A stretch of DNA of 63,994 bases, filler included, from Dimargaris cristalligena (Eukaryota), in assembly GCA_003614675.1 (NCBI GenBank). It is 6 parts of 6 records of this genome, joined end to end, with 100 filler letters (N's around TTAATTAATTAA, not from the genome) between each part and the next. Parts side by side here need not be neighbours in the genome. Positions count along the whole stretch, not along the records: positions 10,950 to 21,797 come from ML003146.1; 5 more parts are not named here. The stretch is one strand, 5' to 3'. A program made the position numbers and the translations under genes. The first letter of the stretch is position 1; each line of letters begins with the position of its first letter. Below are positions 1 through 63,994 of the stretch, piece after piece. A model generated the notes under the pieces. That model was not told the origin of the DNA and did no database searches. It was given only the letters and a program-made list of their open reading frames with translations.

Positions 1-1
1 G

Positions 2-169
2 TGCGGTTCCAAGGTTCAGGTTACCGGCCCCAAGGGCTCCGTCATCTTGACCGTTGTGGACACTTGCCCCGAGTGCGCCGCCGGTGACGTCGACATGGAC
101 CCCGAGTCCTTCGCCCTGATTGCCGATCCCATTGATGGTCGCGTCAAGGTTACGTGGACCCCCCTTTAA
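2..169 (+). CDS. 3' end of RlpA-like double-psi beta-barrel (expansin/loosenin-like) protein; 5' part lies outside the window
   Basis: Frame 2 reads CGSKVQVTGPKGSVILTVVDTCPECAAGDVDMDPESFALIADPIDGRVKVTWTPL*, matching the CG..V.V....V...VVD.CP.C....D.....F....G...V.W pattern of fungal DPBB proteins; strong C/G-ending codon bias. Confidence 0.85.
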   Translation, partial: CGSKVQVTGPKGSVILTVVDTCPECAAGDVDMDPESFALIADPIDGRVKVTWTPL

Positions 170-2077
170 ATCCGACTGCCTCCCCCTCCTCGTTTAATGC
201 ACACGGATCCCTTTTCCATGGCCCACCCTTCCCTTTGCCCCTCACCCCCCGGGCTGGGTTGACGCCCTGTAATTATCTGCAAAGGAATTTATATGTTGTT
301 CATTTTTAACTGTGTCAATTTTCCTTTTCATGATCAATTCGCAATTGTCCCTTATTTTGGATAATTCAATAAGTCCGTATTTTTTTCATTTTCTATTCAT
401 CGGCATTATTCATCTGGTTCAAATCAGTTTTATGAGAGGTACCTTTGGTTCGGCCTTGGCTTTTAGAGTGGGACATTGTAGACTATTATTTTCGCTTGTT
501 GCAAACCATACCACCCGTTAGCTGTTCATAATTGAATAGTCCGGTAATTTTGAGGCCCGGTGCCTAATGATTTGCCGAATCGGGATGCACTGTGGTTTTA
601 GATGCTTCTGCGTCAGTATGCGTTGTGATACATTTGCTCCTGTCCCTTGTAAGTTCGGGGGTACACCAATATATAATACATAAAAATGATTTAAGCTATT
701 AATTATCCCAGGCACTAATGGGTGTGTCCGATCAGGACCAGTGTATCCTATTGCGTCTGATAGTGCAGCTAGAAGAAATGTAAGGCGTGTCTTCAATCAA
801 GGTTAAGGGCACGTGGGATATATAAAATCGATATTTATTAATGTATTAATTGCTCTGGGATCAATTTTTATGACGCAAAAATTGTTATACAAAACGTTAT
901 TTTCGGCTAGGTGTGTCGAAGGCTAGGTATGGGACAACACACATAATATTCGATCAGTGCGATTGGAGTGTTCCCGAAAGAAAATAAAAAAACATATAGC
1001 TGCCATGCTGTGAATGACTCATTACGCTCGAAATCGGATTGGCGAAAGGTCTATAGACGTTAACAGAGAAAGAGAGCAGTGTTGCGACGAAGAAAAAAAC
1101 AGTGTTGATATCTATTTCGAATACGACTGCCTTGGTAAAAATTATCGGGATATCATGTCAGTTAGTGGATATAACGCTACGTAATCGCCATGTTAGATTT
1201 GAGAGGCCAGTAACTCTCAAATACTGTTTGGTGTTGTCTCCCCACATCAAGGTGCCAGTACAAATCCCGCGGGACATTTCGGTAGTAACCCACTATGCAT
1301 ACTTTATAATATTTTAGTCTTCACTTACCTCTTCATTAATATGTCCTACGGTCTAAAGCCCAATCCAGTCCGGACAAATTCCTTAAATCTAGATTCTAGT
1401 ACACCATACTTTAGCCGGGCCTTTATCTAATACCACGGCTAATTGCCCAAGAGGTTAACTACACCAGGGAAAGCAGGTTGGGTAGTTTCGGTACTTATGC
1501 TACAATGGGGGATCCCCTTAATTCGTATTGGCTGGCTAGGAGCCCTCTGCGATAGATTAATGAATAGATTAGTTGGGATCCTTTTGAACTACCAATACTC
1601 TTTGCACACTGGAATACTGGGCGTCACGTGCCTACGGTTGACCATTGGGGTTTCCGGGGAGTGGCGGAGGTGGGGGGGATGGGATGGGATATTTTTCTAT
1701 GGGAAAGCAGTCCCATCCACAGCTGGCTGTGGGGTGCGCGCTTATCTCTCCCGAGCTGTTTAGCACATGGGGGCAGTTGAATGTGAATAGATAAATTTTG
1801 TTGGGCGGTGGTTATAATAGGAAAGTGGCCATTAGAGTGACCATAGGCCTATTCCCAGCCTATTTCCCCTCCGCCTCTACCCAGCACCTCTGCTGCTTGC
1901 ATAGACCGCATGAGCCTTCTTTGTATGAAACCGCCCAACCTCAGACATAACAACCAGAATCAGCTTTCTTGAATCCGCAATACGTGCCCAACTTACTTTT
2001 GGATCTCACTGCGTAATCTCTCCATTGCCGATCCTTTTATTTCGCGCGTCTGGTTCGTACCATATCTAACGTTCGTC

Positions 2078-4746
2078 ATGCTGCGTCTCTTTTCCCAAAC
2101 GAAGGCCAACAAGGGCCTGTCCCGCTTTGCCAATGTGGTAAGTGTTGTACACCGCCAGAGGTGAACCTGCTCCATTGGGCCAGGTTGACCCCCCATGTGG
2201 ATAAGCCGATCCAGAGTCCTAGGCCGCATCGTTCATGGACAAATCCAGGCATTAACCCTCTACAATTCACTATGATGTATGCTTCTTTGTTAATTAGCGC
2301 CCGGCCACCCGTGCTTTCCACGCTAGCTCCAACCGTTCTCAGGTGATTGCTACCGACGCTTTGCGCGCCAAGCTCGCCGAAGTAAGGATTCCTCATACTT
2401 ACACAGTCATGTCATCCCTATATGTACATGTATCCGCATAAAGTGCCACTCGATATTTAGCGTAAATGGTCGACTACTTACAAGGAAACGGGGTTTCAAC
2501 TATACACTATATAACCTACTATATTATCTTCTAACTTTTGACCGTCTAATTATTATTTCGTTTATTTACACTGACTCAGGGCTCCATTGCCTCCAAGTAC
2601 CCCGTCATTGACCATACCTACGATGCCATCGTAGTTGGTGCCGGTGGCGCTGGTCTCCGGGCTGCCTTTGGTCTTGCCGAAGCCGGTTTCAACACCGCTT
2701 GCATCTCCAAACTGTTCCCTACTCGGTCTCACACGGTTGCCGCTCAGGTAAGATAGTTGTTTTGAATCAGTGTTACCTAAAGGCTGTGGGTAACAGTTGG
2801 AACCATATTATTGATTGTTCATTGAACAGCCTTATTCGAATGGTTAGACACCTCCTAATCCCGAGGCCAGTCCACTCGTAGGACTATACATTGATACTAA
2901 CATCGACATCTACGGAATTTGGGCTGAATTGGCAATCGTCTACAATCTAATAGGGTGGTGTCAATGCCGCGCTTGGTAACATGGGCAAGGACGACTGGAG
3001 GTGGCATATGTATGACACGGTGAAGGGCAGCGATTGGCTAGGTAAGTCCCAAGTATATTTTTAGGTTGATTCACAGATATCCCCTATGGTAATGTCTTAC
3101 CAGCACAACACCCTGTTTATCCCCCCATCCCTCATTAGTATACTCACCCTAAATATATTATTTAACTGTGCTGCTTGGCTTATTTGTATTGGTAAATAGG
3201 TGACCAGGATGCTATTCACTACATGTGTCGGGAGGCTCCCAAGGCGGTCATTGAGCTAGAGCACTATGGCCTCCCCTTCTCCCGTACCGAAGAAGGCAAG
3301 ATTTACCAGCGTGCTTTCGGTGGTCAGAGTCTGGAGTTTGGTAAAGGTGGCCAAGCCCACCGCTGCTGTGCGGCTGCTGACCGTACTGGCCATGCTATGT
3401 TGCACACGCTGTACGGCCAGTCCCTGCGTCACGACACCACCTATTTTATTGAGTACTTCGCCCTTGATTTGATCATGGAAGACGGCGAGTGCCGCGGTGT
3501 CATTGCCCTGAATATGGAGGACGGTACCCTCCACCGCTTCCTCTCCCACCGCACCGTGTTGGCCACGGGTGGCTACGGCCGTACCTACTTCTCCTGCACC
3601 AGCGCCCACACCTGTACCGGTGACGGTAACGCCATGGTGGCCCGTGCGGGTCTGCCCCTCCAGGATTTGGAATTTGTGCAGTTCCACCCGACCGGTATCT
3701 ACGGTGCCGGCTGCCTGATTACCGAAGGTGCCCGTGGTGAGGGCGGTTACCTGCTCAACTCCAAGGGTGAGCGCTTCATGGAACGCTATGCTCCCACTGC
3801 CAAGGATCTGGCCTCCCGTGATGTCGTGTCCCGTAGTATGACCATTGAGATCCGCGAAGGCCGTGGTGTGGGTCCCGAGAAGGACCACATCTACCTTCAG
3901 CTGTCTCACCTGCCCGCCGAGGTGCTCAAAGAACGTCTACCCGGTATTTCCGAAACTGCCGCTATTTTCGCCGGTGTCGACGTCACCAAGGAACCCATCC
4001 CCGTCCTCCCCACCGTGCACTACAATATGGGTGGTATCCCTACCCGTTACACCGGTGAGGTCCTGACCGTCAAGCCCGACGGCAGCGAAGCCATCGTGCC
4101 CGGCCTGTACGCCGCCGGTGAGGCTGCCTCCGTATCCGTTCACGGTGCCAACCGCCTGGGGGCCAACTCACTGCTGGATATCGTGGTGTTTGGTCGTGCC
4201 TGCGCCCACCACATCCAGGAGACTCTGCAGCCCGGCACCCCCCATAAGCCCCTGTCCCCCGAGGCCGGTATGGCCAGTATCGCCAACCTGGACAAACTGC
4301 GCAACGCCGACGGCACCCGTACCACGGCCGAAATCCGCCTGGCCATGCAGAAGGTGATGCAGAACAACGCCGCGGTGTTCCGGACGCAGGAATCTTTGGA
4401 AGAGGGTGAACAGAAGATTATGGAAGTGTGCAAGACCTTCGAGGACGTCAAGGTGACGGACCGCTCCATGATTTGGAACACCGACTTGGTGGAAACCCTG
4501 GAACTCCAGAACTTATTGACCAATGCCGCCCAGACCATGATTTCCGCCACGGCCCGTAAGGAAAGTCGCGGGGCCCACGCCCGTGAGGACTTTAAGGAGC
4601 GCGACGACAAGGAGTGGATGAAACATACCCTGTCCTGGCAAACGGAGGTCAGCGACGCCGTCAAACTGGGCTACCGCCCCGTGACCATGAAGACCCTCGA
4701 TGAGAACGAGTGCAAGACGGTGCCGCCGTTCAAGCGTGTCTACTAA
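2078..4746 (+). CDS. SDH1: Succinate dehydrogenase flavoprotein subunit, mitochondrial (5 exons, about 648 aa)
   Basis: Exons 2078-2137, 2298-2381, 2580-2747, 2954-3041, 3200-4746 join in frame at GT-AG introns. Presequence MLRLFSQTK.., FAD-binding VVGAGGAG, flavinylation [43 protein letters not shown]. Confidence 0.98.
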
Positions 4747-5650
4747 AATCGGGCACCCTGACTGTTGCTACTCTTAGTTTATTATCCACATTCGCCCTAT
4801 TTTACAATGACCAATTAAATACTATCTACAACTGGCATCGCCCTACTTTCCCGTGGGCACAATAATTATGGCAGTGATTTGTGTTGCCTGGGTGTGCTAG
4901 TTGCTTCTTGATCCACAGCTGAATGGAAACAAGGTGATCCGATGCACGCCAATTCCATATGCCCACGTGGTTATCCGGTGCTTTTCCCGACTTCCTCTTT
5001 ATTTATAGCGAACTGCTCCTACCCCAGTATTACCTTCCGATATAGATTATTATTAAAACACCCTATATATCTAAACGCGTACCAGCCATTTGTGACGCGG
5101 ATCTGCTGGATAAGGGATATGGTTATTCATGATATGGCCACCACTGAACCCCGGGCCTTTACTAAGCGCTTTTCTCTTGAGTTGAGACCTATTAGTTAGG
5201 CTATAAATACATTCTTAATACCGTCGTACGGCCGTTAAAACCATGAGCTAAATCAAATATTTACGTGCCAACAATCCGCCTGGCCACCCATAAACCCGTC
5301 AGCCAATAAATGCCACGGAGCCGTAACTGCTCTGAACAATGCCCACTGTTTTTTTTCCAATCCCGCCCCTCACTCCCCCTTTGGTGGGTGGGTTTCGTAT
5401 ATAGAAAGTGTGGTCTTGGACCCGAGGAGAGCCCCCCCCCCTCCCAAGCTTCTGACCCGGCCCATTCTCCGCTTATCCAGTGTTTCTTATTTCCGTTGTA
5501 CCTAGGTTTCTGAAGTGGGCTATTTTCACCCCATACGCAACTCTACATATCCCCCTGACATATCCACCTACCCGCCCCCTTTGGTATACTACTTCGTCCA
5601 TTGCTTGATTGCCAAAAGCTATACAGTCCATATAAATATATATATTCTAG

Positions 5651-6784
<1,134 letters not shown>

Positions 6785-7368
6785 ACGACTTGGTCGACTT
6801 TTAAAACATACGTCTATTTTAACGGGCCTTTTGCTCACGCAGCCCACCTTCCCATTTACACACACACGCACCCGCACACACATGTCGATATATGATGAGC
6901 CTTCTCCCCTAATAATAAATGTGCTGATGAAGTTTGTTCAGCTACCCCCAATTTAATTGTCCCATGGGTATTATTATTTACACTATAATATTTCTACCAT
7001 TTGCCATTGGTTGGCAAGAGCTCTCATTTATAATATTCGGCTATAGGAGGGAGGGGTGTAGTAGTTACCCTTCCCTTCCTTTCAGGCCAGCGTTTTCTAG
7101 TGAGGTTAGGGGGCTGGGGTAGGATGGATCCGCTGGCCCTCAGCAACTTGGGGTCAGCAAACCAGTTGGAATCGAATCCTCTACGATCCACGGTTGTTTC
7201 TGATTTATGGCACCTGCCCTGTTATTCCTAATTCACCTGTCCTTGGTCTTCACTTATATTTGGGGGTTTGCCATCATATGAAGCGGTCGCTGTTTCGCTA
7301 ATCAACCCTGCATTGCCCTTTCCGTCGCCTAAAGCCTTCTCATATTTTATTGATCGCAATTTCCGACC

Positions 7369-8805
7369 ATGAATTCCTGGATTGCCTATAATGCCTCGCG
7401 CCGGGGGCTGATCCGCGCCGCCAGCTCCGCCCCTCTGCGGCAAGGACTGGTCCTCCCACTATCGTCGGTCCGGTCGGGCCCCCAGACGCTTGGCAGTTGC
7501 ATGCCGGCTACGACGGCCCAGCGGGGTTTGGCCACCAGCGCCCTGCAATGGATGCATGCCACGAATCTCGTCGCCTACCCACCCGGGGTTTCCCGGGCCA
7601 AGGCGCGCACCAAGGGTCGATCGACCGCTTTCCGGAAGAAGGATAAATCGGCCGTCACGTACGATTTCCAGGTCTCCGACAAACCCGAGGACTCGTCCGA
7701 CTCGAGCGTTAACTCGCAATATTATCTCGATCCCGTCTACCCGGAAACCCCCGAACTACTGCCGGAAAATATCACCTTGGCTAATGTAGGATTCGTGGGC
7801 TCACAGCCCCGTGAATTGATTGGCAAATTTAAACCGGCTCAGTTTCCCGGTCGCCTGTTTGAAACGTTCTCGGTGACCCACTCCGACGGGCTGATGGTAC
7901 GGGAGCCGCTCTGTCAGATTGCCGCTCTGGTGGCCGGTCCGGTCGAAGCTCGGGCTGCTTCTCCCCCTCTGATGCTGGCTGGACCCTCCGGCGCAGGCAA
8001 GTCCGCCACGATGCTGCAGGTGATCAGTCAGGCCCATTTGCATAATTGGTTTGTCATGTACTTACCCCGGGCCTCGAACTGGGTCGATGCGAGTCAGCCC
8101 TATGCCCGCTCGTCTGACCCCAATGTTTACCTGCAGTCCGAGACTGCGGCCCAGTGGCTACAGTTCCTGAGCAAGATCAACGCCAAGGTACTGGAAACCC
8201 TCACTCTACCCGAGGCCGTTACCCTGGGTCAACAGACGCTGGAACAAGGTGCCCCCTTGGCCAAACTTTTGAATCTCGGTGGGCAACAGCCCGCCCTGGC
8301 CCACACCGTCCTGGAAACCCTACTGGGCTGGGCCCAATCCCCGGGTCTCGAGGCTCCTATCCTGCTGGCCGTGGACCAAATGAACGCCTTTTTCATTTCC
8401 ACGGATTACTACGACGCCCAGGACCAGCGTCTGCAACCCAACCAACTCCGCCTAGTTCGGAGTCTGCTCCCTTTCCTGACCCACCAAACCCAACTCCAAA
8501 ACGGTCTCGTGGTTGGTGCTACCTCGCTGAGCAACCCCCACTTTAACGTGCCTGCCATCGATTACCGGGGTAAGGTCACCCCAGGTAAAACCACCTCCCC
8601 GATGGGCGAGAAAATGAAGCCCATCCGGGTGAAAAACTACACGAAAACCGAAACGGAAGCCATTTTCCGGTTCTACTACGATGCTATGGTCATCCACCAC
8701 GAATTGTCCCCCGAAATCGTCCTCAAGCGCTGGACTTTGACCAACGGAAATCCCGCCCAACTCTTCAACTATTGCTTGCAACACACGAATACTGAGATGA
8801 TTTAG
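7369..8805 (+). CDS. RSM23: Mitochondrial small ribosomal subunit protein mS29 (DAP3/Rsm23 family)
   Basis: 478-aa single-exon ORF; Arg/Ala/Ser-rich presequence; P-loop GPSGAGKS followed by NWFVMYLP, YLQ..AAQWL, LLAVDQMNAF and C-terminal TNGNPAQL typical of DAP3. Confidence 0.85.
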   Translation: MNSWIAYNASRRGLIRAASSAPLRQGLVLPLSSVRSGPQTLGSCMPATTAQRGLATSALQWMHATNLVAYPPGVSRAKARTKGRSTAFRKKDKSAVTYDFQVSDKPEDSSDSSVNSQYYLDPVYPETPELLPENITLANVGFVGSQPRELIGKFKPAQFPGRLFETFSVTHSDGLMVREPLCQIAALVAGPVEARAASPPLMLAGPSGAGKSATMLQVISQAHLHNWFVMYLPRASNWVDASQPYARSSDPNVYLQSETAAQWLQFLSKINAKVLETLTLPEAVTLGQQTLEQGAPLAKLLNLGGQQPALAHTVLETLLGWAQSPGLEAPILLAVDQMNAFFISTDYYDAQDQRLQPNQLRLVRSLLPFLTHQTQLQNGLVVGATSLSNPHFNVPAIDYRGKVTPGKTTSPMGEKMKPIRVKNYTKTETEAIFRFYYDAMVIHHELSPEIVLKRWTLTNGNPAQLFNYCLQHTNTEMI

Positions 8806-10273
8806 TATCTACTGGGCCAATTAGTGTGGCCTTTTCCTTAAGATTACTATTATTTACGCATTTGTTTCATTTTTTTTTATTGTTCATCTTTAAAATAAAT
8901 TCTATATATCCCCCCCCTCCATGTTGGAATAAATTGGATTTTGCTGGTCGGGTTGGTGCTATGTTTAGGTGGATGGTTTGGAGTTTATTTGATTCATCGC
9001 TTTTCGGAGATTACTGGCACGACCCGCTACATATAAATACTAATTGAATCTTATTATGAGTGTGGGCCTAGGTGGGGGCCAATCGCTCAGGTATTCTCCT
9101 AGATATTTAAAAGTTTGGAAAATGGTACAGCAGCCGAAAAACAATACCAACCTACCGTCGCAATAGGTGCCATCATATTCAGCACCTGTTTCGGTACATG
9201 GTCCTTCATATCGCCACATGATCGAAGTACTGGAACAACCTGGTTTCGTCCCTTAATTGCAATGAATTTAGGTCGGTTTCCTTAGTCAGCACGATGGATC
9301 TAGAGGAGTATACTAAGGGCTGCCATTTCGGGGTGGGCAGGAATAGCCCATCCATATAATAAACGGATGCTAATAAATAATAGTTGGATTCCTAAACCCT
9401 TAGCTAACCAATCTGACGATATAGATGATTAGTATATATCGGGATATACTTATCTGTTGTTTTAGGATCGTAGTAAATGTCTACATTTCACTTTATTATC
9501 AGAAGCTATGGTGTCTATTCATCACGTATTTGGAGAGATGATAAGGCTATATTGACCAGGGTAACCCGCCCTTAGAATATTGCACTTCTCTCTAAACTAC
9601 CCTTACTCGATTTGCCAATACCCATGACAAGGTGAGTAGCCACTTTAATAGCAAATGTGAGTCTACACAGAAAGACTTCCTAAGAATACGGAACTAGGGG
9701 TCGTCTGAATTGATCCTTATTATTAGGTAACAGCAGAGGGGGGATATTAAAATGCAAGTAGCCAAGTGTGGGTGACAAAACTGGGATTGATGTATAAGCG
9801 GGTTATTAAGATCAATTACTTGCATTTACACAAAGGCAAAACCTAAGCGAGTATTCATATATGGAGTTAATACTATAGTGTTGCCTAAGAACAGTAAAGG
9901 TGCCCATGGTGGAGTTTGCCTGGTATTCAGAAGAATATGGTGGGAACCGGACGAGTCTTTAGATCAATGAGGAAGGTATAATAGAAGAATCCTTTAATAA
10001 TCAGCTAGGTAAAATAGTTGATATGCATGGCACCAGGGATTGCCATGGTAAGGGTGGGATGGTGAAATATGGGCTAACTGGGGAAGGTGAGCGAGCTATG
10101 AGCACGGGTGTAATAGTGTGGAGGGATTATCCTGGGCAACATGATTCATCGGGCTAGAAGTTCTCTGCGAATGGTACAATACCCAGTCTCTATAGCATAA
10201 ACATTTTATAAATGCCGTTATTTTTTTTAAAAAATCGGCACATCCAAACCCAAACCAGGAGATATGGATTATT

Positions 10274-10849
10274 TTACCGTTGAATCCTTTGTGAATAATG
10301 ATTAAATTCATCCTCAAAATCCTTAATTGTTTGGGTTACATTGTCGATAATCGGTACACGGCTTATTCGGCCGTATGGCGAAATTAGTGGGATAGTGGCT
10401 TGGAGTTCGCCACAATGATACCTTTGCTCGCTGGTGAATATATAGGAAATAACATAATTGAGCTCGGCATCCCAGTCGAGAATATAGATCAGTGATGGGC
10501 GTGTCAATTCGAGCCTATTTTTCTTGAAAAATCGAATCAGCTTCCATTTGAACATGTCTGGTTTTGGCTTCGACACTTTTCCATTCACAGAGGGTAGTTT
10601 TTGGCGAGCCCGGGTAATGTGTGCACAGTAATTGTCAAAGGGCTTGGTTATCACGTCTGGTTTATAATTAACCCCAGGGCCAGGTTGAGCACCCGAGAAG
10701 GCCAATTGGGATAGTGTGTGACAGGATTTTATAGACTCGCTCAAAAGCTTGCACAGGTTTTCTTGGCGAGCTTCCTCTTGAAGAATTTCTTTTTTAAGGC
10801 GCTTTTCCGCTTGTTTAGACTGGTCAGGGTCATCCGAGCGCTGACGTTT
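10274..10849 (-). CDS. Hypothetical protein fragment, open from the contig end
   Basis: About 190 uninterrupted codons (KRQRSDDPDQSKQAEKRLKKEIL...YSQRIQR*) in AT-richer DNA; no recognisable motif. Confidence 0.35.
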   Translation of the reverse strand, partial: KRQRSDDPDQSKQAEKRLKKEILQEEARQENLCKLLSESIKSCHTLSQLAFSGAQPGPGVNYKPDVITKPFDNYCAHITRARQKLPSVNGKVSKPKPDMFKWKLIRFFKKNRLELTRPSLIYILDWDAELNYVISYIFTSEQRYHCGELQATIPLISPYGRISRVPIIDNVTQTIKDFEDEFNHYSQRIQR

Positions 10850-10949
10850 NNNNNNNNNNNNNNNNNNNNNNNNNNNNNNNNNNNNNNNNNNNNTTAATTA
10901 ATTAANNNNNNNNNNNNNNNNNNNNNNNNNNNNNNNNNNNNNNNNNNNN
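10850..10949. other. Artificial contig linker
   Basis: 44 N + TTAATTAATTAA (stops in all six frames) + 44 N. Confidence 0.97.
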
Positions 10950-12288
10950 GCGTGTAGAATAGGAGGTAGGCGGTTTTGGCCAGTACCTGTTTAAGACTGA
11001 TGCTGCTGACGCTACTATCGTCCATACAGTACCAGGCCCCTGATGTGGCTTTAATATAGCAGTAATAGTGCCCGGAATGACAGCTTGAGCCCGAGTGAAC
11101 CAAAACCCCGTACAGGCTATAGCGGGTGTTCATCTCGACGCCCTTGCGTGACGGACTGATGTAGGGCGCCAGGTCCAGGGTTTCGGGGTACTCAATGTGC
11201 TTGTTTATTTTACCGCCGCCAAACATGGAGTGGCCAAAGTCGAATCGCTTGAGTTGGATGGTGAGGACCTCGGGGGTCTGATAAATAGTGAGTTGCTTGC
11301 GGGCCTCCACCAGAACCTGGCATTTGTCGCACTTGTATTTGTTGCGACCGTCCAGGAGCTCCGGCTTGGTGAAGGTGGATAGAGCGCGCTGAATGGAGCT
11401 ACAGTTGCGAACCTCCAGGCTCAAATCGAGCAGGGGATCGAAGGTGTTGGAATCGGCGTGACACCGACTGCAGCGGATCTGGCTCTGCAAATAACCGCCG
11501 AAAATGGCGTGCACCAGGGTGGTTTCCTTGACGCGGGCGTCGATTTTGCTGTTGAGCCCGTTTAGGCATGAGGCCTGCATCGCTTCCACGACGTAGCGCA
11601 AAAACTCGTGCGAGTCCTCCTGACGGCCCACGCGCATGTGCTTCGCAATGGCCTTCAGACTCCCGACGATTTTCTTGGGACAAATGGCCCCACTCTGCTG
11701 GTTCAGTTCAAACGAGCGAATGACGTGACGCTCCAGTTCGCACATCATACAGAATACGTTGCCCTGGCGGCATTGGCGCGAGTGCTCCTGGCTAAGCAGG
11801 TAGTTGGCCAGCGGCGGGGTATAGGTGAGGCACTGAAGCACGGAGTTGAGGAAACAGGTGTTCCCCAGGTTCTGCAGACCCGGGCCCACTTTGCGGACCG
11901 ACTGCCAGGCGGGGGTTAGGCGGCTCTTCTGAAATAGAGAGTGGGCCCCCCGGCGGAATCCGCTGACGGGATCCACCAACGGTTGAAGCAGGTCCGGCTG
12001 CTTCGAACCGGCAGCGGCACCCTGGGATAGGGTGCGGGATAAAGCCGTGGGGGACACGAGCCGTTTGGCATTAATGGGGCGGTATTTTTTACGCAGGTTA
12101 TCCATTTTGGTATCGGGCCGGGTGGATTCTTTGAATTCGATACGACGGGTCAAAAAAACGGCGACTTCGTCTGAAGTGACAGCAGGTCCGCCCAGGAGTT
12201 GGTCAATGCCAAGGGAACCTGGGTATTTGGCCTTGGAACCGGGAGTTATAGGGCTCGCGACGGACGACTGAACTAACGACGGGGCCAT
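10950..12288 (-). CDS. Ubiquitin-specific protease (peptidase C19), USP36/USP42-like; C-terminus truncated by contig end
   Basis: Start MAPSLVQ at 12288; Cys box GLQNLGNTCFLNSVLQCL, RQEDSHEFL, CxxC zinc ribbons, LTIQLKRF, His box GVLVHSGSSCHSGHYYCY, WYCMDD. Confidence 0.93.
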
Positions 12289-13347
12289 GTAAAAATAAAT
12301 AAAGGTATCGTGACACGCACAAAAATACAGACAAACACGCACACACAAATAGCCACACGAGGACGCGAAATAAAGTTAGGCAGGAACCAAACTTAGAGCC
12401 GTTCGGAGTTGAGTGGAACGGCGGCGATATTAAAAGTCGCGAAACCTCGGTTCTGGAAATGGAGGGAGCAGCAGAAGGGCAATGAAGCAGCGTAGAGTTG
12501 ACTGGTGGCTAGAAAAACGGGGGTCTCGGTAGTATTTCGGGTATACTCGCCTATGTATGATATGAAGAAAATTTATAAAGGTTCCTCTTTTTTTCTTCAA
12601 ACATCTCTTTACTGCTTCGATAGGGCGATATACATTAGTGAAAACCAGGCCTTTTGCCACTGTGGGTTTTTTTTAGATAGAGAGTAATCTAGGCGAAGTG
12701 GATGGGTATATTATTTGTCAAATATGCCCCAAGATACAGTATAATTTGCCCAGTAAGACAGATTGGCCTGTCCACAGAGACCCCAAACCCACCAATCAGC
12801 ACTAATCGCCAATCAACCAGATGCCGGCTAATTGCCCTTCCTCACGTGACCGGCGACTTTCTATTGTGGCTGGTTTTTAGGCAGGATAGTGCCCCCGGCT
12901 GGTTATACTATACTATTCAATCCCAGCAGGAAGTTGGTCCACTATTTTGGCCTGCTCATAAACCCACGTTTATTAACGGGCAGTCCTGACTTATAAAATA
13001 CCCGCCTTATAAAGTGAGATTGGAACATCTCAGTATAATCCACATTTTGAAAAAGCGGGGGGGGGGGGTGTCGAATCGACGCTGCAAAGCACACACAAGG
13101 TGCCTTAAGGTAGCCTATACTACAACCTCATGTATATCTGTTTTCATGTGCTCCACCAGTAGTTTGGTCGAATTTGCACTTCTGCTATCCGGTTTATTTA
13201 AAACGCGACAGCCAGTAATATAGTCTGTTGAAGAAATACAAATAAATATTTCAAAAAACAAAACAAAACAAAAACAGCTCGACAATATCCGAATAAGGCG
13301 AAGCTATACGGAAGTATGGCCTAGATGTAGTACTGCCATGTTTATTA

Positions 13348-13626
13348 TTATTTGGTCGACTCGCTATCCCCGTTTTTCCATTCTTTAAATTTGTTATACG
13401 CTGACTTTATGACAGCCCCTGCGGCCAAATGAGCAGCCACCCCCAAGCCGAATTTACCGACCTTCTTGACCACCGAGCTAGAGCCACCTGTACCAGCGGC
13501 ACCTGACTTACGGCGATGGAGAGACATTACATGGTCCTGGGCTCCGGTATGGATGGGCTGGGGCTGAACAGTAGACGCAAATAGGATGAAGCCCAGTATG
13601 GTGGTGGTTAGCAAGCGGAGATGCAT
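13348..13626 (-). CDS. Small secreted protein (92 aa): signal peptide + propeptide + basic site + cationic amphipathic helix
   Basis: MHLRLLTTTILGFILFASTVQP signal-like N-terminus, HRRK Kex2-like site, then SGAAGTGGSSSVVKKVGKFGLGVAAHLAAGAVIKSAYNKFKEWKNGDSESTK; start context AACATC-ATG. Confidence 0.7.
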   Translation of the reverse strand: MHLRLLTTTILGFILFASTVQPQPIHTGAQDHVMSLHRRKSGAAGTGGSSSVVKKVGKFGLGVAAHLAAGAVIKSAYNKFKEWKNGDSESTK

Positions 13627-16012
13627 GATGTTGGTGATAATGAGACGAAGCGGGGTGGTCGACGGGGTAGACGCTTTCCTTTCTTTTGTTTTCTTAAATG
13701 TTGAGACAAGATAATGGTCTAGTGATGAATTTTGCCTAGATTGTGTACATGAAAGCACGTTAAACCCAGTAGTCCGGTTCAATAGATAATTAGATAAATT
13801 ACATTTAGTGAGCCAGGGGGTGCTAAAGCCATGCGGAATAGGGGGTATAATTGCGTGGCTGGAAGTTTATCGAGTATAATGACAAGCTTACCTTTGAAAT
13901 GAGGATATTTAGTCCTATATGCCTAGAAGTGCAAAAATGCTAATGAGATATGCAATTGACTACTGTTCACGGAGCAGGATCCTATATATATATATGTATG
14001 TATGGATCGACAAGCTGCCCTATGTTGCTATAGTTCAAGGTAGTCTAGATCCTTTTGGACAGAGGAAAGGGACGGTAGGGTAGGGGATGAGGTCTATCCT
14101 TGTTTAAAATACTAAGCTGATCTTCGAACTGGCTGCTGGATTTTAAACTAGCATGTGCGGGAGGGGAGTTTGGCCATACTGGCGCCAGTATCCCTCTGGT
14201 CGCGGCTAATTACTTTGGCGGCTGCTAGGCGGGAGAAGACTGTTCCCCTATTATAAGAACAAGAAGAAATTGGCCAAGCGACACACTGCTTGAGTTGATC
14301 AACCAAGTTTTTTATAGCCCTTGGCCATTGACGGGTTTGCTGAGCGAGTGCGGCGGTATTTGGTGGTTCTTTCGCCGCAATATCATAATTCCCTGATAGC
14401 ATTGCCTGCTTAAATTGAAAATAAGTACTGATTATGTGAGGGTGCTAATCCATTTAACAAAGCCAGTATGAACAGGGCGAGTTGGATAGGCCGCCTTGAT
14501 GGGACAGTTAAGGTATGGTGGGGGGAGGGGGTTTGAACGGCCAACTCCATACCATTTTCCTTTATCATTATTTCCATATTGGTTGGAGGTAGATTAGCCT
14601 CGTCTTGATGTTGGCTCGCAATTCACCCAACGTGGAGTTAACAGATAATGGGGGGAGAGGGCCCCTAACTATCGGCAATTGGTGCTATTTTTAGAGTCGT
14701 TGGTCTAACTGCAATACAGACTATCAAAATGAGTCGGCTCCATACTTTGCCGGTTAGTAAAATAGGAGTAGATGCAGGAAAATACAGGATTGGGGCCCTC
14801 AATCCGTCAATCCTTTTGGTATTCTATGCCCCCCTCTACTGTAGTCACTCCCCCAAAACCTTACACATTGTGCATGGGGTTTACGCGGACTCCGAGACCA
14901 CCGCGAAGGTGGGAGTAGTACGACTAAACCAAGTGCAGATACCCCAAGGTGGACTCGATTAGTGAATGTCGTCCCCCGACGTTGGTACAGACCTCCGAGT
15001 GGCGTGGTAGTGGTCAAGTAGTCGAAGGTGTTCCGGTCGGGCTTGCAACTACACAATACCAGTCATTCGGGTTAGGCATGCCTACTTAGCGTACCAAAAA
15101 ACTAGGAGTTGTTGAACCACATTTTCTCTACCATAAGTAATGACGAACCAATTGTCGTCAAAATTAAACCCCTCGCGAAAAACTCAGGCTGCTCTCTTAA
15201 ACCGTGGAACTAGTATTTTTCACTTCCTCCCTTTATAAGCAGATAAGCTTAACGAATACATTACAGAATCTATCAATTGGCAAAGGATCCACCAGCTGGG
15301 GGGCTATGATTTTTCGTAAGGCCAGGCTTGCATTGATTTGGTATGGAACTTATACATAATTGGAGAGAGGTGCGTAATTTATACGCCCCCTTCGTTTTCT
15401 AACGAAATACCGTTAAATCTCAAATTTTTGATTACAGGTGCCCATATTTTTAATATACGGTGCTGATCATCAATATCTTTTAGTAATAATTGCAAGGCAT
15501 GTTGACGAACTCGTCCAGCTAATATAGTTGGATTGTCTTGGTGTGCTAGGATTTCTAGGCGCATCACCGCCAGTCAGGTGAGTCGCACCGGCATGGGTCT
15601 TGCGCTTGGGCTTATACGTAACAGGCAGCCAAAGGTACCGTCCGTATAGGAAGAAAAGGCGAGAGGGTCCTCCGCTTATCGAGTTCCTGCCATACATTCT
15701 GTCACTTTCACCTTCTTCAAGCCAATAGCTGTTACAGAGAGCAGACTCACTCCGCCCACTTTGTAGCTTCCCTTGATCTCATCCTCCAGTCCCGCCGAAC
15801 CCAAGCTCCCTTTTCGTTATCTTTGCTTGCTGAATTCTCTTTCTGTTTTGCATTCACTTACCAAGGAAGAAAGCCCCGCCTACCAGCTGTCCTCACTGTA
15901 GCTCACCAGCATATTCCCAAGTAGCATTCCATTCACTGGCTTATATTATAGCCCTTGGTTCTTTCTTTACAGTTTCAGGTCACCCCTCCAATTTCTATAA
16001 CTATACAGCAAC

Positions 16013-19000
16013 ATGGGTCGGAAGAAGGGCGGACGCAAAGCTCAGGACGATTACTGGTAAGTAGGATCTCTATTCTCTTAAACCCCGCTTCTGGGATCCC
16101 CTCCCCCCTGACCTCCACGAGGCCCGTTGTACTATGGTAGTCGGTCGGGGTGAGGTCAAAAACCCACTTAATTTTTACCTCCAGGGGTGACCCCGCCGTT
16201 CCAATGTCGACAGCCTTCTCACCGAGTGAATCCCCTATGCCATGCGTTACTAAACTAGGGATAATGAGTTCGAAGACGACCAGGCCATGCTGGTCGAGGA
16301 AAAGTCCAGCGGCGAGGAAGCCGGCGACGATGGCGGTCTAATGGGCCTCATGGGTCGTTCCAAGAATAAGAAGAAGACTAAGGGCAAGTCCCGCTTCGCC
16401 GCCCCCGAGTCAGAACCTGAGCTGTCCGAATCAGAATCCGAGCCTGAGCCTGAGCCTGAGCCCGAGCCCATCCCCACACCTGCTAAAAAGAAGGGCAAGG
16501 GTAAGAAGGGCAAGGGTGCTAAAGTAGCCGAAATCCCCGACTTCGAATCCGAGCCCGAGGAGGTGCTTTCGGAGGAGGAAATTCCCCCGGCCCCCACGCT
16601 GGCCCAGAAGAAGGGCAAGGGTAAGAAGGGTAAAGCGGCCGCCCCGGTAGAAGAGGTCAAGGCTGTTGTTGCTGAACTCCCGAAGAAGGGTAAGAAGGGC
16701 AAGGCCGCCGCCCCCGTCGAGCCCGAACCCGTGCCCGAGCCGGTTGCCCCGACGGATGCTGCTGATTCCAAGAAGGCCCCCAAGGGCAAGAAGAAGAACA
16801 CCAAACTGACGGCTCTCCAGAAGATGGTCGAAGCCCGGAAAGCGGCCGAGGAAGAGGCCCAGCGTCGCGCCGAGGAGGAGAAGCGTCGGCGAGAGGAAGA
16901 GGAGCGCGTGCGAGCGGAAGAAGAAGAACGGGAGTATCTGGCCCTAAAGGAGCGCAAAGAACAAGAAAAGGTAGGGCACCTGTGACATTGGTTGTCGGCG
17001 GTGACGGTTATTTTGTTTGTTTTACCCACCGTGTTCTCTGACTCTCTCTCTCTCTCTCACTTATCGGCCGATGGGGTTGGATATACCATGGGCCAATAGC
17101 TATTGTAAATAGTACTATCCAAGGGAGCCCATCTTGTCCTAGCCTCTTAGTGTCTCTGGGCTTTAATGGCCTGCTGCTTACCGGTTTCTAATTACCCTGT
17201 CTGAAATCTTTGATCTATGTGAATGGTTTCCAATCTACTTCATCTAGGCCCGCAAAGAAAAACTTCGCAAGGAAGGAAAGCTCCTGACCAAGGCTCAGAA
17301 GGAGGCCCAGAAGCGAAACACTGCCCGTCTCCAGCAATTGCTCGACTCAGGTGTCCAAGTCGCCGGTTTACAGTCCAAGAATGCCGAGGATTCGGACAGC
17401 AAAGTCAAGCCCGCTAAGGGTAAGGGCAAAGGTAAAGGCAAGGGCAAGAAGCAAGAAGCTTCCGTGGACGACGTCGCCGAATCCGTTGCCGAACTTAAAA
17501 TTAAAGAGGTTGCGGAGCCCATTCCGGAACCTGAGGCGAAAGAGGATGACGATGGCGACGACGACTGGGAAAAACTATTGGAGAGCAGCGAAGATGAAGA
17601 AGTCGAGTCTAAGCCCGCAACCGCTGCAACTGCGGAAGCCGACCAATCAGAAGACGACAGCGAGGACGACAATAGCGACGATGACGATTCGGATGACGAC
17701 AGCTCCGATGAAGAAGCCACTGCGGCTGAGCGGGCCGCTTTCCAGCGCAAGCAAGAAGCCGCCGAACGCCGCGAGAAGCGCCATCAGGCGGCTTTGGAGG
17801 CGCGCAGTGCCGACGATTTGCGGTCTCCCATTTGCTGTATTCTGGGGCATGTTGATACTGGTAAATGTTTCGGGCGTGGAACACATATTCTGATGGCTGA
17901 CGGGTCGGAGCGTGCGGTTGAGACCATCGTTGACGGAGAGTACGTTTTGGGTGACGATAGCACTCCTCGCCTCGTCACCGGTACAACCCAGGGGCGTGGC
18001 CCCATGTACCGCATCAATCCTACTTCCGAGGCCCTGGCCCAAAGCTTCGTTTGTAACGACGCCCATATCATGGTGTTGCGGTTACCGAACGAACCCCAAT
18101 TGGTCAATGGTCATAATGCCGACTCCGCCCATGGTGCCCTAAAAGTCCGCTACCTGACCCTAAATACCGCAGCGGTCCTGTCGGAAAACCACATGGTAGT
18201 TGAGCAAAACCAACTCTTTACGTATCCGTCTGAAGCCCACCCCGACCTCGCGTCCGCTCTGGACAGTGCCCACTCCACTATGGCCCAGCTTCGCACCGCA
18301 AAGTCGGATATTCACTGGCAACCCAGTGTAACCACTTTCCTGCGCGCATCGGCTACGGTCCAGGCCCTTGCCCGGATGTACCACCCGGCCCAGGTGTCCG
18401 CCATCCGGTCCCAGGGCCCCTTCATGCAGTTGGTGGGACCCGCTCAGGCCTCTGAGCCCGAGTCTCTTAAGGACCTGGCCCACCTCGCTGGTGTTCACTT
18501 TGCCCAGGGCCCTTGGTTCGCCTGTGCCCCTAAAACCCTGCCCAACGACGGGGTTGCCCATCTCCTCCAAGGCTTGAGCTTCGCGGAATACCTGGACATG
18601 TTCCGTTGGGAAGATTCTGAATTGGTCCGCGACCCCTTCCTTACTAGCGTATTGACCACAGCCGGTAAATTGACGTCCGACGGTACTTTGTACTCGTTGC
18701 CCCTGACCGATTCCAAACTGGCCCCGGCCCTCGCCGTCATCCTCCGCGCTGGCGGCTACCAAGTCCTGGGCACCTCCACAGGCCTGCAGGTTACCGCCAA
18801 CTCCGGTCCCAGTGCCGACCTTTCCCGGACCTGGTCCTTCACCGTGTCTGCCTTGGGTGAAGACGACTACTTCGGTTTCTGCGTCGACGGCAACCATCGT
18901 TTCCTGCTGCCCGACCTGACCGTGACCCACAACACCAAACTCCTGGACAAGATTCGCCAAACCAACGTCCAAGAGGGCGAAGCCGGAGGTATCACCCAAC

Positions 19001-20694
19001 AGATTGGTGCCACTTACTTCCCCATGGACGCCATCAAGGCCAAGACCGCCCTGCTCAACAAGACCGGCAAGGTCGAATACAAAGTACCCGGGCTCTTGGT
19101 GATTGACACCCCTGGGCACGAATCGTTCACCAACCTGCGGTCGCGTGGTTCGTCGCTGTGTAACATCGCTATTTTGGTCGTCGATATTATGCACGGTCTG
19201 GAACCCCAGACTCTGGAATCCATCCGGTTGCTCCGCCAGCGTAAGACCCCCTTCATTGTCGCCTTGAACAAGATTGACCGTCTCTACGACTGGAAACCAG
19301 TGCCCAACAATCCCTTCCGCGACAGTCTGGCCCTGCAGAGCAAGTCCGTGCAGCGGGAATTCGAAACCCGCGTGGAACAGACGCTGGTGGCCTTTGCCGA
19401 ACAGGGTCTCAACGCCTGTCTGTATTACAAGAATAAGAACTTGGGTAAATATGTGTCCTTGGTCCCGACTTCCGCCATCTCCGGCGAGGGTATCCCCGAT
19501 CTCCTGTTGCTCCTTGTCAGTCTGACCCAGTCCCGTATGACGGAGAAACTCATGTACCTGTCGGAACTCGAGTGTACCGTGCTGGAAGTGAAGGTCATTG
19601 AGGGCCTGGGTACTACCATCGATGTGGTGCTGTCCAACGGTGTTCTTAACGAAGGCGACCGTATCGTTGTGTGCGGTCTCAACGGCCCCATCACTACCAA
19701 CGTGCGGGCCCTACTTACCCCCCAGCCCATGCGCGAACTCCGGGTGAAGTCGGCCTACGTGCACCACAAGACCATCAAGGCGGCCATGGGGGTGAAGATC
19801 TGTGCCCCCGATCTGGAGAAGGCCATCGCCGGTTCGCGACTCCTGGTGGTCGGTCCCGATGACGATGAAGAGGACCTGGAGGATTTGGTCATGGAGGACC
19901 TCGAGGCCATGATCAATTCCATCAAGAAGGTGGACCGCGGTGTGTACGTACAGGCCTCCACCCTGGGCTCCCTGGAAGCGCTCCTCGAATTTTTGCGCAC
20001 TTCGGAAATCCCGGTCTCGGGTATCAACATTGGTCCGGTGCACAAGAAGGATGTGATGCGCGCCGCCACCATGTTGGACCGGGCCAAGGAGTACGCCGTC
20101 ATGCTGTGCTTCGACGTCAAGGTGGACCGCGAGGTCATGGAACTGGCCACCGACTTGGGGGTCAAAGTATTCACGGCTGAAATCATCTACCACTTGTTCG
20201 ATCAATTCAAGGCCTACTCCGAAGCCATCACGGAACAGAAGCGGAAGGACCAGGCCCCCCAGGCCGTCTTCCCCTGTGTGCTCAAGATGATCCCCGGGGC
20301 CGTGTTCAATAAGCGCGACCCCATCGTGATTGGCGTGGATGTCATTGAAGGCGCCTTGCGCACGGGCACCCCCGTCTGCGTGGTGGAAGAAGACCCCGAA
20401 ACCAAAGAAACTCGTACCGTGTCCCTCGGTAAGGTCACCAGTATCGAACAGAACCATAAGCCCCAGGAAATCGTCAAGAAGGGCCAGGCAGCCGGTGGCG
20501 TGGCCATTAAGATTGAACTGCCCGTGTACGAGTCGTCCAAAATGTACGGGCGGCACTTTACCGATAATCAAGAAATTTACTCCCTTATCACGCGAGGCTC
20601 CATCGATGTGCTCAAGGAGTCATTCCGTAAGGACGTGTCCAAGGATGAGTGGGCCCTGATTGTGCGCCTCAAGAAGGTCCTCAATATTGCCTAA
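16013..20694 (+). CDS. FUN12: Eukaryotic translation initiation factor 5B (IF2 homologue), intein-containing precursor (about 1400 aa; about 1044 aa after splicing)
   Basis: Exons 16013-16056, 16259-16970, 17248-20694 join in frame. Charged N-terminus; [16 protein letters not shown] / [64 protein letters not shown]. Confidence 0.97.
17866..18933 (+). mobile_element. Intein (356 aa, class 1, VMA1/PI-SceI-like Hint) with degenerate LAGLIDADG homing endonuclease, inserted in the eIF5B Walker A motif
   Basis: In-frame insertion [21 protein letters not shown]...[11 protein letters not shown]...[30 protein letters not shown]: block A Cys1, block B His, block F, block G His-Asn, +1 Thr. Confidence 0.96.
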
Positions 20695-21797
20695 ATTACC
20701 CAACCAAGGGGGAATTGCCCCCTCGTTGACCCCTTTTATTTCAGGGGAAGGGGGTTAACCACAGATACACAAATGTTGGAGGAGGCGTGGATTTCTTGTA
20801 TATTCAGCCCATCGCTCCAATATGGATATGGAGGCGGAGAGAATATTGGACTTGGATCATTACAGTTAGTTCATGCTCACCTTACCTCACATCACGCGGA
20901 TGGCCTACTACTACGAGTTTTATTTCAAGTTATATCCGTGTGATTTATCAGGCGTCTCTTATCGTCTATTTTCTCTTTCTTCCCATACTCTATACTTGCC
21001 CATTATTTTTTTGCTTGCTTTAAATGTTGAACACCGGGATTATCTTCGTCCATCCCGCAAAGTACCTTCAAAGTTATATATATATATAAATATCCCCTTC
21101 TACATCTATTCGTGGTGGTCACGGCGAATCGTCCTCTTCGTCCGCTTTGATCCAACTCTATTAAGTAGGGCTAAGATAATAAGGTTGCTATGGTTGATGT
21201 TGGGTATGTAAAAAATCATAAAAACAATTGCCCATGTCGCTGAAAAAAGCATGCGTAAGGATTTATTGTGGCAAGATCAGTTTAAGCAACAACAACCCAG
21301 CACGTAAATGAAGTATCTAGATTCCTTGGCTACATTAGTCCCAAAGACTTAATCCAAAAGTCTTGTTACGGTGTCTCTAATAAAGTAGCAACATTCAATC
21401 GTTCGATTCAAGAGATGATAAATGTTTTATCTAGTGATATTTATAAAAATTAGACAAATACAATAGCAAAATACATACTGATAACGATATAATTAAAATA
21501 TAAATCGCAAAAAAATAAAAGACGAATCACCTGGGTAGGGTTAAGGGAAGCGATGCACAAAAAGGGATACACTTATATATATATAAAAAGGGCTGAAATT
21601 ATTAATATATTGTACTAATTATGACAAACAAGCGAGATAAATACAAAATAAATAAATAGGTTGTTTCTATAGCAAGGCAGAGAGGGTTCGCTCACCTTTC
21701 TGGTTTAACTAGACACCACCACAACCTTAGCCAAGGCACTCAGCCCCATTCCTGCCCCCCCTGTTCCGGCCCATCCGACTGGGTCACCCACCTTCAT

Positions 21798-21897
21798 NNN
21801 NNNNNNNNNNNNNNNNNNNNNNNNNNNNNNNNNNNNNNNNNTTAATTAATTAANNNNNNNNNNNNNNNNNNNNNNNNNNNNNNNNNNNNNNNNNNNN
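21798..21897. other. Artificial contig linker
   Basis: N44-TTAATTAATTAA-N44. Confidence 0.97.
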
Positions 21898-22463
21898 GGT
21901 GATGAAGCAGTGAATTTCGAGAGAGCTTAGGATTTTAATTTTTTTAAAAAAGCGAAATATTTCAACTAAATTCTGGACTCAATTTTAATAATCGGGCCTA
22001 GCTTCCCCCACCATTATAGCACATTAAAATTTGACTAGGTAGTGAGTGATGCGGTAAAATAATTTGGCTGCAAAAATGCCAAGTCCACCAGGGGTGTTTT
22101 CCCTCAAATGTAGGGGAGCAAGGGGGGGGGAGGAAGAGTGACAACCGGCGACTAAAAACAGTGTACCAGTTGAAGGTTTAGGCAGCATAAGACCGGCCGA
22201 AAGTTGGAGAAGAGCCAGTGGATATTATAGCCCAGCCTTCCCTAAGCCTCCCAGCAGTGAAAACAGGTTTCCTACACCGAATATACTGGTACGTTTAGAC
22301 TATTCCCAATTCAGTACCTAAGAGCAACCCAGGGCGATTATTACTCAACCGATGTATTGGATTTTATTAAATTCTCGTTGGTCCAAATGACTATTGTATT
22401 AACCCTTTTTTTTTGTTTTTGAGTATATAGTTATACCAAATGAATATTACAAACCAGCTTATG

Positions 22464-24108
22464 CTATATGGTTCCTACGAGTTTGGAGTTAGCCCGGAGG
22501 AATTTCCCAAACACATCTTCCATGAGCAGCTGGGAAACTTCATCCTTGGCGGCGTCGAACATGGTCCAGTGGAACTGTTCCCGTTCCACCATGGCCTTTA
22601 AGGGGGCGAGTGTCCGACCGCTGATGTTCACCTCCCACGCCGACCCGTCGACGAAGTAGCGCTCGTAAAAGCAGTAGTAGTCGATAGCCAGGTCAGAGGG
22701 TATGGGGTGTTCAGCGGCAGGGCCTAGGTCATGGACAATGGGGTTCGGGAGGAGGGAGACGCGGCAGACTTCCGGTCGTCGCTCTTCGGGCCCCGAATGA
22801 TCGGAGGTGAAGCCACTGGTCGTGGTCGCGTTCGGATGCGCAGGGGGGGGAAGCTCGCGGATGCCCGGCCGTCCCTGGGCTCTCACTACCGCCGAACGTA
22901 GCTTGGTCATGATCCGAATTGCGGCTCACAAACCACTTTCCAAACGGACTGGGGGGGATCGGGATGATGGCTTCGGTGGATATGTTCCAAAAATTTTGGT
23001 AATGGGGTGGGTTCTGGCTTTGGTTCCGGTGGCGGCTAGACAGATCCGGAAGACGGTAATTGGGAGCGAACCGTTTCAGGGGTTTCTCAGCACTCATGTA
23101 CTCGACTGACTTGGCCTTTAGTCTCTGGTAATCGATGAGAAAAAACGGCAGCTCCGTGCAGAAATTATTTTCGCAAAACTTGCAGAACAGGGCCACTAAG
23201 TCGGGGTCGTTGATCACTTGATAAAATGTCGTTTGGTTGTGAAGAGAGAGGAGACCGTGGGTGCGGTATTCGCGCTCGGCGCGCAGCCAGGGAATAAAAA
23301 TGGAGGATACCTGGATGACCGTCACACTAACGGAGGGAAATACGAGGCTGGATAAGGGATAGGGAAACCCGTTGGGCACGAAATTGCAGACGAGAAAGAA
23401 GAGGTCAAACACCATACTGGTGCAGCAGGTGATGATTAAGTCGTTGCGCATGTAATACGCGTCGCGGATGTTCCGCATCATGTAGATGAGAGTCGGAAAA
23501 ATAACGGCAATATACAAGCAGCTTATGGTGGTAATCGGTAAACCCTCCCAACCCAGCGGACAGGCCATTTGGTTGGCCAGCAGGCCGAAGTAAGGGGAAA
23601 TGACCAAGCCGACCACCGCGTAAATCATCAGGGGGCTGGACAGGGCAAACATGTAAATAATCACCCACTTGTCGTCACTCAAGACCCGTGCCACCTTATA
23701 GTGCCGCTCCCAGAAGTCGGCGGGCCGTTCGGGATGAAGTAGGCGTTTGACCTTGGCGCTGGCCGTTTGTGCCATGGCAATGAGGCGCAGAGCGCGGGCA
23801 AAGAGCGCCGTGTGGACATAGTAAAATCCGAAATAGGACCCAATGTGCGCCACGGTACAGGGTACATAGGCGAGATTGCGCGACAGGTAAAGGGCGCAGA
23901 CTAGAGTAGCGCATAACCCGGTTACCAACGCCAGGGCCACCGAGCGCTTCTGGAGGTCCTTGCTGGTACGGCCGCGGTACCAGAAGAGACCCGTGGAGGT
24001 GAGGTGAAAAAGACAGACAATCACTATAATAGGAATGACGACGGCTTCGCGTAGAGCGGCATGCTCGTAATCCAGGCCTGGTACGATGACTTTGATTTGG
24101 GGTGCCAT
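22464..24108 (-). CDS. Seven-transmembrane receptor fused to an RGS domain (GprK/AtRGS1-like architecture); needs a 55-nt intron or a 1-nt frameshift correction
   Basis: ORF 24108-22729 has about 7 hydrophobic segments then RGS N-half (FYQVINDPDLVALFCKFCENNFCTELPFFLIDYQRLK). ORF 22910-22464 carries the RGS C-half (YERYFVDGSAWEVNIS...MFDAAKDEVSQLLMEDVFGKFL). Confidence 0.85.
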
Positions 24109-27100
24109 AGTGATAAAAGAAAAAGGGGCCTCAACCGCTCAGTCTCCGTTCACAGAAAATAAATTTAAAGGCTACCCCCGAGTAGGAGCGGGAAGAGACT
24201 GGCGTGGAAGGTATGTAAGTATGCGATACAATCAATTGCAACGACGAAGGTACAACTACTAAGTAATATTCGGGTGGTCGTATTCAAAATATTGGAAAAA
24301 ACAGCAACAAAGCTTTAGCTAACAGGTTTTCGTGAGTGTGGGGTATTCCAAGAGTGGTCACATACATAGTCGCGAGGGGCCCTTATTGTTGAGTGGGGTT
24401 GAAATTGATGGCGAACCAAGTACAAACGAAGAAGCTAATTGTACTTTACAGGGTTATTACGCTGGGACATTAGACCATCCACGGGCCACACAGTATAGAG
24501 AATGGAGGGCGGAAAATGTAATACGCTCGGCAGCGGGGGGTTTCTCCTAAGTAATAGCTACCTGTGAATGTGATTAAGATTTGAGTCCAATACCAAGAAT
24601 TGAAGAGCAGTAAGGCGCACAGACTGGTTTACAAACGGGTAATGTGGTTTCGCCTGTGTGCCAGGGGCGGGGTATGATGTGAAGGAATAGGGGGCACGAG
24701 TCCGAAAAATACTAGTCAAGCGGATGCAAGGGTACCCCGGGGCAGAGGATCGCGGTTGATATTAGCGAATAGACTGGACCATATGTATATATATAGAGAG
24801 AGAGTGATATATATATATATATATACTAATAAATCCACTATATAACGTAAAAGAGGGCACTGGATATAGAAGTGGCCTGGATCGGGAAGGGGCAAGTGTG
24901 GTATATAATCATTTATAACGTACAATACAGGTATTTCAAACGGAGGCGGGTTCTACACTCGTTCTTATATAATTACCACCTACAACATAACCTTCCCTGA
25001 TCTTAGCCATGCTCTTGCGCCCCTTTCAGGTGACATGTGGTTCAACGATCGCAGCCAAAAAAGGGTAATTAAAGTATCTGCGAGGCCATAGTGCCACTAC
25101 CGCATGCCCTTCGTAAACCTGAGCTGTCATAGCTGAGTAGCGTTGGCAAGGGTGCGAATCGCCCCTACCCATATTTTGCAACCCTTCTTCTCTAACTCGT
25201 TTATATATATATATCTGAATAAACTCATCATTCATTTAGATTTTATACTTGCTTTCGTCCCTTTTCTCAGCATACCTATCTTTGTGGGTATCACTGTTTA
25301 GAAGTAATTGGCTCTGGAAATAACTTGCACGCGGTTGCCTGCGTACATTTTTCTATACTTTGGTATTAAATTACGAATAGTAAGCTTACCATTTGGTGAG
25401 TTCAGCCCGGCCGAATTATTGGCATCCCCTAACCCTTTTTAATATAGAAAATGTGGGGTAGTGGGGTGTAGACTATGGCGTGCTTACCTGTATTTAAACC
25501 GTACATCGATGGATAGATATGCAGTTACGTGGAACATTAGTACAGGAGGCGAAGGTGGCAATATTATACGCCAGTCATTGCACCAAGTCATTTTTTTCCC
25601 GATCAGAGAATCGCTGCACTCCACCAAAATACGCCATTTTTTGAATATTGGCTGAGGGTATGCATGGCAGTTGTGTAGTAAGGCTGATTTCGGCGGGGGT
25701 CTCAATTTATACACCCAAAAAGCCAAATCCCAATGCCATTTATCCGACAATCGAAATGTGGAGGCGATATATTATATATACGGCCATCGACCGATCCATT
25801 CTCCTTTTTTATCTATTTCGCTAAATATGCGAGACTATCGAGGAAGTACACACGATTATATTTAGGCATAGTCGGCTCCAAAGTTATCATATTATATATT
25901 AGTGTCATTTCCTCCAACCATGCTATCGGTGGGCTTGGTCGGGGTGGGGGGAGGTATTTGGGATGGCAGCATATTTCTTATCATTTGGCCATGCGATCCG
26001 AACAGGGCTAAACTCAGCGACAACAGTCAACACTATTCGGCCGTTTAGGATAATCTGGTGGCCCAGTGGAATTGATCCACCACCCCTGCCTAATAAACTA
26101 TTAATAGAACCGAATACAGAATTCTGCCCCTTGGCTGAAGCGCCAGCATGTCGCTACTGGGGCCGTTTCCCCACCTTTCTGCTAAATCAATAAACAGCCA
26201 TATGTATAGAAACTGTCTCTTTGTAGTCTTATTTATGTATATGTATATATATACTAAGGCATGGTCAAGAGTCGGCATCTGGGCGAGGTAAAAGATTTTT
26301 GTGTATAGCCCACAGATTCATCTCAATATTATTGATGAACATACTATTACTGTAGTGAAATCGCATAGGTTAGTCCCGTTTATTATTATGGAGATTCTGG
26401 CATTCACCTCATGTCAACTTTCATTTTTTTCTTAAAAAAAAGGGACTGCGAATAATAATATAGTGCCTAAAACTCCGTTGGCCACTCCTTAGAGTTTCTC
26501 TGGTCGATTCCAATATGCTACAAAATAAATCACTGTCAACTATACTTGGACTACAACCATTTTGGTATGACCATACCAGCTGAAAATCAGACCAACCACT
26601 CGACTGTTAATGCGGGGAATCGTCCACATGTCACTATGCCAGCGAAATCACGTGCTCAATAAATATTCTAGTGGATTGAGTCTATTATACCGAGGTTCCT
26701 GAAGTGTAGATATCCCGGGCCAGGCGGGCCTTAATTCAAATATCTCTTATAGTGCGTTTGCTTTGGAGTTTCTCGATAGGCCGTTGGCTATATTTCCTTG
26801 GGTATCAGAGTTTTAAAAGTGGCAGTTATGTATTAATGTTACCCGGAGCTATGTAATTTTTAGATACGGGAAGGCAATATCATGTAGGCAAAATACAAGG
26901 GCAGTCTAAAATGTGCAATTCATTTCTGTCACCGTAGCCATTCCGATGGCGCCCCACTCCCATCTATAATTGGCAGGGTGCTATATGATTTACATCACCA
27001 CCAGCAGCAGTGACGAACTTTAGCATGTCTCCTTTGTGCTTTAGTTTAAAAACACCATTTTTACCCGTCGGAGGCATATTGGGCATATTGTAGTCGCCTT

Positions 27101-29931
27101 AATACTAGACTGCAGTTCCTTTTATCCCGACATACCATACATTCCTTAACCTAATAGCACTGAATGTCAATGATATATTATTTCATCGAAGCCCAGACAC
27201 TGTAGGTACGTATTTATTTCACCCGACCCCCCTATAATATTAGTTATTGGAAGACACCACGCCCTTTGGCACGAAATTCACTCTTGATTTTTTTTTACAC
27301 AAACCAGTACAGCTCAAAGCTTTAATCGAAACTCTAGTTGGATGTCGTTTCAAGGGCTCTAACACCTGCCCACTCCTGACGTGTTTTATCCTATAGTTTA
27401 TTAAAATGGTGTAGCACAGCTGACCAACTCCTGTAGCTATCCAAGTCAGGAATCATATAAATGGCACGTGCCTGGGTGGTGTAATGGTATAAGGAGACCT
27501 GGTCTTATCAAAGACTATACCTTACATACCACTTCAGCAACTTCCCATTCCAATTTAGATTGGCTTACCATATACTCTCCAGATTGACGCCAGATTTCAT
27601 GTTTTTGATGCACGTCCTGTACTTTTGGGTATAATTCTGGCCAATCTGCTTCACCATTAGTGGCTGTGGGTTTTTAAGGTGTATCATATTCATTGTTTTG
27701 AAATGTTCTTTTTACTTGTACGGATACTCAATTGATATGCTACTTATTTGGGGGAAAAAAGGGGTGTGTTGGAAAGTAGACGAACAATGGTACGCCTGTA
27801 AGTTACACTTCAGTCTCAAAAATAGGGATGCCGTTTTTAAGGATTTTTTTCTAGTCCAATAACTTCACTTATATTAAATAATCATTCTCATCATGATTGA
27901 CACCACAAACTCGGTGCATCTCCTTACAATCACCTGTCATCTTATCAATTACCCCGTTCTTTTTAACAAACCTTCGTTTTATACCCGACATTATTGGCAA
28001 CGCTCCTTGCAGCGCCTACCTCGTATTCTTGGCCTTCTCATGGCGTTAGAGTAGTCAGTTTCTCTATCCCATTTGCCTAGAATAATCAGTCTCAGGGCCA
28101 GCTAGGTAGGATAGAAGGATGCATTTTTTTGATAAGTTGGCGACTGGTCTTTGGATAAATAGCCAAAAGTCTTGTATTAAGACAGATGGCTCCGAAATAA
28201 TGGCTTTCGGAGACTGGAGATTACGGTAAGGGCATTCACCGCGCTCCGCAAACTCTGTCGCTAAGTCCCTATAAGAGTGCATTATGACGGGTGGGTGGGA
28301 AGATAACATTCTATGGAACAATTTCAAAGAGAAATTGGACTTAATTAATATATCCCGTTAGAGACACATATCCATATTCTAGAAACGGCGGAATCAAAAG
28401 TTGCATACGAAATCCCGACTTCCCCCTCTGCAATGCGGAAATTATGGCACACCAGGTGACATTCAATCTTGATACAAAATAAAGGCCTGTTGCGGCTCCC
28501 GCCGGCTTTAGGAAGGGTGTGCCCTTTGCTTTCCCGGATGCGTTGGCACCCCCCATACTTTCGAATATAAACCTGGTCCAACCATTTTTGGAATAGCTGG
28601 ATACCACTTCGGTCGCGCACCTTACCTATTTCCTCTCAACTTGGCTGAAAGAAAACTGTGCGACCCTATTTAGCCGATTTAAGCAGAACATAACCAAGTT
28701 TAGACCCGGTCGATCTCGTGGGCTCCCCATCCTCGTTTGTCTACCTACTTTATTAGTTAATTATCTCTAAGATGTTCATTTCCAGCGATTCATTCCTCCG
28801 AATAAGATCAGTGGTCTTCCCGTTGATGTGGCAGCTCCCCGTGCCAACGCCTTTCCGCAGTCCGAAGATCCCCGTTAAGCCCCCCGCTTATAGAACTCAA
28901 GGAAGGTGTGACAGGGCGCGCTCTATTATTATACTCTAATAAGAGGGATTATAATAAGATGTCTTTGATTGGACAGAAGACAAGACAATGAAGAGTGTGG
29001 GTTGGCCAGCTTCTCGGTCGATGATTTTTCCCATCACACTTATTTCTTCAGCCTATTATTACACTCACTCACACCACCCTTGTGGCTGGCAACCCCTTTT
29101 GCATTTCGAATTTCGTTTTTCGGTGTAAGCGATATGGCGAAGCCTGGCAGCCAACCTCTTGTTCAATCATGGTCAATCCACATGCTTTTAATGGTTCTTC
29201 CCGAAAATCCATTCGAATCAATGGTTATTGTGGATAGAACGACTGTATTAGCTAAACACTTAGTCAAAGTTACGATTGCCACTAACCACTAATTAGCGAT
29301 TCCATAAAAAGGCTCAATTCCTATACTGTCATGGTATCTTCCATTTTTTTATATAGAGCGCAATGTTCGCTTTTAACTGCATGTATTGTTATTGAGCAAG
29401 CACCTCCTCCGTCGAGTATAAAATACCCCAGCAAAAACCCCGAATCTTAGACAAATAAGGACTGTGGCAGATGTAATAGTGTATTGAGGCCATTGATAAA
29501 TTGGGAATTCTCACACCTGAGGGGGGCTTGGTTGGTTGAGTTTCGACAGACGGAAAACGAAAACACGAAACGCCTAGCACGAGAGTCGCATCCACCGCCA
29601 TAATCTCGACAAGTCCCTTGGGAATCTGACCACAGCGATTGGCCTTCCCACCCCACCGTCTCAACTGCTAGTTAAACCTAGAACTATAAAACCATGGCCA
29701 TAGTCGACCCCGCCCCCGTTGGCAGTTCGTAAGTTACTCCCCCCCTTCCCCCTTCGATTCATTACCTACACCTTCTATTTTTCTACTGTGGTTTGTGATT
29801 CCTCGCACCACTATTTTCCATTAGAGTTTTAGAGGGGACCCGGCTCCCTTTACATTGGCTTATATTATTGCAGGTATACTCTATTTTTACAGCTCTACTT
29901 TTTAGGTGGAGCTGCTTAATATACAGTTGCC

Positions 29932-31698
29932 ATGACCCATCCCCTTCAAGTTGAGCCGACGTACGGCAGCGAAAACAACACGGTACTTAACGATAGTGGC
30001 GAGCCTGTCGATAGGGACCATATGTTCGACGACAAGAAGGACCACCCGGAGCGGAATAGCGAGGATAATAAGGAAGACATCCTCGCCGCTGAAGGTTCAC
30101 TCTTGAAAGAAAAGGACTCGACCCCCCGGGATGTCGAAGGTGCTTTAGGTGACGGCACCCAGGCTGTGCCCGAGGACGGGGCCCTGGCTGTTTCATGGAA
30201 ACGACTTATTCTCATTATGATTGGTCTCGGCTTTGGCGTATTCTTGGCTTTCATCGACATGACCATCGTTGCCACGGCCTTACCGGAAATTGGCTCCCAA
30301 CTGGAGGCCTTTGACGAAATTACCTGGGTGGCTTCATCGTATATGTTAACGGCCACGGCCCTGCAGCCCCTGTACGGCAAATTCTCGGATATCTTCGGAC
30401 GTGTACCCGTTATCCTGTTCGCTCTTGTCGTTTTCCTGGTCGGCTGTGCCATTTGTGGAGCGGCCCAGAATATCATGACCCTTATTATCGCCCGTGGGTT
30501 GGCTGGTATCGGTGGTGCCGGTCTGGTCTCCCTCTGCATGATTATCATTTCGGATATTGTACCTCTGAACAAGCGCGCGCTATTCTTGGGTGCCTTTGGT
30601 GGCGTTTTCGCCATCGCCAGTATCGCGGGCCCACTACTCGGAGGCGCCTTTACCGATTACGTGTCGTGGCGCTGGGTCTTCTACATTAATCTGCCCATTG
30701 GTGCGGTAACCCTTATTGTGATTATATTGTTCCTCCGCATTCCCCACAAGTCAGGGTCCATCTTAGCCAAACTACGCAAGATTGATTACCTGGGCACTTT
30801 CCTCTTGGTGGGCGGTATCGTTTTCATCTTGTTAGCCATTCTGTGGGGCGGCAAGGACTACCCTTGGGATGACAAGCGCATCATTGCCTTCTTCTGCATC
30901 GGTTTCGGCCTCATCATCGCCTTCGTCCTGTCTGAGGTCTATTTTGCCAGTGAACCCATTATTCCCATGGAACTTTTCCGTTTCCGTAATGTCTGCATCT
31001 GCTACACTAGCGTGTTCTTTCTGGGTATTGGTATCATGGGCGCCATTTTCTACCTCCCCATATACTTTAATGTGGTCCGTAATGACTCGGCTACCATGGC
31101 GGGCGTCAAGCTGCTCCCCTTCATGCTTAGCATGGTCTTCGGTAATGTCGTCAGCGGTGTGATAATTCAAAAGACCGGACGCTGCCGTGAAATTGTCTGG
31201 GTCGGAAGTTCCATCGCCACCGTCGGTGTGGGTCTTTTGACCACCCTAAGCCGCGCATCCAACGCTGGCAATGAAGTGGGTTACCTTCTCATCTTCGGCT
31301 TCGGGTCCGGCCTCTTTTTCCAAACCATGTTGATGATTTGCCAATCGACCGCCGAAGAATCCGAAGTAGCCGTCGTCACCGCTTGCTACAATTTCTTCCA
31401 AACTATTGGTGCGACTTTGGGCTTGGCCATTCTCTCCGCTATTATGAACAACGTCCTTAACACTCGGTTACCCCTTATTGAGGGCCTTGACTTGGCCGCT
31501 CTGGCTGCTGCGCCTTCCTCTATTAACACCATGGACGTTTCGGAAGAAGCCCGCATCCAATTCATTGATGCGTATGTTAAGGCCATCAGCACCGCCTTTA
31601 TTCCTATTATCCCTATGATGGGTGTTATTTTTTTAATGTCCCTGGGCATCAAACACGTTCCTCTGCGTAAGACCCTCACAGGTGGCGCCCATGGTTAA
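29932..31698 (+). CDS. MFS drug:H+ antiporter, DHA2 (14-TMS) family
   Basis: 588-aa ORF; FLAFIDMTIVATALP, WVASSYML, YGKFSDIFGR, ARGLAGIGGAG, GPLLGGAFTD.VSWRWVFYINLPIG. Confidence 0.95.
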   Translation: MTHPLQVEPTYGSENNTVLNDSGEPVDRDHMFDDKKDHPERNSEDNKEDILAAEGSLLKEKDSTPRDVEGALGDGTQAVPEDGALAVSWKRLILIMIGLGFGVFLAFIDMTIVATALPEIGSQLEAFDEITWVASSYMLTATALQPLYGKFSDIFGRVPVILFALVVFLVGCAICGAAQNIMTLIIARGLAGIGGAGLVSLCMIIISDIVPLNKRALFLGAFGGVFAIASIAGPLLGGAFTDYVSWRWVFYINLPIGAVTLIVIILFLRIPHKSGSILAKLRKIDYLGTFLLVGGIVFILLAILWGGKDYPWDDKRIIAFFCIGFGLIIAFVLSEVYFASEPIIPMELFRFRNVCICYTSVFFLGIGIMGAIFYLPIYFNVVRNDSATMAGVKLLPFMLSMVFGNVVSGVIIQKTGRCREIVWVGSSIATVGVGLLTTLSRASNAGNEVGYLLIFGFGSGLFFQTMLMICQSTAEESEVAVVTACYNFFQTIGATLGLAILSAIMNNVLNTRLPLIEGLDLAALAAAPSSINTMDVSEEARIQFIDAYVKAISTAFIPIIPMMGVIFLMSLGIKHVPLRKTLTGGAHG

Positions 31699-32683
31699 TT
31701 TTAGAATCCAAAGTCATTTACCACTTGAGTCATCGCCGATACCCATAATGTATCATTCTAATGATTGGAACATCTACCCCTCTAATTACGCATCAAGGTC
31801 TCTTAGTTATACCTTATTCGTCATCTTTCTGCCCACAATTATTAGTTCTCTATCAATATATTATATGTGCACACTTGCATCGCCTAGTTCTAGACTATTA
31901 TCCAGCCCATCTGTCATCTGGTATCAAATAAATTACTATTGATGTTGACAGATATAGGTAGTCTATTAAATTATTTTATTAGGCCTAGATATATATATAT
32001 CATTGAGTTTGGCGTCACTATCATTAAACACTCTGATAATGCACTAGAGTCCAAATGGTCAAACTTCCTAGGAATATAGCACTGGCTATACCATTCAACC
32101 AGCCTTATCGCTAATCAATGGGTCCTCCAGATCTTCTACATTTATGCCCTGAAGCTTCAATGGAACCCTATATTTTCTATCTTCAGATGAATAGTCTTGG
32201 GGCCAAGCTGAGGTATAGGTATATATAAAAATACTAATGTGGTGCAATAGTGTGGACTTATACTAAAAATAGGTATAAAAGGGATTATAGGGCATGTCAG
32301 CCCTTCTAATCTACCTTAATCTGGACATCATACTGTCCACCCTTATTAGGCCTTATAGCATAATATTAACCTTCCTATGGTCACCCCCAGTACTATGGGA
32401 TCACCCTATATCATATAACCCTTCCCCTTCTAGACTCCAGCTCTTCACACTAATTACACAACATGCTGATCTGAAGACTCTTCCAGTTACCACGAGAGTC
32501 TTCCAGATACTAGTAACTGTTTGGTTGGCCTATTTTCACTATATACCTTAGTTACCCATAGTTTTCCCTTGGGACCTCCCTCTGGAGTTGTCCCCATATA
32601 TATATAACTGGGACCCCTTGGGACTAGTTAGAGGTCAGCTTATTCTTACCCCCCTAGTTTACCCCAATAAACTCTATATATAC

Positions 32684-32738
32684 TGTAAAGAACTGAAATC
32701 AAATCCTTGAAAACTGAACTTTATTTGAAAAGATAGAT
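32684..32738. repeat. LTR-like repeat terminus, also present at 40787-40840
   Basis: TGTAAAGAACTGAAATCAAATCCTTGAAAACTGAACTTTATTTGAAAAGATAGA versus TGTAAAGAACTGAAATCAAAACTTTGAAAACTGAACTTTATTTAAAAAAATAGA; homology starts sharply at TG. Confidence 0.7.
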
Positions 32739-32838
32739 NNNNNNNNNNNNNNNNNNNNNNNNNNNNNNNNNNNNNNNNNNNNTTAATTAATTAANNNNNN
32801 NNNNNNNNNNNNNNNNNNNNNNNNNNNNNNNNNNNNNN
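32739..32838. other. Artificial contig linker
   Basis: N44-TTAATTAATTAA-N44. Confidence 0.97.
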
Positions 32839-32894
32839 TATAATAATAGGAAAAACAATATAATAATGAAAATGGAGGAAAAATGACTATACTT

Positions 32895-32966
32895 ATCAGG
32901 GGCAGGGGCAGGGGCTCATTCACTCATCAGGGGCAGGGGCGGGGGCTCATTCACTCATCAGGGGCA
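32895..32966 (+). repeat. 31-bp G-tract tandem repeat (about 2.3 copies)
   Basis: ATCAGGGGCAGGGGC(A/G)GGGGCTCATTCACTC twice plus ATCAGGGGCA; mirrored at 43550-43621. Confidence 0.85.
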
Positions 32967-33035
32967 TACTTCCGATAAGTGCAAAAAATGGATTAAAAAT
33001 AAAAGTAAGTAAAAAATGTGGTAAGTTCACCACAC

Positions 33036-35239
33036 CTATCCTATTACCTAGATGGCATTGCCATCATATCACCCACTCACTCACAGGCCCAGGCTGATCT
33101 GGTCACAGTACTCGATCATCTCTAGATACTGAGATTTCCCATTAACTGGAAGAAGTCAGTCCTTACTCCAGCCTAAGTCATGGAATTTCTGGGTATGACC
33201 ATCAATACCCAGCAAATAAAGGTTATATTACCTCTAAGGAAATGCAAATTGATTCAGTGGGTATGTAGGTACTTGAAAACCAAATCACTACTAGCCCGGA
33301 AGGTGGCCTTAGTCCTGGGAACATTGATGTCAACCCTACCAGCTATTCCCAATGGATTAATCTATCTGCAGGAATTACAACAGTACCTCATTAGGCATAA
33401 CAAAACCTGGAAAGAATTAATCACTCTTACCCCAGTGGCAATCCAGGAACTCAACTGGTGGTATCACCAGGCCCAGCTCAACATGGGGAAGCCAGTACAT
33501 CTCCCCGATATAACCACTATGGCCATCTATACCAATGTATCGGACACTGGGTATAGAATAGTAGCCCCAGGATTACATCAAGCGGGGCTTTGGAACCCAG
33601 AGGAACAGCTGATGTCCAGAAAATGGAAGGAACTATGGGCAGCCTATTTGGCATTAATCCAGTTACCCCCATTGGTCCACTATCAGGCAGTTCTATTGAA
33701 AACTGACAATACTACTGTCCTGAAATATATTAACTACCAGGGTGGGACCCGGGTCCCAGCCCTCCAATCTCTAGCCCTCAAAATTAACCACGAACTGGTG
33801 TACAAAAATCTAACACTAATGGCGACCCATATTCCGGGGATAATTAACACCGAGGCTGATCAATTGAGTCAGCAGGTACCAGCATACCGTGAAATGCAGC
33901 TACCCCACCGGGTATTCCATCCGCTAAACCAGTGGTGGGGTCCATTCAACATCGACCTGTTTGCCAGTCCCATCAACCACCAGTTGACCAGGTACTACCA
34001 CTTGTACCACATGGGTGACAGTTCACCAAAGGACGCGTACCAGTACCCTTGGCCTCAGGAAAATGGTTATATATTTCCACCCTGGAACCAGGTCCACCGA
34101 GTAATCAATCGGGTCTACCAGGAAAAGATAACCCTAGTCCTAATAACCCCGTTTTGGCGGACACAGTCATGGTATCCCCGCCTATTACCAATGATTGTGG
34201 ACCAACCCCAGGTCATCCGGACTCCCCGCCTCCTGCTAATCACTTGGAAGATATCCGGAAAATGTTGGCACAGCAGGGCATACCACCGACAGTTGCCACC
34301 AGTATCTACAATGGGCTCCGGGAAAACACCAATAAGGCCTACCAATATGCCTGGCAATAATTTGCCCATTGGTATATACAACAGGAAAAGGATCACTGCT
34401 ACCCTTATTCCATAACATTACTCGATTACTTGTCCGAGTTAATCCAATCTTCGAGTATTCATATCGTCAAGCTCCATAAAGCTGCGATTATTTCCACTTG
34501 GGAAACCGGGTACCCGGACTGTGCAGTTTCTAAGCACCGTCATTTAAATCTTTTCATTCGAAATTGGAGCCGTAAGGTTATACCCAAAGAGAAACCACCG
34601 ATTTGGAAGGTAGGGCAACTGGTTGACTATCTTGCCGAACTTCCCAGTACCAACGAGTTGCCCTGGCATAAATACAGCCAGAAGGTCATTGCACTACTGT
34701 GTTTATCCACCATGTGGCGCCCCCGGAGTGACTTTGCCCGGGTAACAATTGATAACATCAAGGTATCTCACATATCCGGTAAGCCAGATGTCCTAACCAT
34801 TACTGCCTATCACGTCAAAGAAGGCCAGCGAAAGTCCATTACGATTGAGGCCCTTGAACATAACCATGGGCTATGTCCCGTTTGAAATACTCTCGCCTAC
34901 ATCGAGCAATCTCTCCCTTGGCGTTGCCCGGGCCACCGGGCCTTATTTATCACCAGAAAAGGTACCAACGCGTCAATGGATACCCTTGGAAACTGGGTGA
35001 AACATCTGCTGGGGGAAGCAAAAATCGATATGGATATATTCTTGGCCCATTCCATCTGTGCGGCCACTGCCATTACTGCCCACCAGCTCGGATTTAGTCA
35101 GGACGAAATTATGGGGGCCGCTAACTGGCGGGTCTGGACTACATTTTTGAATTATTACAATTGGCCTAGTCCCCATGATAGTGTATCTCAGTCCATCCTG
35201 ACGAATTATTCCCATGATGAAAGGCATAACTCAGATTAA
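33036..35239 (+). mobile_element. Inactivated, 5'-truncated DIRS-type tyrosine-recombinase retrotransposon (RT C-half, RNase H, Dam-like methyltransferase, overlapping YR)
   Basis: YLDG (YLDD decayed, 33045), INWKKSVLTP*..EFLG, IYTNVSDTG, KTDNTTV, HIPGIINTEADQLS, IDLFAS, FPPW, ITPFWRTQSWYP. YR frame: TNKAYQYAWQ*F, LSTMWRPRSD, LCPV*, AHSIC, MGAANW, TFLNYY. Stops at 33123, 33174, 34358, 34883. Confidence 0.92.
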
Positions 35240-36289
35240 ACGAGCTGGGCGATGTTTAATACTGGTTAAATATAACTATCCCGCTTATCTTCTCGTACAC
35301 ATGTAATTCAAAACCCTATACAACTGGGCCGCATTTCCCCCATATTCATTATATTCATCCATTATTAGCTATCCTTTATACCACTATCTAATAGCATCCT
35401 CCAGCATCTTCTACACTGGTTCGACGCCTTTATCATTAGTTTGCTCGGCTATATAAAGCTGAGCCAATTCCTATAGGTATTCTTTAGTTAATTAGTTGCA
35501 CCTCATACCCCCTTTTACTAGTTAATCCACCCCTATATCGATACCCGGCACTACTACTATCTATAAAGCGCTCTTCGCAACCTTACATTGAGCATCCTTC
35601 TCATAACCCTTCCATCTAGGCGTAAGTAATTCAACTATTACAAGTGTTTTTCCCTACCACAGCCCTATTGACATCCCCAAACCTAGCTTTGCTTAGCTAA
35701 GACCCAGCAGAAAGATATGGGAGGATTGGCACACGTGCCCATGCAACCCTTTTTATATCATCATCGCAGCTAACGATTTCACTAGAATTATTTTTGAATT
35801 CCGATAATCGCAAAAGCAGACAACTCATGGTTCCAACCACTGATGGAAGCCAGATTAGGTTTATAATGATTGATTAGATGTTGTTTTATTACTTATAGAT
35901 GGCGGTTATGGACAATTAGTATAATGTGCGATGTGATTCAGCAATTATAATGATAGATAATGCCCTACCAACGAGTTAGCTTGGTCAGCTAAGTACTGTC
36001 CACGACACTGGACTACATCATCACCAATAAAACAACAACTACATAATAAATGGGAAATGAGTGCTAAATATACCGCAGCCTTGCAACTAGAAAGGGGGAC
36101 ACTGCCAGTGTATACTAGTAAACAAATAATGGAAAGGAGAACCAGCGGGTGACCACTTTATGTATAATGTCTTCTCGATATGTTCACGGCACGACAACCT
36201 TCCCACATACTAGTGGGTAACTCTGTTTTCCTCGAGTACCTATTTTATTAGATTATGTAGCTCCGGGGGCATGTAGTAGGGAGAGGAGT

Positions 36290-37310
36290 TTACATGATAA
36301 TAGCAGCGGCTTTGAGTCCCTCCTCAGGATGATGATCGTAGTCAGCATCAGTGCGCTTGAAGTGCTACAGCTAGCCCTCCTAGATAAATTTATTAGTGAC
36401 TTTGAGAAAACTCATGAGGTTACTAATAGGTTAGTCCCGTTGGCTAGGGGGGCAGCAGGTGGTACAGACCCCCAAGTTGTACAGAGCTTCCTTCGGTTAA
36501 GAAGTAGGTGTGGCGACTAGTAAAGCCTTCCACCTCATCCAGGGAGTAGCTGACCCCCGGCTCGTTATTCTAGCAGGGTCCGCCGAAGATATTAGGCTCG
36601 TATCTAAGCATACTGCCCCCATTGCCGTTGATAGTCAGGGTACCGTCTCGCTAGTGGTTGGCCACTTTGGAGTTTTGGGGTATTTTGATGACGATCTAAT
36701 TGAAGTTAGAGTCCAGGTGGTGGCGGTGGGTATTGGAGTGAGAGAACAGGCGGTCCTGGGGCATACGGTTGAAGGAAGCGACAATACCGGGCACCATATT
36801 GCCGGGGGAGTAGGCGGTCTGCTCCACTTCGGCGAAATAGTTCTCGGGGCTGCAGTTGAGGGTGAACTTCCCCACTTCCATTATGGGGTTACTCTTTTTG
36901 GGACCACACCTTGGAGATGTCGAAGATGTGGTAGCGGAACTTCTTGGCCTGCTCGGGCTCCATGAACCGAATGCAGGCGGTCCAGCTGGGGAAGTCATTG
37001 TCGGCAATGACATTGAACAGGTCCTGGGTGGCATAGTCAGGGTTCTCACCCTCGAGCTGGGCGGCCCGCTTGGGGACCAGTTCTTGACCTCCTGGTTGGT
37101 GCGAAAGTGCCACTTGAAGTAACGGATCTTACAGTGGTTGTCGGCCAGCTTGAAAGTGTGGCGGCTGTAGCCAAGCACGCTACTAAAACCATCGGGGGTA
37201 CCCCGGCTGGACTTTGGCTTCAAGTTGCTAAGCTCACAGGTGCGAGCAAGGGGCGCGGTCACCCTTTGGAGGTGGGCTATCGTCAATTAGGCCGGTTCCC
37301 TTCTCACCAT
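36290..37310 (-). pseudogene. Monofunctional heme catalase pseudogene
   Basis: Frame-shifted fragments RGTPDGF..GYSRHTFKL, YFKWHFRTNQ, ENPDYATQDLFNVI, FDISKVW, EVGKFTLN.SPENYFAEVEQTAYSPGNMVPGI, QDRLFSHSNTHRH, C-terminal HFKRTDADY; several stops; N-terminal catalytic-His region deleted. Confidence 0.9.
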
Positions 37311-39347
37311 ACAAATAGTTTTTACCGAGTAGGAGGGACGAATTCCGAGGGTAGAACTCCTTATTGCTTTGGACTGGTGGGGATGTATGATGGGATCCGC
37401 ATGGTGCAGGAAGGTGAGCCCCACATTATATTTTCATTATAAGCCAGGTATTTAAAAACGGTGGATAGCTGTCATAGTTGATGTAGGTTGCGAAGTACTG
37501 CGATGATGGTCAGCAGCTTCCTCCATTGAATCCGGCATTGGAAGCCACAAATGTGCTCTTGTGCATGGCTACACAGAGAACGAGGGTGCTTGTCAATGTA
37601 GAGGGCAGTGCTTGTACACAGATTCCCGACTCAGTAGCTGTGGAGAGTAGCCGGGGTCTGCGGTTGGAGCACCACCTACCAGTATTAAACTGTACCAATG
37701 CCGACTTGTATGTTGACAATGCTGTGCGGAAAGCCGTAACATTTGCTTATAAAACCGCATATTGGCTCCAGCACTTCCATGATATCACCACACACCCCAT
37801 TCATCCTTGACTGCGGCACAATGATAGGAATGCTGATACTTCTAAATTCATTCAGTCTCTGTATACACCAAGTTTCTCGAACAATCCAACTTGCTGACAA
37901 CCCATTAAAAACAATCTACTATAAATAACTAGGAATTCGTCCCCCGCCAAATTCCAGTTAAACACACACCTTATTTTATATGCTTTATGCGTATTTGTAA
38001 CGCCAACCCTGCCACCAGTCAACTTCGCTTCACGTCATCGAAAGGTCATAGTATCCCGTATAATCACCTAACTGTTCACTCGAGAACTACGTGCCAGGCT
38101 CCACAGTACGAAGATAATCAGTAAGCTTGTCCACGGCATCAGGTAAGGACAACCATGGGGCTAATTTCGGGGTATTATCATTATGTAGATCATAACTATA
38201 AGCATTCTTGGTATATATTAGCGTGCCAAATGGAAAGTAACCAGAATCCAGATATTCCAGGATTCGCTTTTTTACGTTGGTATGCTATTCGAGGTCCCCT
38301 TTCACTTGATGACCATTAATAGTTCCATTGATAAGATGCCTTTTAATCCCAAATGGTATATGATATAGTCCGGCACAATATGTCCGGCTATGCCGCCGAC
38401 TATAAGTCGCTCTTGTGATTCGCAAAAAAACAATAATTTTGAAATACATAGTTGTTTACCAAGGGAAGCACTGTACTAACCACTGCAGATACATTGCCTT
38501 TACCGTTTGCATTTTACACCAGGTGCTGGGAGTAACCATCGACATTGCCTGCCAAGCCGCGAAAATGGAAGAATACAAGGTCTGCTCCAATTCGATTATA
38601 GCCGCTTTAGGAGACGCCGGTATTCTGCCGAATCAGATTAAATCGGCCAGTTGGCGTCATAAACAAAGACCAGCTTTCCGCATTAATATGATCATTATGA
38701 GGGAGGAGGAGGATAAGGAAAAGGAAGAATGGATCATTTTCATATATCATGGCAATTGTTGGGCCAGTGGTTTGAGGCCCCTCCCTTCTGGAACTAAGGC
38801 TGGGGTTGGACCCCTTGTCCTCCCCGGGGTCGGCAGGGTCACTGGACATCAGGTTTGGAGGGCTCAAGGCGCCTGGGTGAATCATGGAGAACTCGGGAAA
38901 CGGTCCTTCGGCTAAGCAGATCAGATCGGAGCTGTTCTTGGAGGTCGAACTGGGGTACAGCGCAAAATGTTCCACATGAAATGATCCTAAACTCCCATCG
39001 TCGGAGTTAGGTGCTAGAGGAGCCATGGTGGCCACATGTTAAAAATAAGATAATAAAATTAAGAAAAATGAAAAATTGACTTCCAGTTGAAGTCCTTGGC
39101 TGATGCTGGGTAAAACACTGGGTGAAGTTAAAATATATATTTATTCTGAATAATAAAAACTTATCTTGAAAGTAACTTGCCATTTTAAGGGCCGGCTGGG
39201 GATACTATATATATGCAAACTGATACTATGAACTTAGAGCTATACTACTACTTTTAGGACATCATCCTCGGATGGACTGACAACCATAAAACCACAAAGG
39301 GAAAAACTGGCTGGTTCTTCAAGTTTGAACACTGTGTAAAAGAGAAA

Positions 39348-39497
39348 GAAAAGATATATGAGAAAATAGAAGACAAAATTGCCCTGGATCTGCCAGGGCA
39401 TTCTTGAAGGTGGAATATGGAAGAAAAAGATATGGGAAAATGGAAGACAAAATTGTCTCGGATCCACCAGGGCATTCTTGGAGGTGGAATATGGAAG
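39348..39497 (+). repeat. Two diverged tandem copies of an about 74-bp unit
   Basis: GAAGACAAAATTGCCCTGGATCTGCCAGGGCATTCTTGAAGGTGGAATATGGAAGA and GAAGACAAAATTGTCTCGGATCCACCAGGGCATTCTTGGAGGTGGAATATGGAAGA. Confidence 0.8.
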
Positions 39498-40786
39498 ACT
39501 TCGACATCGCTCACTCATCCCAGCGTGAGCACCATTTGCTGCAAAGGCATAACTATGGATCTAGAGTGCATAAGCATCACAGGATAGAGTATAATAACTA
39601 GTTAGTCTCATGGAAAGGGAAATCGTCCTGACCCTTGGCTGTACAGCAATTGTCCAGACAAGTTTTTAGAAGGTCAAAATCTGGTCTTTAAAACTGATTG
39701 CAAATTCTTATGTGTGGGCTGTGTGGCCCACAACAAAGTACACTGTTACCTAAAAGGCGACCAGATTATGAATGTGCCATATAGCCCTGAAGCAGTAAAA
39801 CAGCTGGTGGGCATTATTGCTGAGAACTAATTAATTGGGTTTCAATAAATCTGGCATTAACACATAGTATTTGCATTCATGACATACGTAAACTTAGTAG
39901 GGAATGAGTGGTAGTGGTGTAAAGGTCGTATTTATATTAAAATGGAATAGTTTGGGTTATTTTAAAAAAAAGAATCTGAAATTATTAGGAGGTGTTGGAA
40001 GTGCTAGCACATTAAAGGGATTAAGAAGCTAGGCTGGTACCTTTTTATATAGTCAATATCAATCCAGTGATAGGTGTAAGTAGGTAACTGATAAACATGG
40101 CATACTGAACCTTCAAGGAGTGATATTCTTTGTGATGCACCAGTATCTCACTCATGAGATGGTGAATAACTAGATAAGGTTAGGTTAGGGCTGTTTAAAG
40201 TTATTGACCAGGCAAATAAAGGGGTAGTTCCTAGTTAGGTCCTAGGTGGCTATAATAGACCTTAGATTTCTAATGGTATGTCCAGGGCTGTGGCCCTAGT
40301 TATATCAGCAGTATTCAGGTGAGCCAAATTGCTTTGGTGGCTGGGGTTAACCTCTACAATGGCCAAAGGTCTAGTAGTACCCTGGCTAACCATAGTGACT
40401 ATTTATAAACCCATTCCCCTTCCAAATTTATCCACAGCATTCACCACTATTTATTACAAACTCAATTTATCTAACTCCACCCACCCACTTACTATTAAGC
40501 TCAGAGCCATCTTTGCCCCACCACCACCTCATTCAGTTTTCAATTGCTCCCAACCACTCTAATCACCATCAAAATATATAACTAGCTTACTATAATATCA
40601 CTAATCTTAGCTATCCTGGATTTCCAGTCCCTTACTATTATGGTAGTACTGCCTGTACATAAGAAATCCTTAATAATGAAAATTATAAATATGGATAATA
40701 GACTTTTTAATACATCATAATCCAGCTGGCTTAGACATTCAATCCAATTAGGCCTTATAGTACTGCATTAACATTTCCATAGTGAT

Positions 40787-40926
40787 TGTAAAGAACTGAA
40801 ATCAAAACTTTGAAAACTGAACTTTATTTAAAAAAATAGAAGATAAGAAGGGAAAGGTAATGATAGACTTGCTGTTCCAAGAGGTGGCAGCAAGGGGGAG
40901 TATTTATACTTGAAAGGGGAATCCTA
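40787..40926 (-). repeat. Partial LTR-like repeat abutting the right inverted-repeat arm
   Basis: Shares its terminus with 32684-32738; on the minus strand has TATAAATA, AATAAA and ends in ..TTTACA. Confidence 0.55.
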
Positions 40927-43677
40927 AATGTAAGGTTGCGAAGAGCGCTTTATAGATAGTAGTAGTGCCGGGTATCGATATAGGGGTGGATTAACTAGTA
41001 AAAGGGGGTATGAGGTGCAACTAATTAACTAAAGAATACCTATAGGAATTGGCTCAGCTTTATATAGCCGAGCAAACTAATGATAAAGGCGTCGAACCAG
41101 TGTAGAAGATGCTGGAGGATGCTATTAGATAGTGGTATAAAGGATAGCTAATAATGGATGAATATAATGAATATGGGGGAAATGCGGCCCAGTTGTATAG
41201 GGTTTTGAATTACATGTGTACGAGAAGATAAGCGGGATAGTTATATTTAACCAGTATTAAACATCGCCCAGCTCGTTTAATCTGAGTTATGCCTTTCATC
41301 ATGGGAATAATTCGTCAGGATGGACTGAGATACACTATCATGGGGACTAGGCCAATTGTAATAATTCAAAAATGTAGTCCAGACCCGCCAGTTAGCGGCC
41401 CCCATAATTTCGTCCTGACTAAATCCGAGCTGGTGGGCAGTAATGGCAGTGGCCGCACAGATGGAATGGGCCAAGAATATATCCATATCGATTTTTGCTT
41501 CCCCCAGCAGATGTTTCACCCAGTTTCCAAGGGTATCCATTGACGCGTTGGTACCTTTTCTGGTGATAAATAAGGCCCGGTGGCCCGGGCAACGCCAAGG
41601 GAGAGATTGCTCGATGTAGGCGAGAGTATTTCAAACGGGACATAGCCCATGGTTATGTTCAAGGGCCTCAATCGTAATGGACTTTCGCTGGCCTTCTTTG
41701 ACGTGATAGGCAGTAATGGTTAGGACATCTGGCTTACCGGATATGTGAGATACCTTGATGTTATCAATTGTTACCCGGGCAAAGTCACTCCGGGGGCGCC
41801 ACATGGTGGATAAACACAGTAGTGCAATGACCTTCTGGCTGTATTTATGCCAGGGCAACTCGTTGGTACTGGGAAGTTCGGCAAGATAGTCAACCAGTTG
41901 CCCTACCTTCCAAATCGGTGGTTTCTCTTTGGGTATAACCTTACGGCTCCAATTTCGAATGAAAAGATTTAAATGACGGTGCTTAGAAACTGCACAGTCC
42001 GGGTACCCGGTTTCCCAAGTGGAAATAATCGCAGCTTTATGGAGCTTGACGATATGAATACTCGAAGATTGGATTAACTCGGACAAGTAATCGAGTAATG
42101 TTATGGAATAAGGGTAGCAGTGATCCTTTTCCTGTTGTATATACCAATGGGCAAATTATTGCCAGGCATATTGGTAGGCCTTATTGGTGTTTTCCCGGAG
42201 CCCATTGTAGATACTGGTGGCAACTGTCGGTGGTATGCCCTGCTGTGCCAACATTTTCCGGATATCTTCCAAGTGATTAGCAGGAGGCGGGGAGTCCGGA
42301 TGACCTGGGGTTGGTCCACAATCATTGGTAATAGGCGGGGATACCATGACTGTGTCCGCCAAAACGGGGTTATTAGGACTAGGGTTATCTTTTCCTGGTA
42401 GACCCGATTGATTACTCGGTGGACCTGGTTCCAGGGTGGAAATATATAACCATTTTCCTGAGGCCAAGGGTACTGGTACGCGTCCTTTGGTGAACTGTCA
42501 CCCATGTGGTACAAGTGGTAGTACCTGGTCAACTGGTGGTTGATGGGACTGGCAAACAGGTCGATGTTGAATGGACCCCACCACTGGTTTAGCGGATGGA
42601 ATACCCGGTGGGGTAGCTGCATTTCACGGTATGCTGGTACCTGCTGACTCAATTGATCAGCCTCGGTGTTAATTATCCCCGGAATATGGGTCGCCATTAG
42701 TGTTAGATTTTTGTACACCAGTTCGTGGTTAATTTTGAGGGCTAGAGATTGGAGGGCTGGGACCCGGGTCCCACCCTGGTAGTTAATATATTTCAGGACA
42801 GTAGTATTGTCAGTTTTCAATAGAACTGCCTGATAGTGGACCAATGGGGGTAACTGGATTAATGCCAAATAGGCTGCCCATAGTTCCTTCCATTTTCTGG
42901 ACATCAGCTGTTCCTCTGGGTTCCAAAGCCCCGCTTGATGTAATCCTGGGGCTACTATTCTATACCCAGTGTCCGATACATTGGTATAGATGGCCATAGT
43001 GGTTATATCGGGGAGATGTACTGGCTTCCCCATGTTGAGCTGGGCCTGGTGATACCACCAGTTGAGTTCCTGGATTGCCACTGGGGTAAGAGTGATTAAT
43101 TCTTTCCAGGTTTTGTTATGCCTAATGAGGTACTGTTGTAATTCCTGCAGATAGATTAATCCATTGGGAATAGCTGGTAGGGTTGACATCAATGTTCCCA
43201 GGACTAAGGCCACCTTCCGGGCTAGTAGTGATTTGGTTTTCAAGTACCTACATACCCACTGAATCAATTTGCATTTCCTTAGAGGTAATATAACCTTTAT
43301 TTGCTGGGTATTGATGGTCATACCCAGAAATTCCATGACTTAGGCTGGAGTAAGGACTGACTTCTTCCAGTTAATGGGAAATCTCAGTATCTAGAGATGA
43401 TCGAGTACTGTGACCAGATCAGCCTGGGCCTGTGAGTGAGTGGGTGATATGATGGCAATGCCATCTAGGTAATAGGATAGGTGTGGTGAACTTACCACAT
43501 TTTTTACTTACTTTTATTTTTAATCCATTTTTTGCACTTATCGGAAGTATGCCCCTGATGAGTGAATGAGCCCCCGCCCCTGCCCCTGATGAGTGAATGA
43601 GCCCCTGCCCCTGCCCCTGATAAGTATAGTCATTTTTCCTCCATTTTCATTATTATATTGTTTTTCCTATTATTATA
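40927..43677 (-). repeat. Right arm of the 2751-bp inverted repeat
   Basis: Reverse complement of 32839-35589, running exactly to the contig end. Confidence 0.95.
41277..43480 (-). mobile_element. Second, identical copy of the inactivated DIRS-type element
   Basis: ORFs 42101-43336, 41631-42086, 41277-41540 have the same translations as 33180-34415, 34430-34885, 34976-35239. Confidence 0.9.
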
Positions 43678-43777
43678 NNNNNNNNNNNNNNNNNNNNNNN
43701 NNNNNNNNNNNNNNNNNNNNNTTAATTAATTAANNNNNNNNNNNNNNNNNNNNNNNNNNNNNNNNNNNNNNNNNNNN
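43678..43777. other. Artificial contig linker
   Basis: N44-TTAATTAATTAA-N44. Confidence 0.97.
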
Positions 43778-45690
43778 AAAATGCGGGTGAAATGACTCAC
43801 GGGTCGTGCTGGGCCCCCTCCCGTGACATCCGATGGAAGTAAGGGGGACGACCCGACGGGGTCGCTCAGCACACCCATGGAATCTGCGGCGGCTCGCTGC
43901 TGGGGGTTAATTTTTAACCGCACCACTAAGCGGTTGGGTGAAGGAGGTGGAGGTTGCTTGGGAGAAGAGACCGCGGCAACCGGTGGAGATACCTGTGCAA
44001 GTGAGGCAGGGTCAGGGGCGGTAACGGACGATTTGGGTATCCTAATGACTGGAATGGTGGGGTTCAGGGTGAATGGGTTGGGGGTAAATGGATTCGGAGT
44101 GGGAGCCGGAGTAGGTTGGACCTGACTTGGGATAGCCGGGGACGAAGAACCTAGTGAAGTTGCCGAATTTAGTGGCGGGGATCGGTCGGGGATGGAAGTA
44201 AAAACCGAGTCCACCAACGATTTAACGCTGTCTTCCACGGCGAACGGGTAGGCCGGATCGGACGATGGTAACTGGCCCGCAGTGGTAGCACTGCCCGTGT
44301 TACCCGAGGATTTGCTCTTCTGACGACGCCGGTAAAACCATTTAGTCAGTTGACTTTCGGAAAGGTTCAGTCGATCGGCCAGTTGTCGTCGGAATTCCAG
44401 CGTAGGCGCCGAGTTCCGGAAATAAACGCACTCTAGAACCTGGTTTTGAAAGGGGGTGAAGAATACCCGGGGGCGGCGCCCAGCGGACATGTCCGGGGAA
44501 GCAGACGCATTGGCGGAGGCTTCGGATTCGTATAACAGGGGGTCTGGACTTGTAATTTGCGGTGATGAAGACGCTATACTCGAGACAATGGTCATGGCTG
44601 GCGAGGCTGATATAGGCCCCATAGTAGACGCCATGTTAGCAACCCTCGGGGAAATGCTGGCTGGATGAGGGATATTGGTTAACACAGCGCTAGAAGTCGG
44701 GGAAGAGGTGGCGGCCACCGGTGAGGGTTGGGGGGCTCCCGTGGCAACATTCTCTGTTATGAGAGGGGTGGTTGGCGTAGGGGTTAAAGTCGTCAGTGGG
44801 TGGGTCGATGTGGGCACTGGCAATGATACATTTACGGGCATCTCTCTAGGGACGGGCACCGGCACGGGTTCGGGGGACTCGGAGGCGTCAAACTCGATGC
44901 ACAAGTCGTTGTGAAAGTCAGTATTGGCCGGTGGTGGCGGCTGGATAGGGGAGGCGTAAAACTCAGATGTGCTGGCAACCACAGTTGGGACGGGTGCCTG
45001 AACCTGGGGGATAACCCCGCCCATTAGAGCCTGAATTCGTTGCAAAACCTGGTGGGCCTGGTGGGGTGGTAAATGATTCAATTGATTTTGGAGCTCAGCC
45101 AAGCCATTGGGCTGGCTTAATAAAGCGATTAGTTCCATGTGGAAGTTGGAGTTCATCCCGGGACTCGCTGCTGCGATGGCCATATTGGGACCAAGCCCGG
45201 TCACCCCTGACCTGGAGGCTGCGGCTGCAGCCATAAGGGCAGGGTTAGAAGCAGCGATGTTTTGGGGGGCCACTGGCACTGTTAATAATGGAGGAGCGGT
45301 CCGATTACCTGCACCGTACATGGCGGCAGTATTAGGTGGTACGATGGGACCACCAGCGGCCAGACGGGGAGAGTACATCCCCGCTCCCCCTAGGGCGGTC
45401 ATATCCGGTGCTAGTGACGCAACGGGCGAGGCGCCCACCCCCATACCTGTACTGCCGGGGTTGCCGGCCGCCACCCCGCGCATATAGTGGGGCACCTGAG
45501 GGGCGTATGTGACGCCTGGTGAGGCTCCATTGGGGGGCATACTACCCACCAGGGCTGGGGGAACGGGTCGAGTCAAGTAACTCTCATCAGATTCTACATG
45601 GGGCATGTAATTTTGGGGTGAGTTAGTAGAAGTAGGACCCTTGGTTTGGGCTACATTCCACGGAAACATTGGATTCTCCCACCCTTCCAT
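43778..45690 (-). CDS. Homeodomain transcription factor (Pro/Ser/Ala-rich), C-terminus truncated by contig end
   Basis: Homeodomain at about 44302-44481: GRRPRVFFTPFQNQVLECVYFRNSAPTLEFRRQLADRLNLSESQLTKWFYRRRQKSK with canonical R5, F8, Q12, L16, P26, L34, L38, L40, W48, F49, R53. Confidence 0.85.
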
Positions 45691-48555
45691 TGGGGATTAT
45701 GCAGGAAGCTGTGCTGTCCCCTTTTAAGTATAGAAAAAAGCAGCAACTGAAAGGTCAGGAATTCGGTTAAACGAATAAAGGAATGAACAACTGGAGAATG
45801 CAAATAATACAAAATAAGAATAAAACAAGTGGCCACAGCCAAAATGCGGAAACGATATGAGTAATAGAACTGGAGAGTTGTACAGGCTATCCCCAGGATG
45901 CTTATTTTTTCCTCGCCAAGCGGAGTGTGGTTGGCCGTCTGGAAGGATCCAGCGGTCGATTTTAACTTAAGGATGAATAGGTCAACCTAACTGAGAGATT
46001 GGGAGAGATTGAGGGTATCTCCTTTCAGCTTAAGTTCTTAGTTATTAAAGAAACAGAAGGAGTGTAATAAAAAACGCCCTTTTAGATAGGATTGATTTGG
46101 CTTCTACGGCCGTACATACAACCCGCAGGTACAAAGGACTGGTGGGTGGTATACTTAAACAATAGGGCTGGGATGAACAGGAAGAATAGCAATTGCAAGG
46201 ACAATGTTACCAAACCGGACCGTTAGAGCGATATATAATGTTACTTTAGGAAACGGCAAGTTAGATTTCCTTTGAAAGTTAACAATCAAGTATTCTAGTG
46301 GGAAAGAGAGCAAGCGGATAAGGGGAAGAAGGGGGATAGGAAGAAGGTTATACACGCACCTAAAGTGGGCTGGGAAATAAATAGGAGAAGAGAGGAAAAA
46401 CTTGGGATTTCGGTGACACACACACCTAATAAAATGGGCATATACTCTCTCTCCTCACGTTCAAAGTATGCGCATACAGTTACAGTTGCAGAATGGGAAA
46501 AATCGGCGGGGCACGCAGGGGAAAACCTAGGATAGGGTGGAAAACGTAATATCCAGTGAAAAAGACCCGCTGTTATACAGTAGATTCTACGGAAGAAAAT
46601 CCAAAGAGGTCTCGAGTCACAGTGAAATAAAGGGAATGCACAAAACGGAAGGGTCAAGCCAAATGGGAGGCAAATAAGGTCGCGAATTATCTGGGGAGAA
46701 GTTGTTACACGGAATAGTAGTAAAAGAGAGAGCGAACCAGACACACAGAGAGTAGTACGTTGAAGACAGTAGTAGTAGCTCTTGTAGTCGGGAAGGCCAA
46801 GGGGCGGGGAATACTCTAGGAATGGTCAAAGGCCTGGGTTTCACCTACACGTTCCTATTTTCTTTTTGAAAACCAGTTAACTATGAATGGAGCGAATGTA
46901 GAGGAGGGCCGCCTCCTTCTGGCGAGGGGTATTTAACCCCGGCTACCAAATGGACGGAAGGAGGGGACAATCACACCCTTGAAAACAGCCAAGTCTCTGA
47001 ATAAGCCAATGAAGGACCTACACCCCACCTGCTGTGACTATGGTGTAGAATAACCTCGTAGTCAATAAAGGGGGGAAGAGCAGAGCAGACAAAACCCACT
47101 CACTATGGAGGTTTTGGTTTTGGTTACAAGCTAGACAAAGGGCTTGATGGAAATGCGATAACAAGCTGCCTTGCCTTTGGAATGTGGTTGCGAGTAACGA
47201 AAAGTAAAGACCGGGTTGTGGTGTACAAAGTAGGACGAAACAGCCCTTATAGGAGGAGGGGTGGATAAAAGAAAGGCGCGTGGCTCGCAGTATAACAATG
47301 GAGAGAATGAATAGAAAAAAAGGCATTAGTCCAACTCTGGGGTAGTTGTTGAAGCAAGAACACACATTACATTTAAGATTGGTGATAAATCGACTACTAC
47401 TGCAACTACAGTCGTGCTTTAAAATCATTCTTGGAGAGGGCCGTGGTGTACATCTGAGATGCACTAAATTCCCTTTTCTTGGCTACTAACCCCTCTTCCA
47501 AGAAGTTACCACAAAATGCACTTGTTTGGTTGAGGTCGGCGATTAGGGCGGGATGCTACGCTAAATATCCCATCTTTAGAGGTTTGCCTTGGCGGCTTAA
47601 ACGGTATGGTATCATCGCCTAAAGACGGCTCCCATGGAGGTTTGCTGAGCTTAATACCGCCAAGCAATTAATTACTTGGATTCCCTGCGCAGGAACTTCC
47701 TGGTGGGCAATCGTGGGTTTGGTTGGCGGGATACTCTTCGCCCGTTAGGTCATTATTATTCATCCATGCAGCCCAATCTAGTAGACCGGAGTCACCACCA
47801 TTCGTTGAAGTGACTGTCTGGCTAAGCTTTACTCCCCCATGAATAAACCCGAACTGGTGTGGTGGTAGTGATCATTCCTAAGTAACTACTACATTATATT
47901 GTATATTCTATGCTATTCCTTCTGCCTTAACAACAAGCCGCTGCTTCCTTGGCCGGTTCCGTCGCTGTTTGGGCTCCCCGTTGATGGTCACGACCTCCTC
48001 ACAGTACAGTGCCTGCCTGTGCAACCGCCGTCTGACACGACTTGGCCAACGAAAAGCGCAGGGTGTGCAACCCAGCTGACGAGCGACGCCATGGCCTAAA
48101 TGTATAGGTAGTTTTGTTGTCTGCTGCCCCAAAGGGCCTTGTTGAATAAAGAGAAAGAGAATGAGAGAGAGAGTCTTTGAGTTCCTGTCACATTATTACG
48201 CCTCGCACCCCCTCTCAACACACTCTCCATATGTGTGTTCCTGGCCCTTCAATCTACCCCATCCAATTAGACACGCGTGGTATTTTCCCTCAGAGGTTGT
48301 GAGTTCACTACACCATAGATAGATATATATATATATAAACTGGGGTAATCGTACACCTTCATCGCCCTAGACTTAGATAATCCCTGCTCCGTTTGTTGGC
48401 TTACTGGTCCTAGTGCCCCCTTGAATGCCCCATACTCTCCCACATTGACTACGCTTATCCTTCTGCTTCCCCTCTGGTTACTTTCTCTTTCCCTCTCTTT
48501 ATCTCCCCATTTCCGTCCCGTTCCTTATTTACCGCCAATCCCTACTCTCTTCACC

Positions 48556-49334
48556 ATGTCCAGCAACCAAGGTATCCAGACCCTACTCGAGGCCGAGAAG
48601 GAGGCCGCCAAGACCGTCGACCGCGCCCGTCAATGTAAGTACTTCTATATTCTTCCTTCGCCTGGCATGACCCCCCCCCCTCATTCAACGACCCTACCAT
48701 CCTTCGCTCGGGTCATTCGTTTACACGGGACCCACTCTGTCAACCCACACGCCATGCCCCCTCTTAGGAACCGTCATCTCATCTCTATATACCCCTTCCC
48801 TACCTACCCTCAATTACCCCCACAAAACCCGATAGACCGCGTCCAGAAGCTCAAGGACGCCCGCTCGGAAGCCGCCAAGGAAATTGACGAGCTGAAGGCC
48901 CGCAAGACCGCCGAACTCGCCCAGTACGAGCAGCAGGTGAGTAAAATACCCCAGCATAGCCCCGGAGCTGGACTCGCTTCATTATGCCTATCATATCCAA
49001 CTCTCCCGGGCTTCAATGCATCCGTATATTGCATTAAACCTGTTCTATAAAGTGGTACACTCTATTATACTCCCTGTGGTTTAATCCCCGAACCCTTACT
49101 CATAACGAACCCATCGAACGTCTAACCTCACTTGCCCCATGCTACCTTGTCCTCTATCAGCACACCGGCTCCAGCGGCCAGCTGGCTTCCGAAATCGAGG
49201 TGAACACCCAAAACGAAATTAACCAGCTCGAGCAGGCCTTCAACACCCACCGGGAAGAAGTCCTCAACAAGCTGCTGGAGATCGTTACCAAGGTGGACCC
49301 CCAGATCCACCCCAATGCCAAACCGGTCGAGTAA
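48556..49334 (+). CDS. VMA10: V-type H+-ATPase subunit G (3 exons, 117 aa)
   Basis: Exons 48556-48634, 48836-48936, 49161-49334; MSSNQGIQTLLEAEKEAAKTVDRARQYRVQKLKDARSEAAKEI...VDPQIHPNA. Confidence 0.96.
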
Positions 49335-49802
49335 CTGCTAGGTTTCTCTGTGACCAAGCCACTATCCCTACCGCTCCTAACTGCCTCTATATAGGCTGTC
49401 CACAACCCGGCCGCTCTACCTTGTTGCCTACCTCTCAGTATTTTTACATGGACCAGTGGCCCCGTTTATTTACACTATCTACCTATCTTTAAAATTGTAC
49501 CCTGTCTGATTAAATGTTGAGACCTAAAATATAATTTGGCAATATGCCGTCCGTGGCCTCTTCCTTAGGCTGAATACAGTACGGTATTTATATTGGCCGG
49601 AATGATATTAATGCCCATGAGAGTAAATATACATCTGAATTGTATCTGGTAGTGTCGCCAATCGACTAGTTTGCTGGTATTTTTAAATTGTGGATTAGGC
49701 GGTTATTATCACATTGGACATGTCCTCATATATTTATATGTATCTAATTTCCTTTTATTAAAAAAACACAGGTTATTTATAAGACTGGCGATATTGGCAT
49801 CG

Positions 49803-51938
49803 CTATGACCAGAGAATGGTAAGGCCAGCCGCGAGGGATGGCCATAGTACGAAACTAGCCAGCGGGTACAACCAAGAACCAAATAGGCGATGTTCAAACA
49901 CTGCGAACTTGATGGCTGTGGTCCAGGGCACTCCACCGCACCAGTCCAATACCAGTAACAGTGCTGGGGGTGAGATGGCCAAGAGCCACACAGTCAACCC
50001 TATCTTCCGCAGACTACTTATTTCGCCAGCGTTAGCTGAAGTTTTCTGGCTGGATGGTGGAGGGGATTGCGGCAATTGCTTCGTAAGAGCAGCCTGCAAT
50101 GCGGCCTGGGCGGCGTCTAATGACCGTGGGGGATGGCCTACCGGGAGCAGAGAAAACGGAACGGCCGTCAACAGGGCGATTAATAGGGCTAGACTGAAAT
50201 TAATCACTGCCGTGGCCGTGGTGACGAGCATTAAAATAAGTAGCACGCCGGTCTTGAGCAGCCGGGTGTCGCAGTGGGTCCGGTAGGATTGCATCACCAC
50301 GCCAAAAGGTGCTGCTGCGGCCAGTAGTGTTAATGCAGCCAGCCACTGGGCTCCCCGGTGATCATTAGGGTTGACCGCAGGCGAAAGCCAGGTGCTGATG
50401 ACAGTTGGCAGCAGGTAAGTGGTTAGGCCAATGCCAAGGTAGAAGAGGGCCAAGACGCGGACCACCACGGGAATGCGGTCCCCGAACGTCATGTAATCAT
50501 AGAGGCGGCGGGGAAATTGCGTAGCGGCCGACTGGAAGAGGTCCGCGGCGTCCACCGCAGTGGCAGTAGCGGCAGGGGTAGTGGTATCAGTGGTAGTAAT
50601 AGGATGCAATGGATAGTACCCGGCGGGGTTCCACCAGCTCAGAAGAATAGTGCACAGAATGCCCGCAGCGACCACCAGAATGGGCGGGATAAAGTCGGCG
50701 ATGGAAATGTATTGCCAGGGGGACGGGAGGAGGTAGATAAAGAACGACTGATGGAAATGTTCGAGGAGGTTACTCAGACTATGGAAGGTCGATTCAATGA
50801 GCCGCCCGACCGAGACGAGCGGGAAGGGGTTGGTCGAGTGTTCATGGGCGGCCTGCAGTTGAATCGTTAGAGCGTCGATTCGGTAGCGGTGAAAAGGCGC
50901 GTGGCCGCCGCGGGTGGCGCCCGTAGCCTGAGCGGCCATGGTGGCCAGCAACGTACGCAGCGATTCTTGGTAATGGGTGGCCAAGAGCGACCAGTTACCG
51001 GGATCGGTGGGGTTTTTGGCGTGGTTAGCCAACAAGGGATGGTGGCTGCGGGGAATATGGTGCAGCGTAAGCGGCAGATCTCCGCGGTGGGCAATACGGA
51101 CCAGAATATTGAGCAAATCGAGGTTGGGCAGTTGGCCGTTCTTGCCTTCGAAAAACAGGCCGAAAGAGTCGAATTGGTCCCCGGCGGGTACTTCGATGGC
51201 CAGCGCGCCCTGAATGGCCCCCGACCGGAGGGTCACGGGCGAAGCGTGCCCCGGCTGGAGTTCCCCGTGGTAGCCACGGAGCCACATTTCGACTCCGACT
51301 TCCCCGCCCTCGGCCACTAATACAATGATATCCTTGGACCAGTAGGGTTGGGTCCGGAAAAAGGCGGCCAGGGACAGGGCCAAACCCACCCCCGCTTCAT
51401 TCCGAGCCATCTCATCGTCGTTGTCGTCAGTAGTAGCACTTGTCTCCCCCGCACTACTCCGCCAGGGCGCCACGAGAACCAGCGCCTCGGTGGTATCGCC
51501 CCGGGGAGCCGTCCAGATGCCGTGGATATTGGTGCCGGCGACGGTGCGGCCGGTTAGGGAGTCGGTATAGTTGAAGCGCTGGGCTTCAGTACGGAAACCG
51601 CTGTAACGCAGAGCCAGTTGGATATAGGCCAACTGCGCGGCGGAACCCCCACTCTCGGACGAGGAGGAGTGACCCAGCTTAACGAGCGCATCCCGATGAG
51701 CGCTGGCCTGAGCGGCCTCGGCCTCCCAGTAGTGGCAGTGGGCCTGATTGGGAAGGAGGGCATTCTCGGATATATAAGTGTTGCGACTGTAGTACACGGA
51801 AGGGAAGACCAGGGGCCATAGCAGTCCAACGGATAGCAACAGGGCGCTGAAGAGGGCTAGGTGACGCTGGAGCAGGAGGACCACCCGATGGACACGCTGG
51901 GCCTTTTGGACCCGCTTCTGATCGGCGGAGGTGGTCAT
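49803..51938 (-). CDS. GAA1: GPI transamidase component Gaa1
   Basis: 711 aa; N-terminal TM then RNTYISENALLP, APRGDTTEALVL, YWSKDII, EGKNGQLPNLDL, LSNLLEHFHQSFFIYLL, multi-TM C-terminus. Confidence 0.95.
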   Translation of the reverse strand: MTTSADQKRVQKAQRVHRVVLLLQRHLALFSALLLSVGLLWPLVFPSVYYSRNTYISENALLPNQAHCHYWEAEAAQASAHRDALVKLGHSSSSESGGSAAQLAYIQLALRYSGFRTEAQRFNYTDSLTGRTVAGTNIHGIWTAPRGDTTEALVLVAPWRSSAGETSATTDDNDDEMARNEAGVGLALSLAAFFRTQPYWSKDIIVLVAEGGEVGVEMWLRGYHGELQPGHASPVTLRSGAIQGALAIEVPAGDQFDSFGLFFEGKNGQLPNLDLLNILVRIAHRGDLPLTLHHIPRSHHPLLANHAKNPTDPGNWSLLATHYQESLRTLLATMAAQATGATRGGHAPFHRYRIDALTIQLQAAHEHSTNPFPLVSVGRLIESTFHSLSNLLEHFHQSFFIYLLPSPWQYISIADFIPPILVVAAGILCTILLSWWNPAGYYPLHPITTTDTTTPAATATAVDAADLFQSAATQFPRRLYDYMTFGDRIPVVVRVLALFYLGIGLTTYLLPTVISTWLSPAVNPNDHRGAQWLAALTLLAAAAPFGVVMQSYRTHCDTRLLKTGVLLILMLVTTATAVINFSLALLIALLTAVPFSLLPVGHPPRSLDAAQAALQAALTKQLPQSPPPSSQKTSANAGEISSLRKIGLTVWLLAISPPALLLVLDWCGGVPWTTAIKFAVFEHRLFGSWLYPLASFVLWPSLAAGLTILWS

Positions 51939-52714
51939 GGTTGACAGGGAAATGGAGATATAGAGAGATGGCGGAGTGGTTTAGAGTTATGAAAGAGACA
52001 AGGTAATCTTCCGGCAGAATAAGAGCCAGGTGGAGTAGACGGAAGGAAAGGGCATGAGCGCTGTTGTGCCGAAAAGACTGGCTCTCGACTGACTGGCTAC
52101 GTGCGCACCCCCTTCTCCACGCTATTCCCTAGCTGGCTTGACTGGCTCAGCGTTTTATCATTCACACCCTTCCTAAGAAGCACAAGGATAAGGGTGGAAG
52201 GAGCAAAGCAGCTAGTATGGCAGCTCTTCCTGCATTCCAAAAGACCCAAGGTTGAACAAAGAAAGACTTGCGCATCATACCCGCTCTTTTCACTCCCGTT
52301 CTTTACATTCCTTTGGCCTAATTTCTCGGTTCGGGCTTTGGTTTTTTATCTGGTTGTTTACCCTAGTCTATCCTATAGCCAGTCCCTCTTTCTCTCTGCT
52401 CTTCGGCCCGATCTGCCCCGTGGATTCTCTCCTCCACCCTACCGGACTAACGAGCTCCACTAGTTTCACCCGGCCCTCGCTACCGCCCCAAACCAAACAA
52501 CAGTGACCTACGTATGTTGGGGCATTCACATACACCACCCCTCTCCGCCCACACTCAGTCTCTCTGTATTGGCCCCCACCATTCCCAACTTAATACTTCA
52601 AACAATACCTCGGTCTCCCCTGCGCAACGCCCCGGCCGCTCTCCGATTGTCTAGTCAGTTGTGTAAACCGCCGACTTCATCCCTTTCCGCATTCACATCG
52701 CCTCCATAGTCGCC

Positions 52715-54395
52715 ATGCACGATTTTATGCCCTACTGTCTTCGGCAGTTTAACCGCTCATCCCGCTGGAACGACGACAACCAATATTCCAATTTGAGTGC
52801 TGCTTCCAGGTGTAAGTTGTCTCCGAAGCCCGCCGATTGGGAAGGCGTTTGTATATATATATATATATATACCCCCGGGCCCTCGTTTTCCACCCGTCAC
52901 CGATATAGTCAACCCTATTTCTTAACTAATACCCCCCTTTTCCCGGGTCTTTGGGCATCCATATTGACTTGAATCCTGCACTTGATCTTTCCTAGCTATC
53001 CTCGACTTCACACCACCGGCGGGCTTCACCTTCTACGTCTCCAAGGCTCCATCGTCCTTCTTTAAGTCTTCGTATCGGTTACAAACCTTCCCACTTTTTT
53101 CGGGATCCCTGGGCTATCTATTTACCTCCGAAGAACTCGATCTTCGGCGAACATATTGCGGCAATCAAGAACCAGCGACGGAAGATGCTGCCTCGTCAAC
53201 GGCAGCTGGAACGGCCTCGAATAGCACTCCCGCGTTCGCAGGCTCGCCCTCCTCAACTAATGTGAATGACAGCCTACTATCACAATTCCACAACCAGGCA
53301 CCTGCTCCGTCGGACAGTAGCGCTGTACTAAAAGGACTTTTGGGGACCTGCCAGGTCGGCGCGTGGAACCCCGTATTATTTTCACCACCCCAAGATCCTT
53401 TTACTAATCGTAAGTGTTAATGTGGACATGTCTCCCCATATAAATGGAAACACAAAGTGGTGGTTCACAAGCACCCCGATGATACAGTCACCCGATACAA
53501 ATAATAGGCCGAAGTATACCGGCCTGTGCGCGTTAATGTATATTCTATGTTGGACATCCCCATTGTACCTTATTCGACCGCAATATGGTATACTAATCCC
53601 CCTTACCCCTACCATATTTTTTTTCAATCACTCTACACAGCCAAAGGGCAGTACTTATTGTGTGGCCAAGTATTTCTACCTACCAACCGCATAGAAGCCC
53701 TCTATTCCCGGAGATTCACGCGGCGTACCCAGTTTTTGGCGGCCTCCGCCCAGCACCGTGACCCCGCCAACAACGAACTCCTCGCCCAGCTGCAGTACGA
53801 CTGTTCGAAGTGGTGCACCGAGCTCTCGTATACCTTCCCGGGCAGTCTCGTCGGCTGGCGCGGGCTGTACAATTTCGGGCCCGTCCCCGAAAACCCGACC
53901 CTCGAGGACCAGCGGGCCCATCCGGGTCGGGTGAGTATCGGGGGGGAACTCTATTTTTCCACAGCTGATAACAACGGCGGCCTATCGGTCGGGGCGCGCT
54001 ACCGCACGCTCGTCCCCCAAACGGCGGAATTCACGTGTGTCACGAACCCCGTGATGGGCCACCTTTCCACGGCGTACACCATGTCCATCACCCCGCGGTG
54101 CATCATGTCCAGTCGGTTCGATTTCAACTTCTACAGCCTGTTCAGCGATTTGGCCGCCGGTATCGAATGGCAAAGCAGTGAAGAAAGTTTAATCAAGGCC
54201 AGCGTAAATACGTCGCAGGGAGTGGTACTCGGGTTCGATTGCCGGTACCGGAAAATATTGCTCAGTGTAGGCGCTACGTTAAGCCATGACTCGTTTAAAC
54301 GGGGCCGCCGGGATGGGCGGATGCCGGCGGACCTTAGTATGCCCCATGGGTCACCACTCAAGTCGCTGGGTATCCATGTACAATTTTTTTCCTAG
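52715..54395 (+). CDS. MDM10: Mitochondrial outer-membrane beta-barrel Mdm10 (ERMES/SAM; 3 exons, about 421 aa)
   Basis: Exons 52715-52811, 52996-53409, 53641-54395; MHDFMPYCLRQF...WNDDNQYSNL..SILDF, GSLGYLFTS, EALYSRR, LQYD..KWCTE, GWRGLYNFG, NPVMGHLSTAY, SRFDFNFYS. Confidence 0.93.
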
Positions 54396-54603
54396 ATTTT
54401 GTGTGTGTGTTTTGACAACTATTTATAGTATTATTATTATCTCCACTATTGTTTTATCTTGTGGTTGATGAAAAGGGGGGAAATGCCAATTTCTCCAAAA
54501 AAGATTATTATCCGCGTTTACGGTCCTATTCTTCGGTTACCATGCTTCTATTCTATTCGGTTCTGATGTAGGATGCTTAACGCCTGTGAAATAAATCCCC
54601 ACA

Positions 54604-54703
54604 NNNNNNNNNNNNNNNNNNNNNNNNNNNNNNNNNNNNNNNNNNNNTTAATTAATTAANNNNNNNNNNNNNNNNNNNNNNNNNNNNNNNNNNNNNNNNN
54701 NNN
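54604..54703. other. Artificial contig linker
   Basis: N44-TTAATTAATTAA-N44. Confidence 0.97.
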
Positions 54704-54908
54704 ATAGATTTATTATAGGTCTTATGATTGATCACAGGGTCGGGGATCATTTTTCCTTTCCTTTCCAAAAAAGTCCCATCGATCTACCTATTTCCCGTTT
54801 TGATAAAAAAATAATCCCGCTACATCAATTAGAACTTTCATTCAAATCATTATATAGCTTGATTGAACTTCTCCCATACTGACTAATAAAATGGATATCC
54901 CATGTATG

Positions 54909-55082
54909 CTATTTGTCCGCCTTAGCAGGTGGTTTACAGAAGGGGCATGTGCTACATTGTTTGCTACCAGTTGATAGCAATTTGGCTTTATGGCAACCTG
55001 TAAAATAGCCACACCAACCCCTACTCAACCAGCAGCAATTGGAGGTGGATGTTGGATAGCTGCTATTGTCACTATTGTCCAT
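54909..55082 (-). CDS. Possible small Cys-rich ORF overlapping the end of the kinase relic
   Basis: MDNSDNSSYPTSTSNCCWLSRGWCGYFTGCHKAKLLSTGSKQCSTCPFCKPPAKADK*. Confidence 0.3.
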   Translation of the reverse strand: MDNSDNSSYPTSTSNCCWLSRGWCGYFTGCHKAKLLSTGSKQCSTCPFCKPPAKADK

Positions 55083-55740
55083 CTTATAACGCTTTCCCGT
55101 TTCTGATCTTGCTTTCCAGTTTCCAGGTACACATGGTTGCGGATGAATTTGATTATTTGGGAAATTGAGTACCGGCCATTCTCGCACTTGGCTATACCAG
55201 ACACCTTTTCATACCCCTCAGTACCACATTTTCTGGTGCGCGGAGTACCAATTAGTTTACACAAATCCAGATCTATGACTATGGTCTGTTGACTTGCATT
55301 GTCTATCATAATGTTATTCGGATTAAAATCATTGTGAATGTACCTAATAGAGTGTAGATGATTGGCTGCTGACACAATGTTTATAATAACCAAATCACAG
55401 TTTATATACTTGTTCTGGGCAATCTTTTGTCGTAAAGTGGACTGATACCTAATTAGACAGATCCCTCTCAAGCAATTCTCTTTTACGCAACAACCATGTT
55501 ACTGTACTATATTCGGGTGAGGTGCTGTCTTTAATACCTCATACACTTCAATCTTTTTGGTCATGGTAGTTAAATGATTACTCTTGTTTACAAGATTGGG
55601 CTCCTTCACATAAATGCCAGACATTGATCCTTAGTACACTGTGTGCGTCATATATGCTGGATATACATTGGAGAGAACAACTACAACACCTTCCATCTGT
55701 TAGAAAGGCAGCTCACGCCTCTATCAAATTATATTCTTCG
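55025..55740 (-). pseudogene. Minimal protein-kinase-like pseudogene
   Basis: One frame reads VY*GSMSGIYVKEPNL...IEVYEVLKTAPHPNIVQ*HGCCVKENCLRGICLIRYQSTL...HLHSIRYIHNDFNPNNIMID...VIDLDLC...GTEGY, with two in-frame stops. Confidence 0.85.
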
Positions 55741-56071
55741 AGATTCTCCCATTATAGAGAGAATTCTATCCCAACTCTTAATACAGTCAATAGTCATACA
55801 ATAAATCACATAGCGGAGTGTATTCCATACAACTCTTGCAGCTTTCTTTACTTTCATTCACTTTGATACACTAAGGCTTTGCATCGTAGTATATTCATTC
55901 ATTCTAACACTATCTGCATTAGATTACAAAATAAATCATGAGCATTTTTAGTATATATATTAGCATTTTCCCTGTACACCACCCTGTTAAAGAGATACAT
56001 GTACTTAGAATCATAAACCTCATCATTAGCTAGAATGTGTCTACCCATTTATTCTAACATGCACTTGAGAC

Positions 56072-56450
56072 CTATGTCAAAGGGTGGGACGCAGTGGCCA
56101 AGTACGACAAAACAGGAGTATCTGAGCTACCAGATCCTCGGCCATGCCGTTTGCCTTGAATCTCGCTGGATGGTACTTTGATTATCTGAGGGAACACAAC
56201 CCTCTCGGGGATATGCTGGAAATTTTTTTCACCGGCCTTGATCTCAAGGGGTCGTTTTGAAAGATTACTGGCAATTATCATGATCTCACTAGTGTACTCA
56301 GGATCGATTACTCCTCCGAAAATGCTTAATCCTCGCAATTCTCACTTGTTGCGCTCGACAAGACGGGGATAGGTACCAATGGGTGGGGTTGCAATGAAGA
56401 TCCGTCGGTAAACAAACTGCATCGCCAGGATCGATAGTGACATCTTTATG
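56072..56450 (-). pseudogene. Trimeric dUTPase relic
   Basis: VTIDPGDAVCLPTDL (frameshift) LRGLSIFGGVIDPEYTSEIMII (motif 3), IKAGEKNFQ (motif 4), RHGRGSGSSD (decayed motif 5). Confidence 0.8.
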
Positions 56451-59060
56451 GATGTTTACATGTATCTGACAGTTGAAACTAATATATTGCTTGTTCATAG
56501 TTTTAGTCCTTGTAGCTCTGTAACACATCGTTTTCATAATCCCTCTGGGGTCACTTCGAGCGGGGGCGAGCATCGCGGATCGTCGTGTCCAGCAGTGCCA
56601 TTGTTACCTCGTACATATCCGCAAGGTGCTTAATTTTCTCCAGGTCTGTGTGGATATGACACATTTGACCCCCGGTGATCGGATAGGCCTTGCATGGCAA
56701 TTCCACTCTCGTGAGTGCGGAACATCGTGGATAGAATACTGCCGAGAGATCGTTCCGAACAAAGTTATGTCATATTCTAGAACAAACTAATAAAATACTC
56801 GTAAGCCTCTGGTGTCTGGCCGCCGGGTTTAAAGTGTGCTGAAGGGGGACTGGCCGGGCCTGTCAAACCATAGCCTACTACTAAAGTGAATCCCAGGCCT
56901 CAGGTAAAAGAGTCGGAAAGTGACGAAAGGGTGAGGGGCAATAGTTCGTCTCTCCCCTTTTCCCCAGTCCTGTAGCACAACAGTCAGGTCACCCATTCCA
57001 TTGATTAACCTACCAAAAGGGTCCAACTGATGGCTGCGACTATATTACTGGGGCCAATAGTGGTGTCCCTTGTTGATCGTTAGTCTGAGCGTATGACTGC
57101 GTTATCATCCTAGACTTGGACAATCGTCGTAATATGATCTCTGGGGCAATGCAGGGCCGCTGTGTGGATATCGCTATAAAAAGCAAATGGATTAGGGAGC
57201 ATAGTCAAAAGAACAAATGGTGTGGGTCCATACTATGGCCAGATCAACCCCCTTCTGTGGAGGAAGAGAGGACCTTTTCGGAGCTAACCTTTCGGCTACT
57301 AACTAATCCACGGGCAGCCAATCTAGCGCATAGATAATCTGTAGGGCAGAGAAGGTTAGCCTTGTCGACGGCGGGGCGTTGTGGACGGGTAGATACAGAG
57401 GGTCTGCGTGGCCTAAGTAAGTTGGATTGATGACACGGGGAATCGAAGTGCGACCAAGCTATGTCCAATTATATCCGCATGATCTAAAGAGTGGACCGCC
57501 TCCACTGCATACAGGGCGGAGAGGATCAGTGATGGGCGTGGTGGAGGAAAATAGAGAGAGAGAGAGAGTGTGTGAGACTCCTATTAATCAACGAACTTGT
57601 CCGCACCTTACCCTCTCTCCTTGGAGTAGTGCATCCTTCTTCATTTTGCCTTAATCCATACTGCATAGACCCGTCGGCGTCTTTTACCCTTCTTTACTCA
57701 TTTCTTGCCTAGGCCCTCTTCGCTTTTCCCTGGCTTACTCGCCCTCCGGTTTGTAAATCGAACCAACCGTGTTTTGCTCTTCCGCCCTATGCGAACCAAC
57801 AGGTAGGTTAACAATGCCCTCCTCGTTCACCCAAATGCCCTACAGTTAACCCGCTCCCTTTCGCCAAGCGGAGTCTGCCAGGCCTTTTTTGGAAAGGAAA
57901 GGAAAGGTATGGAGTGGAGTGGAATGCTCTCGTACCTGACGTGCGCTCCGTCCTGAATTGATGGCATTGACTGTTATACAGAGAGGGACGAAGAAATAGG
58001 CTGTGGTTGGTCTGGTGGGGCTGCCCGAGTCTCCCGCCAGTCAGACACCCTATTAGTCCGTACCGGTCCTTCGTTAAAGTATTCTTGAGCTGCACCACGA
58101 GACGCCGGGTCGCTCCGTATCATCTACTTTCTTTATCAGCATGTCGCTCGGCGAGGGGGGGTTATCTGGGTTGGGCTCAGTGTTGGCGGGGGTGAATCAT
58201 CCGGTCTCCTTTTCGATGTTCGGGATATGCGGACTTCCCTTTTCTTCAGGCATGTCCGCTGACTGGGGGAAAGAGGGGGGGAGGGCTGGAAAGGCAGAAG
58301 ACAGACGGGGACTATCCGCCATGCCATCTCTCTCTCTCTATTCCCTTCCTTATACTGCTTACTTGCCACTCACCGTCTCCATTTTTGTCCGTTCACGCTG
58401 ACCAGGCAACCCGCATACCGCTAGACAGTAGTGAACAACCTCACCGCCATTGCTAGATGTGGCTATATGCGTCCGTAATAATCCACCCCTGTCGTCCCTC
58501 TTCTACTCCCCCCGCTGGGAATACTGTAGCCGAAGGTAATTATTATTCTCTCTCTCGCTAGTCCACCACCCTCCTCCTCCCACCCTCTGGCTATATGCGC
58601 CCACTCATGTTGCCGGGGTGCGTTCAGTCAGCCTGGTCTCTTCTATTCCTTTTCTAGTGCTTTTTCACCCTCGTCTATTTCTTGTCTGAATCGCGCTTGT
58701 CCTGGCGGCCGCCCTGTCCCGTCTTGGCTACACTCTCTACTATGCTATCCCCTTTGGTTTCCGCCTGTGTTGCTCCATTGCATGGGTTTACTTTTCTCTT
58801 AAGACTGTTTGCTCGCACTCATCTCAAAGTCTATATTCTGTGTACCTTTCTTCTTATGCATGTGTTGACTTACTTATTTCTTCTTTCCTTCTTTTTAACC
58901 GACCTGACTCGTCTTCTTACCATATTCCTCATTCTCTGTCCGCCAAAACCACCCGCGCGACCCTGGCCAGTAGTAGACCTCCCAAACCTAGTTGCCTGCC
59001 GCATCCCCTTCGGGGTAAGGAAAAATCTTGAAATTCAATTTTTTGAATCCTCTAAATACG

Positions 59061-59945
59061 ATGGAGGTTATCAGCATAGAAACCGATGTACGGCATGATG
59101 TGATAGTTAAAGTCCTATTTAGGAATAAATATCGCATCATTTATGCAGAATATGTCGATGAGCGCCCTGGGTGCTTGGCAAATCAACTTGTCGAAGATTA
59201 TTATAAACTGTATAGGGTCCCGTGGGAGTTCGGCAACCATAATGCCGTTAAAGTAATCGACAACGATATCCAGTATTTCACAGAAAAGCAGATCTCGGCA
59301 AAAAGAATTACTTGTCATAGGATTATCCAACGCCGGGCTCTCGATACACGTCATCGGATCAATTATAGATGTTTTGTGGCGGGGTCGTATTTCGTGAAGG
59401 TGGCACGATTTAATTTTGAAATCCCGTATGTAAACCAAGAAATCGAAATGCTTCAGGAAATGGTTGGTCTTACCCCGGAGTTCGTAGGTTATCTTGCCGA
59501 AAACGATGTCATTGTGGGGTTTGTAACCGAAAGAATTTCTAATGTACGCCAGCCCGAAACCGTCGAGGATTTTAATAAGGCACTATCCTTATTGACCCGG
59601 ATGCACGAGCGTGGGTATGTCCATGGGGATGTTAATCTCGGATGCTTTCTGGTGGATGACCTCGGCGTGGTATATATAGTCGACCTAGAAACGTGTACCA
59701 AATCAACTGACGCAACCATCGATAAAGATCTGGCGGACTTTAGAGCTATATCAAGCTTAAAGGGCGATACAATGTGTACTCAACGTTACATCCGATATAC
59801 GTGCGGACATCGCCAAAACAGCGAGTTTGTTAAATGTCCCGCTCACGCCGACCTCGATACAAAATGCCCGGACGAATCCATCGTCAACGTCGAGGATAAA
59901 TTATCTAGCCATAATTGCAGGCTCTGTTGCTTCGCGCCGGCATAA
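59061..59945 (+). CDS. Intronless minimal kinase-like protein (RIO/Kdo/APH-like fold) with C-terminal Cys/His-rich putative zinc-binding tail
   Basis: ATG at 59061 (MEVISIETD). FVKVARFNFEI..EIEM, TPEFVGY, VGFVTERI, MHERGYVHGDVNLGCFLV, YIVDLE; tail MCTQRYIRYTCGH...C..H....C...HNCRLCC; AATAAAAAAA at about 60088. Confidence 0.75.
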   Translation: MEVISIETDVRHDVIVKVLFRNKYRIIYAEYVDERPGCLANQLVEDYYKLYRVPWEFGNHNAVKVIDNDIQYFTEKQISAKRITCHRIIQRRALDTRHRINYRCFVAGSYFVKVARFNFEIPYVNQEIEMLQEMVGLTPEFVGYLAENDVIVGFVTERISNVRQPETVEDFNKALSLLTRMHERGYVHGDVNLGCFLVDDLGVVYIVDLETCTKSTDATIDKDLADFRAISSLKGDTMCTQRYIRYTCGHRQNSEFVKCPAHADLDTKCPDESIVNVEDKLSSHNCRLCCFAPA

Positions 59946-60595
59946 CGTACCGCTCTACGGGTAGTGATGCTCTTCCGGGTTTCTAACTGTCTCCTTCCCC
60001 GGTATCTGTACGAGCTGCGAGACAGTCTACGGCCTAACTCAGTTTGTTTGTTATTATCGATTATTGCACCTAGTCTATTACATTCTTTAATAAAAAAACG
60101 ATGTACTAACCCATACTAATATAACCATACAATCTAAAGCTATCGAGTTTCTAGCTAGTCGTAATTGTACATTGATGGACAGGAGTTTGCTATAGTCTAT
60201 AATTATTAATGCATGGACCAAAATATTATTTTTAGTATTGAACTGGTCACAACCCTCCAGTTATCGGAAAGAGTGTAGATATATGAATATAAGTGATTAA
60301 TTCAAGCAGGTATAATAGATTTTAAGCAAAACGATAAAGGGGGTGCAATTGGGCTTCAGTTTACTAAAGGTTAAAGAATGCAACTAACTGGCTATTAACG
60401 AGTCAAAATGCAATATCCCTTGGTAAGACTTGAACAGTATTATAAAAAATGTAATAGATATGAGATTGACTTGGGCTAGTCGAGGGGGTGGGATGGGTCG
60501 TTGCAACATTTCGAGCCGTTATTCACAGATCCATCTGGTGACGATAAAACGCCGTAACCTAAAGCCCACACTCGTAACGGAAAACGGTGTTGTTA

Positions 60596-60883
60596 CATAT
60601 GGGAGTAGTTCAAGCAGGCTCTATAATGAAAAATCCATTTGGGAGAAGTTCAACCAGGCTGCTTAACGAAAAATCCATTAGACCGGGTCACTATTACTGG
60701 TTAAAATGATTTCACCCACATACTCTCACATACACGGAATCATGTAAAACCTTATACAGCTGGGCTGGATTTCACCCATTTTGGTAAAGCAAATACTACT
60801 GGTTGAAAATAAATATCCCACCGATTTTCCCATACACATATCAGTTAAAACCCTATACAACCGAGCTGAATTTCACTCATATT
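60596..60883. repeat. Diverged tandem repeats (2 x 40 bp, then 2 x about 100 bp) related to the DIRS 3' non-coding region
   Basis: 60596-60635 and 60636-60675; 60691-60790 and 60792-60883; the second pair aligns by eye with 35261-35346. Confidence 0.7.
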
Positions 60884-62901
60884 ATTGATTCTCCAGCTGA
60901 AAAAACACAGGCTAATTATAATAAATTAATCATAAAAACGCCTATTCAAATATCTTGTTATTTTAAATCAACTCATTTTACGTGACCGTCGAAGAGCGAA
61001 TTTAAAAATATTAAAAATAACTAGTCGGAATCTTTTATATCTATTAATTTCACCTATAATAGTACTATGTTTCGTTTCAAACGCCCCTTTACTGGAACTC
61101 CAGAGGCATCACCCTCATCACCTCCTTTCCGTCCTCGCTCACCGCTTGAGCGGTTGTTTCCACCGTCCTCCTCTCCTCGCGATCCGGGGCCCCTCAACCC
61201 GGCAGGGCCACGTCGAACCCCCCCGGATCCCCGTGTCGCCTCAAGACATACTTATAGGCCAGGGAAGTGCTAGTGAGTGATATAGTACTGATTGGGTGAA
61301 ACTCCGCCCAACTGTATCAGAAATTAATTGGATAGAGAGCATTACTGGCTAATTCTGGCAAAGTCTTACCTTGGGTACCTTGTGTAGGAAACCAATAGGC
61401 GCAGTTGTCGGCAGTCCCACAATAGGTATTGGGTCGTTGATGATGTATATAGGGTCACCCAATTGGGCCCTCAATTGCTCCTTGGATTAAAAATGTGACT
61501 TCATGCTACATCGACTATAAAGTGTTTTACACTCGTTTATTTTCGACGCCAGGACTATCTTCGGATGTCGGGAGTCTATAGCATCAGGTTGCAATATAGG
61601 AATCGAACCTGGTAGATCACACCCAGGAATCGTGCCACAGACCAGCCTACATTCTTTTCACGACTATTTCAACTAAACCACAAACAATAAACCAAAGTGA
61701 TATCTGGGTAGTACACATGGCTTTCTGCTCAACTGTTAAGAGGTGTAACTTGAGCAAGGAGAGCTGGATTAGATGCACAATAGCCCAATCAGTCCTCCAG
61801 GACGGTCTTGGTCGAAAAGACGAGATGCTACTCAGTCACGAGAACTGAAGTGTGTCGGGCCATTCCGTTGCAGCAGAAAGACGAACCCATTGATTTATCA
61901 GCCAACCGTCCTAGTTTAGAGCTCATGTACAACCCAGCAAATGGCGAGCATTTCTCCATGGAACATCCTAGCATGATGAACGCGGCCAGTGGTATGAAAA
62001 ACAGGTTGAGGGATTTATTTAATGTACCACCTCCCTCCCTTCACAGACAAACTCGTCCCGATTGGCCGACGCAACCGTGAAACCCAGCCAACTACCCCAT
62101 CCTCCCTTTTTCAAAATGAGGGATTTGTGCGGGGATTCGCAAGGGATGATGAAGTCACGCTACGCTGCAGTCCACCGCATTTTTAAAATAGCTCTTACTA
62201 TGTTATACGGATCCTGTAATTAAACTATATGGGCCGGTTTCATAACACCCGTTGCATAAAGTGGGTGGCCTGGGGACATATGTGCCTATTCCTTTACAAG
62301 TGTTTCGCCTGACTGCCCCTCCTCTTGAGAAGTATTTGAGGGGGGAGGTCGCTAGGCTCGCTTGCTAACAAGACCAGACTGTAAAGCGGCAGGAAGTAAC
62401 AACCCCGCTTCTATATGCAATATAATTCCACGCCTAACTTAGTCACCCAACTGAGATGTGTACGTGGCGTGAACCGCGGGACCAGGAGGTGAGCACTGTA
62501 TGAGACTAGTGAGACAACAGGATGCTCAACGCACCCCAAGAAAATGCGCGATTTTTGCGATAGTCCCAGCCACGCCTATGGAACAAGACCAGCGAATGGA
62601 AACGGAGCAGCTGGCGTCCAACAGTCGTGGGTCGATTCGGGTAATGGAACTTCCGGTGACTGAGCAGCCCATCTATGAAGCTGCGCCAGTCGTGCGCAAT
62701 TAATGCGATTGGCCAGGGCCGAGTGAGCCAGCCCATGGTATCTTTTTTCCACCAATGGCCAGCCAGGGCGCGGTATCCTCGGCGGCAAAAGGATTCAGCC
62801 AACGGGACCACTCGCTCCGAATACAAGGGAAAGGGAGAGCTGAGTCCAGAGCCCCGTTTAGAAAGGGCCCTTGTCCCCTTTTCGGTTTGAAATCCACCAA
62901 C

Positions 62902-62910
62902 TTATAAATA
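62902..62910 (+). promoter_or_regulatory. TATA box of the metallothionein gene
   Basis: TTATAAATA upstream of a pyrimidine-rich leader and CACACC-ATG at 63175. Confidence 0.5.
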
Positions 62911-63174
62911 GCCCCTCCGGCCCTGTCCGTCTCAGATTAATTATCCTCATCTAGTATCCCACATTCCCCTGATCTACACCCCTGTCTTCCCTCACAACCA
63001 TCCCACTCAACCTCTCGAATATTGTTTATCACTTCCACCCTTTACCCTTTAATCGTATATAATACCTGATCTCCGCTCCGAATCCAGCTATCCCACTTTA
63101 CTCCTTCCCACTCTCTACTCCTCAACCATCTCTTTCGAGCACTCCCATACCCCTCTCCCCGCCTAATCCACACC

Positions 63175-63714
63175 ATGTCTTGCTGCCAGAAGAAACCCGA
63201 AGCCACCTCCACTACCGCCGCTGCCTGCCAGTGCGGCCCCAACTGCAAGTGCACCCCCAATAACAAGTGCAGTGAAGCCTGTCGCTGCCCTGAGAAGAAG
63301 TCCGCTTCCGCTAAAACGTGCGGCTGCGGTGGTGACCGTTCCAAGTGCACCTGCGGTCCCAACTGCCAGTGCTCTCCCTGCGACACCACTTGCAAGTGCG
63401 GTGACAACTGCAAGTGTACCGCCGACAACAAATGTAGTGCCGCCTGCAAATGCCCCGAGAAGAAGTCCGCTTCCGCCAATACCTGCGGCTGCGGCGGTGA
63501 CCGTTCCAAGTGCACCTGCGGACCCAACTGCCAGTGCTCTCCCTGCAATGCCACTTGCAAGTGCGGTGACAACTGCAAGTGTACCGCCGACAACAAATGT
63601 AATGCCGCCTGCAAATGCCCCGAGAAGAAATCAACCTCTGGCAAAACGTGCGAGTGCGGCGGTGACCGTTCCAAGTGCACCTGCGGACCCAACTGCCAGT
63701 GCCCCAAGTGCTAA
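63175..63714 (+). CDS. Long modular metallothionein (179 aa, 44 Cys, three 55-aa repeats)
   Basis: No aromatic residues or His; CxC-rich; repeats start at 63226, 63391, 63556 (165-bp period); strong codon bias. Confidence 0.92.
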   Translation: MSCCQKKPEATSTTAAACQCGPNCKCTPNNKCSEACRCPEKKSASAKTCGCGGDRSKCTCGPNCQCSPCDTTCKCGDNCKCTADNKCSAACKCPEKKSASANTCGCGGDRSKCTCGPNCQCSPCNATCKCGDNCKCTADNKCNAACKCPEKKSTSGKTCECGGDRSKCTCGPNCQCPKC

Positions 63715-63994
63715 TCCGCTGCTACTCCAGTAGCCCAATCCACCCATCGTTCTTCCCGTTGCGGTTGACAGCCGGGGGTGCATCGGACGGCCATTTGATT
63801 AGCCTTCAAAGTGAATGGAAATCGCTGAGCTTCCATCGTCCATCATTATCTTCTTCTATTACCTTCCTCCAGTCTTCCATCACTTTAACTAGCCGCTAGT
63901 AGTGGGAAGCCTTCTATTTCACCCCCACCCAGTTCGGGGGCATTCCCGACTGGCATTGTATTTTTTATTCCCCTTAGTTTCTTTAGCCCCGCCT

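Follow-up and report, generated by a model that had tools for sequence, protein, structure and literature searches.

The eIF5B gene and the position of its intein

In the window (i.e., the whole stretch of 63,994 nucleotides of Dimargaris cristalligena DNA analysed here), a gene for the translation initiation factor eIF5B was predicted from the sequence on the plus strand, with three exons that join to one open frame. Exon 1 (16013..16056) starts with the ATG at 16013 and is followed by a 202-nt spliceosomal intron (16057..16258) with a GTAAGT donor, a branch-like CTAAA and a terminal TAG. Exon 2 (16259..16971) encodes an N-terminal region rich in Lys/Glu, and a second, 277-nt GT...AG intron (16972..17248), whose junction is the same in the public protein model P0082, precedes exon 3 (17249..20694), which encodes the end of the N-extein, an intein, the C-extein and the stop codon. 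The joined exons encode a precursor of 1400 residues, with the intein at residues 459-814, and a mature eIF5B of 1044 residues. Because two GT-AG introns upstream of the intein join to this 1400-residue frame, the host gene is nuclear and eukaryotic, as an earlier note on this DNA had proposed.

The insert (17866..18933, plus strand) consists of 356 stop-free codons, begins with Cys and ends with VTHN. It is preceded by GHVDTGK (17845..17865), the first seven Walker A residues, whose Lys is the -1 residue, and is followed by TKLLDKIRQ; one frame of 1148 codons spans them all. In each of the other five frames of the insert there are 3-16 stops, and 356 consecutive codons without a stop have, by chance, a p of about 5e-5 at the local composition. 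Translation reproduced exactly what the earlier note had described, i.e., a 356-residue in-frame insertion between the Walker A Lys and Thr with block B (CNDAH) and block F as quoted there, and with Thr at +1, where TKLLDKIRQ begins the C-extein. The Walker A Thr binds Mg-GTP in P-loop GTPases, and in the D. cristalligena protein the same residue (18934..18936, plus strand) is also the predicted splice nucleophile. The C-extein of 586 residues (18934..20694), which comprises the remaining eIF5B G domain and domains II-IV, matched a solved fungal eIF5B with an E-value of 8.5e-256, and the flanks of the intein matched the Pfam families GTP_EFTU, IF-2 and EF-Tu domains 2 and 4. In 63 fetched intein-free homologues, the Walker A motif reads GK-T without any insert. 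The third-position GC content of the intein (70%) lies between those of its exteins (59% and 76%).

A search of the genome returned one eIF5B match, while two other matches were distant GTPases (44% and 30%); hence no intein-free eIF5B copy was found in this assembly of 2220 contigs. An empty second allele of eIF5B, or a paralogue, may exist in an assembly so fragmented. By eye from their translations, neighbouring minus-strand frames look like a ubiquitin-specific protease (10894..12375), a small secreted protein (13348..13866) and a protein that has several membrane segments and an RGS-like tail (22729..24138). Positions 21799-21898 of the window read TTAATTAATTAA between two runs of N, which resembles a scaffolding linker.

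Intein class and predicted fold

The Pfam profile PF05203 (Hom_end_hint) matched residues 1-355 of the intein with an E-value of 7e-28 (98.6 bits; cut-off, 32.1). Among solved structures, PI-SceI (the Sce VMA1 intein) was the best match by sequence (E 5e-11) and by fold. The intein model, predicted with AlphaFold2 from a 51-row alignment (mean pLDDT, 91), aligned with PI-SceI over 334 residues (Z 28.7; rmsd, 3.6 A), with which Foldseek agreed, and with the splicing domain of the Cryptococcus Prp8 intein over 141 residues (Z 22.3; rmsd, 1.5 A). The VMA1-like character that had been read from short motifs, and for which a Hint-profile check had been proposed, was thus borne out by the PF05203 match and by the PI-SceI-like predicted fold.

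The N-terminal splicing region (residues 1-75; 17866..18090) contains Cys1 and the block B sequence FVCNDAH with Cys63, Asn64 and His67. Asn64 and His67 are invariant across the 51-row alignment, and the region is 59-71% identical to those of five other Dimargaritales inteins. It is followed by an insertion in the splicing domain (residues 76-175; 18091..18390), delimited by the whole-length structural alignment to PI-SceI, which is 34-39% identical within Dimargaritales and which presumably occupies the position of the DNA-recognition region of PI-SceI. The C-terminal splicing region (18826..18933), with blocks F and G, contains His344, His355 and Asn356 and is 67-81% identical within Dimargaritales. 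The His-Asn end was present in 41 of 41 extracted inteins, partly by construction, as this motif was used for the extraction.

Class 1 inteins have Cys/Ser at position 1, a block B His, a terminal His-Asn and Cys/Ser/Thr at +1, and the D. cristalligena intein has Cys1, His67, His355, Asn356 and Thr+1. It is also an in-frame insertion that is absent from homologues, and it has the Hint fold according to both PF05203 and the predicted model. It was thus assigned to the VMA/Prp8 (Hom_end_hint) type with a class 1 motif set. Class 3 inteins carry the triplet Trp B12, Cys F4 and Thr G5; this chemistry was rejected, as the alignment reads Met at B12 and Gly at the F4 position, so that only the Thr of the triplet is present.

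The D. cristalligena intein resembles PI-SceI in its whole-length predicted fold, block A, the Asn-x-x-His of block B, the Gly-containing block F and the His-Asn end. It differs from PI-SceI in host gene and site, in having Thr at +1, where PI-SceI has Cys, in being 98 residues shorter and in having lost the nuclease motifs. With the Cryptococcus Prp8 mini-intein it shares the splicing domain, by the predicted model, and the block B Cys; the Prp8 mini-intein, however, lies in another host protein and is without a nuclease remnant, and it is for the Prp8 intein that metal inhibition has been shown.

The intron of the public gene model

The C-extein is identical over its 586 residues to the public D. 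cristalligena protein P0082, in whose model positions 17867..18862 (plus strand) are cut out as a GT-AG intron; removal of this stretch reproduced P0082. Taken at face value, the public model would make the segment a spliceosomal intron and its Hint likeness a relic, and the model of Coemansia spiralis likewise omits most of its insert. The resulting P-loop of P0082, however, would hold 24 foreign (intein) residues after the Walker A Lys and before the Thr, and its donor, GTTTCG, does not resemble GTAAGT and GTAGGG, the real donors of the gene. When all 440 GT-AG, GC-AG and AT-AC pairs around both intein ends were tried, 149 gave junctions that were in frame and free of stops, and none of the 149 restored an intact Walker A motif. 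Moreover, the frame is open and both intein ends are conserved at the protein level. An intron at this place is therefore very unlikely, and the one in P0082 is, judged from these junctions, most likely an annotation error.

Other public models are likewise broken close to the junctions, for example those of Coemansia spiralis (P0282) and Dispira parvispora (P0014) and those of several glomeromycetes. Because gene callers turn the intein into a false intron and leave a broken P-loop, intein counts taken from annotated fungal proteomes are too low. In P0003, unrelated sequence directly follows the terminal His-Asn. From a published Rhizophagus eIF5B model the final residues of the intein are missing, an absence that its authors found puzzling (PMC5784728, supplement 2). 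Together with P0003, that model suggests that a spliceosomal intron may lie at the 3' junction of the intein in glomeromycetes.

A decayed homing endonuclease

What the earlier note overlooked is a shrunken, decayed LAGLIDADG endonuclease domain at about residues 176-320 (18391..18825, plus strand). In the 41-intein alignment, its block C remnant (18478..18510) has Gln214 and its block E remnant (18628..18666) has Thr264 at the positions where motif-bearing relatives have Asp, so that neither of the two LAGLIDADG acidic residues is present. No Pfam Hom_end or LAGLIDADG match was found in the intein at E<=1, while a nuclease domain was matched in five of seven relatives scanned, the two without it being dimargaritalean. 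Within Dimargaritales, the nuclease region is 22-26% identical, compared to 59-81% for the splicing regions. Neither acidic residue was present in the inteins of Dimargaritales (6 of 6) or of Mycoemilia. When a motif pattern was applied to the 41 inteins, the block C Asp was found in four, the block E Asp in 16 and both in three, none of which belongs to the lineage of the D. cristalligena intein.

Given that the predicted model aligns with PI-SceI over 334 residues, a nuclease-like domain remains, and this is the one observation that would fit an intein that is still mobile by an active endonuclease. With both catalytic acidic positions replaced (Gln214 and Thr264) and the nuclease domain shortened and without a Pfam match, such mobility is highly improbable.

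The three inteins with both LAGLIDADG acidic residues (P0249, P0232 and P0133) also matched Hom_end, and from their sequences they are candidates for an active homing endonuclease at the eIF5B site. P0249 grouped with Mucorales in the extein tree.

When the genome was searched with PF05204, only Prp8 was matched, and a search with PF14890 revealed no further intein. The Prp8 gene (L003:1-2401; G000:C1431) contains two further inteins. The first ends before CQVF, i.e., at site b of PMC10710043, and its start is off the contig. Near L003:446-483 its frame changes, which may be an assembly error, a small intron or a real break. The second, 32 residues downstream of the first, is complete with 386 residues.

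Distribution and published eIF5B inteins

The residue after the Walker A Lys was Cys in 48 fetched eIF5B proteins, including that of the window itself and partial models, and Thr in 63; because the last homologue search returned the best 120 of 7642 matches and ranked intein bearers first, these counts are uninformative on the frequency of empty sites per group. Intein bearers included all six Dimargaritales species retrieved, Mycoemilia, Spiromyces, 28 Coemansia entries with the full insert, ten glomeromycete species, two Mucorales (Benjaminiella and Cokeromyces recurvatus), Sorochytrium, Batrachochytrium dendrobatidis, Anaeramoeba and Chilomastix, while the named intein-free proteins were mostly from Ascomycota and Basidiomycota (i.e., Dikarya). 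The rarity that had been claimed for nuclear inteins thus does not hold in early-diverging fungi at this site. Inteins at the same site were also observed in non-fungal or unplaced eukaryotes, i.e., in P0271 (Chilomastix cuspidata), P0242 and L090:1-2157, none of which is mentioned in the passages of the papers compared.

Inteins of eIF5B have been published for B. dendrobatidis, B. salamandrivorans and Rhizophagus irregularis, hence for Chytridiomycota and Glomeromycota (Green et al., 2018; PMC5784728, Table 1 and supplement 2); the main text of that paper contains neither 'Dimargaris' nor 'Zoopago'. The D. cristalligena intein is like them in host gene, site (the C-extein TKLLDKIRQ), intein type and Cys1, and the B. 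dendrobatidis protein P0263 and the published C-exteins have the same junctions. Its phylum, Zoopagomycota, is new to that published list (PMC5784728). It groups with the Rhizophagus lineage and not with the Batrachochytrium lineage, and differs from the Rhizophagus clarus intein, which keeps the block E Asp, in having neither Asp. Outside fungi, an eIF5B intein is on record for Anaeramoeba ignava (Gallot-Lavallee et al., 2023; PMC10710043). It is like the D. cristalligena intein in site and type, but distant (62 bits, compared to 226-236 bits for five other Dimargaritales), and it forms a long branch of unsure position. The text of the supplement of that paper yielded no match to a further eIF5B intein, and its figures and dataset may list more (PMC10710043).

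The suggestion that the D. cristalligena intein is a new allele was not upheld: the same site is already occupied in two Batrachochytrium species and R. irregularis (PMC5784728, supplement 2), and the proteins of B. dendrobatidis and Anaeramoeba have the same junctions. It is a real intein and a new occurrence of a published allele, and the additions made here are modest. For the lineage that the earlier note had called under-sampled, Dimargaritales, an eIF5B intein is unreported in the literature searched, and for Zoopagomycota or Mucorales no report was found among the matches listed. Also unreported there are the breadth of the distribution, the loss of both LAGLIDADG acidic residues, the host-tracking descent and the existence of two lineages.

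Phylogeny of inteins and exteins

Of 62 proteins inspected, 41 yielded inteins. For the first intein tree, 11 of these were dropped (eight from Coemansia, P0003, a truncated Gigaspora model and one from Funneliformis) and five non-allelic inteins were added; four long branches were left out of the second, and both trees were built under LG+G4, a model with one substitution matrix rather than a mixture. In the second tree, the six Dimargaritales inteins formed one clade (99/98). The earlier note had called for an intein versus extein phylogeny, and this comparison revealed the same three pairs in both trees: D. cristalligena with Tieghemiomyces, one Dispira with the other, and the remaining two Dimargaris with each other. 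In the extein tree, the six-species group was supported by only 86/93, with two members on a long branch, and the order among the pairs was not resolved. The two are P0011 and P0083 (Dimargaris xerosporica and D. verticillata), 61% identical to the D. cristalligena extein, whose eIF5B proteins, but not their inteins, sit on a very long branch (0.7); this may reflect fast evolution or a paralogue. Read from these trees, intein descent within Dimargaritales appears to be vertical and to track the host gene.

Beyond Dimargaritales, the inteins fell into two lineages. The first comprises Dimargaritales, Mycoemilia, Glomeromycota and P0242 (87/85), within which Dimargaritales and Glomeromycota are linked at 93/90. 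The second (100/99) comprises Coemansia, Mucorales, Sorochytrium and B. dendrobatidis; each of the three inteins that have kept both acidic residues falls within it, and it is at odds with the host tree. In the second tree, 28 eIF5B inteins, those of Batrachochytrium and Rhizophagus among them, were split from three non-allelic inteins at 100/99, which argues for common ancestry. In the first tree, which included the four long-branch rows, one non-allelic intein fell inside the eIF5B group; the single origin of both lineages is therefore less sure than the link between Dimargaritales and Glomeromycota. The intein data rejected a Kickxellomycotina clade (AU p 2e-38), whereas the extein data (24 rows) did not (p 0.30) and rejected the lineage 2 host set (p 0.008); these p values are optimistic because the tested groups were named after the trees had been seen. 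Outside Dimargaritales, the trees are best read as pointing to at least one transfer or replacement, in either direction.

Dimargaritales parasitise Mucorales such as Cokeromyces (PMC9866270 and PMC6784888), and the eIF5B of Cokeromyces recurvatus has an intein at the same site, as would be expected if the D. cristalligena intein had recently been acquired by horizontal transfer from a mucoralean host, or if it were host DNA present as contamination. A clade of Dimargaritales and Mucorales inteins was, however, rejected (AU p 8e-44, optimistic as above), and host-to-parasite transfer with it. Between D. cristalligena and Cokeromyces, intein identity is 14% across the nuclease region and 47-50% in the end regions, below that with any dimargaritalean, and the D. 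cristalligena extein is 90% identical to that of Tieghemiomyces, compared to 73% for Cokeromyces. A gain from the host is thus extremely unlikely, and vertical descent remains the preferred reading. Kinesin and fumarate reductase clustered beside intein-bearing eIF5B, and an intein jump between genes was considered; the five such proteins that were read, out of ten fetched, all lacked an intein, and the clustering was read as cluster chaining.

Inteins at the same site in archaeal aIF5B

An intein has been noted in the aIF5B (IF2) of Pyrococcus abyssi (PMC9226500). When metagenomes were scanned with a P-loop pattern, at least 120 loci were found, 80 of them with full flanks. Complete inteins were found in 27 of the 123 loci examined (three viral): 26 were of the archaeal aIF5B type, as judged by their short N-terminus, and one (L090) was of the eukaryotic eIF5B type. 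The 26 archaeal-type inteins share the insertion site, between the Walker A Lys and Thr. The best of them matched the D. cristalligena intein with 0.6 bits, compared to 75-95 bits for inteins of unrelated hosts, and against a profile of fungal eIF5B inteins they scored at most 22 bits, compared to 181-214 bits for four non-allelic inteins; they were thus no closer to the fungal inteins than are inteins from other sites. The two that were scanned matched Intein_splicing and LAGLIDADG_3, and not Hom_end_hint. Descent of the fungal inteins from archaeal aIF5B inteins was rejected on these bit scores and different Pfam families, and the archaeal and fungal sites appear to have been invaded independently.

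Prokaryote genomes scanned with the C-extein contained five bacterial IF2-like loci and no archaeal intein, and in viral contigs the P-loop pattern was matched three times, each time at once followed by a stop. In several metagenome loci (L025, L036, L039, L050 and similar ones), the frames read QPEVNIGTAGHVDHGK and then Cys; these resemble archaeal aIF2-gamma whose Walker A motif would be interrupted by an intein at the corresponding position. A preference of inteins for P-loops, with 15 inteins in archaeal aIF2, is described in PMC4760082, and PMC10710043 describes a transfer between the SRP receptor and eIF5B in an ancestor of Rhizophagus and homing among P-loops.

Splicing, persistence and the question of a switch

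The most probable account, and one that we hold with considerable confidence, is that the single eIF5B gene carries an old class 1 intein (VMA/Prp8 type) that is predicted to be capable of splicing, and that this intein homed in, lost its nuclease and has been inherited vertically since. Every catalytic step would follow known intein chemistry. The mRNA would be translated into the 1400-residue precursor, in which Cys1 would attack the Lys-Cys bond (N-S shift), assisted by Asn64 and His67 of block B; the N-extein would pass to Thr+1; Asn356 would cyclise, assisted by His355 and His344; and an O-N shift would restore the normal loop, GHVDTGK-TKLLD, in a 1044-residue eIF5B. The precursor would be unlikely to bind Mg-GTP because Lys and Thr are not joined. 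The intein would have arrived by homing in an ancestor, before loss of the endonuclease and vertical inheritance. It would persist without homing because nothing short of an exact deletion gives back a functional P-loop; selection would therefore keep the splicing domain while the nuclease decays.

Splicing is most likely prompt and unregulated. Active sites are the usual location of inteins, for which a regulatory role is unnecessary. It could be proposed instead that the intein was domesticated as a conditional switch, with zinc, copper or oxidation of Cys1/Cys63 stalling splicing and limiting active eIF5B and subunit joining. In favour of this, all six of the Dimargaritales species retrieved have kept the intein although its nuclease is dead, and 46 of 48 eIF5B inteins have the block B Cys, a retention beyond what plain splicing would obviously require. 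That Cys, however, is also found in 29 of 104 other inteins and is therefore common in unrelated hosts. In reporter assays, Cu and Zn inhibited the Cryptococcus Prp8 intein, which has the block B Cys, but Cys1 alone was enough for the effect of copper, and the C61V variant spliced as well as the wild type (10.1101/502781). Because 80 of the 104 other inteins also follow GK, the GK site is a general homing target. The 63 intein-free eIF5B proteins, the named ones mostly from Dikarya, also speak against a switch, and blocked splicing would affect new protein only. A switch is thus unlikely, and prompt splicing remains the preferred reading.

A fuller version of this idea is likewise quite improbable. 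In it, the intein would have stayed fixed from the Dimargaritales ancestor onward, or perhaps from an older one shared with Spiromycetales and Glomeromycota, with its nuclease no longer working, because it became useful as a Cys1/Cys63 metal/redox sensor that gates production of active eIF5B; meanwhile, a second, still-homing lineage would have occupied this site in Coemansia, Mucoromycotina, Blastocladiomycota and chytrids. If true, protein splicing would here control a translation factor of a eukaryote.

Dozens of proteins from early-diverging fungi have an intein at the eIF5B site, for which the 2018 survey listed three fungal inteins. The value of the D. cristalligena intein is comparative, as it belongs to a vertical lineage with a dead nuclease that can be set against a lineage with intact-looking motifs that is at odds with its hosts. 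The two lineages offer a natural experiment on why inteins persist once homing has ceased, be it entrapment or benefit, in a gene that can be moved into yeast.
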